Below are positions 1 through 64,000 of a stretch of DNA of 64,000 nucleotides, piece after piece. The DNA lies in IMG/VR virus record IMGVR_UViG_3300021373_003510, positions 1-64,000 of that record; one strand, written 5' to 3'. A program made the position numbers and the translations under genes. Within the stretch, counting starts at the first letter, position 1. Each line of letters opens with the position of its first letter. This DNA comes from a virus. The notes below the pieces were generated by a model. That model was not told where the DNA came from, searched no databases, and saw nothing but the letters and a program-made list of their open reading frames with translations.

Positions 1-465
1 TAATCCATCGACGGTATCAGCATCTAATCCATTACCTGCGCCTTCATCTGCAGTTGTAAGAATACGATTGCCTTCAATCGTTGTAGTAGAAAGGCCTGTA
101 AAGTCAGTTCCTGTACTTGTGAATGCTAATTTATTTGAACCTGAGTATTTAATAACAATACCTGCGGTACCGTCATAAAATTCAATACTGTTTCCTTGCT
201 GAGGATTTGTGATGGAGTAATCGCCTGTTCCAATATTGCGAATCTGGAGTGAATCAGAATCGCCTTCGAACTGAGCAACAATTGTACTTGCAGATGCGCC
301 GCCTGAGTTTGTAACCTTTAATGTTGGAGTGGAAGCAGTTCCTTGAGTAAGAACCGTATCTCCAGTGACCTGGAGTTTTTCGCCAGTATCCGTGCTGCTG
401 CCGATAACAGCATTTTCTGGCGTCAAGAGTCCATTCTTGACTATAAATTTTTTGTCATTTGCCAT
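1..465 (-). CDS. Tail fibre protein, N-terminal part (runs off the left window edge; absent from the ORF track)
   Basis: Manual translation from ATG at 465: MANDKKFIVKNGLLTPENAVIG...ADEGAGNGLDADTVDGL. The frame is open to position 1 and shares the GLDAD.LDG motif of the neighbouring fibre. Confidence 0.85.
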   Translation of the reverse strand, partial: MANDKKFIVKNGLLTPENAVIGSSTDTGEKLQVTGDTVLTQGTASTPTLKVTNSGGASASTIVAQFEGDSDSLQIRNIGTGDYSITNPQQGNSIEFYDGTAGIVIKYSGSNKLAFTSTGTDFTGLSTTTIEGNRILTTADEGAGNGLDADTVDGL

Positions 466-519
466 TCGGTTCACTCTCCCCAGATAGGCGGTTTAAATTA
501 TATTGTACTGTTTTATTTA

Positions 520-3500
520 TCAATCTTTTATTAGTGTGGCTGCAATTTGATAGGTAGTTGCATTAGAACTTGCTGCAGTTGCGTTCAATTGAACGTTTCC
601 GCTTTGAATCGTAACATCATATGTTGCTAAACTACTATTTGTATATATTGTCGCAAACTCCGTTGCTACCGCAGTTGTTCCGTTATGTACAATTAATAAT
701 TTAGTTATATGTCTATTTGTCCCATCAGTTGCAGTTATTATTAATTCTCCACTGTTATAAACTGTTTTGTCAAACTCAAAAATTGTTGATACAAATGAAG
801 AAGATGTAGTTGATTGTTCCGATGTTAAATCAGTTGATTCTAAAGAAACCGTATTACCAACCAATGTAGGAACCGTTAAGTTCCCAGTCATTGTATCACC
901 GGTTACATTTACATATCTTGCGTCCGCAATATTAATTGTTAGAACTGCAAGATTATTTTTTGTGAATCCTACAACGTGACCAAACTTATCAAAGCTCATA
1001 CTCTCAATAACTTCAGCGTTAGGTAAATCTAATATACCCGTATTCGCAACACTTGAAGTATCGGCGTGAGTTAAAACAATATTTGCTGTAAGTGGTCCAC
1101 CACCTGTAACACCATCTGCACCAGTTACTGATCTATCAGCTGCTTTAAGGAATAGTGTTTCAGTTTCGGTTTCTGTATAATATCGGTTATCTAATTGACC
1201 GTTGTCTAATTCTGTTTCTGTGTAGTATCTGTTATCAAGCTGGCCTGCATCTAATTCTGTTTCGGTATAATATCTGTTGTCAAGCTGTCCTGCATCTAAT
1301 TCTGTTTCTGTATAATATCGGTTATCTAATTGACCTGCATCAAGTAACGCCTGTGTATAGTAACGATTATCAAAGTCGACTTGGTCAAGACCTGTGACGT
1401 GACCGTAAGTATCTAATACTACATCTTGTATTACTTGACCGCCACTTCCTAATACACTTGCCTGAGAACTTGTATCGGCGTGATTAATTGTAATCGTTGT
1501 GTTAGCATTTTGATTAAGTGTAAACGATCCACCACCATCTATTGCATTTCCTGCCGTGACAGTGATTGTAGAATTGAAAACATTATTGGCTGCACCTGAA
1601 GTTGCTGCATTAATAATATCGGCGGCATGCTGACCATCAAGTAGGTCAGCGTCAAGTCCCGACCCTGCACCATCCACTGTCTTAATTGCTGTTAATATTT
1701 CTGAAGCAGTTTGATCCGCAGTTGCTCCTGCTTCAATACCATCAAGTTTAGCACCGTCTACCGATACATCACGACCATCAACTGTTCCTGAGATTGTAAT
1801 ATCACCGGTAATATCAAGTTCGCCAAACTCATGTATATTCGCAAGGAAGTGAGTACCATCTCCTGCTTCTAAATTTAATGTTGTATTCGCGTTATGCCAA
1901 GTAAGATTTTCAATGCCTCTTACCGATGCTGAACCGGCGGCAGTTAATCGTCCATCTTCATCAACTGTAAATGTTGGTATTGCTGTTGCGGATCCATAAG
2001 ATCCTGCTGTAACCGCGGTATTCGCAAGTTCTGTAGCTACACTTATAGTACCATTACCCAAGTCTGTAAGTGTTGTAGTACCGCTTCCAGTAACCTTACC
2101 GGTCAGTGATACACCTACTTGAGGATCTGGTAAATTAGTAAAGTTTGTAAAGTCAAGATAATGAGTACCTTCTTGGCCATCAAGTAAATCTGCATCTAAT
2201 CCTGAGGTTGTTCCATCAACTGTTTTAATTGCTGTAAGTATTTCAGATGCTGTTTGGTCGGCGGTTGCTCCTACCTCTATACCATCAAGCTTTGTCCCAT
2301 CAGCCGCCAGGTCTCTACCATCAACAGTTCCTGTGACGGTAATGTTTCCTGTGACATCAATTCCTGAACCGAAATCAACATTTGCATCGAACTGAGAAAT
2401 GTTAGCATCATATTGTGATCCATCCCCTGTTATAATTTGATAAGTGTTATTTGCTGTTAACCAATTTGTTGAACTGATACCTGCGACCGAAGCAGTGGCA
2501 GCTGCAGTGATACGACCATCGGCTGCGATTGTAATAATAGGAATTTCTGTTGCACCACCATATTGAGCAGCAGTAACTCCTGAAGCAGCAATGTCTGTTG
2601 TAATTGTTCCGCTTGCTAAATCAGTTAATGTAACCGAACCTGTGACATCTCCTGAGAGTGTAATTGTTGGGTCAGGTTTGTTTGTTGTATTTGTAAAGTC
2701 AAGATAGAAATCGCTATTTGCTCCATCAAGCAAATCAGCATCCACACCTGAGAAGGCGCCGTCATTACTTAACACAACATTTATAATATCTGTGTTACTT
2801 GGTATACTTGGAGTATTTGTAAAATTACCGTAGTCTAAATAATAAGTACCATCTTGACCGTCAAGAGAATCGGCATCTAATCCTGAACCTGTTCCGTCAT
2901 TTGCTAATATGACATTTACAATTTCAGTATTTGATAAGTTAACTTCAGCACCAACTTGAATACCATCAAGTTTAGTACCATCTGCTAATATATCTCGACC
3001 ATCAACAGTCCCAGTGACTGTAACATCTCCTGTGACATCAATACCTGCACCAAAATTAACGTTTAAGTCAAAGTCAGATATTGGAGTATGAAATTGACTT
3101 CCATCAACAGTTGAGATCTCAAATGTATTATTTGCTTGATACCAATTTGTATCAGAAACACCTGCGACCGAAACATCAGCTGCAGCCGTAATTCTTCCAT
3201 CTTCATCAACAGTGAATGTTGGTATTTGAGAACTTGATCCGTATGAACCTGCTGTGACTGCAGTATTCGCAAGCTCTGATGTAATATTAATTGTGCCATT
3301 GCCAAGGTCTGTTAAAGTGGTCGTCCCTGACCCTGTTACCTTCCCTGAAATATTAACATCTATTTGAGGATCGGGTTTATTTGTTGCGTTTGTAAAATCT
3401 AAATAATGAGATCCTTCTTGACCATCTAATAGGTCAGCATCAAATCCATTTCCTGAACCTTCATCACCTGTAGTAATGATTCGTCCAGTTGTTCCTCCTG

Positions 3501-3996
3501 AAAGAATTTCCCAATAATCGTTTGTTTCATTCCATTGTAAAACTACATTAGTATCAGATCCTCTTTCAACTTCAATACCTGCATTTTCTGTTGGAGAGCC
3601 TGTAACATTATTGTTTAATACAATGATATTATCATCAACGGTTAAAGTTTCTGTATTAACTGAGGTTGTGTTACCTGAGACAGTAAGGTTACCTGTGATG
3701 ATTAAGTTACCATCAAAAGTATCGTCTTGATCTGCTCTTAAGAATTGTAATGAATCTAAACCATCAAGCAAGTCGGCATCAAGACCTGATCCTGCTCCGT
3801 CGACTGATTTAATTAAAGTAAGAAGGTCATTTGGATCGGCACTAAACTCAACAATGGATTCTACTCCACTGACATCTTGTTTAATGTAGATCTTACCGTC
3901 GGCTGTGTTTATCGCGAGTTCGCCTAACTCCAGCTGAGAGGTAGTAGGTACTCGTCCTTGAACGGCACTTCTTTTTAGCTTAATTAATGTCGACAT
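520..3996 (-). CDS. Long tail fibre-like protein (1158 aa)
   Basis: N-terminal IKLKRS..GRVPT..QLELGELAINTADGKIY motif typical of phage fibre N-termini; many SGLDADLLDG repeats; repeated ~190-aa modules; lies in the structural module. Confidence 0.8.
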   Translation of the reverse strand: MSTLIKLKRSAVQGRVPTTSQLELGELAINTADGKIYIKQDVSGVESIVEFSADPNDLLTLIKSVDGAGSGLDADLLDGLDSLQFLRADQDDTFDGNLIITGNLTVSGNTTSVNTETLTVDDNIIVLNNNVTGSPTENAGIEVERGSDTNVVLQWNETNDYWEILSGGTTGRIITTGDEGSGNGFDADLLDGQEGSHYLDFTNATNKPDPQIDVNISGKVTGSGTTTLTDLGNGTINITSELANTAVTAGSYGSSSQIPTFTVDEDGRITAAADVSVAGVSDTNWYQANNTFEISTVDGSQFHTPISDFDLNVNFGAGIDVTGDVTVTGTVDGRDILADGTKLDGIQVGAEVNLSNTEIVNVILANDGTGSGLDADSLDGQDGTYYLDYGNFTNTPSIPSNTDIINVVLSNDGAFSGVDADLLDGANSDFYLDFTNTTNKPDPTITLSGDVTGSVTLTDLASGTITTDIAASGVTAAQYGGATEIPIITIAADGRITAAATASVAGISSTNWLTANNTYQIITGDGSQYDANISQFDANVDFGSGIDVTGNITVTGTVDGRDLAADGTKLDGIEVGATADQTASEILTAIKTVDGTTSGLDADLLDGQEGTHYLDFTNFTNLPDPQVGVSLTGKVTGSGTTTLTDLGNGTISVATELANTAVTAGSYGSATAIPTFTVDEDGRLTAAGSASVRGIENLTWHNANTTLNLEAGDGTHFLANIHEFGELDITGDITISGTVDGRDVSVDGAKLDGIEAGATADQTASEILTAIKTVDGAGSGLDADLLDGQHAADIINAATSGAANNVFNSTITVTAGNAIDGGGSFTLNQNANTTITINHADTSSQASVLGSGGQVIQDVVLDTYGHVTGLDQVDFDNRYYTQALLDAGQLDNRYYTETELDAGQLDNRYYTETELDAGQLDNRYYTETELDNGQLDNRYYTETETETLFLKAADRSVTGADGVTGGGPLTANIVLTHADTSSVANTGILDLPNAEVIESMSFDKFGHVVGFTKNNLAVLTINIADARYVNVTGDTMTGNLTVPTLVGNTVSLESTDLTSEQSTTSSSFVSTIFEFDKTVYNSGELIITATDGTNRHITKLLIVHNGTTAVATEFATIYTNSSLATYDVTIQSGNVQLNATAASSNATTYQIAATLIKD
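1159..1371 (-). repeat. Coding tandem repeat, 45-nt/15-aa unit RYYTETELDAGQLDN (4 full copies plus a partial one)
   Basis: Seen directly in both DNA and protein; copies differ mostly at synonymous positions. Confidence 0.95.
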
Positions 3997-4035
3997 ATAT
4001 ATGTCCTTCTATATCATATACCTATTTAGGCAATT

Positions 4036-7000
4036 TTAAAAGGTTCCTCCATCAAGTGTTGTGACGGTAACATCGCCACTTGCCACTGTAAAGTTTGCTA
4101 GGTTAAATGAAGCAACACCAATATTGGAATCACTTGCTAATTCACCAGCAATCGTTATTTGATTATTCGCAACCGTTGTGTTAATTCCTTCACCTGCGGC
4201 GTAGGTAATTGTTTCACCCAAGGCAACTACATCTGTGGTACCTGTTTCGGCTGCTATGTTAATACCTGCAGTTGTTAAGTTTCCAACTGCTGTATCTAAA
4301 AATTGTTTATTTACCGCATCTTTGCTATTGACAGGGTCGTTAACATTTGTTATAATAGAGTTATCAACGCTAAATACACCAGTAGTAGGGTTAACTGTAA
4401 TATCACCACTTGAATTACTTATTGTATTATTTGCGATTGTAAGATTGCCGCCTATGGCAATCTGTGTATCTAAATTTAATCCTTTAAATCTGGAGTTTTC
4501 TCCAGCAGGGTTAAGTAAATAGTTTACATCTTGACTATCAATAAAGTTTCTTGAAAATACTGACCCGTCCTCAACGTGCCAGCCATTGTCCGTTGTATCG
4601 AAATATGTACCGAAGTTAAACGAACTACTTAAGAAACCTGCCTTTGTTCCTTGAGCATAGAAATACATATTACCTGAACCTGTTCCCAGAATAATCTGAG
4701 AGTTAGGTTGATTATAACCAATATGTAAATCTTTTAATCTTGATGTACCTGCAGGGTCAGCATAGAAAGATAAGTCATCTTTACTTACAAATTTTGTTGC
4801 TCTTAAATCACCATTAGATGTATCACCACCTTCAGCATTAATATATCTTGCATCAAGAGTTACATAATCAAATGTTGTTGCGATTGCTACATTAGAGTTG
4901 TTTTGAACTGTTCCGTTACCAGTGACGGCTCCAGTTAAATCAATGTCAAATGGATTTGTTCTAAAGTCAAGTTTAAGACCTGCTGTATTTGCCGTTACTC
5001 TTATACCTTGCTCAACATTACCATTTCTTACAGCATCTGAAACAACATCAAAGATGGAGTCAGCAAAGTCAACAACCGCGTTGGATGATACGGATAAAGG
5101 AACATTAACTAATGAACGAACACGCCCATACACGTCAAACTCAAAGTTTGGAACCGTTCCTTCAATACCTGCTTCTCTTAAACCTGTAAATGATTGCCAT
5201 ACAGGATCCAATCCAATCTGAACTACATTGTTTGCTTGATCGTATGTTTCAATTGTAAGAGCAGTACCGATTTCAATACTTGGCTTGTCTACTTTATCAA
5301 ATAAATCTAAGACATAAGTATTAGCACCTTTAGTAATATGGAAGTCTCTATCAAAAGTTTCTTCAAGATAGAACTTAGTTACAGCATCAGTATTACTTAC
5401 AGGATCGGCAAGACCTGTTATGACAGTGTTACCTACATCAATATGTCCACCAATTTCAAATACTAAATTATTAGCACCTGAGTTAATTCTTTGCTGACTG
5501 TCTACAATAAATGCTTCGGTACCACCAGTGACAAATCTTAATTCATCGTTATCTGCACCAGGACTTGATTCTGCTTCAATAAATGTATCTTGGTCAACGT
5601 CTTTAACTCCACCTAATGAAGCCCAGGCATTTCCACTATAGCCTTCAAATACTCCATCAGTAGAATTGAAACGAACCATACCAGCAGCAAGAGGATTTGG
5701 TCTTTGAGCCGTTGTTCCAACAGGAACTGTGATTGCACCTGTTTCATCAACCGTAACAACTCCAGTATCACTCTTTAATTTCTGTGAGTAAACTTCAGCC
5801 CAATTAGATCCTGTAGCACCAAGATCAAACGTGTTATCAGTTTGTGGTAATAAATCAGAACTGAAGTCAGCAACAACATTAATCGAATCCGTTACTTGAT
5901 CACCAAGGGTTAAATTACCTGCGATTGTAACATCACCTGTAAATTCACCAGAACCATCTACTCTAAATAATGTACCATCAAAAGTTAATCCTGCACTATC
6001 AGATAACGCTCCACTTGGTCCGGCAAAAACAACCCTTCCATCTGTAAGAGAGGCAATTGATAATACATCGGTTGTTTGATTATATGTTAAACCTGCATCA
6101 CCTTCTATTGTTCCGTTTGCGCCTGCTACAAATACTTGCCCAGGTGTTACGGTATTAATTTCAGGAGAAGTTAAGAATTGTGAAGTTGCATTAACAACTA
6201 AATGAGCACCGTCATATTGGATATTATTATTTGAAGATAACGCACCAGTATCTGTTACGAACATCATTGTGTTCGCTTCGAGGTTACCTACTGATAAACT
6301 GTCACCTGATAAACCACCTGATGTACTAAAGTCACCATCAACAGAAATACCACCAACGATTGTTAAATTGGTACCATCCCATGCAAGGTTTGCTTGACCT
6401 TCTAATGTTCCACCTGATGATGTATAAACAATTGAGCCTGGAGCAATTTTGGAAACAGCTGCATCTGCAAATGTTGCCTTCTCATCAGAATAATCTATTA
6501 CAATACCATTATTTGCGCCGAATGTCAAATCACCATCTTGGTTGATTTCCATTCTCTTAACGCCACCAGTAAAGAATTCTAAATCATCACCATCCGCACC
6601 TGGTGCTGTCTCGGCTCGTATAAACGTATCTTTATCTACGTCTTTAACACTACCCGCTAACTCAGACCAAGCAGTACCGTCATAACCTTCGAACCGGCTA
6701 TCCGAAGTATTATATCGAACCATACCAACCGCTGCGGTTGGACGATCAGCTGTTCCACCTACTGGTAAAGTAAAGGCACCGGTTTCATCAATTGTTACTA
6801 CACCACTATCAGACTTGATTGTGGGTGTAAATATTCTGTGCCAATTCTTAGTAGGTGCACCTATACTAAATAGGCCAGGTGCGTCAGGAATAAGATCGGA
6901 AGTAAAATCTGCGACAACATTGATTGTATCAACTTGGTTATCACCTAATGTAAGGTTACCACCAATTGTCACATTACCTGTAATATCAGCATCACCATCT

Positions 7001-8238
7001 ACCGTAAATGTGGTTCCGCTGAATGTTAATTTATTACTGTCTATTAATTCTCCATCAAGACCAGAGAATACAACTCGTCCTGATGTTAAGTCAGTAACAT
7101 TAACACTTCCTAATTCTGTTTGCCCAGGTACTCTAAGTATATCTAAAAATACACCACCTGTGGCTGTAATTGAAACTCCATCGAAAGATAAGTTAGCACT
7201 ATTTACAAGTTCGCCATTTGCGGCAGCGTATATAATACGCCCTTGTGCAAGGTCTGAAATATTAACACTTCCGAGAGTTGCTTGACCAGGGACAGAAAGA
7301 TCGTCTAAGAATACACCGCCTGTTGCGATTATACTCGTATCATCAAATCTTAAATTTGCAGAGTCAATTAATTCTCCGCCTGCACCTGCATATACAATAC
7401 GACCTTGTGTAAGGTCAGAAACATTTAAGCTATCTGTATCTGTTTGACCGTCAACTTGTAATCCATCTAAGAACACTGCTCCTGTAGCAGTTATGGAAGT
7501 TCCGTCAAATGTAAGATTAGCACTATCGACAAATTCGCCATTAGCTGCTATAAAAGGTATTCTTGTTGCTGTTAAATCAGAAACATTTAGACTATCAACA
7601 TCTGCTTGACCATCAACCTGTAATCCATCAAGGAATACACCGCCGGATGCAATAAGAGATGTACCATCAAATGTTAATCCTGCACTATCAGAAACGAAAC
7701 CATTTGCACCGGCAAATAATATTCTTCCTTGTGTGATACTTCTGATTGTTGTTGTATCGGACGAGATTGGACCATCAATGTTTAAGCTTGTTAGTCCTAC
7801 GAGAGTATTTGTAGTTTCACCTAGTGTAAGAGCTGTATTACCAATTGTAATATCATTTGAAGAAATGATTGTTGAATTTGCATTAAAGTTTAATGGATTA
7901 AAACTTACATTTTCAAAATCAGTAATATGACCAAATGTATCAATTGAAATATTCTTAGGATATGATAGATTTGGATTTGTTGTGCTAACTGCGTTTGAAG
8001 TATCAGCATGTCCTACAACAACATTTGCTGCTTGATCGTAAACAGTTTGGGAAACAACAATGCCATCAGCAGATTCTATTTGCTGAACATAGTTGCCTAT
8101 AGTGTCAATTCCAAGGACAACACTATCCGGAACGATTTGTGGTTTTCGTTCTGCTGGAGCTACAATAGGAGTAGATTGACCCTGTTTCGGTACGGCTTTA
8201 ATTGAGCGGCCGCCACCGATCTTGACCTTTATGCTCAC
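4036..8238 (-). CDS. Tail fibre-like virion protein (1400 aa)
   Basis: Repeated LT.GRI.FAG.NGEL.DSA.LTFDG units, a duplicated GMVRYN...FEGY.G.AW...VKDVD.DTFI.AE module, P....DAV.K motifs and C-terminal DGGTF. Confidence 0.75.
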
Positions 8239-8573
8239 GAAACCTCCGTAATAGTATCGACTACGATTGCTAGGCCTTCAACTATTTTGGTTCGTTCTCC
8301 TGTTTGTTTTTCCATTACAACATCGTATTGATATTTGCCCGGGGTTAAAGCATCTGTTTGTTGGTCAGTAAGTACCAATGTGATGTCGTTGTTTGCTACT
8401 TCAATATTGAAATTTACTGCTGCCGTGGACGAATATACTTTTCTTATGCTGCTATAGAAATTATAAACAGAAATAGTTGCGTCATCATATTCGACACCCT
8501 CGTCATTAAACAGGTTCAGCTCTGTCCTGAAGTCCATTCCTTTATCGATGTAAATATTAGCTCTTGATGCCAT
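8235..8573 (-). CDS. Small virion structural/adaptor protein (BppU-N-like beta sandwich)
   Basis: [11 protein letters not shown]...[22 protein letters not shown]...KIVEG pattern; 4-nt overlap with the downstream fibre gene; late promoter upstream. Confidence 0.7.
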
Positions 8574-8611
8574 GGTGATGAAACCTTTTTAATTTTTTTC
8601 TATTATTACCT

Positions 8612-8619
8612 TATTTATA
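8612..8619 (-). promoter_or_regulatory. T4-type late promoter TATAAATA
   Basis: Exact TATAAATA on the minus strand ~40 nt upstream of the 8573 start. Confidence 0.8.
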
Positions 8620-8715
8620 AGATATGGCGACTCAAATGAAAAAGGACATCGAATTAATGCCCTTTCATAGTTAGAAAAATATGATCAGAGCATTTAAACC
8701 CGACACATAATATAT

Positions 8716-11700
8716 TTACTTTTTCAATCCGTCAATTTCTTTTTGCTGCTCTTTAATTGCTTCAATCAGTATACCGACCAAGTTACCATAAGATACAGTC
8801 TTTGTGCCATCATCTCTTTGTGCCACAACTTCAGGAATTACTTTTTCTACTTCTTGAGCAATTACACCAGTTGCAGCTTCGCCGTTTTCAATCCAATTAA
8901 AATTAACACCACGTAGCTGTAATACTTTATCGAGGGCATTTCCAATTGTTTCTACATTATCTTTTAGTGATTCATCAGATGTTGTATTGAAGTTAGCAGC
9001 TGTGATATCACCAGTGGTGGTAATGTTATATGTTTGACCGTCTAAGTTACCACCTAATTGTGGAGTTGTATCTTCAACTATATTATTGAGGTTACCACTT
9101 CCACCTCCACCTGTCGGCCATGTTGTAATTGTTGAACCGTTTAATGTAACTGATCCATCAATTTTCAAATTTTCTAATGTTAATTCATCGTCATTAGCCG
9201 TATAGAAGAAGTTTTGTTGACCGCCTGGGTTAGGAGTTGTTGTTCCATATAATGGTCTTGCACCCGATCCACCTTGGGTCATAGTAATGAACATTGCTGT
9301 TCCTTGTAGACCACTTGTATGAATTGAACCAGTATCTACACTTCCTGACGATCCTGTTGTTCCTTGTGCACCAGTATTTCCTACTGCTCCTTGGAAACCA
9401 ATTAAACCTTGAATACCTTGTAAGCCAGATCCTGTAATACCCGAGACACCTTGTGGGCCCGCTGGGCCGGCCGGACCTTGGAAACCATCGGCCCCTTGAG
9501 AACCAGGAAGACCTGATTCACCTTGAATACCTTGTGGTCCACCACCTGAAGATCCTTGGAAACCTAATGTACCTTGAACACCTTGAACACCTTGTGGGCC
9601 AATTGGACCTGAAGGACCCTGCGTACCAGTTGCATCCTCACCTGTCGGTCCCTGAGCTCCAGGAGGTCCCTGAATACCAATTGAACCTGATCCTTGCTCT
9701 CCTTGAATACCAGTGATACCTTGAACACCTTGGTTACCTATAGGACCTTGAGCACCTGCACCACCCGTTCCACCAGCATTACCTTGAGCACCTTGTGGAC
9801 CAGCTCCACCTTGAATACCTTGTAAGCCAGATCCGTTTTCACCTTGTATACCCAAGTCACCTTGTATACCTTGCGTACCTTGTGGACCAGCAGATCCTAA
9901 ATCTCCGCTTTCACCTTGAACACCTTGAGTACCTTGAGGTCCTTGAACACCAGGAGCACCAGTTCCAGGAGGTCCTTGAATACCTTGGAAACCTTGAATA
10001 CCCTGTGTACCCTGATTTCCGTCTCCGCCAATACCTTGAATACCCTGTGGTCCAACTCCACCTTGAATACCAACACCTTGAGTACCTTGAGGTCCAGGAG
10101 AACCTGCTCCAATTAAACCTTGAATACCTTGTGGTCCACTAGGTCCTTGAATACCTGCTCCATCAAATCCTTGTAATCCTTGTGGTCCGTCTGAACCTTG
10201 AACACCTTGAACACCTTGTGTACCTGCGCCTGTTATACCAGATATACCCTGCGTTCCTTGTAAACCTTGGAATCCTAATGGTCCTTGAACACCTTGTGAA
10301 CCTGTTCCGCTTGCGCCTTGTAATCCTTGAATACCTTGAAGACCATCTTGTCCGATACCAGTTAAACCTTGAATACCTTGAGGTCCTTGAATACCTGCTC
10401 CAGTTGTTCCTTGAGTACCCTGAGAACCTGGGCCGCCTGGTTGACCTTCTCCACCCGCAGGACCCTGTGGCCCATCTGCACCATCAGTACCTTGAACACC
10501 TTGAATACCTTGTGTACCTTGGAATCCATCCGATCCTACACCACCGATACCTTGTGATCCTGTGATACCTTGAATACCCTGAATACCTTGGGCTCCTGCA
10601 CCAGACTCACCTTGAATACCTAAACCACCTTGAACACCGGCTTCACCTTGAACACCTTGTATTCCAGTTGCACCAGTATTTCCTTGTAATCCTTGAGTAC
10701 CTTGTGGGCCTTGTAAACCTTGAGGTCCAACACTACCTTGTGCGCCTGCTCCAGTAGATCCTTGTAAACCTTGGAGACCAAATGTTCCTTGAACACCTTG
10801 GAGACCTTGTAAGCCTTGAGCACCAGTTGAACCGATATCACCAGTTCTTGCGAATGTAATTGTTACATCTTCACCATCAGAGAATGTACCGTTACCACTT
10901 ACAAAAGCACAGGTAAGAATAAAGTATCCTGTTGGTTCTGCCAATGCAGAGATTGTAAATATTTGGAAAACTTCAGGTTGTGATTTCTTTGTAATCTTGA
11001 AGTGACCTTTAATAGGACTTGTAGAATCATCTACCGTTCTAAGGAAAGGTTCAATATTAATAAAGTTATCATCTCTGTCATCAATATACAATGCAGTAGC
11101 TGATGAATAAGATGAGTTATTTAATTTTAAGTTACCAATACCTGGGTCGTTATTGATTGTATCAGTAGAGAAAGTATAATCAAATGTAATACCACCAAAC
11201 GAACCTTCAGCACCTTGTAAACCTAAACTACCTTGTAAACCTTGAGGTCCTTGAATACCTGCTCCAGTTAAACCCTGTAGACCTTGAAGACCTTGTAATC
11301 CTTGAGCACCTTGAATACCTGCTGGGCCACGAGGAATAAACGTGATTAAAGCAGCAGGACCATGAACAGCGTTAACAGCTGTCTGCCAATTAGTTACATT
11401 ACCATCAACGTAGGTAACATCAAAGTAACCGTAATTCTTAGCTCCTGAATCCCAAGTCCAATCTGTAATTTCATAAATTAACCAATGGTGTCCAGCAGGA
11501 CCTTGTCCATCGTCGTAATTACCTTCTTGAACTTTTAAGTAACCTTTAACTGTTCCTGGTTGACTATCAATGAAATCTAAGAAAGCATCAACTTCTTGTG
11601 AATATTGGTCGGCAGGAATATCGTCAAGTGTAATTAAAGTAGCAAGTGATGGATTTGAATTATTAAACTTAAAGTTATTTGTGCCTGGGTCAGTACCACC

Positions 11701-13722
11701 AATTGTATTAGATATAAAGTTCCATATAAAGGTTAAGCCACCGTATTGACCTTGCTCTCCTTGTAATCCTTGAATACCTTGTAAGCCTTGTGCACCTTGG
11801 ATACCAGTTGTACCAGTAGTTCCCTGAACACCTTGAAGTCCCTGTAGTCCTTGAGAACCTTGGATACCTGTTGTACCTTGAACACCTTGAGTACCTTGTA
11901 TTGCCTCACCTTGGATACCTTGTAAACCCTGTGTACCTTGGATACCTGTTGTACCTTGAACGCCTTGAACACCCTGAACACCTTGTGGACCGAAGTTACC
12001 TTGTAATCCTTGAACGCCTTGTAAACCTTGAATACCACGATCACCGTTTCTTGAGAATGTTAAACGAACGTCAATGCCGTTTGTGAATACATCTGCACCG
12101 CTTATTTTTTCAACGGCATATTCCCAATAACCAGTCTTATCTGTTATCGTATCAATTTTAAATAATGCTTGATCGTAAATATCAACTGCATTAATAACTC
12201 TTACATAACCTTTAGGAGAACCAACAATTGAGTTAAGTTCAGCAGACAAGCCATCCATAACATTGTTGCCACTTTGATCTTCATCATCAATCCATAGCTT
12301 AAGGTTTGAATCTGTTAAATCGGTATCACTAAAACGAATCGTTCCTGTGCCAGGATCTGCATCAGTTGTATTATTGTCGTAATCGTAATCGTATGTTATA
12401 CCACCAAAGTCACCAGTAGAACCTTGTAATCCTTGGAGTCCTTGAACACCTTGTAATCCTTGAAGACCCTGAACACCTTGTAATCCTTGAAGACCTTGAG
12501 TTCCATCGAAGCCTTGAATACCGGTTGTTCCTTGAACGCCTTGAGTACCTTGTGGTCCAAGTAAACCTTGTGTACCTTGAACACCTTGAGTACCTTGCGA
12601 TCCTGTAGTACCTTGAACACCTTGTGTACCTGTTCTTACAAAAGATAATATGAAAGCAGGATCTGCAGCAACATTAGTTAATACTCCAGCTGAACTCGCA
12701 ATGTGATTTATAGATAATGTTAACCAACCTGTATTGTCAGTTACATTTGTAATTTCGTAAGTAATAAATTCTTGTGTATCACTAATTCTTGTTGCTTGTA
12801 AATAACCCTTAACAGGACCTGCTACTTGGTCAATAGAATTTAATAATGCTGATACATCTTTTGATTGTTTTGCCGTTGAATCAATGAATAAGGCAGAGGC
12901 AGTACTTGCTGAAGCACTGTTAATTGCGAACTTGCCTACTGTAGGATCTTGAGCAACTGTTGTAGTATCAAAGTCAAACTCAAATGATACTCCACCGTAT
13001 GAACCTGTATAACCTTGAACTCCAAAGAATCCTTGAATACCGGTGATACCTTGAACACCTTGTGGTCCTGCACGTCCTTGTGTTCCTTGGAAACCAAGAT
13101 CACCCTGAATACCGGTAATACCTTGGACACCTTGTGGACCACGTCTTCCTTGTAAACCTTGAATACCTAATAGACCTTGGACACCCTGAATACCTTGTAT
13201 GCCTCTAAATCCTTGGAAGCCACGATATCCTTGCTCTCCTTGAATACCTTCTTGACCTAATGTTCCTTGATTACCTTGTAATCCTTGAACTCCTTGGAAG
13301 CCTTGAACACCACGGAAAGATCCAATGTTAATCCATTGAGATCCATCATAAATCCATAACTCATCGTCAGCCTCATCAATAACACCTTCACCGATATTTG
13401 CTGAACCGAATGCTGCGTTTAAAGTTGCTTGCGGATCTCCACCAGAATCAACATCAGGAACTGAACCAATAATTGTAAAGCCAGGACCGTAATTACCTTG
13501 AACACCTTGATTACCTTGTATGCCAGAAAAACCTTGCGTTCCTTGAGGCCCTGTCCCAAGTGGCTGCCAGGTAGTACCGTCGGAATATCTTAACTCTCCG
13601 TTATCGGCATAAATCACTGCACCTTCAAAAGGAGCAGGATCGAGAGTGATAGGAAAGGACTGCGGAACACCGTGTCCGATTAACTGATTCTTTCCTGTCA
13701 ATGTTCCAAATTTACTGGCCAT
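8716..13722 (-). CDS. Collagen-like fibre (Gly-X-Gln triplets) with four globular repeats and a C-terminal peptidase S74 intramolecular chaperone
   Basis: Hundreds of G-X-Q triplets; four GG.TF...DPG...KG.....TF.R.G domains; C-terminal SDESLKDNV...GVIAQEVEKVIPEVV...YGNLVGILIEAIKE. Confidence 0.9.
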   Translation of the reverse strand: MASKFGTLTGKNQLIGHGVPQSFPITLDPAPFEGAVIYADNGELRYSDGTTWQPLGTGPQGTQGFSGIQGNQGVQGNYGPGFTIIGSVPDVDSGGDPQATLNAAFGSANIGEGVIDEADDELWIYDGSQWINIGSFRGVQGFQGVQGLQGNQGTLGQEGIQGEQGYRGFQGFRGIQGIQGVQGLLGIQGLQGRRGPQGVQGITGIQGDLGFQGTQGRAGPQGVQGITGIQGFFGVQGYTGSYGGVSFEFDFDTTTVAQDPTVGKFAINSASASTASALFIDSTAKQSKDVSALLNSIDQVAGPVKGYLQATRISDTQEFITYEITNVTDNTGWLTLSINHIASSAGVLTNVAADPAFILSFVRTGTQGVQGTTGSQGTQGVQGTQGLLGPQGTQGVQGTTGIQGFDGTQGLQGLQGVQGLQGLQGVQGLQGLQGSTGDFGGITYDYDYDNNTTDADPGTGTIRFSDTDLTDSNLKLWIDDEDQSGNNVMDGLSAELNSIVGSPKGYVRVINAVDIYDQALFKIDTITDKTGYWEYAVEKISGADVFTNGIDVRLTFSRNGDRGIQGLQGVQGLQGNFGPQGVQGVQGVQGTTGIQGTQGLQGIQGEAIQGTQGVQGTTGIQGSQGLQGLQGVQGTTGTTGIQGAQGLQGIQGLQGEQGQYGGLTFIWNFISNTIGGTDPGTNNFKFNNSNPSLATLITLDDIPADQYSQEVDAFLDFIDSQPGTVKGYLKVQEGNYDDGQGPAGHHWLIYEITDWTWDSGAKNYGYFDVTYVDGNVTNWQTAVNAVHGPAALITFIPRGPAGIQGAQGLQGLQGLQGLTGAGIQGPQGLQGSLGLQGAEGSFGGITFDYTFSTDTINNDPGIGNLKLNNSSYSSATALYIDDRDDNFINIEPFLRTVDDSTSPIKGHFKITKKSQPEVFQIFTISALAEPTGYFILTCAFVSGNGTFSDGEDVTITFARTGDIGSTGAQGLQGLQGVQGTFGLQGLQGSTGAGAQGSVGPQGLQGPQGTQGLQGNTGATGIQGVQGEAGVQGGLGIQGESGAGAQGIQGIQGITGSQGIGGVGSDGFQGTQGIQGVQGTDGADGPQGPAGGEGQPGGPGSQGTQGTTGAGIQGPQGIQGLTGIGQDGLQGIQGLQGASGTGSQGVQGPLGFQGLQGTQGISGITGAGTQGVQGVQGSDGPQGLQGFDGAGIQGPSGPQGIQGLIGAGSPGPQGTQGVGIQGGVGPQGIQGIGGDGNQGTQGIQGFQGIQGPPGTGAPGVQGPQGTQGVQGESGDLGSAGPQGTQGIQGDLGIQGENGSGLQGIQGGAGPQGAQGNAGGTGGAGAQGPIGNQGVQGITGIQGEQGSGSIGIQGPPGAQGPTGEDATGTQGPSGPIGPQGVQGVQGTLGFQGSSGGGPQGIQGESGLPGSQGADGFQGPAGPAGPQGVSGITGSGLQGIQGLIGFQGAVGNTGAQGTTGSSGSVDTGSIHTSGLQGTAMFITMTQGGSGARPLYGTTTPNPGGQQNFFYTANDDELTLENLKIDGSVTLNGSTITTWPTGGGGSGNLNNIVEDTTPQLGGNLDGQTYNITTTGDITAANFNTTSDESLKDNVETIGNALDKVLQLRGVNFNWIENGEAATGVIAQEVEKVIPEVVAQRDDGTKTVSYGNLVGILIEAIKEQQKEIDGLKK

Positions 13723-13773
13723 TTATTTTATTTCCTTAAAGTTCAACCTTTATTAATAATATATTTATTCAGA

Positions 13774-14199
13774 TTAAACAACATCGTCTTCTTCAGACTG
13801 ACCTTGTGTAAACGAAATAGTTGCGTGAATTGCTAAATCCGCCGTTGCTTCGATTTTTAACTCGTCACCTGTCTTCAAAAACTGGCCGTTTAATGGAATC
13901 GGTATTGTCTCATATGCTGGAATCGGCATGTTTTTGAGGATGTAGAATTCTGCATTTTCAACTTCTCTATGCATTTGTAAATCAACATTAACAGTATTAG
14001 CTGTAACATTGCACAATACAAGAGGTGAGATAATTTCAGCAACACCCGGTTCAATAACATTAGATCCACCAAAGACAAGCTCAGGAACATTATACTGAGG
14101 ACAATCCACAATAACGCTCATATTAGTCGTAACGACTTTACTAATCGCAATTGGTTTTGCATCAGGTGCCTGAGATGTATTAATAGTTGTAATTGCCAT
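13774..14199 (-). CDS. Hypothetical small virion protein (141 aa)
   Basis: Beta-rich ORF packed between structural genes, with an AGGA RBS. Confidence 0.7.
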   Translation of the reverse strand: MAITTINTSQAPDAKPIAISKVVTTNMSVIVDCPQYNVPELVFGGSNVIEPGVAEIISPLVLCNVTANTVNVDLQMHREVENAEFYILKNMPIPAYETIPIPLNGQFLKTGDELKIEATADLAIHATISFTQGQSEEDDVV

Positions 14200-14216
14200 T
14201 TCTTATTTTCCTATAT

Positions 14217-17200
14217 TTAAATTACTGCTCTTGAGTTCGAAGCTCTTCTTGCTAGCTTACGAACCGAAGAGGTAAATGGTCGGCCTTCAATTCGACCTGT
14301 TCGACCGTTAATTCTTAATCCTCTTGCGAAGTACTGGTTATTCAATTCATCAGCACCTGACCATCGGATTCTACCACCGTCCTCATTAAGAACCGAAGCA
14401 ACCGCTGATATAGCAGCACCTAAGTTTCTAAAGTTCAGAGGCAATGCATTTCTGTTAACACCAGCTGATGCACCGTTAAACTGGTGAGCAATAGATTCAA
14501 CCAACGATCCGAATATTAATGTTTCAGGTCTCAATACATTGTCTTTCAGACAGTCGTTGAATAATCCTTCAATCATCAATGAGTGAGTTGAATCAGGAGA
14601 TAGGTTATTAACAATATATGTTCTCATTCTATCCCACGACCCAACAAACGCATCTAACAAGTCTGTATTGTTAGCACCTTCTAATACCCAAGTTGAACCA
14701 TTCCAATAATATATATTACCTGCATAGAAGTTTGTGGTATAATCAGTAGCTACAATGTATGCCCAGTTTGGTTTCATTCCAGTGATTGCTGAAAGATCTG
14801 AAACTTGAGCAACTGAACCCTTATACTTCAATCCTTGCATTGTTGGGTTGAATACTGGGAACACATGAGTTCCGTCGTAATCAAATAACGATGCTGTAAA
14901 TGTTCTTATTGCATTCTGATTTCCGTTTGTTGTATAACTCGGAACTGGTACAGTAACATCTTCGTATTTGAAATCGTTCTGTAAAGCAGTCAGAAGGTTT
15001 CTTGCATCTCTTCTTGTTAAGTTAATATCAAGGAAGTCATAAGTAGCATTTACATATCTTACAGTATCTTTCTGTAATTCTTTTCTTCTTGTTTGTAAAA
15101 CATTTCGAGCATCAACAAATGGTGCTGCAGCATAACTGTAATCAGGTTCTTCCTTAACAGGTAAGTACTTAGTATCATTATTTATTTGAGTAAAGAAGAA
15201 GATATCAGCAAGGTCTTTAACCTTTTTACTTTCAACTTCAGTTCCTATTTCACCAAGTATCTTCATACCTGGGTATTCACCGATTACGATATCTTTACAA
15301 ATCTTACCTAGTTGACGATATGACTTAGCAGTTGGTGCTCGTTGATCTTCAGGCAATCTGTAAACTTGATTCCAGAAGTAGAAATCAGCGTTCCATCTTG
15401 AAGCAGTATTACCACCGAAGTTCAAGTCGAAGCTGAATGCATCAAGTAAGAAACCTGTATCTCTTCTACACTTATCTTTGTTATAATCAAGTACATTAAA
15501 TTGACTGTTTATAAATTCAGTTACATCGGAAGCAAGTTCTTCAGTATTATCAACAAGTTTCTGAGCAGCATTGTTAAGTTCAGTTGTTGGGAAACTTGAA
15601 TTTGAATAAGGTCTTGGTAATTCATCATTATCATTAGCTCTTATTGAATTCTCAATAACACCAACCAAGTTAACAACCTCAGTACCTTCAACCGAAGTAG
15701 CCGCCGTACCTAATGTATTTTGCGGAGTTAAAGTATATGTACTTGCATTGGTTACTGGAGTTTCTTGAACTACCTGAGACATTGCAGTACCAAGCAATTG
15801 TAATATGTCAGCATATTGTCTCTGCTGATCTACAGGAAGTACTGATACTCCTTTCTCAAAGTAAATGCCTGCTGATTGTAATGTTGCGAAGTTTGTTTCA
15901 TGTTGAATATCGTGTGATATAGCATCAATAGTATATCCTATATCTCTTCTACATCTTGCTCTTGGGAAACTCAATCCGTTATGATTAACTGATATATAAC
16001 TTATAACACCTTCTGCAGCAGTATGAGATAATTTCTCAACAAGCTCTTTAGCAGTTATATAGTTATCTCCCATCCAAGTTTGATCCACATCAATTCTTTC
16101 AGGAATTGTAGCTCTTACCTCGTAAGAATCATCAACTGCATCAGCAATAAGTTCAACAAGCTTTCTTGTAGCAATACAAGTATCTGGATTTGCACCATGT
16201 ATTGAGAAGTCTTGAGCTTCTGTTGATTGATACGAAGGTACGCCGTTCCAATATTCGTATTTCGTTACAATATCACCAGTGTAATATTTTCCGGTTCTTG
16301 GGAATAGTTTTGTTTCAATATCCTTAGCACCAACAACATGTTCTATAACTTTTGCCATGTGGAGGAATGCATCTCTTGAACCCATTCTTTGTTCGATCTG
16401 CAATCCAGTATTTACTGTATTTTCAAAATACATTCCTGCAGTTTGAACTGAAGCTGCATTACCGCCATATTGAATATCGTGAGAAACTGCATCAATAATA
16501 TATCCAACATCTCTTCTGCATTTATTTTCACTGAATGGAAGTATGTCATAATTTTCTGCAAGATGAGCAAGCAAGTCTTTAGCAACTGTTTCTTTAACTC
16601 CAAGTACTTCATTAAACGCTGCTTGATTAACTGCATCGTAAACTGATACTTTAGGCAATTCATAAGCAGGATTTAAAAGTAAGGTTGCACTTGCAAGAGC
16701 ATCTGCACAAAGATCAAATAGACCTTCCATTTCGGCACCTAGCGGAGCACCACCTGAACCTGAACTGAAGTCTTGAGTTAACGCATTGCCTGTTGATTTC
16801 AAACCACCTATGTCAGTATCTTGGACAATTAAATCAACACAATCTCCAAGATGCTTAAACAGCGCAACTGAAGGTTCAATTTGATCTTCAGGTAAACCAA
16901 CATTAACTCCCTGTTCAAAATAAAGTCGAGTAAAGTTTTGAGTAGCAAAGTTACCTTGATGTTGTCCATCAAATGAAACTGCATCAATTAAGTATCCTGT
17001 GTCTCTTTCGCATTTAGCAACATCGTAAACATGACTTGGTCTGTTCGCAGCAAGCCATGCTGTTGCTTCAGCTATTAAGAACGCTTTGTTATTTTGTAGT
17101 TGAGATCTACCGTTAATTCGAGCAACACCTTGAGCATTACCTGTAAATACGATTGTATCAGCAGCAGCTCTACCATTTGTCATAACATCAATGATTTCAT

Positions 17201-20200
17201 CAAATGCTTCTTCAACTTTAACCTTTAGTGCTGAATCGGTAACTGCCTTAACTGCTAAACCTTTCGCAAATTTAATGCCTTCAACTGTCTCAGTTAATTG
17301 TTCGTTAATTACTCTGTTTGTACTTACGGTGTCAATTCTGTAAGCAGTACCGTTAAATACTGCATTATAGTTAGAACCTGTAAGTACATCAACTGCAACT
17401 GCATCAAGAAGTAAACCTAGGTCTCTCTTACATCTATCTCCATCAAATGTATAATAACGATCTTTCAGATAACCTTGTACTTCTTCAATAATAAAGTCTC
17501 TGTTTTGTTGTAATTGCTTTCTTGCTAATGTTCTGTTTGGATCGAACGAAGCCTTAGTTAATGTTGGGAATTCATCATCTTCGATATTTACATCATCAAC
17601 CAAGTCGGCAATTGTATTAATTAAATCATGTACTATTGTACCTGTTGCTGCATTAGCCGCAGTTCCATCTGTATTTTGATAAGGACCTGTACTAATTGAA
17701 CCAACATCAGCAGAAACAAATGTATGTGGATATTGACCTGAGCCACCGCCACCAACATTCATTGTGATAGTTGTACTAGTGATTGCTGTAATCGTAACCG
17801 CTTTATTATAATACGGATGATGTTTCTGTGGTGAGGTATGGTTTTGCTGACCACTACCCATATCACAACTGAATGTAAATCCTTCAGGTTTCAGATAAAC
17901 TTTATTACCTACATCAAGTGTATGAGTTCCAATTGTTGCTGTGAATACTCCAGTTGCCGGATCGTAAGTGGCATTACTTGGATTGAATGTCGTAAATGTT
18001 GTGGTATGAGCAACTTCTTTAACAACCTTTTCAGCAACATCTGCTAGGTGAGCAAATGCTTTTCTTGTTGGTTCGCGTTGTTCATAAGGCAATACATTAA
18101 TTGCTTCTCTCAATCCTGAAACATTGGCAGTATCTTCATAATCGGATAATGTTTTAAATTGTCCTTTTACTTCAATAGGCAATACATTAGTTGATCTTAA
18201 CTGTTCGTAATCCGCTGATGCAGAATCGAATCTTCTAAAGTAATAATCAAATACTTCTAATGTATTTTCATTTCCACCGTATTCAATATCTCTTGATACT
18301 GCGTCAACAATTAAACCAACATCCCTTTCGCAAACTTCCTTAGCGTAAGGTAATCCGTTGTGTTCTTTTCTTAGGTAATCAATTACTGACAACGATAGAT
18401 TTTCTGTTATACCATCAATTGCTTCACAAGCAGCTACCATTGCAGTTTCAACATTAGGTTCGATGTAAGCAGGTAAATGATCTATTGTATCATCAGAGAT
18501 TGCTTGAGTTACAATATTAACTCTATCTCTTGCTAAGTTAGCAACCTCGATACCTCTATCGGTTCCTGAAACATCTTGAGATACAGCATTTCCTGCAGAA
18601 GGTGTAATAGTAATATCTCTAACAATATTCCAACATACATCGGCAATATGTTCCCATGTTTTGTATGTAGGTTCTTTTTGGTCAGCAGGTAATACTGAAT
18701 TTGCATTTTCAAAATACAATCTTGCGAAGTTGACAGTACATGTATTACCGCCAAACTTAACATCTTGTATTAATGAATCAACCAAGTAACCTGTATCTCT
18801 TTCACAATCGGCAACACTATATGTTAGTGAAGGATAATTAGCTGCAATGTAAGCAGTAGTTTCAGCAATAATAAATGCTCTGTTGAGAAGTAGTTGATTA
18901 GCAGCTTGTTTATGATCTTCAGTTAAAGCAGCTTCAGCTCCGTATGTCTTAGTTCCAACAGCACTTGAACCATTTTGTAAGATATCTATAATCTTATCAA
19001 AGTGTTGGTTTGAGCGAGTTAATGCAGTTCCTGTAACATTAGGATCGGCAGCAACCTCAGCCTTTAAGTAATTAATTGCACCTACTGTTTGTACTAACTG
19101 ATCGTTAATAACTTTGTTAGCACCTACAGAACCAGTTCTATAACCTAATCCCATGAATTGAGAATTCCAAGTAGAACCTGTAGCAATATCTCTTCTTACT
19201 GAATCAAGAATGAATCCTGAATCTCTTGTACATTTTTCGCCGTTGAATACAAAGTATTCAGAATCTAAATAATCAGAAACTTCTTTTTGTAAGAACTCTC
19301 TGTTAATTTGCATTTGTTCTCTTGCATATTGACCTTGAGAGTTATAAGTAACTTTCGATACCGCATCTTTGATGACCGATACAAATGTATGGGCTCCACC
19401 TGAGCTTGCAGCTAACTGAATAGTAACATCATCACCATTTACAGCAGTGATAGCTTGCGGCTCTCTATAATTTGAATCGCCTTTTCTTGGGTATGAATGT
19501 TCAGTTGCATTACCATCCTGAGCACATGTATAAGTAAATGATAATGGAGCAATCTCAATATAATCATCTGTTGTTAAATCATGACCAGGAATTGTCATTA
19601 CACTGATTCCTGTAGCAGGATCGTATGTAGCAGTTGTTGGTGTATAATGCTTGACATAAGAAGCAGGATCTGTAAATACCAATGCGTCTGAATCAATACA
19701 TCCAACCTCAGCTCTAACGAATGTATGAGCCCCGCCAGGACCTGTTCCTACATTCATTGTAATTGTATCAGAGGTTACCGAAGTAATCTTTATAGGCTTC
19801 TTATAAGTAATACTATGATGTGATTGAGGAATAGCATGTTCATATACATTTCCATCTAATGCACAAGTAAATACAACCGAGCCTGGTTTAATTGATACGT
19901 AATCGCCTGCTTCTAAATTATGTTGTCCGATTGTGGCAACAAATACACCGGTTGTTTCGTCGTAAGTAGCAGTTCTTGGTGTATAAGTAGATACATAATT
20001 ACGTGTCTTAATATTATTTGGTGTTGCTGATATAAATGTATGAGCAGATGTATCAGTTGAAGTACCTGCATTAACTGTAATCGTTGTGTTTGTTGTAGCA
20101 GCTACTACTAATGGCTTCTTATAACCAGGATGTTCTCTTGTTCCTTTAATAGCGCCTGTGATAGCAGATACAAATGTATGAGCTCCACCGCCGTTTGTAG

Positions 20201-23200
20201 ATATACCTACATTACAACCAATTACATTTCCTTCGACTGAAGTTAATTTAACTGGCTTCTTAAAGAACGGATGATGTTCTTCAGGCACAGGGTGATTTGT
20301 TTGGTTATTATCAATTGCACAAGTAAATGTAATACCTCTTGGGGCAAATTCTATTTCATCCCCTACTCTCAATTTGTGCGTACCAATGTCTGCCGTAAAC
20401 TCACCTGTAGCAGGATCATAAGAAGCAGTGCTTGGAGTAAATCTTGTTACTGTTCTTGTTGGATATGAATGTTGAGTTGCATTACCATCCAAATCACAAG
20501 TATATGTTAAGCTCTCAGGAGCAATTAATATTTCTTGCCCAACTTGTAAATCGTGAGAACCAATTGTAAGTACAGTTAAACCTGTTAAAGGATCATAAGT
20601 AGAATTTGAAGTTGAATAAGTTTTACCTGTGCTGTTTAGCATATCAACAATTTTATCAAATGCTTCATCTGATCTGAACCCAGAAGCTTTATCATCAATT
20701 GCCTTAACATGTGTAATTGCATTATCGAGAGCAGATACAAATGTATGAGCGTTTGATCCACCGTACCCAACAAACATTGTGATAGTTGTTGGAGTTGTAG
20801 ATTCAATTGGACAAGGATGATTATAGAAAGGATGTCCTGGATTTGGAACAGCATCGTTTGTAGGTCCGCTTCCTGTATCACAACTAAATGTAACACCATC
20901 CTCAAGGAACCTTACGTAATCACCAGCTTTTAATTCGTGACGACCAATTGTAGCAGTAAAGATTCCTGTTTCAGGATCATATGTTGCATCAGTTGGAGTA
21001 AACGATTTTCCTTGGTTCTTCGCAGGAGTAATTGCATTTGCGACAGCGGATACAAATGTATGTGCTTGTTGACCTGTTGCTCCACCGTATCCTACGTTTA
21101 ATGTAATAGTTGTATTTGATACTCCTATGATTGGACAAGGAACTCCATTTGCGTATGGGTGATGAGCTTCAGGAACCGCGTGGTTTGTAGGACCTGACCC
21201 AGTATCACAACTGAATGTAATACCTTGCATCGCAAATACGACAGTATCTCCGACTGCCAATGTATGAGCTCCAATAGTTGCTTCCATGATTCCTGTAGAA
21301 GGATCGTATGTTGCATCAGTAGGTTGGAAACCATTTTCAGTTTGAAGCGTATTAACTCTTCTCTTAAGTTCGTTTATTGCACCAGTTGTTTGTGTCAACT
21401 GATCGTTAATTACATTATCAGCTAACTCTGTACCTGCACGATAAGCAAGTCCTGTCTGATATGCATTATAGTTTGAACCTGTTAAAATATCTCTTTCAAC
21501 TGCAGGTAAGATGTACTCTGTAATATCTCTTCTACATTTTTTAGAATCATATCTGAAGTATGTTTCATCAAGATATCCATCAACGTAATCTTGTAAGAAT
21601 CCTCTGTTTGCTTGTAATTGCTTTCTTGCGTTTCTCTTATTAGCAGGAATGTCTATACTATCAGACCACTTAATAGTATCACCTAATACTGAAACTGCAC
21701 CTGTTGCAGCTTCTACGAATTGATAATCAAATGCAAATGGCTGTGTACCAACGTTGACTGTAATTTTACCAGGGACTGCACCCAATACTTCGACTGGAGT
21801 TTCATGAGCAGGATAACCTGGTTTTGGATAATAAGATCTTGTTTTATGACCATCTCTGCTACAAGTCATGGTGAAACCACCTGTCTTAAGCAATACATAA
21901 TCGCCAACATTTAATCCATGACCTGACTGAATAGCATTTGGAGTAGCAGAAACAAATGTATGTACTTGTTGACCAGTATCTCCACCGTAACCAACATTCA
22001 TTCTTATCTTATTTTTACTTACACCAATAATTGGGCATGGCTTTTCGTAATAAGGATGATGAGCTTCAGGAACAGCGTGATTTGTAGGACCTGAACCAGT
22101 ATCGCAAGACCAAGTAATACTCTCAGGATTGAACCAAACAAAATCTCCTACTTCTAATTCATGCTTACCAATGTTTGCTTCCATAATTCCTGTAGCAGGA
22201 TCATAAGTTCCATCAGTCATTTGATGAGATTTTGAATCTCCTATTGTAATAACAAAAAGACCAGTTACTGGATCATAGGTTGCATTACTAGGTGTATATT
22301 GTTTTCCTTTATTCTCAAGGATTTGTAAAACATTATCGTAAGCATCATCAAGTCGTTGTGAAGCAAGATAAGAATCACCATCTATCAATTCATTAGTCTG
22401 ATCCTTTAATCTATTGTAAGCAGCAACTGTTTCGTTATTCTGATTTTCTATAACTGCCTTTCCTGCTTGCATATAATATGCTCGACCTGCAGTAAGTGAA
22501 TTATAGTTAGTATCAAATAACATATCATTCTTAACGGCAGGAATAATATAATCAGAAACATCTCGACGACAAGATTTGCTATCATATGCAAAGAACTCAT
22601 CGTTGTTTTCGATCCAATCAATTAGCTCTTCGGTAATGAACTCTCGATTGTCTTGTAATAGCTTTCTAGCAGCTGTTCGAGGCACTGAAGTATCTTGCCA
22701 TATAATCGGGTTAATGTTCTCTTCACCGTATTCTAAGACATTTAGAAGCTCGGCAAAGGATGTATCAATCCTTGAATTAATTTCATTATTTGCTGAAATA
22801 AAGATTTCTTTTGATCTATCTCTTAGGTATTCGTTTGCACCTTTTGTTTCTTCAAGCTGTTCACCAGGAACAACATAACTGATTGGAGACCTATAAGTAA
22901 TACCGGCAAGTCTTCCCCAATAGTTCGTATCAAGTGCAACGTCATAACCTGTACCATCAACTATGATACCTGAATCTCTTAAACATTTTTCTGAATCGTA
23001 TTCTTGATAACCTAATCCACCATTTGCTGAATTGGCTGTTAGGTAATAAACCATATCATCAATAATTTCTTCGGCATTATTATCAATAGTATCGGCAAAT
23101 GCAGTATTACCAATAATTGTTGCCGTTGTTCCTTTTGGAGCAAAGAACTCGGTAGTTCCTTTTGCTCGCATTGATATATCACCGAACTGAGTACCTGAGT

Positions 23201-25478
23201 TGTTCAGCGTCATCTGACCACCGTTCAGAGCATAGAACGCGCAACGAACGAAGATTGACAATGAACCAATACCGTTAACACCAGCACCGTCTCGAGCAAC
23301 ATATCCTAAACCGTTTTGTGTACGAGGTGTGAAACCAAAACATAATACATATGTATATAATGAATCAGTATCAAGTACTCTTCTATCTGCAAGTACACAA
23401 CCACCGCCTCGACCAACTTCTCTGTTCGGGAAGTCGTCAATACCGATTGATTGAATAACACCTACACCACCTGATTCTGAAGTTACTGTATCACCTACAG
23501 CAAAACCTTCACCGTTTTTGAGGTTACGAACTCTGATAGTACGATTAGTTGAAATATCTAAATCATTGCCTGCGGTTTGGTCATCGGTATCATCCCATGA
23601 TAGGAAACCTATAGCACCAGATGAGAATACAACTTCATCATCTTTTTGCCATAATTGTCTTTGTCCACCGTTTCCTGGGTAAGCACCTAAAGCAGCGTTG
23701 CCGCTATCAAATGTATGTCCTACTTCTAATACAAATGTTCTACCTAAGTCAGCAAGTGTACCTTTTGAGTTATAAGGATTAAGAGGTGGTTCAACATCTT
23801 GTCTTAAGAAGTTTGATAACTGAGTACTATCTCTAAGATATGGAGATCTTAATAGTTTAGCACCTGGTCGATATGCAATCGCAAATCCACCTTCTGGGAA
23901 ATCAAAGTTATCAACTTGGAAGTTTTGATAACCAAATCCTTGAACGTAACAACCTGAACCTACAAGAATACCGTTATTGTTTTCGTATCCTTTCTCAAGT
24001 TCAATTACAGTTGCATACTGACCTGCGGTTGAAGTACAGGAACAATCATCAGGTAACTGCAGATTACCTTTTGTATAATAAGTTCCTGGTCCAACCGAAA
24101 TATGAACAGCATTGTTAATTGCGTTACGATTGAGTTCACCACCTGCTTTTTCTAAACAAAGTTCAAATCCTCTCTCGAGAGTTCTAACAGGAGCCAACAT
24201 TGTACCTGGGTTCTTATCATCACCAGATCCTGCGTCAACGTGTACCTTTAATGCTTGAGCTGTTTTCTTAGATACTTCTTCGAATAATTGACCGAAGTTA
24301 ATTTGTTCAGTTTCACCAGTTTGTTCGTTACGAATTGCGAAATATGATTCGTCATCAATAGGAGCTTCAAACTCCTTAGTGAGATCCATATCAAAGTCAG
24401 CAAGTCTTGACCTATCAATTGTACCGCCACTAAATACTGATCCTGAAAGTGCACCATTATCGAATGTTGAATTATTTGCTCCGAGACCATCGGCAGACGA
24501 ACTGCGGATTGTCATATCGGTTGCTACAACATTTTGCATTGTACCTTGGAAGTCAGTATTAGAAATTACTCCATCAGTGAATACTGAATCATCGATAGTT
24601 GAATTAGTTAATGTGACATTATTACCTGTGCCATCATTAAACTGAGAATTAGTTATGATAGTATTATTTGAAGTACTATCATTAAGTTGTGAACTTGTTA
24701 GGACAACGTTATTACCAGTTGAGTCAAATATTTGTCCATTTGTAAATGATGAGCTTGTTAGTGTAACATTATTGCCTGTGCCATCATTAAATACCGATTG
24801 TGTAATCGTTACATTGTTTGCTGTTGAATCGTTAAGAACAGAATTAGCAAGTCTTATGTTATCGCCGTCAACATCTGACATTGTGCCAGCAGTGAATGAC
24901 GAACTTGTCATTGTAATATTATTTGCTACAGAATCAGTAATTGTAGAATCATCGATTGTAGAATTAGTTAATACTACATTATTACCTGTACCGTCATTAA
25001 ACGATGAATTGGTAATCGCAACATTGTTTGCTGTGCTATCGTTAAGCTCAGAATTTGTTAGAACAACATTATTACCTGTACCGTCATTAAACTCTGATTG
25101 AGTTATAACTACATTGTTGGCTGTTCCGTTATTGAAAGATGAACTTGTGATCGCAACATTATTAGCAGTACCATCATTAAACTCTGAATTTGTAATAACT
25201 GTATCGTCGATAGTACCACGAACAAAATCTGTATCTTCGATATCTGAATTATCAATTGTGACATTATCGAGTCTGGAATCTGACATGACAACACCGGAGA
25301 TTGTTCCCCCAGTGATTTTGATCCTCGAGAAAGTTTCGTATTGAATTGCTTCAACAAGTTCCTTTCTTGTAATATTACTGGTGCCATCGTCACCTTGGAC
25401 AAGGTTGACAATAACGAACAGATCTTCAGACCTGGTATTTGCACCGGTAATCGGAGGTAATTCTGAAATCTTTGCCAT
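14217..25478 (-). CDS. Giant multi-repeat virion protein (3753 aa): beta-solenoid, beta-helix scaffold, 9 Cys/His-containing beta repeats and ~12 phycobiliprotein-like helical repeats
   Basis: Uninterrupted 11.3-kb ORF downstream of a TATAAATA late promoter; MAKISELP N-terminus; repeat classes read directly from the translation. Confidence 0.85.
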   Translation of the reverse strand: MAKISELPPITGANTRSEDLFVIVNLVQGDDGTSNITRKELVEAIQYETFSRIKITGGTISGVVMSDSRLDNVTIDNSDIEDTDFVRGTIDDTVITNSEFNDGTANNVAITSSSFNNGTANNVVITQSEFNDGTGNNVVLTNSELNDSTANNVAITNSSFNDGTGNNVVLTNSTIDDSTITDSVANNITMTSSSFTAGTMSDVDGDNIRLANSVLNDSTANNVTITQSVFNDGTGNNVTLTSSSFTNGQIFDSTGNNVVLTSSQLNDSTSNNTIITNSQFNDGTGNNVTLTNSTIDDSVFTDGVISNTDFQGTMQNVVATDMTIRSSSADGLGANNSTFDNGALSGSVFSGGTIDRSRLADFDMDLTKEFEAPIDDESYFAIRNEQTGETEQINFGQLFEEVSKKTAQALKVHVDAGSGDDKNPGTMLAPVRTLERGFELCLEKAGGELNRNAINNAVHISVGPGTYYTKGNLQLPDDCSCTSTAGQYATVIELEKGYENNNGILVGSGCYVQGFGYQNFQVDNFDFPEGGFAIAYRPGAKLLRSPYLRDSTQLSNFLRQDVEPPLNPYNSKGTLADLGRTFVLEVGHTFDSGNAALGAYPGNGGQRQLWQKDDEVVFSSGAIGFLSWDDTDDQTAGNDLDISTNRTIRVRNLKNGEGFAVGDTVTSESGGVGVIQSIGIDDFPNREVGRGGGCVLADRRVLDTDSLYTYVLCFGFTPRTQNGLGYVARDGAGVNGIGSLSIFVRCAFYALNGGQMTLNNSGTQFGDISMRAKGTTEFFAPKGTTATIIGNTAFADTIDNNAEEIIDDMVYYLTANSANGGLGYQEYDSEKCLRDSGIIVDGTGYDVALDTNYWGRLAGITYRSPISYVVPGEQLEETKGANEYLRDRSKEIFISANNEINSRIDTSFAELLNVLEYGEENINPIIWQDTSVPRTAARKLLQDNREFITEELIDWIENNDEFFAYDSKSCRRDVSDYIIPAVKNDMLFDTNYNSLTAGRAYYMQAGKAVIENQNNETVAAYNRLKDQTNELIDGDSYLASQRLDDAYDNVLQILENKGKQYTPSNATYDPVTGLFVITIGDSKSHQMTDGTYDPATGIMEANIGKHELEVGDFVWFNPESITWSCDTGSGPTNHAVPEAHHPYYEKPCPIIGVSKNKIRMNVGYGGDTGQQVHTFVSATPNAIQSGHGLNVGDYVLLKTGGFTMTCSRDGHKTRSYYPKPGYPAHETPVEVLGAVPGKITVNVGTQPFAFDYQFVEAATGAVSVLGDTIKWSDSIDIPANKRNARKQLQANRGFLQDYVDGYLDETYFRYDSKKCRRDITEYILPAVERDILTGSNYNAYQTGLAYRAGTELADNVINDQLTQTTGAINELKRRVNTLQTENGFQPTDATYDPSTGIMEATIGAHTLAVGDTVVFAMQGITFSCDTGSGPTNHAVPEAHHPYANGVPCPIIGVSNTTITLNVGYGGATGQQAHTFVSAVANAITPAKNQGKSFTPTDATYDPETGIFTATIGRHELKAGDYVRFLEDGVTFSCDTGSGPTNDAVPNPGHPFYNHPCPIESTTPTTITMFVGYGGSNAHTFVSALDNAITHVKAIDDKASGFRSDEAFDKIVDMLNSTGKTYSTSNSTYDPLTGLTVLTIGSHDLQVGQEILIAPESLTYTCDLDGNATQHSYPTRTVTRFTPSTASYDPATGEFTADIGTHKLRVGDEIEFAPRGITFTCAIDNNQTNHPVPEEHHPFFKKPVKLTSVEGNVIGCNVGISTNGGGAHTFVSAITGAIKGTREHPGYKKPLVVAATTNTTITVNAGTSTDTSAHTFISATPNNIKTRNYVSTYTPRTATYDETTGVFVATIGQHNLEAGDYVSIKPGSVVFTCALDGNVYEHAIPQSHHSITYKKPIKITSVTSDTITMNVGTGPGGAHTFVRAEVGCIDSDALVFTDPASYVKHYTPTTATYDPATGISVMTIPGHDLTTDDYIEIAPLSFTYTCAQDGNATEHSYPRKGDSNYREPQAITAVNGDDVTIQLAASSGGAHTFVSVIKDAVSKVTYNSQGQYAREQMQINREFLQKEVSDYLDSEYFVFNGEKCTRDSGFILDSVRRDIATGSTWNSQFMGLGYRTGSVGANKVINDQLVQTVGAINYLKAEVAADPNVTGTALTRSNQHFDKIIDILQNGSSAVGTKTYGAEAALTEDHKQAANQLLLNRAFIIAETTAYIAANYPSLTYSVADCERDTGYLVDSLIQDVKFGGNTCTVNFARLYFENANSVLPADQKEPTYKTWEHIADVCWNIVRDITITPSAGNAVSQDVSGTDRGIEVANLARDRVNIVTQAISDDTIDHLPAYIEPNVETAMVAACEAIDGITENLSLSVIDYLRKEHNGLPYAKEVCERDVGLIVDAVSRDIEYGGNENTLEVFDYYFRRFDSASADYEQLRSTNVLPIEVKGQFKTLSDYEDTANVSGLREAINVLPYEQREPTRKAFAHLADVAEKVVKEVAHTTTFTTFNPSNATYDPATGVFTATIGTHTLDVGNKVYLKPEGFTFSCDMGSGQQNHTSPQKHHPYYNKAVTITAITSTTITMNVGGGGSGQYPHTFVSADVGSISTGPYQNTDGTAANAATGTIVHDLINTIADLVDDVNIEDDEFPTLTKASFDPNRTLARKQLQQNRDFIIEEVQGYLKDRYYTFDGDRCKRDLGLLLDAVAVDVLTGSNYNAVFNGTAYRIDTVSTNRVINEQLTETVEGIKFAKGLAVKAVTDSALKVKVEEAFDEIIDVMTNGRAAADTIVFTGNAQGVARINGRSQLQNNKAFLIAEATAWLAANRPSHVYDVAKCERDTGYLIDAVSFDGQHQGNFATQNFTRLYFEQGVNVGLPEDQIEPSVALFKHLGDCVDLIVQDTDIGGLKSTGNALTQDFSSGSGGAPLGAEMEGLFDLCADALASATLLLNPAYELPKVSVYDAVNQAAFNEVLGVKETVAKDLLAHLAENYDILPFSENKCRRDVGYIIDAVSHDIQYGGNAASVQTAGMYFENTVNTGLQIEQRMGSRDAFLHMAKVIEHVVGAKDIETKLFPRTGKYYTGDIVTKYEYWNGVPSYQSTEAQDFSIHGANPDTCIATRKLVELIADAVDDSYEVRATIPERIDVDQTWMGDNYITAKELVEKLSHTAAEGVISYISVNHNGLSFPRARCRRDIGYTIDAISHDIQHETNFATLQSAGIYFEKGVSVLPVDQQRQYADILQLLGTAMSQVVQETPVTNASTYTLTPQNTLGTAATSVEGTEVVNLVGVIENSIRANDNDELPRPYSNSSFPTTELNNAAQKLVDNTEELASDVTEFINSQFNVLDYNKDKCRRDTGFLLDAFSFDLNFGGNTASRWNADFYFWNQVYRLPEDQRAPTAKSYRQLGKICKDIVIGEYPGMKILGEIGTEVESKKVKDLADIFFFTQINNDTKYLPVKEEPDYSYAAAPFVDARNVLQTRRKELQKDTVRYVNATYDFLDINLTRRDARNLLTALQNDFKYEDVTVPVPSYTTNGNQNAIRTFTASLFDYDGTHVFPVFNPTMQGLKYKGSVAQVSDLSAITGMKPNWAYIVATDYTTNFYAGNIYYWNGSTWVLEGANNTDLLDAFVGSWDRMRTYIVNNLSPDSTHSLMIEGLFNDCLKDNVLRPETLIFGSLVESIAHQFNGASAGVNRNALPLNFRNLGAAISAVASVLNEDGGRIRWSGADELNNQYFARGLRINGRTGRIEGRPFTSSVRKLARRASNSRAVI

Positions 25479-25506
25479 TTAACTCTTTCCCTTTGGTATT
25501 ACTTAT

Positions 25507-25514
25507 TATTTATA
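25507..25514 (-). promoter_or_regulatory. T4-type late promoter TATAAATA
   Basis: Exact match ~30 nt upstream of the giant ORF start. Confidence 0.8.
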
Positions 25515-25528
25515 AGACCAATCTCAAA

Positions 25529-26776
25529 TTAACCTTTGTTTTCAAGAAGGTTTTGTAAAACATTTACCTTATCACTCAATTCTTTAATTGCCTCAATAAG
25601 TACTGGCACAATTTGTTGATATCTTACAGCTTTGTAAGTATCGTCTTCCATTTCAATATCATAAACTACTTCCGGTAAAATCTTTTCAATTTCCTGAGCA
25701 ATTACACCAGGAAGTGTATCCTCAGGTCTGTCTTTATAATTAAACGTGTATGTCTTTATTTGTTCTACTTCTTCCAATCCTTTTTGGAGAGGAACAATAT
25801 TTTCCTTTAATCTTTCGTCTGATGCTGAACCGTTTGTTGTTACATCTCCTGTAAAGTATCCTGCACCTGATTCACTCATATATGCAACAATAGCGTTTGA
25901 ACTATTTCTTACTACAACATCTCCACCTGTAACTCTTACATCGTCGGTAAACTGTCCATAACCTGTTACACTTATTCCACTAGGAAGCCATTGTAATACA
26001 TTATAGTTATTACCTGACCATTCTGACTTAAGTGTTCCAATAGGTACACCACTTAATCGTGAACCTGTTACAAGCGCCGCTTCATTTCCGCTGACTGAGC
26101 CTGTAGTAATAAACTCGTTACCTTGATAAGTGTTTAGTTCACCTTCTCCATCAAATGATATAACACCACTTGATGAAACATTAATACCGTCTCCACCAGT
26201 AAATGCTGCTCTTGCTCTTGTATCAGTATAAAATAAATTTGTAGATCCTTCAGTAATATCATCTGTGTTTAATCCAGATCCACCTGAACCTAATGATAAA
26301 CTATTTGCCGATAATGATTCGGTAACAATAACATTAGGTACTGTTAAAGTACCTGCTGCGGTTAACTGAAATTTCTTTTGACCTGTTCCTGTGTCAATGA
26401 TAAATGTATGACCGCCATCAGAATCATGACCTATGTCCCAAGATATTGCACCATCAGTATATCTTGTTTGTCCGCCTGTTCCTGTATATAAGAATGTTGC
26501 CGCGACTGAAGTACCACTTGTTACTTGAATAGGATCCGAAAAATTAATAACCGCTGACGATCCTGCTCCAATCGTATTAGTCGTAACTTGAGTTGAAGCT
26601 ATTAAATTGGACGCAGTAAAATTACCAACAAGAGTAGCATTACCTGTCGTCGTGTCGCCTCCTGATGAAGCAGTGATAACATCGGTCTTAAACAGATTAA
26701 CCATTTCATTGGTTTTATCAAACCATGTTTGAAATGTTTGTGCCGTTGTAATGTTTGCTATATTTGGTTTGGCCAT
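25529..26776 (-). CDS. Fibre/whisker-like protein with C-terminal peptidase S74 chaperone domain
   Basis: TFQTWFDKTN N-terminus; TDDITEGSTNLFYTDTRAR motif; SDERLKENI...GVIAQEIEKILPEVV...VRYQQIVPVLIEAIKEL. Confidence 0.8.
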   Translation of the reverse strand: MAKPNIANITTAQTFQTWFDKTNEMVNLFKTDVITASSGGDTTTGNATLVGNFTASNLIASTQVTTNTIGAGSSAVINFSDPIQVTSGTSVAATFLYTGTGGQTRYTDGAISWDIGHDSDGGHTFIIDTGTGQKKFQLTAAGTLTVPNVIVTESLSANSLSLGSGGSGLNTDDITEGSTNLFYTDTRARAAFTGGDGINVSSSGVISFDGEGELNTYQGNEFITTGSVSGNEAALVTGSRLSGVPIGTLKSEWSGNNYNVLQWLPSGISVTGYGQFTDDVRVTGGDVVVRNSSNAIVAYMSESGAGYFTGDVTTNGSASDERLKENIVPLQKGLEEVEQIKTYTFNYKDRPEDTLPGVIAQEIEKILPEVVYDIEMEDDTYKAVRYQQIVPVLIEAIKELSDKVNVLQNLLENKG

Positions 26777-26961
26777 TAGTTATTTTCCAATCTTTCTATT
26801 CGTTCATAGATTTCAATTATACTGCGCTTAATCTCTAAAAGGTCATTTTGTATTCTATCAACTTTGCGATAATAGGTTCTTTCTATTTTATATTTATTGA
26901 GAGCAACAGCATCAGTACTTAATACTGCTCCGGTTTTTTGATCTCGTTTTATATCATTCAT
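26776..26961 (-). CDS. Small coiled-coil hypothetical protein (61 aa)
   Basis: RD..TGAVL.TD motif followed by heptads; 1-nt overlap with the next gene. Confidence 0.7.
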   Translation of the reverse strand: MNDIKRDQKTGAVLSTDAVALNKYKIERTYYRKVDRIQNDLLEIKRSIIEIYERIERLENN

Positions 26962-26971
26962 AACAAATACC

Positions 26972-29900
26972 TTAAGTTAGTGCGATGCCACGGTAATCTT
27001 TCAGGGTAGGTACGTTATGAATATTAGGAGATAGCATATCTATACGAACTGCGAATCTCTTAAATCCTTCGAATACTCCGGAATTGCTTGTATATGTTAA
27101 TGCACTACTTACAAATCCTCCTGTCTTATTTGCGTTAGCAACTCTGAATTTAAATTCTCTGTAATCGTTTATATTTGAAACTGTTGAGAATACACCAACA
27201 CCTTCAAACAATTCTAATTCTATCCAAGGAATTGAATCAAAGTCGTCATTATCATAACCGTTTTGTGGTTTGATATAACACTTAATATCCGTTCCTGTTG
27301 GACGGTATCCTGTTAATGTTAGATGGAAATCTTCAGCATCTAAACTTTCAGCAAGCTCAATTGTTTTTGAAATATATCTTGCTGTTGTATTTGCATCATT
27401 CGTAATTTTATATTGATAAGCAATTAACTTAGATGCTTCAATATCAACGAATGGTGTTGAAGTTACATTACCGCCATTCTCTAATGCAACATTAATTCTA
27501 AATGGTTTTGAACCACCAGGATCGTTAGATTTACTATATACAACAACACCATCTTCTGAGAAATAATTATTATCGTTAAATCTCATTGGTGTATTATATG
27601 TAATGTTAACATTGTCTATAGGAACAAATGTACCGCTTAATGAAGTCTTACTTGTATTATCAGCAGCCTTCATAATCATCGGCTGAACATAACTTAAATT
27701 GATATTATCCACCGATACTACATTTGCCGTAGATTCTGAGTCCAATCCTTTAATAAGAGAACTTGATGCGAATGCTTTAGCAGTACTAGCAGACGAATCT
27801 TCCAAATGCATTTCAAAAGGATTTCTTAAATTGTAATAACTTAATGTACCTGCTACGACCGGCAACATTGAAGCTGAAACCGCGGTAGCAAATCCCCAAG
27901 GAGCAACTAATGTTAATTGTGTAGGACTGTCAACTGAAAGAATTTGAAGAACAGCTACATTAGATCCCGATGTAATTTTAACAAATTCATCAGCAGCATA
28001 AATTGTATCAAGGCTTGTGCCAGTTATAATAGCGCTTCCTTGAGTAGCTCCTACTGTACTTGGTGAACCAGATTTTTCCTGATAAATTGTTTCACCTGGA
28101 GTAAATCTTCCTGTAAGATTGTCTACCGTAAAGAATTCATTATTGTTATTTGTCATTACGACTGAACCAGTTGAAGAATTAAAATTATGTCTTTTTAATG
28201 TAAATTTAATATCTTCGTCTTGATATGATTTCCAAGCTGAGTTGTTGGTCGAGGTAAATAGAACACCATCTCCCCAATCCTGAGTAATAGAAGAACCTTG
28301 AGTTGAACCAGGTGTTAAATCAACGCCGCCAACTTTAGAAGTATAAATTAAATAATTAGGATCTGATGCATCAGGCTGAACAACTACTGCATATTCTTTT
28401 TCAACATCCAATCTAACCGGTGCTTCAAAAGCAAATGTTGTTGCCGCTGAAGCATCTTCAGATACATTTACTGCCGCAGGTAGTTTATGAACTGCGGAGA
28501 ATGGTAAAATTTGATTTGTTGGGTAACCATTTACAACTTCTCTTATTTGAACAGTTACACCGTTTAGTGCCGCATTTGCGTTATCGTTTGTTTCTGTTGT
28601 TGAAGGCTTACGCTTGAAGTAAACATCAATCTCTGATAAGTAAACTGAATTGCTACCTGCACCCATACCTTTCTTAATAAAGAATGTTTGTGCAAGTGGA
28701 TCTCTACCTCGAATACGACGTGCAACGTTTCTTGTTGTTGTCGTTGTGTTAACATCAAATGTTGGAGCTCTTGTTGAAGTTGTTAAGCTTGTTTTCTCAA
28801 CACTGAAGTTATATGCTCGATATGTAACGAATCCTTTTGAGGTAGAAGCAGAATCAATACTGCTATAATTATTAACATCAACAATTTCTAATACTCTATC
28901 ACCTACAAAGAATGTTTCTGGTGGTAAACTAAATACTGCTCTTAATACACCATTTGCATCTGTTGATACTGCCGAGCCTTTATCTCCGTATCGTTGAACG
29001 GCGCCTACTGAATCAGCAGTAACCGATCCTGGTGCAACGTGAGAATTAACATCAACTCCATCAAAGAAGAAATAGTGTTGTTGATTTGGTCTTAATCCTG
29101 ACATATAAACTTTGATATCTCTACCTGCCATATAAGGTTGGAATCTAAAGTCAGAAACAAACTCACCAATATTTTCTATCTCAATATTGGAACTATCAAT
29201 ATTAATTTCACTTGTTCTTGTTGTGAATGTTGTGGTTTCAATTCCTGCACCACGTCTTCCTCTTCGACCACGATCTCTTTCAAAGATTACTTCTGAAGAT
29301 ACATCCGTCATAGGAATGAATTCTTGAATTGAATCAACGAAATCTTCAAACGGAGTTGTTAAGTCAATATCAATTGAAGCAGGATTTACTGTTGTATCGT
29401 AAGCAGCATCGTAAGGTGGAGAAATAACTCCATCACCTACATACTTATAAAAATTACTTACACAATTTCTATAATTTGAAGCATAAGGCTGAGATATAAT
29501 ATCAACATTATTATTTCTTCCGATTGTTGCTACCTTACCTTCACTTGAACTTGGGAATACCGAAGCACCTGTAGAAGATTCATATTTCAAATCTAATGGG
29601 AAAGTTTTAAGTGACGGTGTTAAAATCTTTTGATTAAATGGAACCGAAGCATTGAACTTAGGATTGTTTACATCACCTAAGGATAAATTATTAAATGGAT
29701 CTACTACAAATCCATTCTTAAATCTTGATAAACCATTCTCATCACGAATAACCAAATTAGAAGTATCAGACTCTAATTGATTTAATGAAATATAATATGC
29801 CATGTTATCAATCTTCTTCTCTAAAGAATGAAGATCTTTCATTGTATAATTTCTAACACCTGTGGCTTTTGGCTTAATTGCGTAATCTTGTTTACGAAGA

Positions 29901-32356
29901 ACATCGGCTTGCTTTTTAGATAGAGCAGGGAATCCTGGGATTTGAACATTCGCAATTGCTACTTGGTCTGTACTTATCTTTGGTGGTATTGCATATCTAT
30001 CTTCTTCACCTTTAATTAAACTAATCTCTCCATAAGAATCGCAAACAATAGTATCTATTCTTGATAGATAAAATTCTATGTCAGTTGTAATTGCTTGTGA
30101 AGCAGCAGGTAATAAAGGTACACCTAAATCAGCAAATGTAATTGAATTAGATCCAACAGGCGTTGTAATTGTTTCCGCAGCGCCTGCAGTTGCATCATCA
30201 TAGATAGCAGATCCTGATGGGTGATCTATATCAACATAAGGTCTAAAGTCAAAACATTCTCTTAAATTAAATTCTTTACCTGCGGAAGATACATAAGTTG
30301 GAATTTCATATCTCTCTAATGTATTTGGGTAACTATTAATTGTAAAGAAATACTCACCTGTATTTGTTGAAGGTTGGAATACGCTCATCTTAATTGTAAG
30401 AACACCGTTTCCTGGTTTTGGTCTGCCTTCAATATATTCCATGTAAGAAAGATCATAATAAGTATCTTTTTGATTTGGTTTTAATCTAAAGCTATTTGTA
30501 TAATCTTCGTTTGACGCATCAACGATTGACTGAATCTTAAATACATCGGGCAGTCCTAAACTATATTGGTCAGTTGACGCAACATAGTTAACTTTAACAT
30601 AAGGTTCTTTAACAACTTTATTATAAGGATCAACTCCACCTGAGGATCCAATTAATCTTTTGTTATAATAAACCGTTACGTTAGTTGCAGCACTTGATGA
30701 AATCGTAATATCAAGCTGTGAATTATTTAAGCTTGTTGATTTACTTATCACTGGGTACTGTGTACTTGTTGAATCTACTACTAAGATATCATCGTTATTA
30801 CAATTATAATCTTCGCCTGGATCAGCGGATAAAGTAATAGTACCTCCTGAATGAGTAGCGGCCTCTTGAGTTCTTACAGGTATTAATGTATCATTAGTTC
30901 CAAATAGGCTGTTTAATCCTGTATCAAAAATTAATGGTCTTTTGCTCGCTTCTTGAATTCTGGTAGATACTGAAACATATCCATTACCGTCGGTGATTCT
31001 ATCAAGTAATGTTATATCTGCAGCACCATTCATTCGTACTGCTGATAAGTAAACTCTTGTTGGAGTTAAATTTGTTGCGATTGCCGTACCTAAGACATTA
31101 CTGCTTGCATCTTGTAAAGTAACATCAGTGTGATCAAGGTCCAACCTTCCACTGAAACCTGTAATATCAACGTAATTGCCGTAGTCCATTGATACACTTT
31201 GATTTTCAGTTTCTTCAGTTCCAACAATTTGGTCAATGACGAAAGAACGTTCGCCTGAATTTTCGACTCTGTATCCTTTGACATATGCAACTCCTGTTCC
31301 TACTAATACATTAACATCACTACCGCGATCATCAGTACTTAAAGGAAAGTTTTCTAAAATATAGTTACCAGATTCTTCGTATGTTCTTCTTGCGAGTTCC
31401 TCACCTAATACATTGTATTGTGATACATCTCGTACTGTAATTGCGTTACCGTTCTGATAACGAATTAATGTAAAGAAGTCTGAGTTAGCGGTTGCTGTTG
31501 AAGTATCTTGTACTGTTAATACAGGAGTTAGTTTTAATCTGTCAGCACCTGGCGCGTTTTCATTTTTAGAACCATTTGCATTATCGTATAAAGATGCGTC
31601 TTGTAATGAATTAATTAAACTTTCATTAACTAAATAACCTACAGACTTATCGTTAGGAATATCAGAATATTTTTCTACAACTAATCTCTGTGAAGCTGTA
31701 AATATAAAATGACCTTTTTGGAATATAATACCAGGTGCAGCTTCAATACCGAAAGACTTACCAACGTGTGGCGTTGATATACCTGCACTTACTGAGATAC
31801 CTGATAAGACCTGAGAAGGAGCCAAGGCATCAGTTGTTGTACCAACCTTGAATTTGTATAGGTTAATAACTAAAGGTTCACCGGCCTGAAACTGAGATGC
31901 AGAGGCACCTGTATTTAAGTAATTAATATAAAAAGTATTGAGATCTGGTGGTCTTGTTTGGAAACCAACTGATGCTTGAACTATCGTTGCTCTCAAACCT
32001 GTGTTTTGTCCAACAAGTTCGTAAACATAATCAAGCTCAACTTCTTGACCTGTTGTATCTGTAGTCGTTACTGTTCTACTAATATATTCTGTGGCATTAA
32101 ATCCACCGAGAACATCGTTAATTTTAACAAACTGCAAATCATCGAGTTCAGTAAAGTTACATCCCTTTACAATTGAACCTTCTTTGAATATATTATCACC
32201 AAACTGCTCAACCTGATTTTGAAGCATGGTTTGCAGTTGAGTAAGTTCTCTTGCCTGTATAGCAAACCCAGGCTTAAACATAACTCGATAGAACTGCTTC
32301 TCAACATCGTAGTCATCGAAGTATGGTGCTTGGTTTAAATTTTTATTAATAGGCAT
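26972..32356 (-). CDS. Large baseplate-associated structural protein (DUF4815/VrlC-like)
   Basis: NLNQAPYFDDY...RVMFKPGFAIQARELTQLQ N-terminus; APGADRLK, LARRTYEESGNY, RFKNGFVVDPF and DPLAQTF motifs typical of this family in T4-like phages. Confidence 0.85.
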   Translation of the reverse strand: MPINKNLNQAPYFDDYDVEKQFYRVMFKPGFAIQARELTQLQTMLQNQVEQFGDNIFKEGSIVKGCNFTELDDLQFVKINDVLGGFNATEYISRTVTTTDTTGQEVELDYVYELVGQNTGLRATIVQASVGFQTRPPDLNTFYINYLNTGASASQFQAGEPLVINLYKFKVGTTTDALAPSQVLSGISVSAGISTPHVGKSFGIEAAPGIIFQKGHFIFTASQRLVVEKYSDIPNDKSVGYLVNESLINSLQDASLYDNANGSKNENAPGADRLKLTPVLTVQDTSTATANSDFFTLIRYQNGNAITVRDVSQYNVLGEELARRTYEESGNYILENFPLSTDDRGSDVNVLVGTGVAYVKGYRVENSGERSFVIDQIVGTEETENQSVSMDYGNYVDITGFSGRLDLDHTDVTLQDASSNVLGTAIATNLTPTRVYLSAVRMNGAADITLLDRITDGNGYVSVSTRIQEASKRPLIFDTGLNSLFGTNDTLIPVRTQEAATHSGGTITLSADPGEDYNCNNDDILVVDSTSTQYPVISKSTSLNNSQLDITISSSAATNVTVYYNKRLIGSSGGVDPYNKVVKEPYVKVNYVASTDQYSLGLPDVFKIQSIVDASNEDYTNSFRLKPNQKDTYYDLSYMEYIEGRPKPGNGVLTIKMSVFQPSTNTGEYFFTINSYPNTLERYEIPTYVSSAGKEFNLRECFDFRPYVDIDHPSGSAIYDDATAGAAETITTPVGSNSITFADLGVPLLPAASQAITTDIEFYLSRIDTIVCDSYGEISLIKGEEDRYAIPPKISTDQVAIANVQIPGFPALSKKQADVLRKQDYAIKPKATGVRNYTMKDLHSLEKKIDNMAYYISLNQLESDTSNLVIRDENGLSRFKNGFVVDPFNNLSLGDVNNPKFNASVPFNQKILTPSLKTFPLDLKYESSTGASVFPSSSEGKVATIGRNNNVDIISQPYASNYRNCVSNFYKYVGDGVISPPYDAAYDTTVNPASIDIDLTTPFEDFVDSIQEFIPMTDVSSEVIFERDRGRRGRRGAGIETTTFTTRTSEINIDSSNIEIENIGEFVSDFRFQPYMAGRDIKVYMSGLRPNQQHYFFFDGVDVNSHVAPGSVTADSVGAVQRYGDKGSAVSTDANGVLRAVFSLPPETFFVGDRVLEIVDVNNYSSIDSASTSKGFVTYRAYNFSVEKTSLTTSTRAPTFDVNTTTTTRNVARRIRGRDPLAQTFFIKKGMGAGSNSVYLSEIDVYFKRKPSTTETNDNANAALNGVTVQIREVVNGYPTNQILPFSAVHKLPAAVNVSEDASAATTFAFEAPVRLDVEKEYAVVVQPDASDPNYLIYTSKVGGVDLTPGSTQGSSITQDWGDGVLFTSTNNSAWKSYQDEDIKFTLKRHNFNSSTGSVVMTNNNNEFFTVDNLTGRFTPGETIYQEKSGSPSTVGATQGSAIITGTSLDTIYAADEFVKITSGSNVAVLQILSVDSPTQLTLVAPWGFATAVSASMLPVVAGTLSYYNLRNPFEMHLEDSSASTAKAFASSSLIKGLDSESTANVVSVDNINLSYVQPMIMKAADNTSKTSLSGTFVPIDNVNITYNTPMRFNDNNYFSEDGVVVYSKSNDPGGSKPFRINVALENGGNVTSTPFVDIEASKLIAYQYKITNDANTTARYISKTIELAESLDAEDFHLTLTGYRPTGTDIKCYIKPQNGYDNDDFDSIPWIELELFEGVGVFSTVSNINDYREFKFRVANANKTGGFVSSALTYTSNSGVFEGFKRFAVRIDMLSPNIHNVPTLKDYRGIALT

Positions 32357-32371
32357 CTTTACTTACGTTCC

Positions 32372-34318
32372 TTAAAATTCCAGTACAAACTTAAATTCTT
32401 CTCTTGAAAGATCGGTTCTTGCTAATGGGAAGAAGTCTTCCATGAAGTATACTTCGCCTGATCTTTGTATATAATCTGAGTAGACAACATTATTGGCTAT
32501 AGGATTATTTATTGTGATTGTCTGTCCTCCGTCTGTCCTAATTGTCAAATTAGGATTAAAAGATGTATCTTTATTGCCATCTACACGGTTATTCACATAA
32601 GGTCCTAGATATTCTGCCAAATATACTGTATTCGCCGCTGCATCTATTTCATGCACTTTGGCGACGAATGTAACTTCATTACTTCCATCAACTTGTGTGA
32701 TTGTACTATTTGCTGTTAATTTTGCGTATTCATCTGTTACGATTGCTATTCTATTATCGAATACATCAGGTACAGGAGCAGTATTTGCTTGACCGCTTCT
32801 CCATGTTCCATCACCTACATCTATGAATGTAGGCTGTCTTACGATACCAATAGCACCATAAGTATTTACATCACCAATTTTTGTATTATCTTCTGCTGTA
32901 ATATAGGCATACATTGAAAAATGTTTACATTTGAATTCATCAAATAAATTATAAGCATGGCCTCCAGCAGGTTCAATAATAGGTCTTAATGTTGCTCTTA
33001 CATCTTGTGTAAGTTGATCTTCAGGTGCAAAGCCATTCGCAGGATCGACTAAAGTAGCAATTGCATTTCTATATCCTGTGCCTCTATTTAATATCGTTAC
33101 TGAATTTACCTTTCCACTCGATATTTCAGGAATTGCTACAGCTCCTGTTCCATCACCAATAATATCTATTCTTGGAAATAAACGAATGTTTGAAGAAGCT
33201 TTGACATCGGAAACTTGTAAATCTCTATCTCCATTAAATGTTCCTGTACTTGTATCATAAGCTCCAAATCCAGTTCCGTCTACTGATACTGTAGCAGCTG
33301 CATTAGAATATAATTCAAATGTATCGTCAGTTAAAACTTTTGCATAATATACTGGAGTGCCATCATTATTTGCATCGTTTAATTCAGTCATTCCTAATAC
33401 ATTTTTAAATCTTACTGGTTGATTCTTTACGGTACTTAATCCGTGAGCAGTAGAAGTAATCACAATTGGGTTTGCTTGAGTTGCACCTTCTACAATTCCT
33501 ATAGTTGGATTTGAAACTTCAGGACTTAACACAAGATCAACTCGAGTTGTTGTTTCGTTATAATAATAACTTTTAACTCTAAAAAGGTTTGAAACATTAT
33601 CTACATTATTTGTAATATATGCATAATGACCAACATAATAATCATCTTCTTTACCCCAATCAAGCTCTACAGGTTGTATTGTAAGTGTTGAAGTAGATAC
33701 ATCAATACCTGTTGTGAATGCAGTCTTTTCAAAATAACCATTATTATCTAATGCATTTTCTACTTGAATATCAGACATACCGCCACCAACAACTTCAGTG
33801 GGTGCCGTATTTGCTGTTGGGTCAATTGGAATATAACCTAAAGCATTGTATGCTTCAAATTGTAATGTAGTTAAACGATACATATATTTCCATACGTATC
33901 CGTCAGCTGTTTCATAAATTTGATTTACATTAGCGGAATCATATGTAGGTGGTGATTCAGCAGTTGCACCACGATTATTATCTAAACATTTATAAACTCT
34001 ATAATCACCAGTGTCATTATCATTAGGTCCAACAACTGCATAAAATTTCAATCCGTCTAAATCAAGAGTATCATCGTATTGAGCATAAGACTGTCCTCTT
34101 TGCCAAGGATAGTACTTAATCATAAAATTAATATCTTCGTTTTTAATCTTTTTGCCAAATAATGTATTCTCTAAGAATTCATTTTGAGACACGGCAGAAT
34201 CTACAGGATTAAAATTCCCAATAGTAGAAACGAACATATAAAAATTTTGGTTTGCCTCTACATCGGCAACAAAAAGTTTATTAAGATCGCTCTTGAAGTT
34301 GTTTGTTAGAATTTCCAT
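32372..34318 (-). CDS. gp8: Baseplate wedge protein gp8-like, with an inserted domain
   Basis: YRVYKCLDNN...P...ETADGYVWKYMY core; C-terminal SGEVYFME...R...REEFKFVLEF. Confidence 0.85.
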   Translation of the reverse strand: MEILTNNFKSDLNKLFVADVEANQNFYMFVSTIGNFNPVDSAVSQNEFLENTLFGKKIKNEDINFMIKYYPWQRGQSYAQYDDTLDLDGLKFYAVVGPNDNDTGDYRVYKCLDNNRGATAESPPTYDSANVNQIYETADGYVWKYMYRLTTLQFEAYNALGYIPIDPTANTAPTEVVGGGMSDIQVENALDNNGYFEKTAFTTGIDVSTSTLTIQPVELDWGKEDDYYVGHYAYITNNVDNVSNLFRVKSYYYNETTTRVDLVLSPEVSNPTIGIVEGATQANPIVITSTAHGLSTVKNQPVRFKNVLGMTELNDANNDGTPVYYAKVLTDDTFELYSNAAATVSVDGTGFGAYDTSTGTFNGDRDLQVSDVKASSNIRLFPRIDIIGDGTGAVAIPEISSGKVNSVTILNRGTGYRNAIATLVDPANGFAPEDQLTQDVRATLRPIIEPAGGHAYNLFDEFKCKHFSMYAYITAEDNTKIGDVNTYGAIGIVRQPTFIDVGDGTWRSGQANTAPVPDVFDNRIAIVTDEYAKLTANSTITQVDGSNEVTFVAKVHEIDAAANTVYLAEYLGPYVNNRVDGNKDTSFNPNLTIRTDGGQTITINNPIANNVVYSDYIQRSGEVYFMEDFFPLARTDLSREEFKFVLEF

Positions 34319-34366
34319 GTTTCCGCTTTCGCTCTTATATATTATAGTTTATTTATTACAAATTAC

Positions 34367-36580
34367 TTAAGAAGAGAATGATACCTTTGGTCGCGGCCAT
34401 GCTCGGCCCGATACAGGTCTTCTTCCTTCAGATGTTTGTTCTGAACCGCCTGCGATATATTTACCGCTTCCCATACGAATTCCCCAAGGAATATGTACTC
34501 TTAACGCAGGTGTTCCGTATAGTTCTGTTAAATCAGCTCCACCATTTTGATAATCGTTATCTTTAACTCGATTTACTTCAGATGAATTATATAATTTAGT
34601 TGAAGATATATCACCAGCTGAAGGTATATTACTAAAGTCAATTAAATTTTCACCAATTAAATTTTCTTTTGAGTGTTTTATCATCAATGCTTTTAATTGA
34701 GCAATGCTTGGATATACTCCTCGCTGAGTAAAATACCAATCTAAAAATACTGTTGCACAACCTGCAGCAACAGGAGCAGCACAACTTGTTCCACTAAAGT
34801 ATCCCCAATTTCCATCAGAGAGTGTTAGTGTTGGATAACTTGTCCATGTATAAGCACCGTAAGCCGCAAAATCAATCTGAGGACCACGATTACTGTAATC
34901 ATCCATGAGTCTATTTGTTTCATCTTGTTGACAAGCAGCAATTGTAAATTGATTATCTCCACCATCAATTTCTGATCTTAATACATAATAAGATAATGTT
35001 GACCCAGTAACAATATCGGTAAATTGATTACGACCATCGGTGTCCAAAGTATTTAACACTCCATTTGCACTGCCGTCAATATTAATTTTATTGTTCCATC
35101 TTGGGTCATCAGGATTCACTGCAACGTGAGCATTGTTACCTGCACTCTTAAAATGATAAATTCCATTGTAAGAATTATATTGACCCATTACTGTATCAAA
35201 TGTAGAATAACGAGTTTGGTCAGGAACTGATATCATCCAATAATCATTACCATCTATAGGATCTTCAACGACTCTTGGAATGATTAAGTTATCTGTAAAT
35301 GGTGTTAAGTCAGAACCCCACCCAGCTGGTGTTGATTCTGTCACAATAATTTGACCAACCATTGAACCATGATATTGGCAAATGTAATAATATGTACCTG
35401 CTGCAGTCGGTGTCCAACTCATTGAACTTGTGCCTGCACCAGTCACTCCAGTAACTTGACTTCCTGTTCCTGTTACAGAAGCTGTTTTGAAATACATTGG
35501 GTGTCCACCCGATGCATTATTTGTCATATTAATTGTATCACCAACAACCATATTAATTGTTGGGTCATTACCTGAAACTGAACCGTTCCTATCTGTTCCA
35601 CTTACTTGATAATTACTTGAGTCGGACGCAGAAGCAGTAAAGCTCAAATTTTGAGCAGAACCTGTTCCTGTTGGTCTATTAATTGTCGACATATTACCGG
35701 CTGAATCATATACTTCAAGGGAATTAATTTCATCAACTCGATAAAATCTTTCGTGCTCAACACCAGAATATCCCCATGCCCCAGTTACGACTGTTGCGTT
35801 TTTAACTCCTGTTGCCGGATTTACTGGTTTATCAATATGCCATTGAAGAACTCCATAATAAGCATTTGTAACACCGTCCGACAAATAGATAACTCTTAAT
35901 GTTGATTTTTTACCCCATCCACAATATTTACCACCTGCTGCACTTAATACTCCAATTGCATGACTTGAGAACCAATTTGTATTATTATTCGTTACTTGAT
36001 TATTTCTTGCATCATTTAAAGCACTTGAAACTGTTGACCAATCCATAGGAACAAATTTAGAGTCCGTAGAATCAAACTCTTGGAAGTCAACATGGTTTTC
36101 ATGTCCTGCATTTCCTGCAGCTGGAGAACCGGCTTCAATCGCAACAATATCTACATACTCTCCAAGAAAATTAGACTTAACTGTATCGTCAAATTGATAA
36201 TCACCAAAGTAACCTAATGGAGGAGATGCTCCTGCCACAGGATCAAATTCACTAGAAAGATACATATTCATACCTGTATACTGTGCACCATTAGAACCGC
36301 CTGATGGATTATATCTTGTTCTATATGTTACTGTACCACTTTCGTATCTTGGTGTTGAAGAAGGATATGAATGTTCTATAACGTCTCGTTCAGGAGCAAC
36401 CTCAATAACAAAAGAAACTCCTCTAAGTATTTCTGCCTCAGGGTCTGTTAAATTCATACATATCATACCATCCCAGAGATCAAAGTTATTTAATACTTCC
36501 ATGCCTGCTGCTTCGTTTGAAAGAAAGGCAGCTTCGTCTGTTCCTGGCTCAAGTAATATGTTATGAATACGTTTACTCAT
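34367..36580 (-). CDS. Subtilisin-like (S8) serine protease with an inserted cupredoxin-like domain
   Basis: VDIVAIEAG (catalytic Asp position is Glu), SHAIGVLSAAGG (His), KSAGN (oxyanion Asn), FSGTSCAAPVAAG (Ser); insert HPMYF...YYYICQYHGSMVG. Confidence 0.85.
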   Translation of the reverse strand: MSKRIHNILLEPGTDEAAFLSNEAAGMEVLNNFDLWDGMICMNLTDPEAEILRGVSFVIEVAPERDVIEHSYPSSTPRYESGTVTYRTRYNPSGGSNGAQYTGMNMYLSSEFDPVAGASPPLGYFGDYQFDDTVKSNFLGEYVDIVAIEAGSPAAGNAGHENHVDFQEFDSTDSKFVPMDWSTVSSALNDARNNQVTNNNTNWFSSHAIGVLSAAGGKYCGWGKKSTLRVIYLSDGVTNAYYGVLQWHIDKPVNPATGVKNATVVTGAWGYSGVEHERFYRVDEINSLEVYDSAGNMSTINRPTGTGSAQNLSFTASASDSSNYQVSGTDRNGSVSGNDPTINMVVGDTINMTNNASGGHPMYFKTASVTGTGSQVTGVTGAGTSSMSWTPTAAGTYYYICQYHGSMVGQIIVTESTPAGWGSDLTPFTDNLIIPRVVEDPIDGNDYWMISVPDQTRYSTFDTVMGQYNSYNGIYHFKSAGNNAHVAVNPDDPRWNNKINIDGSANGVLNTLDTDGRNQFTDIVTGSTLSYYVLRSEIDGGDNQFTIAACQQDETNRLMDDYSNRGPQIDFAAYGAYTWTSYPTLTLSDGNWGYFSGTSCAAPVAAGCATVFLDWYFTQRGVYPSIAQLKALMIKHSKENLIGENLIDFSNIPSAGDISSTKLYNSSEVNRVKDNDYQNGGADLTELYGTPALRVHIPWGIRMGSGKYIAGGSEQTSEGRRPVSGRAWPRPKVSFSS

Positions 36581-36583
36581 TTA

Positions 36584-38449
36584 TTAGCTCTCAAGCTTTA
36601 ATGCGTCAATAGTAACTGTTACTGTACCTGCACTTCCTGAATTGTTTTGGATTGCTACAGGAACTTCCGTTTCTGAATTATCAAGCCAACCCATAATAGA
36701 AGGAGTAACTTTAAATGTTGTGTTTGCCGAAGTGGCAATAAATTCTGCTATAACACCAGACCCATCAGCTGGATCCGTTCCTTGTGTTCTACCTGCATCA
36801 GCTGTTCTTGATGCTGTATCGGAATATATTCTTATCCAAGCTTCTTTGTCAACTTGAACTTTTTGTAACGCAAATGATTTGCCTAGTGTTGCATATTGAA
36901 CTGAACCTGAAGCACCGTCTGCAATAGAGCCAGTTGTTTCTGCTTCCTGAACTCTTGAGGCACCACTGCCTCCGCTAGATGATGGGTCAGCAATTACAAT
37001 ATCGCCAATCATTGAACCAGCGTGGACTTGACATATGTATTTGTAAGTTCCGCTTATACTACCAGGTACTTTCCAATATAATACACCGCTTACTTTGCCT
37101 TGTGCGGCACTACCTGTTGTTCTTGTTCCGTCAGGAGCAATATGAACAAGTCCTGTATCATATGCAGATCCACCTGCTGTATTAATTTGAAATGGATGTG
37201 ATGAAGTAACACTTGTTAAATCAAATGCAATTGTTTCTCCAGCATTAACATATAGTGTCGGATTGTCCGCTGTACCATAATGATCTGATCGCCATGATGA
37301 CGAACCGTTTGGTGTTATAACGTGAACTGTTGTTGCTGGGAAAGCAACATCGTGTACATCAAGATCCGCTGTATTAATTTCAGATAAAGCAGCTAAGGTT
37401 GAAGAACCGCCTCCGCCTGTTGCATCGGCAACCCAAGCATAATCAGAACCGTCCCAAGATAATATTTGATTATTACTTGCGCTTGAAACATTTAAGTGAG
37501 AATCAACATCAGAGTTAGCATAACCTGCGGCTGCACTTAATTGACCTGAAGAAGCAGTTAAACCTGAACCTGCGATTGAAGCAACAAAGTCTGCTACTGA
37601 TTCTTTCTTTGTATTACCTGAATCATCAGCATCAATAAATGCAATACTATCTGCGGTAACATTAAGAATTCCAGCATCAACACTATTTAAGTTAACGCTG
37701 TTTGAACCTCCACCACCACCTGATGCCGCAATTGTTACTGTATCGGTTGCAGAGTTAGCAGTTAATGTAATATTAGATCCTGCGACAATATTTAATGTAT
37801 CACCGCCTGATGCTTGAATGTTAACTCCACCTACTGCGACTGTTGTAAATGCATCTGATGATTGAGCAACCCACTCGTAATCTGAACCATCCCAAGATAA
37901 TACTTCGTTACTTTGTGCTGTACTTGTATTTAAGTGGGAATCAATATCAGTATTAGCAAATGATGATCCACCACCGCCACCACCACCGCTTGTCATTTCA
38001 ACCCAACTATAACTTCCGTTTGCGCTCGTACCAAGAACATAACCATCAACTTCACTATTTAATATATTGGCCGAATATACAAATGAGTTAAGTGGGTCTG
38101 TGTAATTTGTTACTGATCCGCCTGAAGTGTCGGTTAATAATTTTCTCCATTCTCCGTGGGCATAATATAATGCTCCTGTGGAATGAGCGTGTCCGATAGA
38201 TCCATGATATGATGATGGATCCACCGCAAGTAATTCTGCTTCCGTTGAATATAAGAATGATATCTTATTTGGCTTATTTTGATAATCAATGTTTCCATTC
38301 ACATCAAATAAGTTAATTGGATTTGTTGAGCTACCTAATGCTAGGTATAACTCATTAAAGTTATCGTTTGTTTTATCGAATGCATTCCTTAACGGATCAC
38401 CTGTCCCGTCATTTGCGGATACACCGATATTAATTGTTTGCTTGGCCAT
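36584..38449 (-). CDS. gp9/gp10-like baseplate protein with a cupredoxin-like domain
   Basis: MAKQTINIG..ANDGTGDPLR.AF.K.N.NF.ELY is the T4 gp9/gp10 N-terminal motif; HPFQI...YKYICQVHAGSMIG. Confidence 0.85.
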   Translation of the reverse strand: MAKQTINIGVSANDGTGDPLRNAFDKTNDNFNELYLALGSSTNPINLFDVNGNIDYQNKPNKISFLYSTEAELLAVDPSSYHGSIGHAHSTGALYYAHGEWRKLLTDTSGGSVTNYTDPLNSFVYSANILNSEVDGYVLGTSANGSYSWVEMTSGGGGGGGSSFANTDIDSHLNTSTAQSNEVLSWDGSDYEWVAQSSDAFTTVAVGGVNIQASGGDTLNIVAGSNITLTANSATDTVTIAASGGGGGSNSVNLNSVDAGILNVTADSIAFIDADDSGNTKKESVADFVASIAGSGLTASSGQLSAAAGYANSDVDSHLNVSSASNNQILSWDGSDYAWVADATGGGGSSTLAALSEINTADLDVHDVAFPATTVHVITPNGSSSWRSDHYGTADNPTLYVNAGETIAFDLTSVTSSHPFQINTAGGSAYDTGLVHIAPDGTRTTGSAAQGKVSGVLYWKVPGSISGTYKYICQVHAGSMIGDIVIADPSSSGGSGASRVQEAETTGSIADGASGSVQYATLGKSFALQKVQVDKEAWIRIYSDTASRTADAGRTQGTDPADGSGVIAEFIATSANTTFKVTPSIMGWLDNSETEVPVAIQNNSGSAGTVTVTIDALKLES

Positions 38450-38482
38450 AGCGTTTTCCTAAAAATTTTTATATATTTATTA

Positions 38483-41400
38483 TTAATAAGTTATATTGTA
38501 ATTATCTTCCAGGTATTTATTAATGAGGTTTCTCATATCTGCTGAAACTGTATGTCCTACATCGTCGTTCATAAATATGACATCTCCGTAATCAACGATG
38601 AAAGAATCTGTTCCATATGAGGTACCTGTTGATTGGCTACCTGAATATCCTTGTGCTTGAGCAAATGCAAATGCACTATTTGGAGCGCTCAAGTGAGTCA
38701 TACCTGTAAAGTTAGCACCACCGTTATATGGAATAACTGTATCGTTTCTTCCATTGAATTGTACTATTTTTCTTTGAGGTATTGGGTTTTTAACTGTATC
38801 ATATCCATCGTTAGCATATGCATCACCTGTAAGTTCTTCATCTGCTGGATAATAGAAATAACCACCTCTGTATTGATCGTCATTAGTTTGTGATCCTCCA
38901 CATAAAATAACATCAACTTCTGGTGCAGTTATTTCTACAGCAGCTCTTAATGCAAGTGCTCCACCATTTGAGAATCCTAAAATTCTAAACTTGGTCTTAT
39001 CAACATTATTATAAAGTTTCAGCTTAGTAATTAAATCATTTAACATTTCAATGTCAGGACCGTTGCTTGCCTCATTTGAAATATTCCATGTATCATTATA
39101 ACCGTCTACTGCGACTAATACATGTCCTGGTAATACGGAAGCATATTGAGAAATCATACCTGCACCGTTACCACCTGCTCCATGTAATAAAATAGCAACT
39201 GGGTAAGGAGCTGAACCTGCTGAAGGCATTTGTACTGTTACTTCATAATCAAAGAAACCTTGGCTCCAATTTTTTGTTATGTTTAAATTTGAATTTGCAC
39301 TTAAGGTAAGTCCGCCTGTTCCGCCAGGTTCGTGGTCGGCTGAAACGAATGTACTATCCGCGGTAAAGTTTGTAATTGAAGCTCGTAATGTTGCTATATC
39401 AGCAATGTCTAATGGTGAGCCTGTTCCTTGGTCATTAAATAATCTTAAGAATCTTGGTCTGATTGTCGAATCAATTTTTGCTTTGAATATAAAGTCACCA
39501 AATAGTTTTGATCCTGCTAGGTGAACACTTTCTTTTAACAAATCTTCATATTCTTGTAATGGTAAAGTGGATTTAATTTGATATGAATACTCCTGGAAGT
39601 AATCACTATCTTGAATCCTTGCTCCAGAATCATAATAATATAAAGAAGGATTTGTACTGTCAATTGGTTTATAACCACTTAGGTGAGAATTCTCTCCTGC
39701 CCAATATCCAGCGGTTATGCCTTGCCTATCAGCTTCAATTCTTCCTTGCACAACAATAGCATTATTTGCATCTCTTAATTCGCCTTGACCTGTCGCAAAG
39801 GTATTAATTTCAGATAAAGGTTTACCTGCTTTCAAATAATCTACATATCCAAACCCTGATTGTAAAATCGCAACTTCTTCAACAACACCAACTGCAAATG
39901 AAGTATCGGTATTAATAATTGCATTTTCTCCAAGAGGATCTGAATTACTATAATCTCGTTCAACAGCAATCACATCAAATATTTGAGTGGGAGTGCCTTC
40001 CTTATAAACATCGTTTCCAGTAAATCCATAATAATCAAATGGAGTAACGGTGATTGACCCCGCTTCGGTATTTACTGATTTTACAACACCTTTAATATTA
40101 GTTGACTGTTCTTGTACTCTATCACCAATTGAAAATACACCTGCATCGCCTGAATCAGTAAATGATATAATTTGATTCTTACGATCATATATGTTAAATG
40201 TATCATCTTTAGCAATTGCGAACACATCGTTAACATATCCGTCGCCTGGGTTAAGATTTTGAAATCCTACAATAGAACCAATTGTTAAATCTTGAATATC
40301 AAATGCATCTTCTAATGCTGTTGATAAAGTAACAGGTGAAGCAGTTCCTGACATTGGAGTAACTGCACCATAATCAGCTGCATTAATATTCACACTTACA
40401 TAAGGTGAAACAACATCAGTAATGACAGATGCAACAGATGTATCTGCAAGTGAAGAAACTTTAACATGATCGGGGTTGTTTGTGTCGGGATATAACTGAC
40501 CAGGAGACGTTTCATTTTTTGTGGTTATTTCATTCCCAGCAGTGTTTACTGTAACTACAACTTCGTTTGAACCACGAGTCGTTGTTATAACACTATTTAA
40601 ATCAAATGCCTTTCCTGCATCCATTCTGAAACCAACTGCACCAATATTTTGTCCTATTACGGTACCTGTGTTTGTTTGTTGGTCTTGAACGGTTTCTCCT
40701 ACAATGTATCTATAAGGGTTGTTATCAGTAATAAGAGATTGGTTTGAAACTAATAGGCGAGTATCTTCAAGTGTATAACCATATCCTCCATCTGCAACTT
40801 CGTAATTAATTCTTCCTGTTAAATCATTGGTAACTTTTGTTACGATTGCTTGTCCTGCATATCCATCTTTTTGTTTGACATCATAAACAGCACCTACTTC
40901 AACTCCTGTTTGGAATACGGTATTTGCACCAGTTGTGTCAGGTACAAATCCTGATAGAGATCCATTAATTTGTCCAAAAGTTACTTGCTCGCCTGATATT
41001 TTTGTTCGTATGTATTCAAACTTTTGAAAGTTACCTTTAATATCATCAAGATAAACGACAGGAGTTTTAATACCATTTAAGATAAAGAAGTTAACCGAGC
41101 GGACGGCAGCAATTGCACCTGATGTAGTACCTTTAATATTACGAGATAATAAATCAAAGTAAGTATATTGTTTTCCAGCTTCCGAAAAGAATTTACCGTT
41201 ATTAGAAAACATTTGTAGGTAAACGCCTTGTCTCCATTCTGAATCAGAAACTTTGGCCATCTTTTCAGAAGGATATAATATTTCAATATCGAACTCTTGA
41301 TAGAATATCGCAAAGAATAATTCTATACCACGAGCAGTACCTTTTGAGCGATATAAGTCAAGAATATTTTTAACAATAAACTTTATAATATCAGATTTAA

Positions 41401-41641
41401 GTGGAAGATCAGCAAGAAACTTTTTCTTAAAGAATATAATCATATTCTCTAATGTAGTATCAATATCCTTATTTTCAAAGTATCTTCTTTGTTGATAGAT
41501 ATGTTGATCTGTTTGAGTCTCAGAGAATTTGTAATAGTCTTCTACTAATTGAACAAGCTCAGGACCATCCTCACGATATATCGCAGGAAATTGTTGCTTT
41601 ATAAAAAGCGAAATATTTTTTTCAATATCACCCTGAGGCAT
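38483..41641 (-). CDS. Baseplate wedge gp7-like protein fused to a C-terminal alpha/beta-hydrolase (esterase)
   Basis: QFPAIYRED...LYRSKGT.RGIELFF and IQDSDYFQEYSYQIKS...VHLAG motifs; follows gp6; C-terminal LLHGAGG, GFSNGG, GRNDTVIP and GHTV. Confidence 0.8.
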   Translation of the reverse strand: MPQGDIEKNISLFIKQQFPAIYREDGPELVQLVEDYYKFSETQTDQHIYQQRRYFENKDIDTTLENMIIFFKKKFLADLPLKSDIIKFIVKNILDLYRSKGTARGIELFFAIFYQEFDIEILYPSEKMAKVSDSEWRQGVYLQMFSNNGKFFSEAGKQYTYFDLLSRNIKGTTSGAIAAVRSVNFFILNGIKTPVVYLDDIKGNFQKFEYIRTKISGEQVTFGQINGSLSGFVPDTTGANTVFQTGVEVGAVYDVKQKDGYAGQAIVTKVTNDLTGRINYEVADGGYGYTLEDTRLLVSNQSLITDNNPYRYIVGETVQDQQTNTGTVIGQNIGAVGFRMDAGKAFDLNSVITTTRGSNEVVVTVNTAGNEITTKNETSPGQLYPDTNNPDHVKVSSLADTSVASVITDVVSPYVSVNINAADYGAVTPMSGTASPVTLSTALEDAFDIQDLTIGSIVGFQNLNPGDGYVNDVFAIAKDDTFNIYDRKNQIISFTDSGDAGVFSIGDRVQEQSTNIKGVVKSVNTEAGSITVTPFDYYGFTGNDVYKEGTPTQIFDVIAVERDYSNSDPLGENAIINTDTSFAVGVVEEVAILQSGFGYVDYLKAGKPLSEINTFATGQGELRDANNAIVVQGRIEADRQGITAGYWAGENSHLSGYKPIDSTNPSLYYYDSGARIQDSDYFQEYSYQIKSTLPLQEYEDLLKESVHLAGSKLFGDFIFKAKIDSTIRPRFLRLFNDQGTGSPLDIADIATLRASITNFTADSTFVSADHEPGGTGGLTLSANSNLNITKNWSQGFFDYEVTVQMPSAGSAPYPVAILLHGAGGNGAGMISQYASVLPGHVLVAVDGYNDTWNISNEASNGPDIEMLNDLITKLKLYNNVDKTKFRILGFSNGGALALRAAVEITAPEVDVILCGGSQTNDDQYRGGYFYYPADEELTGDAYANDGYDTVKNPIPQRKIVQFNGRNDTVIPYNGGANFTGMTHLSAPNSAFAFAQAQGYSGSQSTGTSYGTDSFIVDYGDVIFMNDDVGHTVSADMRNLINKYLEDNYNITY

Positions 41642-41656
41642 TACTCTTCTCTCTTA

Positions 41657-43561
41657 TTAATACGATGATGATGAGGCAGTAGTTGTAGTGTTAGGTGGAT
41701 TCGTTGCCGACTGTGTTGCTATCGGTCTTGAGAATTCCTGAAGTTCCATCGTTGTTTTAACATCGGTGTCTCTTAATATAAACACTCTTCCTTTTGGTGC
41801 CTTAACATCATTATCTTTTGTCTTTGCCGTAAACTTAATGGCAGATCCTGTATAACTTTCTACTATAAAGTTTGTTAATCTAACTTCACCTGTTTCGTAA
41901 TCCACAGTTCCCGCAGTTGGGTTAATAATTTGTGGGTTTGTTATTTCATCAGTAATCAACATCATATTACCTTGGCCATCATCTTGTAAGAATACACAAG
42001 TACCATTAACATCAAATGGAGTTGACTTAATCGCAGGTTTATAATCTACGAAGCCGTTTGCTGCTTTATAAGGATAAGGTTTAATTAATTCAGACTCAAA
42101 TCTAAACTTAGGATTTGTATTGAAGTTAACTGGAGGTGAATACTCAATAATAGGTAACACTGTAATTTCATTACTTTCAATACCTGGGTCTAGGTTATCA
42201 ATAATACCTGAAAGTTTTGATACTCTTAATGTCTTATTAAAATCTTCGAGGTTATCATCAGAATATTTAGCAATTGCATTTCTTACTAATACTTCAAGTT
42301 CAGCACTTGTCTTTTCAGTATTCTTTCTACTATATTTTACTGCTACATTCATATCACCGTAAACGAATTGTGTTTGAACAAAGATAGGCTCAATACCCAA
42401 TGGTGATCTTTCACTTAAATAAGAAAGATATGAATTTGATAATGTTGATGAAACAATTTCAGTGTCGTCATTTAAGAATACTGAAATAGCAACTCTTCCG
42501 TATTGAGGTGGATCTAATTGCTCTCCACCGTATGCAGAGACTGCTTTAATTTCTGGGAATGCTTGTTGTAATAGTACTTCGTAATCAGATGTTGTGACTG
42601 CACGTTCTTGAATTTGTAAAGCCTTAGGAGCAAAGTATCGAATAGATTCCATTGATTCACGTTCTGCTCCACCAGTCGCAGGTTGTGTTACTGTAACCGT
42701 AATAGTACCGCCTTCAATAAATGATGCACTAAATGTACCACTTTGTCCAGCACCATTTGGCTCTTCACCTGAACAGATTCTATATCTTACTCTTACATCC
42801 TCAAATTCTTCAGGCTGTAAACCAAACTGATTCTTACCAAAATAAATTGCATACTTGTCATCAAGATAAGGTTCTAAATAAAATACTTTATCTGTAGGTC
42901 TTACACCAAAAATAGTATTGGCTCTTGTAAATACGTTTTGGTCATCAGTTTGTTCAGCATCAACAAACACAACAATAGAATCAGTATCTACTTCGTTGTT
43001 TGTTAAATTAACTCTTAATACTCCATCAGCATCTACAATAAATCCTTCTCTTTGGAAACTTTGTAAAATTTCTCCTTCAAAGATTTCAACTCCTTCAACA
43101 ACAAAATCATTTCCTGGTGTTGTATCATCTAGAGCTTTAGGAACACGTCTTGCTACATATGCTTGGTCTGTAATGAAGTTATAACTTTCACCTTTATGTG
43201 TAATTGAGAAATCAGCATACTTTGGAATTGTAATTGTTGACTCGGTTTGCTCTCTTCTAATACTAACTGTAACAACAGCCTTTGCTGATTTACGTGATCT
43301 TGGAATATAATTTAATTCTTTGGCGTGAGAAACAATTGAGTTCTTGAGGACGGCAGAGTCAAGAAACATTTCGTTCATTGCCATATTAGTATAGAAATTA
43401 TTTTGATAACTGTTAAACGCAAGTACGTCTAATAAGACGGACATATTAGAACCTTCAAAGTTATAATCTTTGAATTGCGTTTGTGTTTGTAAATATGTCT
43501 TGAGTTGAGTCTTTATTGAATCAAAGTCAAGTTCTGTAATTGGAGTTTTTGGATTTGCCAT
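41657..43561 (-). CDS. gp6: Baseplate wedge protein gp6
   Basis: ELDFDSIK..LK.YL..Q..FKDYNFEGS; EMFLDSA; QERAVTTSDY; AYGGEQLDPPQYGRV; GTVDYETG. Confidence 0.95.
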   Translation of the reverse strand: MANPKTPITELDFDSIKTQLKTYLQTQTQFKDYNFEGSNMSVLLDVLAFNSYQNNFYTNMAMNEMFLDSAVLKNSIVSHAKELNYIPRSRKSAKAVVTVSIRREQTESTITIPKYADFSITHKGESYNFITDQAYVARRVPKALDDTTPGNDFVVEGVEIFEGEILQSFQREGFIVDADGVLRVNLTNNEVDTDSIVVFVDAEQTDDQNVFTRANTIFGVRPTDKVFYLEPYLDDKYAIYFGKNQFGLQPEEFEDVRVRYRICSGEEPNGAGQSGTFSASFIEGGTITVTVTQPATGGAERESMESIRYFAPKALQIQERAVTTSDYEVLLQQAFPEIKAVSAYGGEQLDPPQYGRVAISVFLNDDTEIVSSTLSNSYLSYLSERSPLGIEPIFVQTQFVYGDMNVAVKYSRKNTEKTSAELEVLVRNAIAKYSDDNLEDFNKTLRVSKLSGIIDNLDPGIESNEITVLPIIEYSPPVNFNTNPKFRFESELIKPYPYKAANGFVDYKPAIKSTPFDVNGTCVFLQDDGQGNMMLITDEITNPQIINPTAGTVDYETGEVRLTNFIVESYTGSAIKFTAKTKDNDVKAPKGRVFILRDTDVKTTMELQEFSRPIATQSATNPPNTTTTASSSSY

Positions 43562-43563
43562 CT

Positions 43564-43983
43564 CTATCTATTCCTTTGTAAAATAACGTCTAATTGAATT
43601 GGTTGTTGAACATTGCGAACAAAGAATGTTATACCAACATAAACAGTCGACTCATCTGAACTGTTACTAACTGATACATTAAGTAATTGAGCTCGAGGTT
43701 CGTATGTTTCAATTGTGGACGTTACTCTGTCTTCTATAAGTTTTAGAGTACCAGGTGTCATATTCTCAAACAACATTGCTCGAATATTGCCACCAATAAA
43801 TGGTTGCATTAATCTTTCACCACGGTCCGTTAAAATTAAATTCTTAATTGATTCCTTAACCGAATCTTCGTCTTTAAGCAATGCAAGGTCTTTTGACACT
43901 GGACTCGTTTTCAAGTCCTTATGAAAATCAGAGTTTAAGCTAATCTTCTTCTTTGTCGGTGATATGTATTCTGCGATTGCCAT
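43564..43983 (-). CDS. gp25: Baseplate wedge subunit gp25
   Basis: SIKNLILT.RGERLMQP..G..I..MLFE...IETYEPR; position directly before gp6. Confidence 0.95.
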   Translation of the reverse strand: MAIAEYISPTKKKISLNSDFHKDLKTSPVSKDLALLKDEDSVKESIKNLILTDRGERLMQPFIGGNIRAMLFENMTPGTLKLIEDRVTSTIETYEPRAQLLNVSVSNSSDESTVYVGITFFVRNVQQPIQLDVILQRNR

Positions 43984-45536
43984 TAAATTATTGCTCTTAT
44001 ATCTAAATGAATAAATTTATCATATTCTTTAACAAACTTAAATCCTGTTTTTAATGCCCTTTGCATAAAATCTTCAGGATCTGATAAATCTGATTTTCTT
44101 ATATCAACGACCAAACCACTCAAATGACTGTTCTGTTCGTCGCCCTTAATCTTCTTGTTGTAGGCTTTGCTTATCCAGCCGTTGGTAATTATCAACTTGG
44201 TACCAACTTGTTCCTGTAGCCGCATTAAATATACTTTAACATCAAGATCTACCCTTGTATATCCATATATTCCGACGCCGTCCTCTTCATTAAATACTTC
44301 TGCACTATTGTCAACTCCAAATACTCCAGAGCTTCCATTAAATACATTTCCACATCTTGGTAAGCTTTTATAATCTTCAGCGGTAATCGGCTTTATATTA
44401 TTAACAGGTCCGCCTGTGTTAGTAATCTGATTACCACCTTCTTCAGTCCATCTACCTTGTAATCTATTTATTACCTCTTGCCTAGTTGATGGAGAATACC
44501 TTATAGCTCCTGCTCTCACAGCGGAAGAAGTATTGATTCTTGAAATGTTCTTTAGACGACTTACAATAGTTGAGTACCTATTATTATAATCGTCAAGTGG
44601 CTTTTTAATATCATTCATTAACGCTTCAATGTTAGCAGCGAAAGAACAAATTCTTGCGATTAAAAACTGAATCTCTTCAAGTCCTGGGCTTTCAAATAGA
44701 CTTACAGCATACTTAATTAAATTAACTACCTTATCTTTTAAGTTCTTTTTATTTGCATCAGTAAAGAAGGCGCACATCTGTTCTCTTGTTGTCATAATGC
44801 CTTTAGTGACTGACTTATCTAAAAATGTTTCAAACCCGGCAGTAATTTTTGATGGGTCAAAATTGTCTATCTTATCTTGTACCTCAGCAAAGATTTTATC
44901 AATGACATCAGTAATCTTTTCTATGACTTCATCAATTAACTTTTTAATTAATGCTGCGGCTCCTAAATCTTGTATGCCTTGATAAGTTCTTATTTTATTA
45001 ATAAAGGAAGATACGTCAGCAATGATATTTCCTACAGTTCCAATCAAATCAAAGAATGCATCAATTGAAGCAAAGACATTGGCAAAGCCATTACAAAATC
45101 CACCAAGTATACTTGTACTAAAATCGTTTTTGTAATATGAATCTAAATTACGAGCAAGTCTTTGATAATTGTTTTCAAGTAAAAATCCTTGAGGTGTATA
45201 ATTATATGCTTGTAAGAAGTCTGCCATTTCAAGATTTGAAATAGATCCTCTTTCCCATCTTGCAGCTAGGTCTGGATAATTTGTTGTGTCTCCAATTAAC
45301 TGTCTTAATAGACCGTTTAAGTAATCAGTTGACTTATATACATCATCACCATATTTGTTTACAGCAACTATAAGTGGATTTGTTTCAGCATCCTTTACGA
45401 TTGTTTCTGCAAGTTCTTTAGCTGCAGCATCGACTTGTGCAAGAGTATATCGTCCACTGCCATCTACTAAAGCAGCTGATGATAACGCTAATTGATTTTG
45501 CGTTACCTGATCATTTGTATCAATACAATCACTCAT
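43983..45536 (-). CDS. Helical virion protein with a C-terminal peptidase M15 (Zn D-Ala-D-Ala peptidase-like) domain
   Basis: C-terminal LIITNGWIS..YNKKI.G...NSHLSGLVVDI...FIHLDIR (H, D, H ligands); lies between gp5 and gp25. Confidence 0.7.
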   Translation of the reverse strand: MSDCIDTNDQVTQNQLALSSAALVDGSGRYTLAQVDAAAKELAETIVKDAETNPLIVAVNKYGDDVYKSTDYLNGLLRQLIGDTTNYPDLAARWERGSISNLEMADFLQAYNYTPQGFLLENNYQRLARNLDSYYKNDFSTSILGGFCNGFANVFASIDAFFDLIGTVGNIIADVSSFINKIRTYQGIQDLGAAALIKKLIDEVIEKITDVIDKIFAEVQDKIDNFDPSKITAGFETFLDKSVTKGIMTTREQMCAFFTDANKKNLKDKVVNLIKYAVSLFESPGLEEIQFLIARICSFAANIEALMNDIKKPLDDYNNRYSTIVSRLKNISRINTSSAVRAGAIRYSPSTRQEVINRLQGRWTEEGGNQITNTGGPVNNIKPITAEDYKSLPRCGNVFNGSSGVFGVDNSAEVFNEEDGVGIYGYTRVDLDVKVYLMRLQEQVGTKLIITNGWISKAYNKKIKGDEQNSHLSGLVVDIRKSDLSDPEDFMQRALKTGFKFVKEYDKFIHLDIRAII

Positions 45537-47131
45537 TAGATATCCTTTGCGTTATCGTCTGTTGGTGATAAGTAACCTAATGCATGTCCTAATGCAAAAT
45601 AACCTCTTTCTACAATTGAGGTATTCTTTCCTGGTGGCTCTGGCATTTTTGCTACACCTGATCCATCGTTAGGTAATGCGTATCCCAATATAGGAACACT
45701 TGTCGCAGGCAAGGTGATGGCAGGCAGTGTTGGTATTGTAAATACCGGTGCTGCCACCGTAGCAGCAGTACTACCAACAGGACCTGTGTATGCCGCCGCA
45801 TTTAAGGCAGCCGCTGAAGCAGTTGCGAACAATGCTGTTGTTGCGTTTAATCCTGTTGCGTTTAATCCTGCGAAGTTTCCAGTAGTTCCTGTTACAACTC
45901 CACCATTTAATGTACCTGCATTCCAAATACCACTAAAGCTACCTGTTGCTGATAATATATGCATAGCAGGTGCCGTGATACTAAATCCTACTCCTGCTGG
46001 GTTTGCCGAACCATTAAGTGGATTCGGAGGTACTGCTCCGCTTGATGTAAATATATGATTACTTGCTTGACAATGGAAATCCCATAGAGTAGTAATCTTC
46101 ATACTCTTTGTTGCATATAATTGAAAATCTAATAAAGAAGTAATATTTACATTTTGAGCTTTTGCTTGTAGTTGAGCTCCGCCTTCAATTCTTACTTCCT
46201 TCTCTGCGTGTAAAGAAGCAGTACCAACATTTGCATCAACAACTACATCAGCTCCACGAATTTGTACTTGTTCTCCACCATTAATATTCATTTGACCGCC
46301 AACACCATATTCAGCATTGCCATGAATTATTTGTTTATAGTCTCCTTCAATTTCTTCTGTCTTATTACCTTTGACATATACATGAGAGTTACCGTTAATT
46401 GTAATAACATTATGACCTGACGATTCGTGTTTTGTTCCGATGTTGATTTCATAACGGTCTCCTTGTGCTCTTTCAGCAACAGTTCCTTTAGAGTCAATTT
46501 CAATATATGATCCTGCTCTATGATGAATAGTAATTCTTTCAGCACCAGGAGTATCGTCTAATTCAATACTATGATTTGATGTTTTAATAACTCTATTGTG
46601 TGGATACTTTGCTGCATAAGAAGGTCCTGGCTCTGACCAAGTATCTTCTTCTCCGCCAATTTTTTGATCGTGAACTTTATTTGCCGCCATAGACAACAAG
46701 TAAGTTTCTAATAGATCCTCTGCTCGAGCCAATCTATCAGGTCCTCCACCTGCATTGAAATCTGTAGGACTATAACCTGCTGCTAATAAGTCTGCATCTG
46801 AAACAGGAATAGCACCATATCCGTCTGCTTCAGGATTAGCCTCTTTATTATACATACCTGGGATTAATCCAAGCACTAATGGATGTTGTGCTAATCTTCC
46901 ATCTAAAAATAATCCATAAACAAATGCACCTATTCTTGGAGGCGGATTATTTGAATCATAATTACCTGCCGCACAAATAGCCCAAGGCAATTCTTTGTTT
47001 TCGATTTCCTTATTTGTTCCGTGTACACCAAATGCTCTTACTTGTACTTTTCCTTCGTTTGTTGGATCGACATTATTTTCTACAACGCCTAAAAAGAAAA
47101 ACGGATTACTTATTCCACTTCCATCAATCAT
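45536..47131 (-). CDS. gp5: Baseplate central spike gp5-like (OB fold plus beta-helix; no lysozyme domain evident)
   Basis: GVVENNVDP...GKVQVRAFG.H...LPWA; YPHNRV...HSIELDDTPGAERI.I.HRAGSY. Confidence 0.9.
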   Translation of the reverse strand: MIDGSGISNPFFFLGVVENNVDPTNEGKVQVRAFGVHGTNKEIENKELPWAICAAGNYDSNNPPPRIGAFVYGLFLDGRLAQHPLVLGLIPGMYNKEANPEADGYGAIPVSDADLLAAGYSPTDFNAGGGPDRLARAEDLLETYLLSMAANKVHDQKIGGEEDTWSEPGPSYAAKYPHNRVIKTSNHSIELDDTPGAERITIHHRAGSYIEIDSKGTVAERAQGDRYEINIGTKHESSGHNVITINGNSHVYVKGNKTEEIEGDYKQIIHGNAEYGVGGQMNINGGEQVQIRGADVVVDANVGTASLHAEKEVRIEGGAQLQAKAQNVNITSLLDFQLYATKSMKITTLWDFHCQASNHIFTSSGAVPPNPLNGSANPAGVGFSITAPAMHILSATGSFSGIWNAGTLNGGVVTGTTGNFAGLNATGLNATTALFATASAAALNAAAYTGPVGSTAATVAAPVFTIPTLPAITLPATSVPILGYALPNDGSGVAKMPEPPGKNTSIVERGYFALGHALGYLSPTDDNAKDI

Positions 47132-48510
47132 AAATCACCTTTATCCCAATCATATTTTGTTATCTCTGCGGAAGTATTTAATTGATTTTCTTGTATTGAA
47201 TGACTTACCGATGATACTAAATATAGACCACTTAATCTCTCATCATTTTCTTCTGATAATTCAACATTAGGTTCTTGAACAATAACATTTACTACTTGAC
47301 CTGGCTGAAGATCTAATCTTCCTTGTATTGTAATTTGAACTTTAGAATTATTTAAATGGTGATTATACGCTTTTCTATTTTGTATAATTTCAACCATATT
47401 TTGTGGTTCTCTTATTTTTTGTTCAGGTTTAGTTTCAGTACCTTCTGCTTGCCAATCTCTAAACACTACACTTTGATTAGCATTTTCCTTTGTAAATGTG
47501 TTCTTAATAAATGTATCCGAATGGACCGCACCTGCATTTGAAGTTTGAGGCGCTCCACCCATTTGCTTAAATTTCTTTTTTTGTTCTTGATAATTAAAAT
47601 TGTGATATTGCATATGATGAGTAATAAGGTCAATCTCCAATACCGTATTCGTATAAGCGCCGCTGTCAAGGTCAGCCTCCGTATTAACGTGATTAGTATT
47701 TTCAAAGCTTTCTAAAGTTTGTGAAATTAATTCAGCCTTTCTTGGATCCTTTTCAGTAAATGGCATATAATATAAATCTTTAATTTTTTTCTTATTTTCC
47801 TTTGCTCTTTTTAATAACCATTCATCTGTACACCAATAATATCCATCATAAGTTTCAAAGAAACGAAACATATTTGACGGTGATGCTGAAGTTGCTAAAG
47901 ACTTGCTTGCTAAAAAATTCATTGCTCCGGCTGGAGTAAAGTCAGGTATAATACAATGCAGCTTGTTTTTTGAATTCTCTAAATAAAATTTTCTATCTGA
48001 ACCTTGTATTCTTAATCTTTCGGATTCAACTGGCAAGAGCTCTCTAACATCACCATAAGCATTAAGAGTTTTACCTTTATTAAAGTACTTTTTAAATACA
48101 GATTTCGCCGCAGTAGATCCTGTCATATTTTGATAAGGAGCAATTACATTTTGTATGCCTGCTTCATAAGATGTCAAAGTAACAAAATGCAAATTATAAA
48201 AATATCCATCACCAGCAGTATTTGACTTTACATTATCAATTTTTATAATCTGACCGACGATTCTCACTTCAGTTTGAAAGTCATGGCCTTTTAATGTTAG
48301 ATTTAATTTTTCTTCACCGCGCAATGGATGATTATGTAATGTACCTACTGAATCGTAAACTTCTATTGTGCCCACCAATGCGGACGCAGATAATGCCGAA
48401 TAAGTACCTACACCATATATTAATGGAGTAATGTCCACAACCCTTTCATCAACCGAAGTTAAGGTTGCTTCTTCAATGGTACAAAATGATGGATTGAAAG
48501 TTTCACTCAT
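47128..48510 (-). CDS. Baseplate hub protein, gp27-like
   Basis: PLRGEEKL, IIP...P..AMNFLA, FRFFETYDGY, I.GRLDL.PG, SGLYLVSSV.H; position directly before gp5. Confidence 0.75.
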   Translation of the reverse strand: MSETFNPSFCTIEEATLTSVDERVVDITPLIYGVGTYSALSASALVGTIEVYDSVGTLHNHPLRGEEKLNLTLKGHDFQTEVRIVGQIIKIDNVKSNTAGDGYFYNLHFVTLTSYEAGIQNVIAPYQNMTGSTAAKSVFKKYFNKGKTLNAYGDVRELLPVESERLRIQGSDRKFYLENSKNKLHCIIPDFTPAGAMNFLASKSLATSASPSNMFRFFETYDGYYWCTDEWLLKRAKENKKKIKDLYYMPFTEKDPRKAELISQTLESFENTNHVNTEADLDSGAYTNTVLEIDLITHHMQYHNFNYQEQKKKFKQMGGAPQTSNAGAVHSDTFIKNTFTKENANQSVVFRDWQAEGTETKPEQKIREPQNMVEIIQNRKAYNHHLNNSKVQITIQGRLDLQPGQVVNVIVQEPNVELSEENDERLSGLYLVSSVSHSIQENQLNTSAEITKYDWDKGDL

Positions 48511-48767
48511 TATTCACTTCTTACGCTTGTTTTGAATTCTCGTGTAAGCTGAGGTAAGAACTCATTATCGAATAAAAAGATTTCCTTTTTGTTATCGTTA
48601 AGCATTGTTTCATATTCATAGATACGATAAGGTACCCAATCTTCAGGAATAATCCTTTTAATAATAATCTTTTGACCACGCTCAGTTCGCATAATAACAC
48701 GGTCCTCACGTCGAAGATAAATCGTTCGGAATGATTCCGGTGCTAAAATAATATTGTCAACTGCCAT
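48510..48767 (-). CDS. gp53 C-terminal-like small protein
   Basis: W..YRIYEYE..LND.KKEI.L resembles the gp53 C-terminus; own AGGA RBS. Confidence 0.65.
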   Translation of the reverse strand: MAVDNIILAPESFRTIYLRREDRVIMRTERGQKIIIKRIIPEDWVPYRIYEYETMLNDNKKEIFLFDNEFLPQLTREFKTSVRSE

Positions 48768-48776
48768 GTTTTATTC

Positions 48777-49157
48777 CTAAACTGTTTTAATATAATACAA
48801 AATATTTTCGTCGATGTTTTCGTTCTTTGTCCAATCAATTACATCTTCACCAATCTCTCCAGACTGGGCCGTATATTTTGCTACCAAGTAATCGTTAAAC
48901 GTTTGTGTATCCATCGGCCACTCGTAATACGGATCTATAATATTGTTTGCCATATACACAAGCCAAACATAATCTACTGAACCATAATAATTTAATGCTA
49001 TGTCCTCTGCTCTCTCACCTTCTTTAACGGTGTAAGGATAATATACATAAGGATTATTTGCTACTGCTCTAACAAAAGATGCACGCCTGGAAATGTCTCG
49101 AACTTTTCTTCCTTGATATTCTATAATTGGAAAATTTTCAAAATACTTAGTTGCCAT
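48777..49157 (-). CDS. gp53: Baseplate wedge gp53, N-terminal LysM-like part; true start probably 49157 (MATKYFENFP)
   Basis: KYFENFP.I.Y...YTVKEGERAEDIA..YYG...WLV..ANNIIDPYYEWP. Confidence 0.9.
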   Translation of the reverse strand: MATKYFENFPIIEYQGRKVRDISRRASFVRAVANNPYVYYPYTVKEGERAEDIALNYYGSVDYVWLVYMANNIIDPYYEWPMDTQTFNDYLVAKYTAQSGEIGEDVIDWTKNENIDENILYYIKTV

Positions 49158-50169
49158 TGTTTTGTTGCTCCTGCGAATTATTATCCTCGAAATCTTCAGC
49201 GGTTTGAATTTCAAGTTCCTTAAAGCTCATTGATATTTTAACGCCTTGTGGTACACCACCTTGAGCAATGACAATTGCACCACTTGGTCCATAATCTACA
49301 GATATGCTATCAACCATACATGGTTTAAATTTAATGAATGAAGATTCATCAATACCTAATAAATTAATAAAGCAAACTGAAGGATATTCTAAAAAGGCAC
49401 GAGCAAGTGAAGATTGTAAGTTACCGCCACCAACTCCTTCAATATCACCAGTTAAAGACTGAGTCCTTGGAAGTATTTCTCTTTTAATTGTTCTTATGAT
49501 ATTTTTAATATCGGTTGCTTCTCCTTCGCTTTCTGGATATAAAGTCCAATCCATTTGAAACGATCTAAGATTAACACCTTCAAATGATAATGTTGATTGT
49601 GGGTTAACTGCTTGTCCTGTTGCTGCATTAATAGATTTACCTAAACCCATATTGTTTAATGTATTACGCATAAAGAAGGTTAATACTTTACTACCTTGTG
49701 CTGCTAATTGACCTAACTGACTATCTTTTGCAGCTTTTGAAGGATCTGATATAACTCCAATTAAATCAGCTGCGCCTTGTACTGCTCCTTCTCCCATTCC
49801 AAATAATGCATTAGCTGCGTCCTGAAATCCACCACCTTCGCCTGAAAATGCTGGTGCTAATGCGTCGGACACAAATGATTCTACGAATGTTCTTTCAAAT
49901 CCATTTATCATTAATCCTGTTGAATCTTGTAATGCAGTTGGCATTGGTAATTCAATAATAGATGCACTTGCTTCTTGTGCAGCTTTAGTTCTTGTTGTTC
50001 TGTCAATAAATCCAGACCCAAATGCTGGATCTCTATCAACAAGAAGGCTTTTGTAATCGTATTTTTTGAAGATCATTTGTATTCCATGCGGATATGGTGC
50101 CGCAGGAAAGTGTAATCTTTTATCAGAGATTTCCGAAGGCCTTCGTAATACTATGTTAGGGTTGCTCAT
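49147..50169 (-). CDS. gp48: Baseplate-tail tube cap gp48-like
   Basis: IELPMP..LQD, AVNP...L.FEGV.LRSF...W.LYPES..EA, YP, C.V.SISVDY, SMSFKELE. Confidence 0.85.
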   Translation of the reverse strand: MSNPNIVLRRPSEISDKRLHFPAAPYPHGIQMIFKKYDYKSLLVDRDPAFGSGFIDRTTRTKAAQEASASIIELPMPTALQDSTGLMINGFERTFVESFVSDALAPAFSGEGGGFQDAANALFGMGEGAVQGAADLIGVISDPSKAAKDSQLGQLAAQGSKVLTFFMRNTLNNMGLGKSINAATGQAVNPQSTLSFEGVNLRSFQMDWTLYPESEGEATDIKNIIRTIKREILPRTQSLTGDIEGVGGGNLQSSLARAFLEYPSVCFINLLGIDESSFIKFKPCMVDSISVDYGPSGAIVIAQGGVPQGVKISMSFKELEIQTAEDFEDNNSQEQQNNGN

Positions 50170-50200
50170 TCCAATTTACCTTGTCGTTCCGTCATATTCG

Positions 50201-50240
50201 TATAAATATGGTAATACGGTTACTTTTGTAGTTATTTATA
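50201..50240. promoter_or_regulatory. Pair of face-to-face late promoters: TATAAATA at 50201-50208 (+) and 50233-50240 (-)
   Basis: Both are exact matches at the strand switch between gp48 and gp4. Confidence 0.85.
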
Positions 50241-50260
50241 CATAAAGCGAGAAATATATT

Positions 50261-50722
50261 ATGGCATATAAAGGTCGATTTAGACCAAAGAACCCCAATA
50301 AGTATAAAGGGGATCCTACTAAGATTATTTATAGGTCTTTATGGGAGTTTAAAGTATTTAAGTATGTAGATACACACCCTGATGTTATTTGGTGGCAATC
50401 TGAAGAAGTGGTTGTACCTTATAGGTCGCCTATAGATGGAAAAATACATAGGTATTTTCCTGATGTTGTAGTACATAAAAAAGATAACTTAGGTAATCTT
50501 AATACAATTATGATTGAGATTAAACCAAGCGCTCAATGTAGACCGCCTGATCCTAAGAATAAAAATAAAACAAAAACTGGTAGAGTATCAAGAAGATATT
50601 TAAATGAAGTTAAAACATGGGGAGTCAACGAAGCAAAGTGGAAAGCAGCAAGATCTTTTTGTGCTGACCGTGGTTGGTTGTTTACTATCATGACAGAAAA
50701 GCATATACCAGGAGCAAGGTAA
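50261..50722 (+). CDS. gp4: Head completion nuclease gp4
   Basis: YKGRFRPKNP.KYKGDP..I.YRSLWE...W.SEE..VPY.SP.DGK.HRYFPD...IEIKP...VN.AKW.AA. Confidence 0.95.
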   Translation: MAYKGRFRPKNPNKYKGDPTKIIYRSLWEFKVFKYVDTHPDVIWWQSEEVVVPYRSPIDGKIHRYFPDVVVHKKDNLGNLNTIMIEIKPSAQCRPPDPKNKNKTKTGRVSRRYLNEVKTWGVNEAKWKAARSFCADRGWLFTIMTEKHIPGAR

Positions 50723-51328
50723 ATGGCGACAATTTTTACAGATATATTAGCAAAAGGAATTCGTCAAGGTCAAGTGCCTGCTCGAACAACAGCTGCTAGA
50801 GAATGGTATCGTAACCAAGCAAGAACAGGTCGCACCAGTGCTGAAGAAGTAATTTCAGGAACAAAGAAAAGTAATACAAGAGCAACAGTTTCTAATGAAA
50901 GTCATATCGGCCAAATGTTATTATTTGAGTATGATGCAAAACATAAAGACACATTACCGTATTATGATCGCTTCCCTCTGATATTCCCAATAAATATAGT
51001 TAAAGGTGGATTCATGGGAATCAACATGCATTACTTACCACCACAATTGAGAGCACAATTAATGGACCAATTATATACAGTTGCTAACAATGATAAGTAT
51101 GATGCAAAGACAAGATTAATGTTATCTTACGATGTATTAAATGGTGCATCGAAGTTTAGATTATTTAAGCCAACAATTAAAAGATATTTACAAAGACAAG
51201 TAAGATCTAGGTTTATAAAGATAGCATCGAGCGAATGGGATATTGCATTATTCTTACCGCTTCAGAAATTTGTTGGTGCAAGTAGTAATAAAGTATATGC
51301 TGATTCAAGAAAGATCATAAGAGGATAA
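50723..51328 (+). CDS. gp2: DNA end protector gp2
   Basis: YDAKHK.TLPYYDRFPLIF...GINMHYLPP..R..L...W..ALFLP...F. Confidence 0.95.
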   Translation: MATIFTDILAKGIRQGQVPARTTAAREWYRNQARTGRTSAEEVISGTKKSNTRATVSNESHIGQMLLFEYDAKHKDTLPYYDRFPLIFPINIVKGGFMGINMHYLPPQLRAQLMDQLYTVANNDKYDAKTRLMLSYDVLNGASKFRLFKPTIKRYLQRQVRSRFIKIASSEWDIALFLPLQKFVGASSNKVYADSRKIIRG

Positions 51329-51329
51329 C

Positions 51330-52109
51330 ATGGCATTTAATATTAGCAATTTTAAAAGTAGCTTTGAAAGATACGGCGGACCTGCTAAAGCAAACTTGTT
51401 TGAAATACAACTAAGTAAGCTGCCAAGGTTTATGCCTGAAAATAAACAAATGGATTACTTGAGAGAAATTAAATTCTTTTGTAGTGAAGTTACCTTTCCT
51501 GCTATCAATATTAATACATCAGAAATTGCACATGCAGGTCAAATGTTAAAAAGATATCCAACTGCAGTACAAAATCCTGGTCCTTTATCTGCTAAGTTCT
51601 TAGTTGATAGTGATCATCAAATATTAACATTCTTTCATAACTGGTCGCAACAAATAGTTCAGTATAGTAAAAGAGGTGGAGCTTTTGCTGAAACCGATGG
51701 AAAGCTTCCACACGAGGTTGGATTCAAAAATGACTTTGCTTGTGATTTATTAATTAAACATTTTACAACAGATAGTTTTCCAAATACTTATTATGAAGCA
51801 AAATTATATAAAGTTTTTCCTGTTGCGGTTGGTGCATTGGCATTAAACTGGGAAGGAGCAAGTTCGTTTCTTTCACTTGATGTTCAATTCAGTGCTGAAG
51901 ATATGGAATTCAGTTCTGATAAAACTGGTAAGACAGGAGATCGCTCAAAAAGAGGAGGCGGTCTTTTAGATATCCTTGGAGATATCGCTGGGTTTGCTGA
52001 TACTGTAAGAGGTACAGTTAAATCAGGTAGACCTACGAGTATACAAGATGCGGTAAACAGATTAAATAGATTAGGTAACGCAATTGATAACTTGGGTGAC
52101 AACATTTAA
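51330..52109 (+). CDS. Tail tube-fold protein (gp19/gp54-like tail tube initiator)
   Basis: GGPAKANLFE, FFC..V.FP, F..W...I, L..VFP.AVG.L.L.W motifs. Confidence 0.8.
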   Translation: MAFNISNFKSSFERYGGPAKANLFEIQLSKLPRFMPENKQMDYLREIKFFCSEVTFPAININTSEIAHAGQMLKRYPTAVQNPGPLSAKFLVDSDHQILTFFHNWSQQIVQYSKRGGAFAETDGKLPHEVGFKNDFACDLLIKHFTTDSFPNTYYEAKLYKVFPVAVGALALNWEGASSFLSLDVQFSAEDMEFSSDKTGKTGDRSKRGGGLLDILGDIAGFADTVRGTVKSGRPTSIQDAVNRLNRLGNAIDNLGDNI

Positions 52110-52125
52110 ATTATAGGAGTATATA

Positions 52126-52827
52126 ATGGCACTACCAAAAATTAATTTACCAATTTCGGAATTAGTTCTTCCGTCAAGTGGTAAGAAAATAAAATACAGA
52201 CCTTTTTCTGTAGCAGAAGAAAAAGTATTACTTGTCGCAGGTGAGACTGGCGACCCAGTACAAGAAATGGTTGCTATGAAGCAAATTTGTAATAACTGTT
52301 TAATTGATACTGATGTTGAAACTCTTGCTATGTTTGACTTTGAATACTTGTTCTTAAAGTTAAGATCAAGGTCGGTAGATAATGTATCTAAGTTTGTGGT
52401 TAACGATCCTGATACAAAACTTCCTGTTCAGTTGGAAGTTGATATTGACGACATTAATTATATCTTTGACGAAGGTCATACAAAAGAAATAGATATAAAT
52501 GATGAATATCGTTTATTTTTAAAGTATCCTGGGATTGATGATTTTATCGCAATCATTGATAAAGATCCTGAGGATCCATTAACAAATTATTATATTATGA
52601 CAAAGTGTTTAGATAAGCTTGCATCGGAAGATGAAGTACACGAGTTTAGTGAATATAGTGATGAAGAGATTGATGAATTCTTGGATGGAATATCAAGTGA
52701 GATATTGAAAAAGATTGGAAATTTCTTTGACACAATGCCGAAACTAAAACATTCAATTGAATATGAAAATAGTGAAGGAAAGAAAGTAACATTTAATATT
52801 GAGGGTACGAGAAGTTTTTTTACCTAA
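52126..52827 (+). CDS. gp26: Baseplate hub assembly protein gp26
   Basis: MALPKI..P...L.LPS.GK.IKYRPF.V.EEK.LL; FD.EYLFLKLR..SV; FFDTMPKL; ends EG..SFF. Confidence 0.92.
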   Translation: MALPKINLPISELVLPSSGKKIKYRPFSVAEEKVLLVAGETGDPVQEMVAMKQICNNCLIDTDVETLAMFDFEYLFLKLRSRSVDNVSKFVVNDPDTKLPVQLEVDIDDINYIFDEGHTKEIDINDEYRLFLKYPGIDDFIAIIDKDPEDPLTNYYIMTKCLDKLASEDEVHEFSEYSDEEIDEFLDGISSEILKKIGNFFDTMPKLKHSIEYENSEGKKVTFNIEGTRSFFT

Positions 52828-52851
52828 GCCTTAGTCATATTAGCCTAGGGC
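52815..52851 (+). promoter_or_regulatory. Candidate -1 programmed ribosomal frameshift signal
   Basis: T TTT TTT heptamer (52815-52821), 6-nt spacer, then stem GCCTTAG (52828-34)/CTAGGGC (52845-51). Confidence 0.7.
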
Positions 52852-52994
52852 ATTATTATCAAATGATATTTTCTATGGCACAACACCACAAATGGTCTGT
52901 GTCCGAAATTGAGGCTATGATACCTTATGAGCGGGATTTATATTTTAATATGTTAATAGAATTTATAGAACAGCAAAAGGAAGCACAACAGTAA
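52815..52994 (+). CDS. gp51: gp51-like hub assembly protein in the -1 frame of gp26 (missed by the ORF track; first ATG at 52863)
   Basis: The -1 frame reads FFYLSLSHISLGHYYQMIFSMAQHHKWSVSEIEAMIPYERDLYFNMLIEFIEQQKEAQQ*. YYQ..F.M.QHHK.S..EIE.MIP.ER is the gp51-like pattern. Confidence 0.85.
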   Translation, partial: FFYLSLSHISLGHYYQMIFSMAQHHKWSVSEIEAMIPYERDLYFNMLIEFIEQQKEAQQ

Positions 52995-53008
52995 AAGGTT
53001 AGTAACAA

Positions 53009-54838
53009 ATGGCAGAGAATAAAGATCAAATAGTAGAACGCCTAACGGAGGAAGGACTCTTATTAAGAAATAAGGGTACTAATTCTCTTAAGTCAGTTAA
53101 AGATAGAATAGGCGATTTAGATACAAAGTTTAGCGGAGTACTAAATTCTATTTCAATGCGCACTGGTGAAACTGCTCGTGCTTTAGGTTCAATTGAAAGT
53201 TATTTAATAACAGGAAATACTATTGCTAACGAAGGTCTTAATGAGCTTGCTGATAGAATAGACACAACTAACGAACAAGCAAAAGAACAAGCCGAAGATC
53301 AAAGACAACAAGATCAGGAAAACAGAAGACAAGAAAACGAAAATAGAAGAGAAGGGATTCTTCAAAATCCATTTAGTGCCATCATGGGAGACCTTGATAA
53401 TTTAAGAAAGGATATAAGACAAAAGCCTGGAGAAACTTTATTTAAAGGATTGAAATATGCGTTCCTTGCTCCTATCTTAGCAGGTGCGGTAAAAGGAGTA
53501 TTAGATTTAACATTTGGAGAAGGTTGGATTGATTCTCCGATTATGCAATTAGTTAGAGAGAATCCTGCTAAAGCTTTAATTGGAGCATTCGTTGCATTTA
53601 AGGCAGTTGATTGGATTGCGATTGGCGCATCTATTACATCAGCTATGTTATCTCTTAAAGCAATGGCCATGTCGAACGGCGGAAGAGGTGGACCTGTTGT
53701 TGCTCCTGGTGCTCCGGGAGCTCCTGGCGGTCAGGGTTCAAAGGGTAGTAGGTTAAAGAATTTCTTAAAAGGCAATAAAGGTAAAGTAGGTTTAATTTTA
53801 GGAGGCACAGGTTTATTATTATACGGCAACGAATTCTTTGACGGTGATGATGTCAAAGATGTTGAATCTGAAGTAAAAAGAATTAATCAAGAAGCAACTG
53901 CAGATGAACAGCGTGTTATTGATGAAAAATTAACAAGTTTTGAAAAAGAAAGAACAGGACTAGGCGATGCTTTAATTGACGCAACGACAGGTGCAGGTAT
54001 TGGTTTCCTTACAGGTGGTCCTGTTGGCGCATTGGTTGGTGCTGCAGGTGGTCTTGCCTTTACTTTGATTGGAAGAACATGGGAAGCCATTGATGATTCT
54101 ATGAATGATATTGATGCTATACCTAATGATATTGAGCAAGCATTACGACAAGAAACAGCAGCTCTCAATAGAAGAAGAAATAAATTATCAGCAGAACAAC
54201 AAGTAGAGCTATATAAAACTACTAACGCGGCAATTGAAAAAACAATCAAAGATCTTACTGATGAAACTGGTACAATGGATGCTGACATTGCTGCATTAGA
54301 AGGTGTTGATTTTGAAGCCGGCGTTACAAGAAGAACAGGCGGAAGATCTGGTAGGGAAATTACAGAGTTTGAAGTTAACGGCGAAATGTTAGAAAGAAGT
54401 GAAATAGAGAAAAAGCTACAAGACCTTAAAAATGAAAGAATATTAAGAGAAGAACAACTCGTTGCTTCAAGAAGAATTTTAGAATTAAGACAACAAGAAT
54501 CCGAAGCAGTACAAGAAAATATTAATGCACAAGGAGAAGCAACTGATACTGTTGCCGCAGTTGCCGATGAAGTACTTAAAAAGACAGGTACTAATCCTGA
54601 AATTGATCCTGACACAACAACAAGAGAAAGAGATGTTAGAACAACACAAACTGGTGGGTTTGCTTTTAATACAGTAAATAATTACTATAATAAAGGTGGT
54701 GATAACATTATGACAAACAGTTCTGATAACAGATCAAATGTTAGTAAGAATGTTGGTGTTGTTGTAAATGGTGGCGGTGGTGGAGGAAGTCGTTTCTCAG
54801 GTGGATTAATTGGTCCTAACGGACAAGCTATGGGATAA
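53009..54838 (+). CDS. Tape-measure-like protein (gp29-like, 609 aa)
   Basis: Helical/coiled-coil with Gly/Ala-rich hydrophobic segments; directly after gp26/gp51; size similar to T4 gp29. Confidence 0.65.
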   Translation: MAENKDQIVERLTEEGLLLRNKGTNSLKSVKDRIGDLDTKFSGVLNSISMRTGETARALGSIESYLITGNTIANEGLNELADRIDTTNEQAKEQAEDQRQQDQENRRQENENRREGILQNPFSAIMGDLDNLRKDIRQKPGETLFKGLKYAFLAPILAGAVKGVLDLTFGEGWIDSPIMQLVRENPAKALIGAFVAFKAVDWIAIGASITSAMLSLKAMAMSNGGRGGPVVAPGAPGAPGGQGSKGSRLKNFLKGNKGKVGLILGGTGLLLYGNEFFDGDDVKDVESEVKRINQEATADEQRVIDEKLTSFEKERTGLGDALIDATTGAGIGFLTGGPVGALVGAAGGLAFTLIGRTWEAIDDSMNDIDAIPNDIEQALRQETAALNRRRNKLSAEQQVELYKTTNAAIEKTIKDLTDETGTMDADIAALEGVDFEAGVTRRTGGRSGREITEFEVNGEMLERSEIEKKLQDLKNERILREEQLVASRRILELRQQESEAVQENINAQGEATDTVAAVADEVLKKTGTNPEIDPDTTTRERDVRTTQTGGFAFNTVNNYYNKGGDNIMTNSSDNRSNVSKNVGVVVNGGGGGGSRFSGGLIGPNGQAMG

Positions 54839-54872
54839 AAAATAAGGGACCCGAAAGCCCCTTATCTTTGTT
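54838..54872. terminator. Bidirectional intrinsic terminator
   Basis: ATAAGGG-acccgaaagc-CCCTTAT hairpin with an A-run on the left and a T-rich tail on the right, between convergent genes. Confidence 0.8.
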
Positions 54873-54874
54873 CA

Positions 54875-55039
54875 TTAAGCGACCCATTTCACACCGCGGT
54901 AAATTCCTTGCCGCTGTGCTTTAGATGGCTTACTTAGATTTTCGCTTTTCCAAGATACACCACGATAGACACCAGATTCAGTTTTTCTGGTTTCTTTCTT
55001 AGGCTTGTCTTGAACTTTGATACCTCTATAATAAGTCAT
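54875..55039 (-). CDS. YRG-repeat peptide (DUF4278-like, 54 aa); true start 55039
   Basis: MTYYRGIKV...GVYRGVSW...GIYRGVKWVA has three YRG motifs; GGAGG RBS at 55046-55050. Confidence 0.85.
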   Translation of the reverse strand: MTYYRGIKVQDKPKKETRKTESGVYRGVSWKSENLSKPSKAQRQGIYRGVKWVA

Positions 55040-55101
55040 ATCATGCCTCCAGTTTTCGTTTCGATTTCGTACATACAACTTTCGTTGCACACCCTTCTCA
55101 A

Positions 55102-55217
55102 CGCGTTCCTTCGGTATAACTGTCGGTCTCGTTCGGCAGAACGCCTACTTGCTTCCCCACAGAACGTGGGAGGTTTTCAGGTTATCCTACTTCCGCTATA
55201 TTTCTATAGTGAACGTA
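55102..55217 (-). ncRNA. Glutamine riboswitch-like RNA (glnA/glutamine-I type) with an enlarged P3
   Basis: 5' CGTTCA, P2 CTATA-GAAA-TATAG, CGGAAGTAGG, then 3' CCGAAGGAACGC. P1 is CGTTC/GAACG with an AGUA/GAA E-loop. It sits upstream of a YRG peptide, a known context for glutamine riboswitches. Confidence 0.8.
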
Positions 55218-55233
55218 TTACTATATATATCGG

Positions 55234-55761
55234 TTAACCTTTTGGTCTAGGACCAAATTTCAAATAAGCAAGAACTTTTTCAGGAGCAGTTTCACCATAC
55301 GGATCCGACTGACAATTATCAATCATTCCTGGCTCAGTGAATAATTTTTCAACTGTACCATTATCTACAACCATAGCATATCTCCAAGATCTTCTTCCAA
55401 AACCAAGATTGTCCTTTGCGACTAACATATCCATGCCAGCCGTGAACTCACAAGATCCATCAGGAATGAATTTTACATTCTTAACTCTTAGATCTTCAGC
55501 CCATGCATTCATAACAAAAGCATCATTACAGGAGACACAATATACTTCATCAATGCCTGCTGCAATAATCTCGTCATATAATACATCAAAGCCTGGAACT
55601 TGATTATTAGAACAAGTAGGTGTAAATGCGCCTGGCAGCGAAAATACTACTACTTTTTTATTGTCAAAATAGTCTGCAGTTGTTGGATGTGTCCATTCGA
55701 CTTCTCCAGTATCTACATTTCTGCTTCTTACTTTGAAAGTTACGTTAGGTACTTGTTTCAT
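55234..55761 (-). CDS. Peroxiredoxin (Prx5/type II-like)
   Basis: VVFSLPGAFTPTCS active site; VSCNDAFVMNAW; LGFGRRSWRYAMVV. Confidence 0.95.
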   Translation of the reverse strand: MKQVPNVTFKVRSRNVDTGEVEWTHPTTADYFDNKKVVVFSLPGAFTPTCSNNQVPGFDVLYDEIIAAGIDEVYCVSCNDAFVMNAWAEDLRVKNVKFIPDGSCEFTAGMDMLVAKDNLGFGRRSWRYAMVVDNGTVEKLFTEPGMIDNCQSDPYGETAPEKVLAYLKFGPRPKG

Positions 55762-55782
55762 TATATAATTTCCTATTTAATT

Positions 55783-55803
55783 GGGAGGCCATTGCGACCT
55801 CCC
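55783..55803 (-). terminator. Stem-loop after hsp20 (terminator or processing hairpin)
   Basis: GGGAGG...CCTCCC stem in the intergenic region; weak U-tail. Confidence 0.55.
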
Positions 55804-55816
55804 GGATTAATAAAGA

Positions 55817-56266
55817 TTAACCTTTTAAGAATTCTTTCTTAGTATCAATCTTAATTTTTCTAGCCTTTTTGCTCTCAGGAATTATTCTTTCCAAAGCAAC
55901 AGTTAAAAGGCCGTTTTTGAAGTTGGCTCCAATTACCTCAATATCGTCTGCAAGAGTAAAACTTCTTGTAAACTTTTTGAAGGAAATTCCACGATGAACA
56001 TAGTCACCGCCACCATTGAAGTAATCTCCTGCTTCATCCCATGTGGAACGAACAGTTAATACATCTTCTTTTACTTCGATTTCTACATCATTAATATCAA
56101 GACCAGCTAAAGCAAGATCAATAAAGAACTTATCTTCGTCTCTTCTGATATTGTAAGGCGGAAAGCCTTGTGCTTGATGTTGATGAGGGAACTCCACCAA
56201 TCTGTCAAAGACTCTATCGAATCCTACCGCAAATGGGTGTAGTTGATTTATATTTAATCCAGTCAT
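55817..56266 (-). CDS. Small heat-shock protein Hsp20 (IbpA-like)
   Basis: GFDRVF, FPPYNI, LALAG, YVHRGIS...FTRSFTLAD, A.FKNGLL.V.LERIIPE. Confidence 0.95.
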   Translation of the reverse strand: MTGLNINQLHPFAVGFDRVFDRLVEFPHQHQAQGFPPYNIRRDEDKFFIDLALAGLDINDVEIEVKEDVLTVRSTWDEAGDYFNGGGDYVHRGISFKKFTRSFTLADDIEVIGANFKNGLLTVALERIIPESKKARKIKIDTKKEFLKG

Positions 56267-56350
56267 ATTATTCTCCTATTAAGCAAGATTAATTATTATT
56301 TGATGGTTTATACCCATCACCTTTGTAAAGCCCTATCGGCGCCTTACAAA
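56267..56350 (-). promoter_or_regulatory. Structured hsp20 5' UTR, ROSE-like RNA thermometer
   Basis: Three hairpins; the last is UCUUGCU-uaau-AGGAGA, placing the UYGCU motif opposite the Shine-Dalgarno sequence. Confidence 0.65.
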
Positions 56351-56352
56351 AC

Positions 56353-56360
56353 TATTTATA
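56353..56360 (-). promoter_or_regulatory. T4-type late promoter TATAAATA overlapping the dUTPase stop codon
   Basis: Exact match immediately upstream of the hsp20 leader. Confidence 0.75.
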
Positions 56361-56877
56361 CACCAGTTGAGCCTATACCACCATCTCGGTCAGTTTTTTT
56401 CTCAGGTCGTGTATTTGTTTCTTTAAGTGTTGTTTGTTTAGTTTTTACTAATCTGCATTGTGCCAATCTGTCACCATCATGTACACTAACTAACGTATCT
56501 GAAATATTGTGTACAATAATATGCGTTTCGTCGACATAATCAGAATCAATTATACCAATACTATTAACTAATGTCAATCCTCTTTTCGTTGCTACACTTG
56601 AACGAATCATCATTTCCATTACATGGTTTTCTGGTATATCAAATATAAGTCCTGTTGGAATAAGAACTCTTGTTTCAGGTGGAATCTGAATTGTTGATGA
56701 AACTTTGTTACCACCTATGTTTTTTAATTTTGTTAAGATTGGTATTTCTTTATTCCAAGCGTCATATCCTTTTACACGCTCGCCATTAGTCAAGCAAGCT
56801 TTTACATCAAAGCAAGCTGAACCTTCGGTTGCGTATTCTGGAAGTGTTGCGTTGTCTCGTACTTTAAATACATTCAT
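56356..56877 (-). CDS. dut: Trimeric dUTPase
   Basis: Motifs GSACFD, RSS, GIIDSDY, RLAQ and RDGGIGSTG. Confidence 0.95.
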   Translation of the reverse strand: MNVFKVRDNATLPEYATEGSACFDVKACLTNGERVKGYDAWNKEIPILTKLKNIGGNKVSSTIQIPPETRVLIPTGLIFDIPENHVMEMMIRSSVATKRGLTLVNSIGIIDSDYVDETHIIVHNISDTLVSVHDGDRLAQCRLVKTKQTTLKETNTRPEKKTDRDGGIGSTGV

Positions 56878-56900
56878 AATATATAATTCCTATTTGTTAT

Positions 56901-56929
56901 ATTATACAACAGTTCGTTAGAAATGTCAA
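56901..56929 (-). promoter_or_regulatory. Consensus sigma70 promoter (early) for dut
   Basis: TTGACA-17 nt-TATAAT, exact. Confidence 0.9.
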
Positions 56930-56933
56930 TAGT

Positions 56934-57338
56934 TTATTTTTTTCCGATATTATATTTAACAGTCAATTCCCAATCGTTCTTTTCTTTAAATGAAATGATT
57001 TTAATTTGATTTAGAGAAGCAACTGGATCTTTAGTCTTTGAAGGATCCACTATTTTAACAAGTTCCCATTCTTCTAATAAATTCACTATCGTATTACGAC
57101 GAGAGATATCTTCTTCTGTTAACGTGTTATGCTTTCCGTCCAAAATAAACAATTCTTTAAAGTGCAAAATAGCGTACCTACCTTTCTTGTGCAGGATATG
57201 ACATGATTGATATAATTTCTTTTCTTTTCTGGAGGAAATTCCAATACGAGTTAAAGTCTCTTTGATTTTTAAAAAGCTGTCTTGTGTAGGCAACTCAACT
57301 TCGACTCCAACTCCTTTGAAGATATCTATGTTGTCCAT
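56934..57338 (-). CDS. regA: Translational repressor RegA
   Basis: FLKIKETLTRIGI.SRKEKKLYQSCHILHKKGRY.I.HFKELF.LDG. Confidence 0.97.
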   Translation of the reverse strand: MDNIDIFKGVGVEVELPTQDSFLKIKETLTRIGISSRKEKKLYQSCHILHKKGRYAILHFKELFILDGKHNTLTEEDISRRNTIVNLLEEWELVKIVDPSKTKDPVASLNQIKIISFKEKNDWELTVKYNIGKK

Positions 57339-57397
57339 GATTTATATTCACCTTGTAAATTATTATTAGTGGCAATGGTTTACAACCATATTACATT

Positions 57398-57405
57398 TAT
57401 TTATA
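57398..57405 (-). promoter_or_regulatory. T4-type late promoter TATAAATA upstream of regA
   Basis: Exact match in the gp62-regA intergenic region. Confidence 0.65.
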
Positions 57406-57416
57406 ATATACATATT

Positions 57417-57809
57417 TCAGCCACCTTCTGTAAGGCGTTCATGGACAGTCTCAAGCTGTTGTTTGTTCAACACTTTAAGATATTGTTTCGCAACAGTTCT
57501 ATTACACTGATACACTTCTTGGATTGCATCAAGATCTTTATCTTTATCAGCCTTAGGCCATTTTGAAAATCTTTTGCGCTTTCTTAGAACAGAACGATAA
57601 TAATCAAACTGAGCTCCATCAAATAAATGATGTCTCATGTTCATTTCGTTTGCGTGTAATATGGTATCTTCAAAATTAACAAAGCCACGGTTCACGATAA
57701 AGGCGTTGTACATCTTTTCAGTATGTTCAGGTATATCTGAGTTACGAATGATATCTTCCTTTGTAAAGGATGCTGCATTCATAAAATCAAATGGTGTTAG
57801 GTCTTTCAT
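57417..57809 (-). CDS. gp62: Clamp loader small subunit gp62
   Basis: YNAFIVNRG...DTILHANEMN......QFDYY....RKRKRFSKW; GGAGG RBS at 57816-57820 favours ATG 57809. Confidence 0.93.
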   Translation of the reverse strand: MKDLTPFDFMNAASFTKEDIIRNSDIPEHTEKMYNAFIVNRGFVNFEDTILHANEMNMRHHLFDGAQFDYYRSVLRKRKRFSKWPKADKDKDLDAIQEVYQCNRTVAKQYLKVLNKQQLETVHERLTEGG

Positions 57810-57969
57810 CAAGTACCTCCTGAAGTTCTTTTGCTAATTTGTCAAAATCTTTACCACAAGAATCACAAAGAGTTACTTTGTGTTTACCATCAGCGGTATT
57901 CATTTCAACCGTATATGCTTTGTGCTTTGGAGTTGTAGTATTACAATAAAAACATCTTGTCTTCAGCAT
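57787..57969 (-). CDS. Small CxxC...CxxC zinc-finger-like protein (60 aa)
   Basis: CFYC...CDSC; TAATG coupling to gp44; overlaps the gp62 start. Confidence 0.7.
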   Translation of the reverse strand: MLKTRCFYCNTTTPKHKAYTVEMNTADGKHKVTLCDSCGKDFDKLAKELQEVLDERPNTI

Positions 57970-58922
57970 TATACATACTCACACTCAATCATTACCTCGG
58001 TTAAGAAGGCAACCATATTAATTTCTTGGTCAGCAACTAAACCTGACTTATACATATAATCAGCAAGAGTTACAATAAACCCAGCTTGACTTTGAAGTGT
58101 AACCTTTTCAGATGCTGCATCGTATAGCCTACGAAACATTTCATTCATATCTTGGTCAGAGTTCTTGGCAACCCATTTACGCATATCGGTAAACTGTTTG
58201 CCTTTGAGCATTTTGAATAACTCATCAATAGATTCTTCTTTCAAATTAACAAAGATACCTTCATCAATTTTACCTGAAGCTGCATATGATTGTAATTCAG
58301 TTAGTACTCTACGAAAATCAGGAAAGTGCTTTTCAATAACTTTAGCAACTACTTGCTTGTTATATTCAACGCCTTCTTGTTCGAGAATTCCCATTACACG
58401 TTTGAAGAACTCCATTGCCATTTGTGGACGATCATCAGTATCAATAGTAAAGTCAACTTCAGAAAGTCGAGATCTCAATGGACTGATAATACGATTCTTG
58501 AAATTACAAGTAAAGATAAATCCACAGTTAGAGGAATATTCTTCAATAAAATTACGAAGAGCAGGTTGAACATTAGCTGCGTTCAAATAATCTGCTTCGT
58601 CAAAAATTACATACTTACGACCTGTACCTGTTAGAGAAACAGCGGATGCGAAAGTAGAGATGTCGTATCGGAGAGTATCAATATTAACATTAAGAGAACC
58701 GTTCTTTACGATATAATCGCAACCAAGTTCTTCAAGCATTGCCTTTGCGATAGTAGTCTTACCTACACCGGGACCGCCTGTTAATAATAGATTTGGAACA
58801 CTTCCGTCGGATACGAACTTACGGAATGTTTCTTTTGTCTTTTCTGGTAAAATAGTATCAGTAACTACTTGAGGACGATACTTTTCAACCCATAAGACTT
58901 CGTTTGATTTTGCATCAATCAT
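57969..58922 (-). CDS. gp44: Clamp loader large subunit gp44 (AAA+)
   Basis: LWVEKYRP, GGPGVGKTT, DEAD, PLRSR and FPDFRR. Confidence 0.97.
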   Translation of the reverse strand: MIDAKSNEVLWVEKYRPQVVTDTILPEKTKETFRKFVSDGSVPNLLLTGGPGVGKTTIAKAMLEELGCDYIVKNGSLNVNIDTLRYDISTFASAVSLTGTGRKYVIFDEADYLNAANVQPALRNFIEEYSSNCGFIFTCNFKNRIISPLRSRLSEVDFTIDTDDRPQMAMEFFKRVMGILEQEGVEYNKQVVAKVIEKHFPDFRRVLTELQSYAASGKIDEGIFVNLKEESIDELFKMLKGKQFTDMRKWVAKNSDQDMNEMFRRLYDAASEKVTLQSQAGFIVTLADYMYKSGLVADQEINMVAFLTEVMIECEYV

Positions 58923-58957
58923 AGCTCACCTTAAACATAATATAAAATAATAAAAAA

Positions 58958-59003
58958 TTCGAGACCGAACGTAGGGGGCCTTTCGGCCGCCCCACTTCTC
59001 GAG
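58958..59003 (-). terminator. Intrinsic terminator-like hairpin
   Basis: Minus strand TCGAGA..GGGGCGGCC-GAAA-GGCCCCC..TCTCGA followed by TTTTTT. Confidence 0.7.
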
Positions 59004-59022
59004 AATAGGTTAAAGCTGTAGA

Positions 59023-59328
59023 TTACTCGACAACTTTATCAGCTAAAGTAGCACCATCAGCTTCTGATGTATCGACATCAACTGCCTGTTCCGCAACGGT
59101 TGAACCGTCAGGTTGAGGAGCCTTTTGTCTTAGGAATGCTTCGAGTTTATTTCTCAGCATACCTACACCAGCAAGCTCTTGCCCTTGAAACCCACCACGT
59201 TGTGATACTACATCAATAATCTGTAGGATCGTGGAGATGTCGCCAAGAGTAATATCTACTTCTTGCTGTTGCTGTTGACCACCCATTTGCATAGGTTGGC
59301 CTTGCATTGCTTCATTCATATTAATCAC
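59023..59328 (-). CDS. Hypothetical protein (~100 aa)
   Basis: Coupled to gp45 by a GTGA overlap; QIIDVVSQRGGFQG.EL..VG.LR.KL core. Confidence 0.75.
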   Translation of the reverse strand: MINMNEAMQGQPMQMGGQQQQQEVDITLGDISTILQIIDVVSQRGGFQGQELAGVGMLRNKLEAFLRQKAPQPDGSTVAEQAVDVDTSEADGATLADKVVE

Positions 59329-59987
59329 CTTTTATTATAAGTCGACTTTGAATCAATTGCCACATAATATGTGACGCCTTCTCCCTTAAATTCTGAGATA
59401 CCTTTTGAACAAAGAGTAACCTCATAATCTAAAGGCATTAGTTTCAAGTTATCAGTTTTAATAATAATCTTGAACTCATCGTCAGTCTCCCCGATTTCAA
59501 CGCCAAAGTCATCTGCGCCTTCGTTCGTACTGTCGATTGCTTTCAGATAACATTTGCCACTTTCGCCAACAAATGCGATCTCTGAAAATTGTAATACCCC
59601 TGCTGCCTTCAATACAGAAGACAAATCGCCGTTACTCACATTGACAACTACATCAGCCGAAGGGATAGTGATATCCTTTTCAGGTGGAGTGTGGATCATT
59701 GAGAGATCAGCATAAACGTATTTGGTTCTACGCTTACCTTCCGAGATAATAAAGTATTTATCAAAAAACTCTACATCTGGATCATTATAAAGAGATAAAA
59801 TTGATAAAAATCTCGATAGGTCATAAACACATGCATCTGATGGAATTACATCAGGGATGTCCGCTATCGCGATCAATGTTTTCTCTGGAGTTATGGTCTT
59901 AAGAACTGAACCTTCTTTCAACAAGATTGACTTATTGATAGTGGTAAAGCTTTTAAGTACCGTCATAGTTTCGTTAGAAAATTTCAT
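59325..59987 (-). CDS. gp45: Sliding clamp gp45
   Basis: MKFSNETM.VLKSF.TIN.SIL...YDLSRFL...NLKLMP.DY.V...YYVAI; precedes gp44/gp62. Confidence 0.95.
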   Translation of the reverse strand: MKFSNETMTVLKSFTTINKSILLKEGSVLKTITPEKTLIAIADIPDVIPSDACVYDLSRFLSILSLYNDPDVEFFDKYFIISEGKRRTKYVYADLSMIHTPPEKDITIPSADVVVNVSNGDLSSVLKAAGVLQFSEIAFVGESGKCYLKAIDSTNEGADDFGVEIGETDDEFKIIIKTDNLKLMPLDYEVTLCSKGISEFKGEGVTYYVAIDSKSTYNKR

Positions 59988-60020
59988 TATATAGATTCTC
60001 CGTTAGTTATATTGTGGTAT

Positions 60021-60049
60021 ATTATATACCAATTACTTGGACTTGTCAA
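60021..60049 (-). promoter_or_regulatory. Consensus sigma70 promoter (early) for the gp45 operon
   Basis: TTGACA-17 nt-TATAAT, exact; the -35 lies in the last codons of the upstream gene. Confidence 0.9.
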
Positions 60050-60902
60050 TAGGATTGTAAGCTTTCTTTTTAGATTTATCATCTGCAGTTGCAGTTACTC
60101 CCAGTGACCCTAGGCTTCCCATGTCACCCTTAAAGATATAAGAACCAACATGGTTAATTTTCATCCAAGGACACATCGTTACTGATAATCCAGCTGCACG
60201 AGCCATTTTACAGAAAAAGTAATCTTCGGACAGATACCTTTTTGATTCTGGGTCAATCACACAATCAAAGAAGGCATGTATTTCTCGAGAACCATCAAAT
60301 TGGTCGTTACGAATATGGTCAGGCAAATATGATAACTCAGGATATGCTTCTCTGTACTTTTCTAAAGCATCTCTTGTAATTAACATAAATCCAGTTCCAC
60401 CTTCGGAAACCTCAACAGGTTCTGAGAGCTTAAATTGTTTTATTCCTTTTACAGGATTAAAGACAAAATCTGATATGTATTTTTCTAGGTCAAAAGGATT
60501 CTCTACACCAATACCTTGCTGTGCAGCAACAGAAACCTTTTCCCATGCAATTGTTTTCTTTGGATATGGACCACATACAATATCATACTTATCTGGGTCT
60601 GATATTTGTAATGCAACTAATGCTAATGCATCTCTTGGATCAAATCCAATATCCGAATCAATGAATAATAAATGAGAACAATCGGAACGAAGAAATTCGT
60701 CTACAATATAATTTCTTGCTCTTTGAACAAGACTCTCATTAAATAAAAAATAATATTTCATTGGAATCTTATGTGCTGCGCATAACATACTTAAATCATT
60801 TGTTGACTTTGTATATATGCCTGCGCATTGACCACCATACATTGGTGTGCCAACGAATATTTTTTGCTTTGCTAAATCTTCTGTTTTTACTTCAAGCTTC
60901 AT
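60033..60902 (-). CDS. GT-A fold glycosyltransferase-like protein
   Basis: FVGTPMYGG, NESLVQRARN, LLFIDSDI (DxD), GTGFMLI and YLSEDYFFC. Confidence 0.75.
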   Translation of the reverse strand: MKLEVKTEDLAKQKIFVGTPMYGGQCAGIYTKSTNDLSMLCAAHKIPMKYYFLFNESLVQRARNYIVDEFLRSDCSHLLFIDSDIGFDPRDALALVALQISDPDKYDIVCGPYPKKTIAWEKVSVAAQQGIGVENPFDLEKYISDFVFNPVKGIKQFKLSEPVEVSEGGTGFMLITRDALEKYREAYPELSYLPDHIRNDQFDGSREIHAFFDCVIDPESKRYLSEDYFFCKMARAAGLSVTMCPWMKINHVGSYIFKGDMGSLGSLGVTATADDKSKKKAYNPIDKSK

Positions 60903-61537
60903 ACTTTAATTTGCTCCATATCGTTTTCGGCTCTAACAATACTCTGCAGTCTTAATACATCTGCAAGTATATCCCAAGAGCTATCGTGTGCTTTGAATAC
61001 TGAATCCCACTTCTCATCGTTTTCGCAAGGAGCAAATCCATTTTTCTTTAATTCAAAATTAAACTTTGCATCAATGTAAGTTCTTGTATCTCTTACTGAC
61101 CAGTACTTAAGATGCTGTTCCATGTGTGGTAATTTGTTTTGTGATTGAAATAGTCGAGACAAAATCATAGGGTCAAAAGTATTTGACCTAGACCACCAGT
61201 ATTTGATAGTAGGTGCCTCAATTAAAAAATCAGTGAATTGTTTTACAAAATCAGAAACTGATAAATCAGAACTCTTAGGAGCAATGTTTCTTCTTACTTC
61301 TTTAGATTGCTCATTCCAAAATGCCAGTGTATTAGGATCTATTTCCCAACCGTATTTTTGTACTTGTTCTTTTACATCAAACTTGAACTTCCTACACTTG
61401 CTTATATCTGCCAAAGTGTATGGATCGTTAGACGTCATCTTATCCCAATTGAATACCATTGCTGATATATCAATGACAGCACATTTATTAACGTCCTGTC
61501 CCATTGTTTCAAAATCGATGATTAAGTCATGTCGCAT
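60899..61537 (-). CDS. dexA: DexA-like 3'-5' exonuclease (DEDDh)
   Basis: IIDFETMG, WSRSNTFD, RDTRT and HDSSWDILAD. Confidence 0.85.
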   Translation of the reverse strand: MRHDLIIDFETMGQDVNKCAVIDISAMVFNWDKMTSNDPYTLADISKCRKFKFDVKEQVQKYGWEIDPNTLAFWNEQSKEVRRNIAPKSSDLSVSDFVKQFTDFLIEAPTIKYWWSRSNTFDPMILSRLFQSQNKLPHMEQHLKYWSVRDTRTYIDAKFNFELKKNGFAPCENDEKWDSVFKAHDSSWDILADVLRLQSIVRAENDMEQIKV

Positions 61538-61560
61538 AATTTTTTCCTATTCAATGTACC

Positions 61561-61589
61561 ATTATACAACAATACACCATGAATGTCAA
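61561..61589 (-). promoter_or_regulatory. Consensus sigma70 promoter (early) for dexA and the GT-A gene
   Basis: TTGACA-17 nt-TATAAT, exact. Confidence 0.9.
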
Positions 61590-61593
61590 TGGT

Positions 61594-62817
61594 TTATCCA
61601 AAGAATTCTTCGAGATTTGGAGTTGTGTCTTTTCCATTTGGATCATACTCCATAAGTTGTTTTAAGTTATTTTGTCTTAAATAAGTTGTATCAGAAAGCT
61701 CAAGATCTCCATTCAAAAACTTACCAATTTCTAAATGCATATCTCTTGATGTAGGTACAGGACAATTCTGAGCAATATGATTCATCTTCTTTAATCCATC
61801 AAGTAACTCAAAGTCTTCCGGGAATCCCATCATATGTAATGCTTCACGAATTGTTAAAGACCTTTCTTCAGTAGGATGAATTGTATCAACCATATTACGA
61901 CCAATCACTGCATTCATATATTCACCAAAGACGTGTACTGAACCATCCCATACACCTTTACCGTCTGCATACTTTTTAATTGCATGGTCAGAATACTTAA
62001 TACCTTTTTCATGTCCTGTCTTATGGAACCATTCGTTAGCTTCTTTCATCCAACCTTTTTTATTTACATAATTCAGAGTTGTCTTAACGCCTTCTTCAAT
62101 CATCAGTTCACGAATATCGCGATTTGTTTTTGTTTTAATAAATGTATAGTAAGGTTCTTCAGGTACGTTCTTATTAATAATCAAATCTTGATGTAACGCA
62201 TCTTCAGGAATCTCTTGAAGATATTCAGCAAAGTCCTTTCTTGGTCGATTATAATAATTCATAACTGGTGCAGATTCTGATTTCCAACCAATCGCAAATG
62301 ATCTGTCTCTACCTTGAGGAACACCATGAAATCTTGTTGATGTTTTAAATAATGTTAATGAGTATCCGCGTTCTTTACAAATTTCATATAACTTGTTTGC
62401 GACAGGACGACCTTTATTTGTATATAGTGCAGGAGCATTTTCAACAATGACTACCTTTGCTCCAAGAACATCAATACCATTCTCAAAGACCATATACATA
62501 AAGTCGTTCTTTGCACAACCTGGTCCTTTTGATTCTGTTGTCGTTCCTGTATTTAATTGCGATAAAGCAGCACAAGGTGGAGTACCTGTAACTACATCAA
62601 CCTTTTTAATTTTAGGATTCTCTGAATCTAACAAGACATAAGGAATATCACGTCCCAATGTATTTTGCTGATAATTTACATAATGCCCATCGTTAGCTTC
62701 AAAACCACCAAAAGAATATATTGCTTCGGGTGGTTTACCAAATGCTTTTTCTGCGCCTAATGCTTGTCCACCAATTAATGGAATTAGTGGTGCCCACGTT
62801 ATTTCTTTTTTACTCAT
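61594..62817 (-). CDS. C5-cytosine DNA methyltransferase-like protein with atypical SAM-binding motifs
   Basis: Motif IV GTPPC, VI ENAP, VIII QGRDR, IX/X RSLTIREALHMMGFP...AQN. Motif I reads PLIPLIGG instead of F.G.GG. Confidence 0.85.
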   Translation of the reverse strand: MSKKEITWAPLIPLIGGQALGAEKAFGKPPEAIYSFGGFEANDGHYVNYQQNTLGRDIPYVLLDSENPKIKKVDVVTGTPPCAALSQLNTGTTTESKGPGCAKNDFMYMVFENGIDVLGAKVVIVENAPALYTNKGRPVANKLYEICKERGYSLTLFKTSTRFHGVPQGRDRSFAIGWKSESAPVMNYYNRPRKDFAEYLQEIPEDALHQDLIINKNVPEEPYYTFIKTKTNRDIRELMIEEGVKTTLNYVNKKGWMKEANEWFHKTGHEKGIKYSDHAIKKYADGKGVWDGSVHVFGEYMNAVIGRNMVDTIHPTEERSLTIREALHMMGFPEDFELLDGLKKMNHIAQNCPVPTSRDMHLEIGKFLNGDLELSDTTYLRQNNLKQLMEYDPNGKDTTPNLEEFFG

Positions 62818-64000
62818 CCGAAAAAGTCCTCAAGTGTTGCAGCCGTTTTCTTTTCGTATTGTGATATATCAGTAGCGATATAATCTTTATCAATGGCTGT
62901 CATAATTTTGTTATTCAAAAAAGTACCATCATAATATTCAGGCTTACATATTAATTTACGCAAACCTCTTATTACTGATTCGTACTCATTTTCGTTATTT
63001 AATAACCTAGTCATTCTTTCTTTAAATTCAGTAGGAGTTTTAGGTCTTAAAAAATCTGGTATAGGTAGATGTTTTTGTTCATCATAAGTAGGATGTAAGA
63101 ATGGTATTACACCAGCATGTACCATTTCAATATACTTTGAAGTTACCCAACCCTTTGCGATTGGAATAATAAAAGTAAACTTAACATTGTTCATTTTTGC
63201 CATTACATCATCAAGATGAATTGAACCTTTAAATCTTGCATCGGTTGTTGTATCAGGATGATCCCACTTACCATAAATTTCAACATCTTCATGATCGTCC
63301 AATACCCATTCTTTTAATAAGTTATATCTTGAAGGCTTTGCTTCATTTAATATAACCATGAATGGTACTTTACGATTCAAATTAAACTGTTCTGAATGTT
63401 CGTAATTAACACAGAAGCAAGTTTCCATACCTGCATATGTTGAAGGTACTTTTCTTTCGTATCTGTTTTGATCTTCATAATTGCGAATACTGCTTACTTC
63501 GTATTCATAATCGTATTGACCCAAAGACACTGTTGGTAAATGGAATATGTCTCTTGATTGATTCATTACATATCGTGGATCATTTACAATTTCAACATAA
63601 GGTGGTTGAACTTCATTTAACCAAATAGCAATAGGTGATGTATAGTTCTTAGTCATATCAATTACAGATGCAGGTTTACCATCAGTGATACCTTCTTTCA
63701 AATGTTTCACTTGAGTAATTTTACCTGGGATAGTAACTGTTCCAACTTGACCTACCATCATAACTGTATTGTCTAATTGAAATCCTTTCTGATTAAAGTA
63801 ATCTATAATATGTCGATAGAATCTATCATCGTCTTCATTCTTTACGCCTTTCCAAATATCAACTACATTATCATACGGAAACAACTCTAATACTTCAGAC
63901 TCATTTAGAGTACTGAAATCCGAACGACCAATAATATAAAAGGTCTTATCTGGGTTATTGTTTGCTAATGATATTAGAACTGTAGATGGCTCGTTGTCTC
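62814..64000 (-). CDS. GT-B fold, DNA beta-glucosyltransferase-like protein (5' end beyond the window)
   Basis: The frame stays open to the window end (DNEPSTVLISLANNNPDKTFYIIGRSD...). EIVNDPR, EIYGKW and TSKYIEMVHAGVIPFLHPTYD resemble BGT-like GT-B motifs; overlaps the MTase start. Confidence 0.6.
   Translation of the reverse strand, partial: DNEPSTVLISLANNNPDKTFYIIGRSDFSTLNESEVLELFPYDNVVDIWKGVKNEDDDRFYRHIIDYFNQKGFQLDNTVMMVGQVGTVTIPGKITQVKHLKEGITDGKPASVIDMTKNYTSPIAIWLNEVQPPYVEIVNDPRYVMNQSRDIFHLPTVSLGQYDYEYEVSSIRNYEDQNRYERKVPSTYAGMETCFCVNYEHSEQFNLNRKVPFMVILNEAKPSRYNLLKEWVLDDHEDVEIYGKWDHPDTTTDARFKGSIHLDDVMAKMNNVKFTFIIPIAKGWVTSKYIEMVHAGVIPFLHPTYDEQKHLPIPDFLRPKTPTEFKERMTRLLNNENEYESVIRGLRKLICKPEYYDGTFLNNKIMTAIDKDYIATDISQYEKKTAATLEDFFG

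Follow-up and report, generated by a model that had tools for sequence, protein, structure and literature searches.

The window analysed here, a 64,000-nucleotide stretch of the viral record IMGVR_UViG_3300021373_003510, comes from a marine T4-like phage. On its minus strand, a redoxin-like gene ends at 55234 and is followed by the stretch 55229-54837. As one part of the joint explanation developed below, we consider it somewhat probable that this stretch is a self-contained cassette made up of a late-type promoter, a leader of 180 nt reaching the AUG at 55039-55037, a 54-codon DUF4278/YRG gene and a terminator. Pfam PF14105 (DUF4278) matched the encoded 54-aa peptide with 32.1 bits (cut-off 25.3). 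This family, to which the glutamine-synthetase inactivating factor IF17 belongs, is what glutamine riboswitches usually control (PMC6212724). The terminator-like hairpin was missing from the output of the consensus scanner. A previous sequence-only reading of the window had described a variant glutamine riboswitch in the leader, with P1, P2, junction and P3, two hairpins and a second AGUA/GAA element inside P3, and a GGAGG ribosome-binding site; all of these elements were found on the minus strand where that reading had placed them (Table 1).

Table 1. Features of the riboswitch cassette in IMGVR_UViG_3300021373_003510 (coordinates of the window)
Feature	Position	Strand	Basis or remark
Late-promoter-like octamer TATATATA	55222-55229	-	1 mismatch to T4-type TATAAATA; 6 nt 5' of P1
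Glutamine-I (glnA-type) aptamer including the P3 insertion and linchpin C (55103)	55103-55217	-	RF01739 43.3 bits; model R1 105.1 bits
P1 5' strand CGUUC	55211-55215	-	Partner GAACG 55108-55104
P2 hairpin CUAUA-GAAA-UAUAG	55196-55209	-	All 5 pairs vary on both sides
J2/3 CGGAAGUA (main loop-E strand, 55195-55188) and P3-opening GG	55186-55195	-	Rfam consensus; near-invariant
P3: GG+AUAAC / GUUAU+A+CC	55187-55181 / 55120-55113	-	Covariation
P3 extension 5' strand AUAAC	55181-55185	-	Pairs with GUUAU 55120-55116; A55115 bulged
Nested 56-nt module	55123-55178	-	R2 61.4 bits; 27 invariant columns
Hairpin A CCCAC-GUUCU-GUGGG	55156-55170	-	Covariation
Loop-E arm: AGUA, hairpin B GGC-GUUCU-GCC, GAA	55149-55146, 55145-55135, 55134-55132	-	
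P3 3' CC, GAAG (main loop-E strand, 55112-55109), P1 3' GAACG	55104-55114	-	Rfam consensus
Expression-platform rod: P4 enclosing GAGAAGGGU, P5 and GUACGAAAUCGA	55057-55103	-	Covariation
P4: CGUU / AACG	55103-55100 / 55060-55057	-	Covaries, fixed position
P5 hairpin GUGCAAC-GAAA-GUUGUAU	55073-55090	-	Covariation
AAAACU spacer and Shine-Dalgarno GGAGG (55050-55046)	55046-55056	-	
54-codon ORF, stop included; three YRG motifs, DUF4278, IF17-like	54875-55039	-	PF14105 match
Intrinsic-terminator-like hairpin AAGGGGC-UUUCGG-GUCCCUU, then AUUUUUU	54837-54863	-	Direct reading of the sequence

The proposed glnA-type frame was borne out by the Rfam model RF01739 (Glutamine). With the relaxed filters that the match required, and with 451 nt searched, the model aligned over its entire length (positions 1-53 of 53) to 55217-55100 at 43.3 bits (E = 2.8e-8), above the Rfam gathering cut-off of 35 bits. 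In the alignment, 69 nt of the P3 loop were accommodated as an insert; 69-71 nt separate GUAGG from CCGAAGG, and the P3 of RF01739 consists of 3 bp and a loop of approximately 4 nt. A default gathering scan of the whole window with Rfam returned zero matches, an outcome of the filters and not evidence of absence. In the search of genomes, RF01739 gave a partial match of 23.5 bits. The Downstream-peptide model (RF01704), the other model suggested as a check, gave no match in the leader at E values up to 10. The consensus junction nucleotides were all present in the window aptamer, and its junction loop-E strands (CGGAAGUA and GAAG) agreed with the RF01739 consensus (GGAAGUA/GAAG). In the solved glutamine-I structure, the glutamine site is formed by the first two P1 pairs, the G of CGG, which takes part in a base triple, and a long-range capping pair (PMC6698751). 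The ligand-site nucleotides described there were all found in the window (P1 CGUUC/GAACG and the G of CGG at 55194). Across the 84 homologues introduced below, GUUC (positions 2-5 of P1) and GAACG were invariant (84/84) and the first C of P1 was kept in 82/84, while GAAGGAACGC, within the 55104-55114 segment, and the linchpin C55103, directly 3' of P1, were likewise identical in 84/84. Judged by its sequence, minus-strand 55217-55103 is a glutamine-I (glnA, RF01739) riboswitch aptamer. The P3 insertion is a variant feature that leaves the ligand site untouched.

Homologues of this form were gathered by pattern scans. An exact pattern for the glnA frame with a P3 filling of 50-80 nt returned 75 viral contigs, 72 of which carried the same module and three of which were tandem aptamers. 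Scanning for the invariant words of the module yielded at least 118 viral contigs and 12 true genome contigs among the matches listed; the module-only pattern was too loose for the 596 Gb of genome contigs (approximately 108 of the 120 rows listed were chance matches), and genome-contig matches were retained only when glnA flanks were present. The resulting set comprised 84 distinct aptamers from marine phage contigs and SAR86 genomes. In a MAFFT alignment built from sequence only (n = 84), 90.2% of the cells in P1, P2, P3 and hairpins A and B were paired, versus 70.3% in shuffles. The covariation score was 0.447 versus 0.139 for the shuffled alignments, a value reached by 0 of 500 shuffles, and slid controls, with the partners shifted by 1-3 columns, scored at most 0.114. 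Realignment with the covariance model R1 gave 93.1% paired cells and a covariation score of 0.508. All pairs of P2 and P3 in the three-way junction changed on both sides among the 84 homologues. Eighteen distinct P2 stems occurred in 40 sequences, and the P3 variants included AUAAC/GUUAU, AAAC/GUUU, UAGA/UCUA, AAGA/UCUU, UAAAG/CUUUA and GAC/GUC. In hairpin A, five of six pairs changed on both sides (94% of cells paired), and hairpin B covaried as well (CG/GC/AU/UA). A lack of covariation in homologues had been named beforehand as an argument against the riboswitch reading; the covariation observed was strong. The 11 strongest pairs in a mutual-information scan were all helix pairs, and the same scan, searched for long-range tertiary pairs, gave none beyond the helices and no covarying docking contact. 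Thermodynamic folding alone found the extended P3 in only 13 of the 84 sequences, and the extension is supported by covariation, not by predicted energy. RNAalifold run on the MAFFT alignment recovered the structure only partly, and single-sequence folding of the window leader was uninformative (z = −0.69).

The view that P3 is not a simple hairpin and encloses a structured, nested insert thus proved right: the insert is a conserved domain with covariation in the 84 homologues. In the window, the surrounding leader reads AUAAC, linker CUGAAAACCU, hairpin A, GAAGCA, loop-E arm, C-GAGACCGA-CA and GUUAU, and the order of elements in the module is a GAAAACCU linker, hairpin A, a G-AAGC-A junction, the loop-E arm with hairpin B, and GAAC-GAGACCGA. 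Twenty-seven columns were invariant in 76 distinct modules, forming the words GAAAACCUC, GG, AGC, AGUA, GAA and GAGACCGA. These approximately 27 nucleotides are mostly unpaired and are framed by freely covarying helices. The second AGUA/GAA element was identical in 84/84 sequences, flanking the covarying hairpin B, and has the sequence of a candidate loop-E / sarcin-ricin-type motif. An extra U in AGC(U)AAGUA accompanied an extra A in GAAC(A)GAG in 25 of 25 carriers of either (of 84), also in otherwise near-identical pairs (e.g., L002 versus L003). This co-insertion argues for a continuous arm composed of hairpin B, loop-E (AGUA/GAA), A·C, the optional U-A and C-G. The identical GUUCU loops of hairpins A and B, to which the sequence-only reading had drawn attention, are indeed present in the window, but the loops varied freely in sequence and length among homologues, and their identity is therefore a lineage trait of the window phage.

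The covariance model of the insert that had been suggested as a follow-up was built from the homologues as R2, restricted to the module, and scored 61.4 bits on the window module. R2 detected exactly one module copy in the window and one copy each in 44 of 151 SAR86-order genomes, the same 44 that were found with R1 and always inside the R1 match. Among the true pattern matches listed, from viral and genome contigs, no module was located outside a glnA frame. Since it was never found alone, the module is not an autonomous sensor unit. It was kept across at least four unrelated expression platforms, in phages and SAR86 alike; its association is thus with the aptamer, not with a particular platform.

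The suggestion that the insert is a second aptamer-like module did not hold for a glutamine aptamer. When RF01739 was applied to the module alone, it scored 12.3 bits against the cut-off of 35 and covered model positions 9-43 only, with hairpin A aligned as P2, and AAGUA, hairpin B and GAA aligned as J2/3, P3 and GAA. The module contains neither a P1-like helix, the helix of the ligand site, nor an equivalent of the linchpin. At most, a 3-bp CUC/GAG helix could form, and the co-inserted U/A pair points to C-G pairing inside the loop-E arm instead of that helix. Because P1 and the linchpin are missing, the module is not a second glutamine aptamer; by its sequence, it resembles part of an aptamer, perhaps through descent. 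The Bacillaceae-1 RNA (RF01690) was also considered and rejected, as its match of 16.4 bits (cut-off 35, E = 1.8) rests on the non-conserved GUUCU loops. Overall, the observations of the sequence-only reading stood (the elements, the glnA frame and the nested domain), and what fell away was the second glutamine aptamer, the autonomous unit and the conservation of the GUUCU loops.

Downstream of the aptamer, the leader forms a conserved rod. The GUGCAAC-GAAA-GUUGUAU hairpin already pointed out in this region was present and covaried; six of the seven P5 pairs changed on both sides, and 96.5% of cells were paired. P5 is flanked inside P4 by conserved purine-rich strands. The 5' strand of P4 consists of the linchpin C and the 2-3 nt after it, and the 3' strand, of 3-4 nt, stops 6 nt short of GGAGG. 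P4 always started at the linchpin C and occurred in nine distinct complementary combinations, including CGUU/AACG, CUA/UAG, CAU/AUG, CGU/ACG, CAAU/AUUG and CAUAGG/CCUAUG. Across 33 distinct type-A platforms, 91.9% of P4 and P5 cells were paired versus 75.9% in shuffles, and the covariation score was 0.495 versus 0.194 (reached by 0/500). The sequence (A/G)AAAC-(U/C)GGAGG followed P4 in both type-A and type-B leaders. In the other platform types, the C and a pyrimidine tract paired with the Shine-Dalgarno sequence directly, over 9-15 bp; in every platform, therefore, the linchpin C is part of a helix in contact with the ribosome site. An upstream in-frame GTG/TTG and an open frame running through the platform were considered as possible coding sequence and rejected, as indels and spacers were not multiples of three and P4 and P5 covaried at the RNA level instead.

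The octamer TATATATA is the sole copy in the window and matches TATAAATA at seven of eight positions. The near-consensus octamer noticed earlier is thus present, and close relatives (L013, L018, L029, L032 and L036) carried the exact TATAAATA at the same spot, 6-7 nt before CGUUC; L073 carried TATATATA at the promoter position. Exact copies of TATAAATA were found upstream of the neighbouring hsp20 and regA genes. Phage cassettes had either TATAAATA-type or sigma-70-type promoters, and the other homologues had sigma-70-like ones. A late-type promoter at 55229-55222 is plausible on these sequence comparisons. In three seawater RNA libraries, contigs of 146-399 nt matched only the conserved platform (55013-55116) and extended into the module sequence of relatives. 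Their mean depth was hundreds to thousands, with a depth of 4-11 for contigs of neighbouring phage genes. Such contigs give no level, strand or ends, and gaps in their cover of the stretch carry no information; they do no more than hint that RNA of related cassettes is abundant.

The YRG ORF followed the insert-bearing aptamer in all 127 loci with a readable downstream ORF. The full form recognised by R1 was present in 44 of the 151 SAR86-order genomes sampled, and R1 revealed plain, often tandem, aptamers in many of the others. The plain SAR86-order aptamers preceded two kinds of glutamine synthetase genes as well as ORFs of 43-46 aa. The 12 true genome matches among those listed were all from SAR86-cluster or related gammaproteobacterial assemblies; these loci lay on contigs of up to hundreds of kb and consisted of sigma-70-type promoters followed by the leader and YRG genes of 52-54 aa. 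In 151 sampled cyanobacterial genomes, there was no insert-bearing form, and only plain aptamers were found. On balance, and jointly with the rest of our explanation, we lean towards the cassette as a whole being of the SAR86 type and not a cyanobacterial element. A cyanophage origin of the window was also considered. The gp44 clamp-loader was closest to that of the Methylophilales phage Melnitz (55.8%, versus approximately 52% for Synechococcus phages), and psbA was not found in the 78-kb record, which is 36% complete; the window phage is not demonstrably a cyanophage. None of the 50,697 GenBank phage records searched by blastn with the leader matched at E = 1e-5, and the matches at E = 10 were all attributable to chance.

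In the model of the Synechocystis gifB leader, the linchpin C and its neighbours are part of a ribosome-blocking helix, and glutamine melts this short, P1-attached helix (PMC6212724). The pairing of the platform fits this model, and the leader is therefore read as a translational switch of presumed ON polarity. By analogy with the solved aptamer and the gifB switch, we infer both the glutamine response and the ON polarity of the variant: glutamine binding would capture the linchpin C in the long-range G-C pair, the capture would melt P4, and the melting would open the region before the Shine-Dalgarno sequence and turn translation on. P4 of type-A leaders leaves the Shine-Dalgarno sequence itself uncovered, and admission of the ribosome by P4 melting is a guess. 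The module would belong to the aptamer itself as an accessory, a peripheral domain carried by the one helix that swings upon ligand binding, and it would tune how the RNA folds, its affinity or how large the conformational change is. P3 points away from the binding site (PMC6698751) and is strongly displaced when the ligand binds; in the constructs that were crystallised, a foreign loop stood in P3 (PMC5393176). An unrelated insert of 75 nt was found in P3 of the cyanobacterial aptamer L279. The foreign crystallisation loop and the L279 insert show that the tip of P3 is permissive, and an appendage there would be moved by the ligand. A translational ON switch that works through competition between linchpin capture and P4, in which the module is an accessory to the aptamer, is the reading that we favour, with a little more belief than doubt. 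The conservation of approximately 27 mostly unpaired module nucleotides fits a ligand or protein pocket as much as a tertiary core.

Other roles of the module were weighed against this reading, and it is probably neither an independent sensor nor an anti-Shine-Dalgarno element. That it serves as a second sensor, for a small molecule or a protein such as the YRG peptide or a nitrogen regulator, in a two-input or cooperative arrangement, seems unlikely to us. About 27 invariant, mostly unpaired nucleotides framed by covarying helices are the usual signature of a pocket. Loop-E motifs are common protein-binding sites, and the module holds a motif of this type. In the SAR86 genome G033, at locus L276, a tandem pair of plain aptamers occupies the position of the nested one, upstream of the same type-A platform and of a DUF4278 gene, which suggests that the module may substitute for a second aptamer, and the 12.3-bit alignment of the module to P2-J2/3-P3-GAA points the same way. 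That score, however, lies far under the cut-off of 35, and the P1-like helix and linchpin that the module lacks form the ligand site in both solved glutamine riboswitches (PMC6698751). The module, moreover, was never autonomous and was present once per genome, and the peptide is the only candidate partner encoded adjacent to it. It is rather improbable that the module receives a second independent input in the form of a non-glutamine metabolite, the YRG peptide, glutamine synthetase or a PII-type regulator. If this were true, the leader would be a natural two-input or autoregulated riboswitch with nested three-way junctions, used by SAR86 and copied by its phages.

The module could instead belong to the platform, with its invariant ACCUC acting as an anti-Shine-Dalgarno strand that would sequester GGAGG at low glutamine and be withdrawn into the folded module on binding. 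CCUC is the sole tract complementary to the Shine-Dalgarno sequence in the type-A leader and is invariant, and in leaders of types A and B it shares with UGGAGG a preceding GAAAAC. Against this, 15 of 87 distinct leaders keep the module yet have GGAGA or GGGAG Shine-Dalgarno sequences that cannot pair with CCUC, so that CCUC cannot be a universal anti-Shine-Dalgarno strand; several platforms hold their own long one right after the linchpin C; the pairing would amount to only 4-5 bp spanning approximately 120 nt; and with both sides invariant, no covariation signal is possible. We consider this role decidedly improbable. A kinetic role, in which GAAC of the module is a decoy for the 5' strand of P1, delays the true P1 and sets a time window for glutamine sensing, appears highly improbable. 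In predicted minimum-free-energy folds of transcripts ending after the module, the 5' GUUC would pair with the module GAAC in 72 of 84 cases, but this pairing follows from invariant letters that loop-E already explains and would close a large multiloop with only 4-5 bp, and kinetic control is not something that a translational switch requires. Finally, the acceptance of foreign sequence at the P3 tip (the constructs of PMC5393176 and the 75-nt insert of L279), together with the weak likeness of the module to the aptamer P2-J-P3, would suit a functionless passenger, the relic of a partial aptamer duplication at a permissive site. This is barely credible in view of the 27 invariant positions and the compensatory changes in both hairpins, in phages and SAR86, and of a module that stayed conserved though P2, P3, platforms and peptides diverged to 37-51% identity.

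The favoured reading, a glutamine-I switch with an accessory module, can be set beside the systems already described. Compared with the glutamine-I leader of gifB/IF17 in Synechocystis sp. PCC 6803 (PMC6212724) and the solved aptamer of Synechococcus (5DDP; described in PMC6698751 and PMC5393176), the leader has the same nucleotides in P1, J2/3, loop-E and the linchpin, and its P2 and P3 likewise covary around a three-way junction. As in these systems, it belongs to the 5' UTR of a gene for a DUF4278 (IF17-like) protein, and a post-P1 helix that includes the linchpin C reaches toward the ribosome site. Unlike these, its P3 is extended and capped by a 56-nt two-arm module with a second loop-E, its platform is a conserved P4-P5 rod, and the variant evades the default Rfam filters and occurs in SAR86 and marine phages while being absent from the 151 cyanobacterial genomes sampled. 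Tandem arrangements of glnA RNAs were described by Weinberg et al. 2010 (PMC2864571). They resemble the present form in that a leader holds more than one glnA-like unit, and they come from the same organisms and phages (L008, L019, L070, L265 and L273); in L276 the platform and DUF4278 gene downstream of the pair are those of the nested form. However, tandem forms are complete aptamers side by side, whereas here an incomplete unit lies inside P3 of a complete one. Glutamine-II (RF01704) also controls YRG/DUF4278 peptides, with the same ligand-site chemistry as glutamine-I (PMC6698751), but it folds as a pseudoknot and is an element of marine picocyanobacteria.

Insert-bearing sequences have been on record since 2010. 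The part of the glnA alignment of that year that was available to us (PMC2864571, Additional file 4, glnA.sto) includes at least 13 ocean-metagenome sequences with the same module, type-A platform and YRG ORF, in which the module appears as unaligned loop filling. RF01739 matches in SAR86 were listed in a 2025 paper. No description of the structure, conservation or taxonomic origin of the module was found in the literature searched (Ames and Breaker 2011 and Ren et al. 2015 excepted). The insert-bearing glutamine-I form is a real, widespread variant of a known riboswitch class.

Glutamine riboswitches have been regarded as cyanobacterial elements of approximately 60 nt. The variant is a subclass twice as long, common in marine T4-like phages and in SAR86, a heterotrophic bacterial group whose abundance in the surface ocean is among the highest. 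Because default Rfam scans miss it, censuses of these riboswitches undercount the variant. It also poses a clean experimental question, namely the role of a conserved loop-E three-way junction at the tip of a helix swung by the ligand. As the whole cassette is common to SAR86 and uncultured phages, it is a possible host marker for the phages of this group, of which no cultured representative exists.

The locus comparison revealed that chromosomal contigs of the SAR86 cluster and the T4-like phage carry the same whole cassette, consisting of the glutamine-I aptamer with its nested module, the type-A platform (the P4-P5 rod) and a 52-54-aa YRG gene. The YRG peptides of the phage and SAR86-cluster cassettes were 37-51% identical. 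The nearest relative of the gp44 of the window phage was Methylophilales phage Melnitz, not cyanophages. The features discussed here are listed in the table.

Plain glnA aptamers, lacking the module, preceded two kinds of glutamine synthetase gene (Pfam Gln-synt_N, Gln-synt_C) in SAR86 genomes, where they occurred singly or in tandem; the glutamine synthetase leaders shared a conserved segment, CGUUAAAC...GAGUUUAA...CCUGCAGA. At one locus, L276, two abutting plain aptamers were followed by the same kind of platform as in the nested form (GAGAAG...P5...GAGAACUGGAGG) and by a 54-aa DUF4278 ORF. Because this platform and ORF also stand behind the pair, the tandem and nested arrangements appear interchangeable in front of the DUF4278 gene. 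The P3 of a cyanobacterial glnA aptamer (L279) contained an insertion of ~75 nt unrelated to the module, and the P3 tip therefore accepts other insertions. Within the module of the window phage, one junction nucleotide present in all other homologues (83/83) was absent, so that the junction reads G-AAGC versus GNAAGC elsewhere. The extra base was present, at 55152, in low-depth contigs of a close strain from three RNA-library runs.

The YRG frame is open upstream across the platform as far as a GTG, and an in-frame AUG lies within P5 in some SAR86 leaders. Coding by this extension was considered and rejected: spacer-length changes among homologues are not multiples of three, which argues that the platform frame is non-coding.

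In the seawater RNA libraries X16-X18, available as contigs only, short metatranscriptome contigs with mean depths of hundreds to thousands spanned only the conserved platform, and high-depth contigs ran beyond it into module sequence of relatives. The flanking phage genes had contig depths of 4-11. These data hint at a very high abundance of RNA from related YRG cassettes in seawater.

Exact TATAAATA octamers stand before the hsp20-like and regA-like genes; T4-type late promoters thus seem to drive the genes neighbouring the cassette. The octamer was not enriched across the window (7 observed versus 8.2 expected). Many phage homologues carry an additional, covarying-looking hairpin between TATAAATA and P1 (e.g., GGUAUUCAAUCGAAUACC), which is absent from the window.

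Positions and loci of the cassette and related features
Feature	Location	Strand	Remark
Shared cassette	window 54837-55229	minus	SAR86-cluster loci L138, L145, L153, L166, L167, L171, L182, L183, L207, L212, L227, L249
Open upstream frame	window 55037-55090	minus	GTG at 55090
Segment compared with X16-X18	window 55013-55116
Absent junction nucleotide	window 55155-55154
Extra base, close strain	window 55152
TATAAATA	window 56353-56360	minus	just upstream of hsp20-like gene (start 56266)
TATAAATA	window 57398-57405	minus	just upstream of regA-like gene (start 57338)
Additional hairpin	L011, L012, L015, L017, L001		upstream of P1
Tandem aptamers	L276:57-389	plus
Cyanobacterial aptamer with unrelated P3 insertion	L279 (G232:C5:202927-203054; strand relative to the locus)	minus
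Plain aptamer	L265, L278		upstream of type I glutamine synthetase
Plain aptamer	L270, L271, L272, L273, L274		upstream of second glutamine synthetase type

In uncultured phages of SAR86, the cassette common to phage and SAR86 may be usable as a marker of the host.
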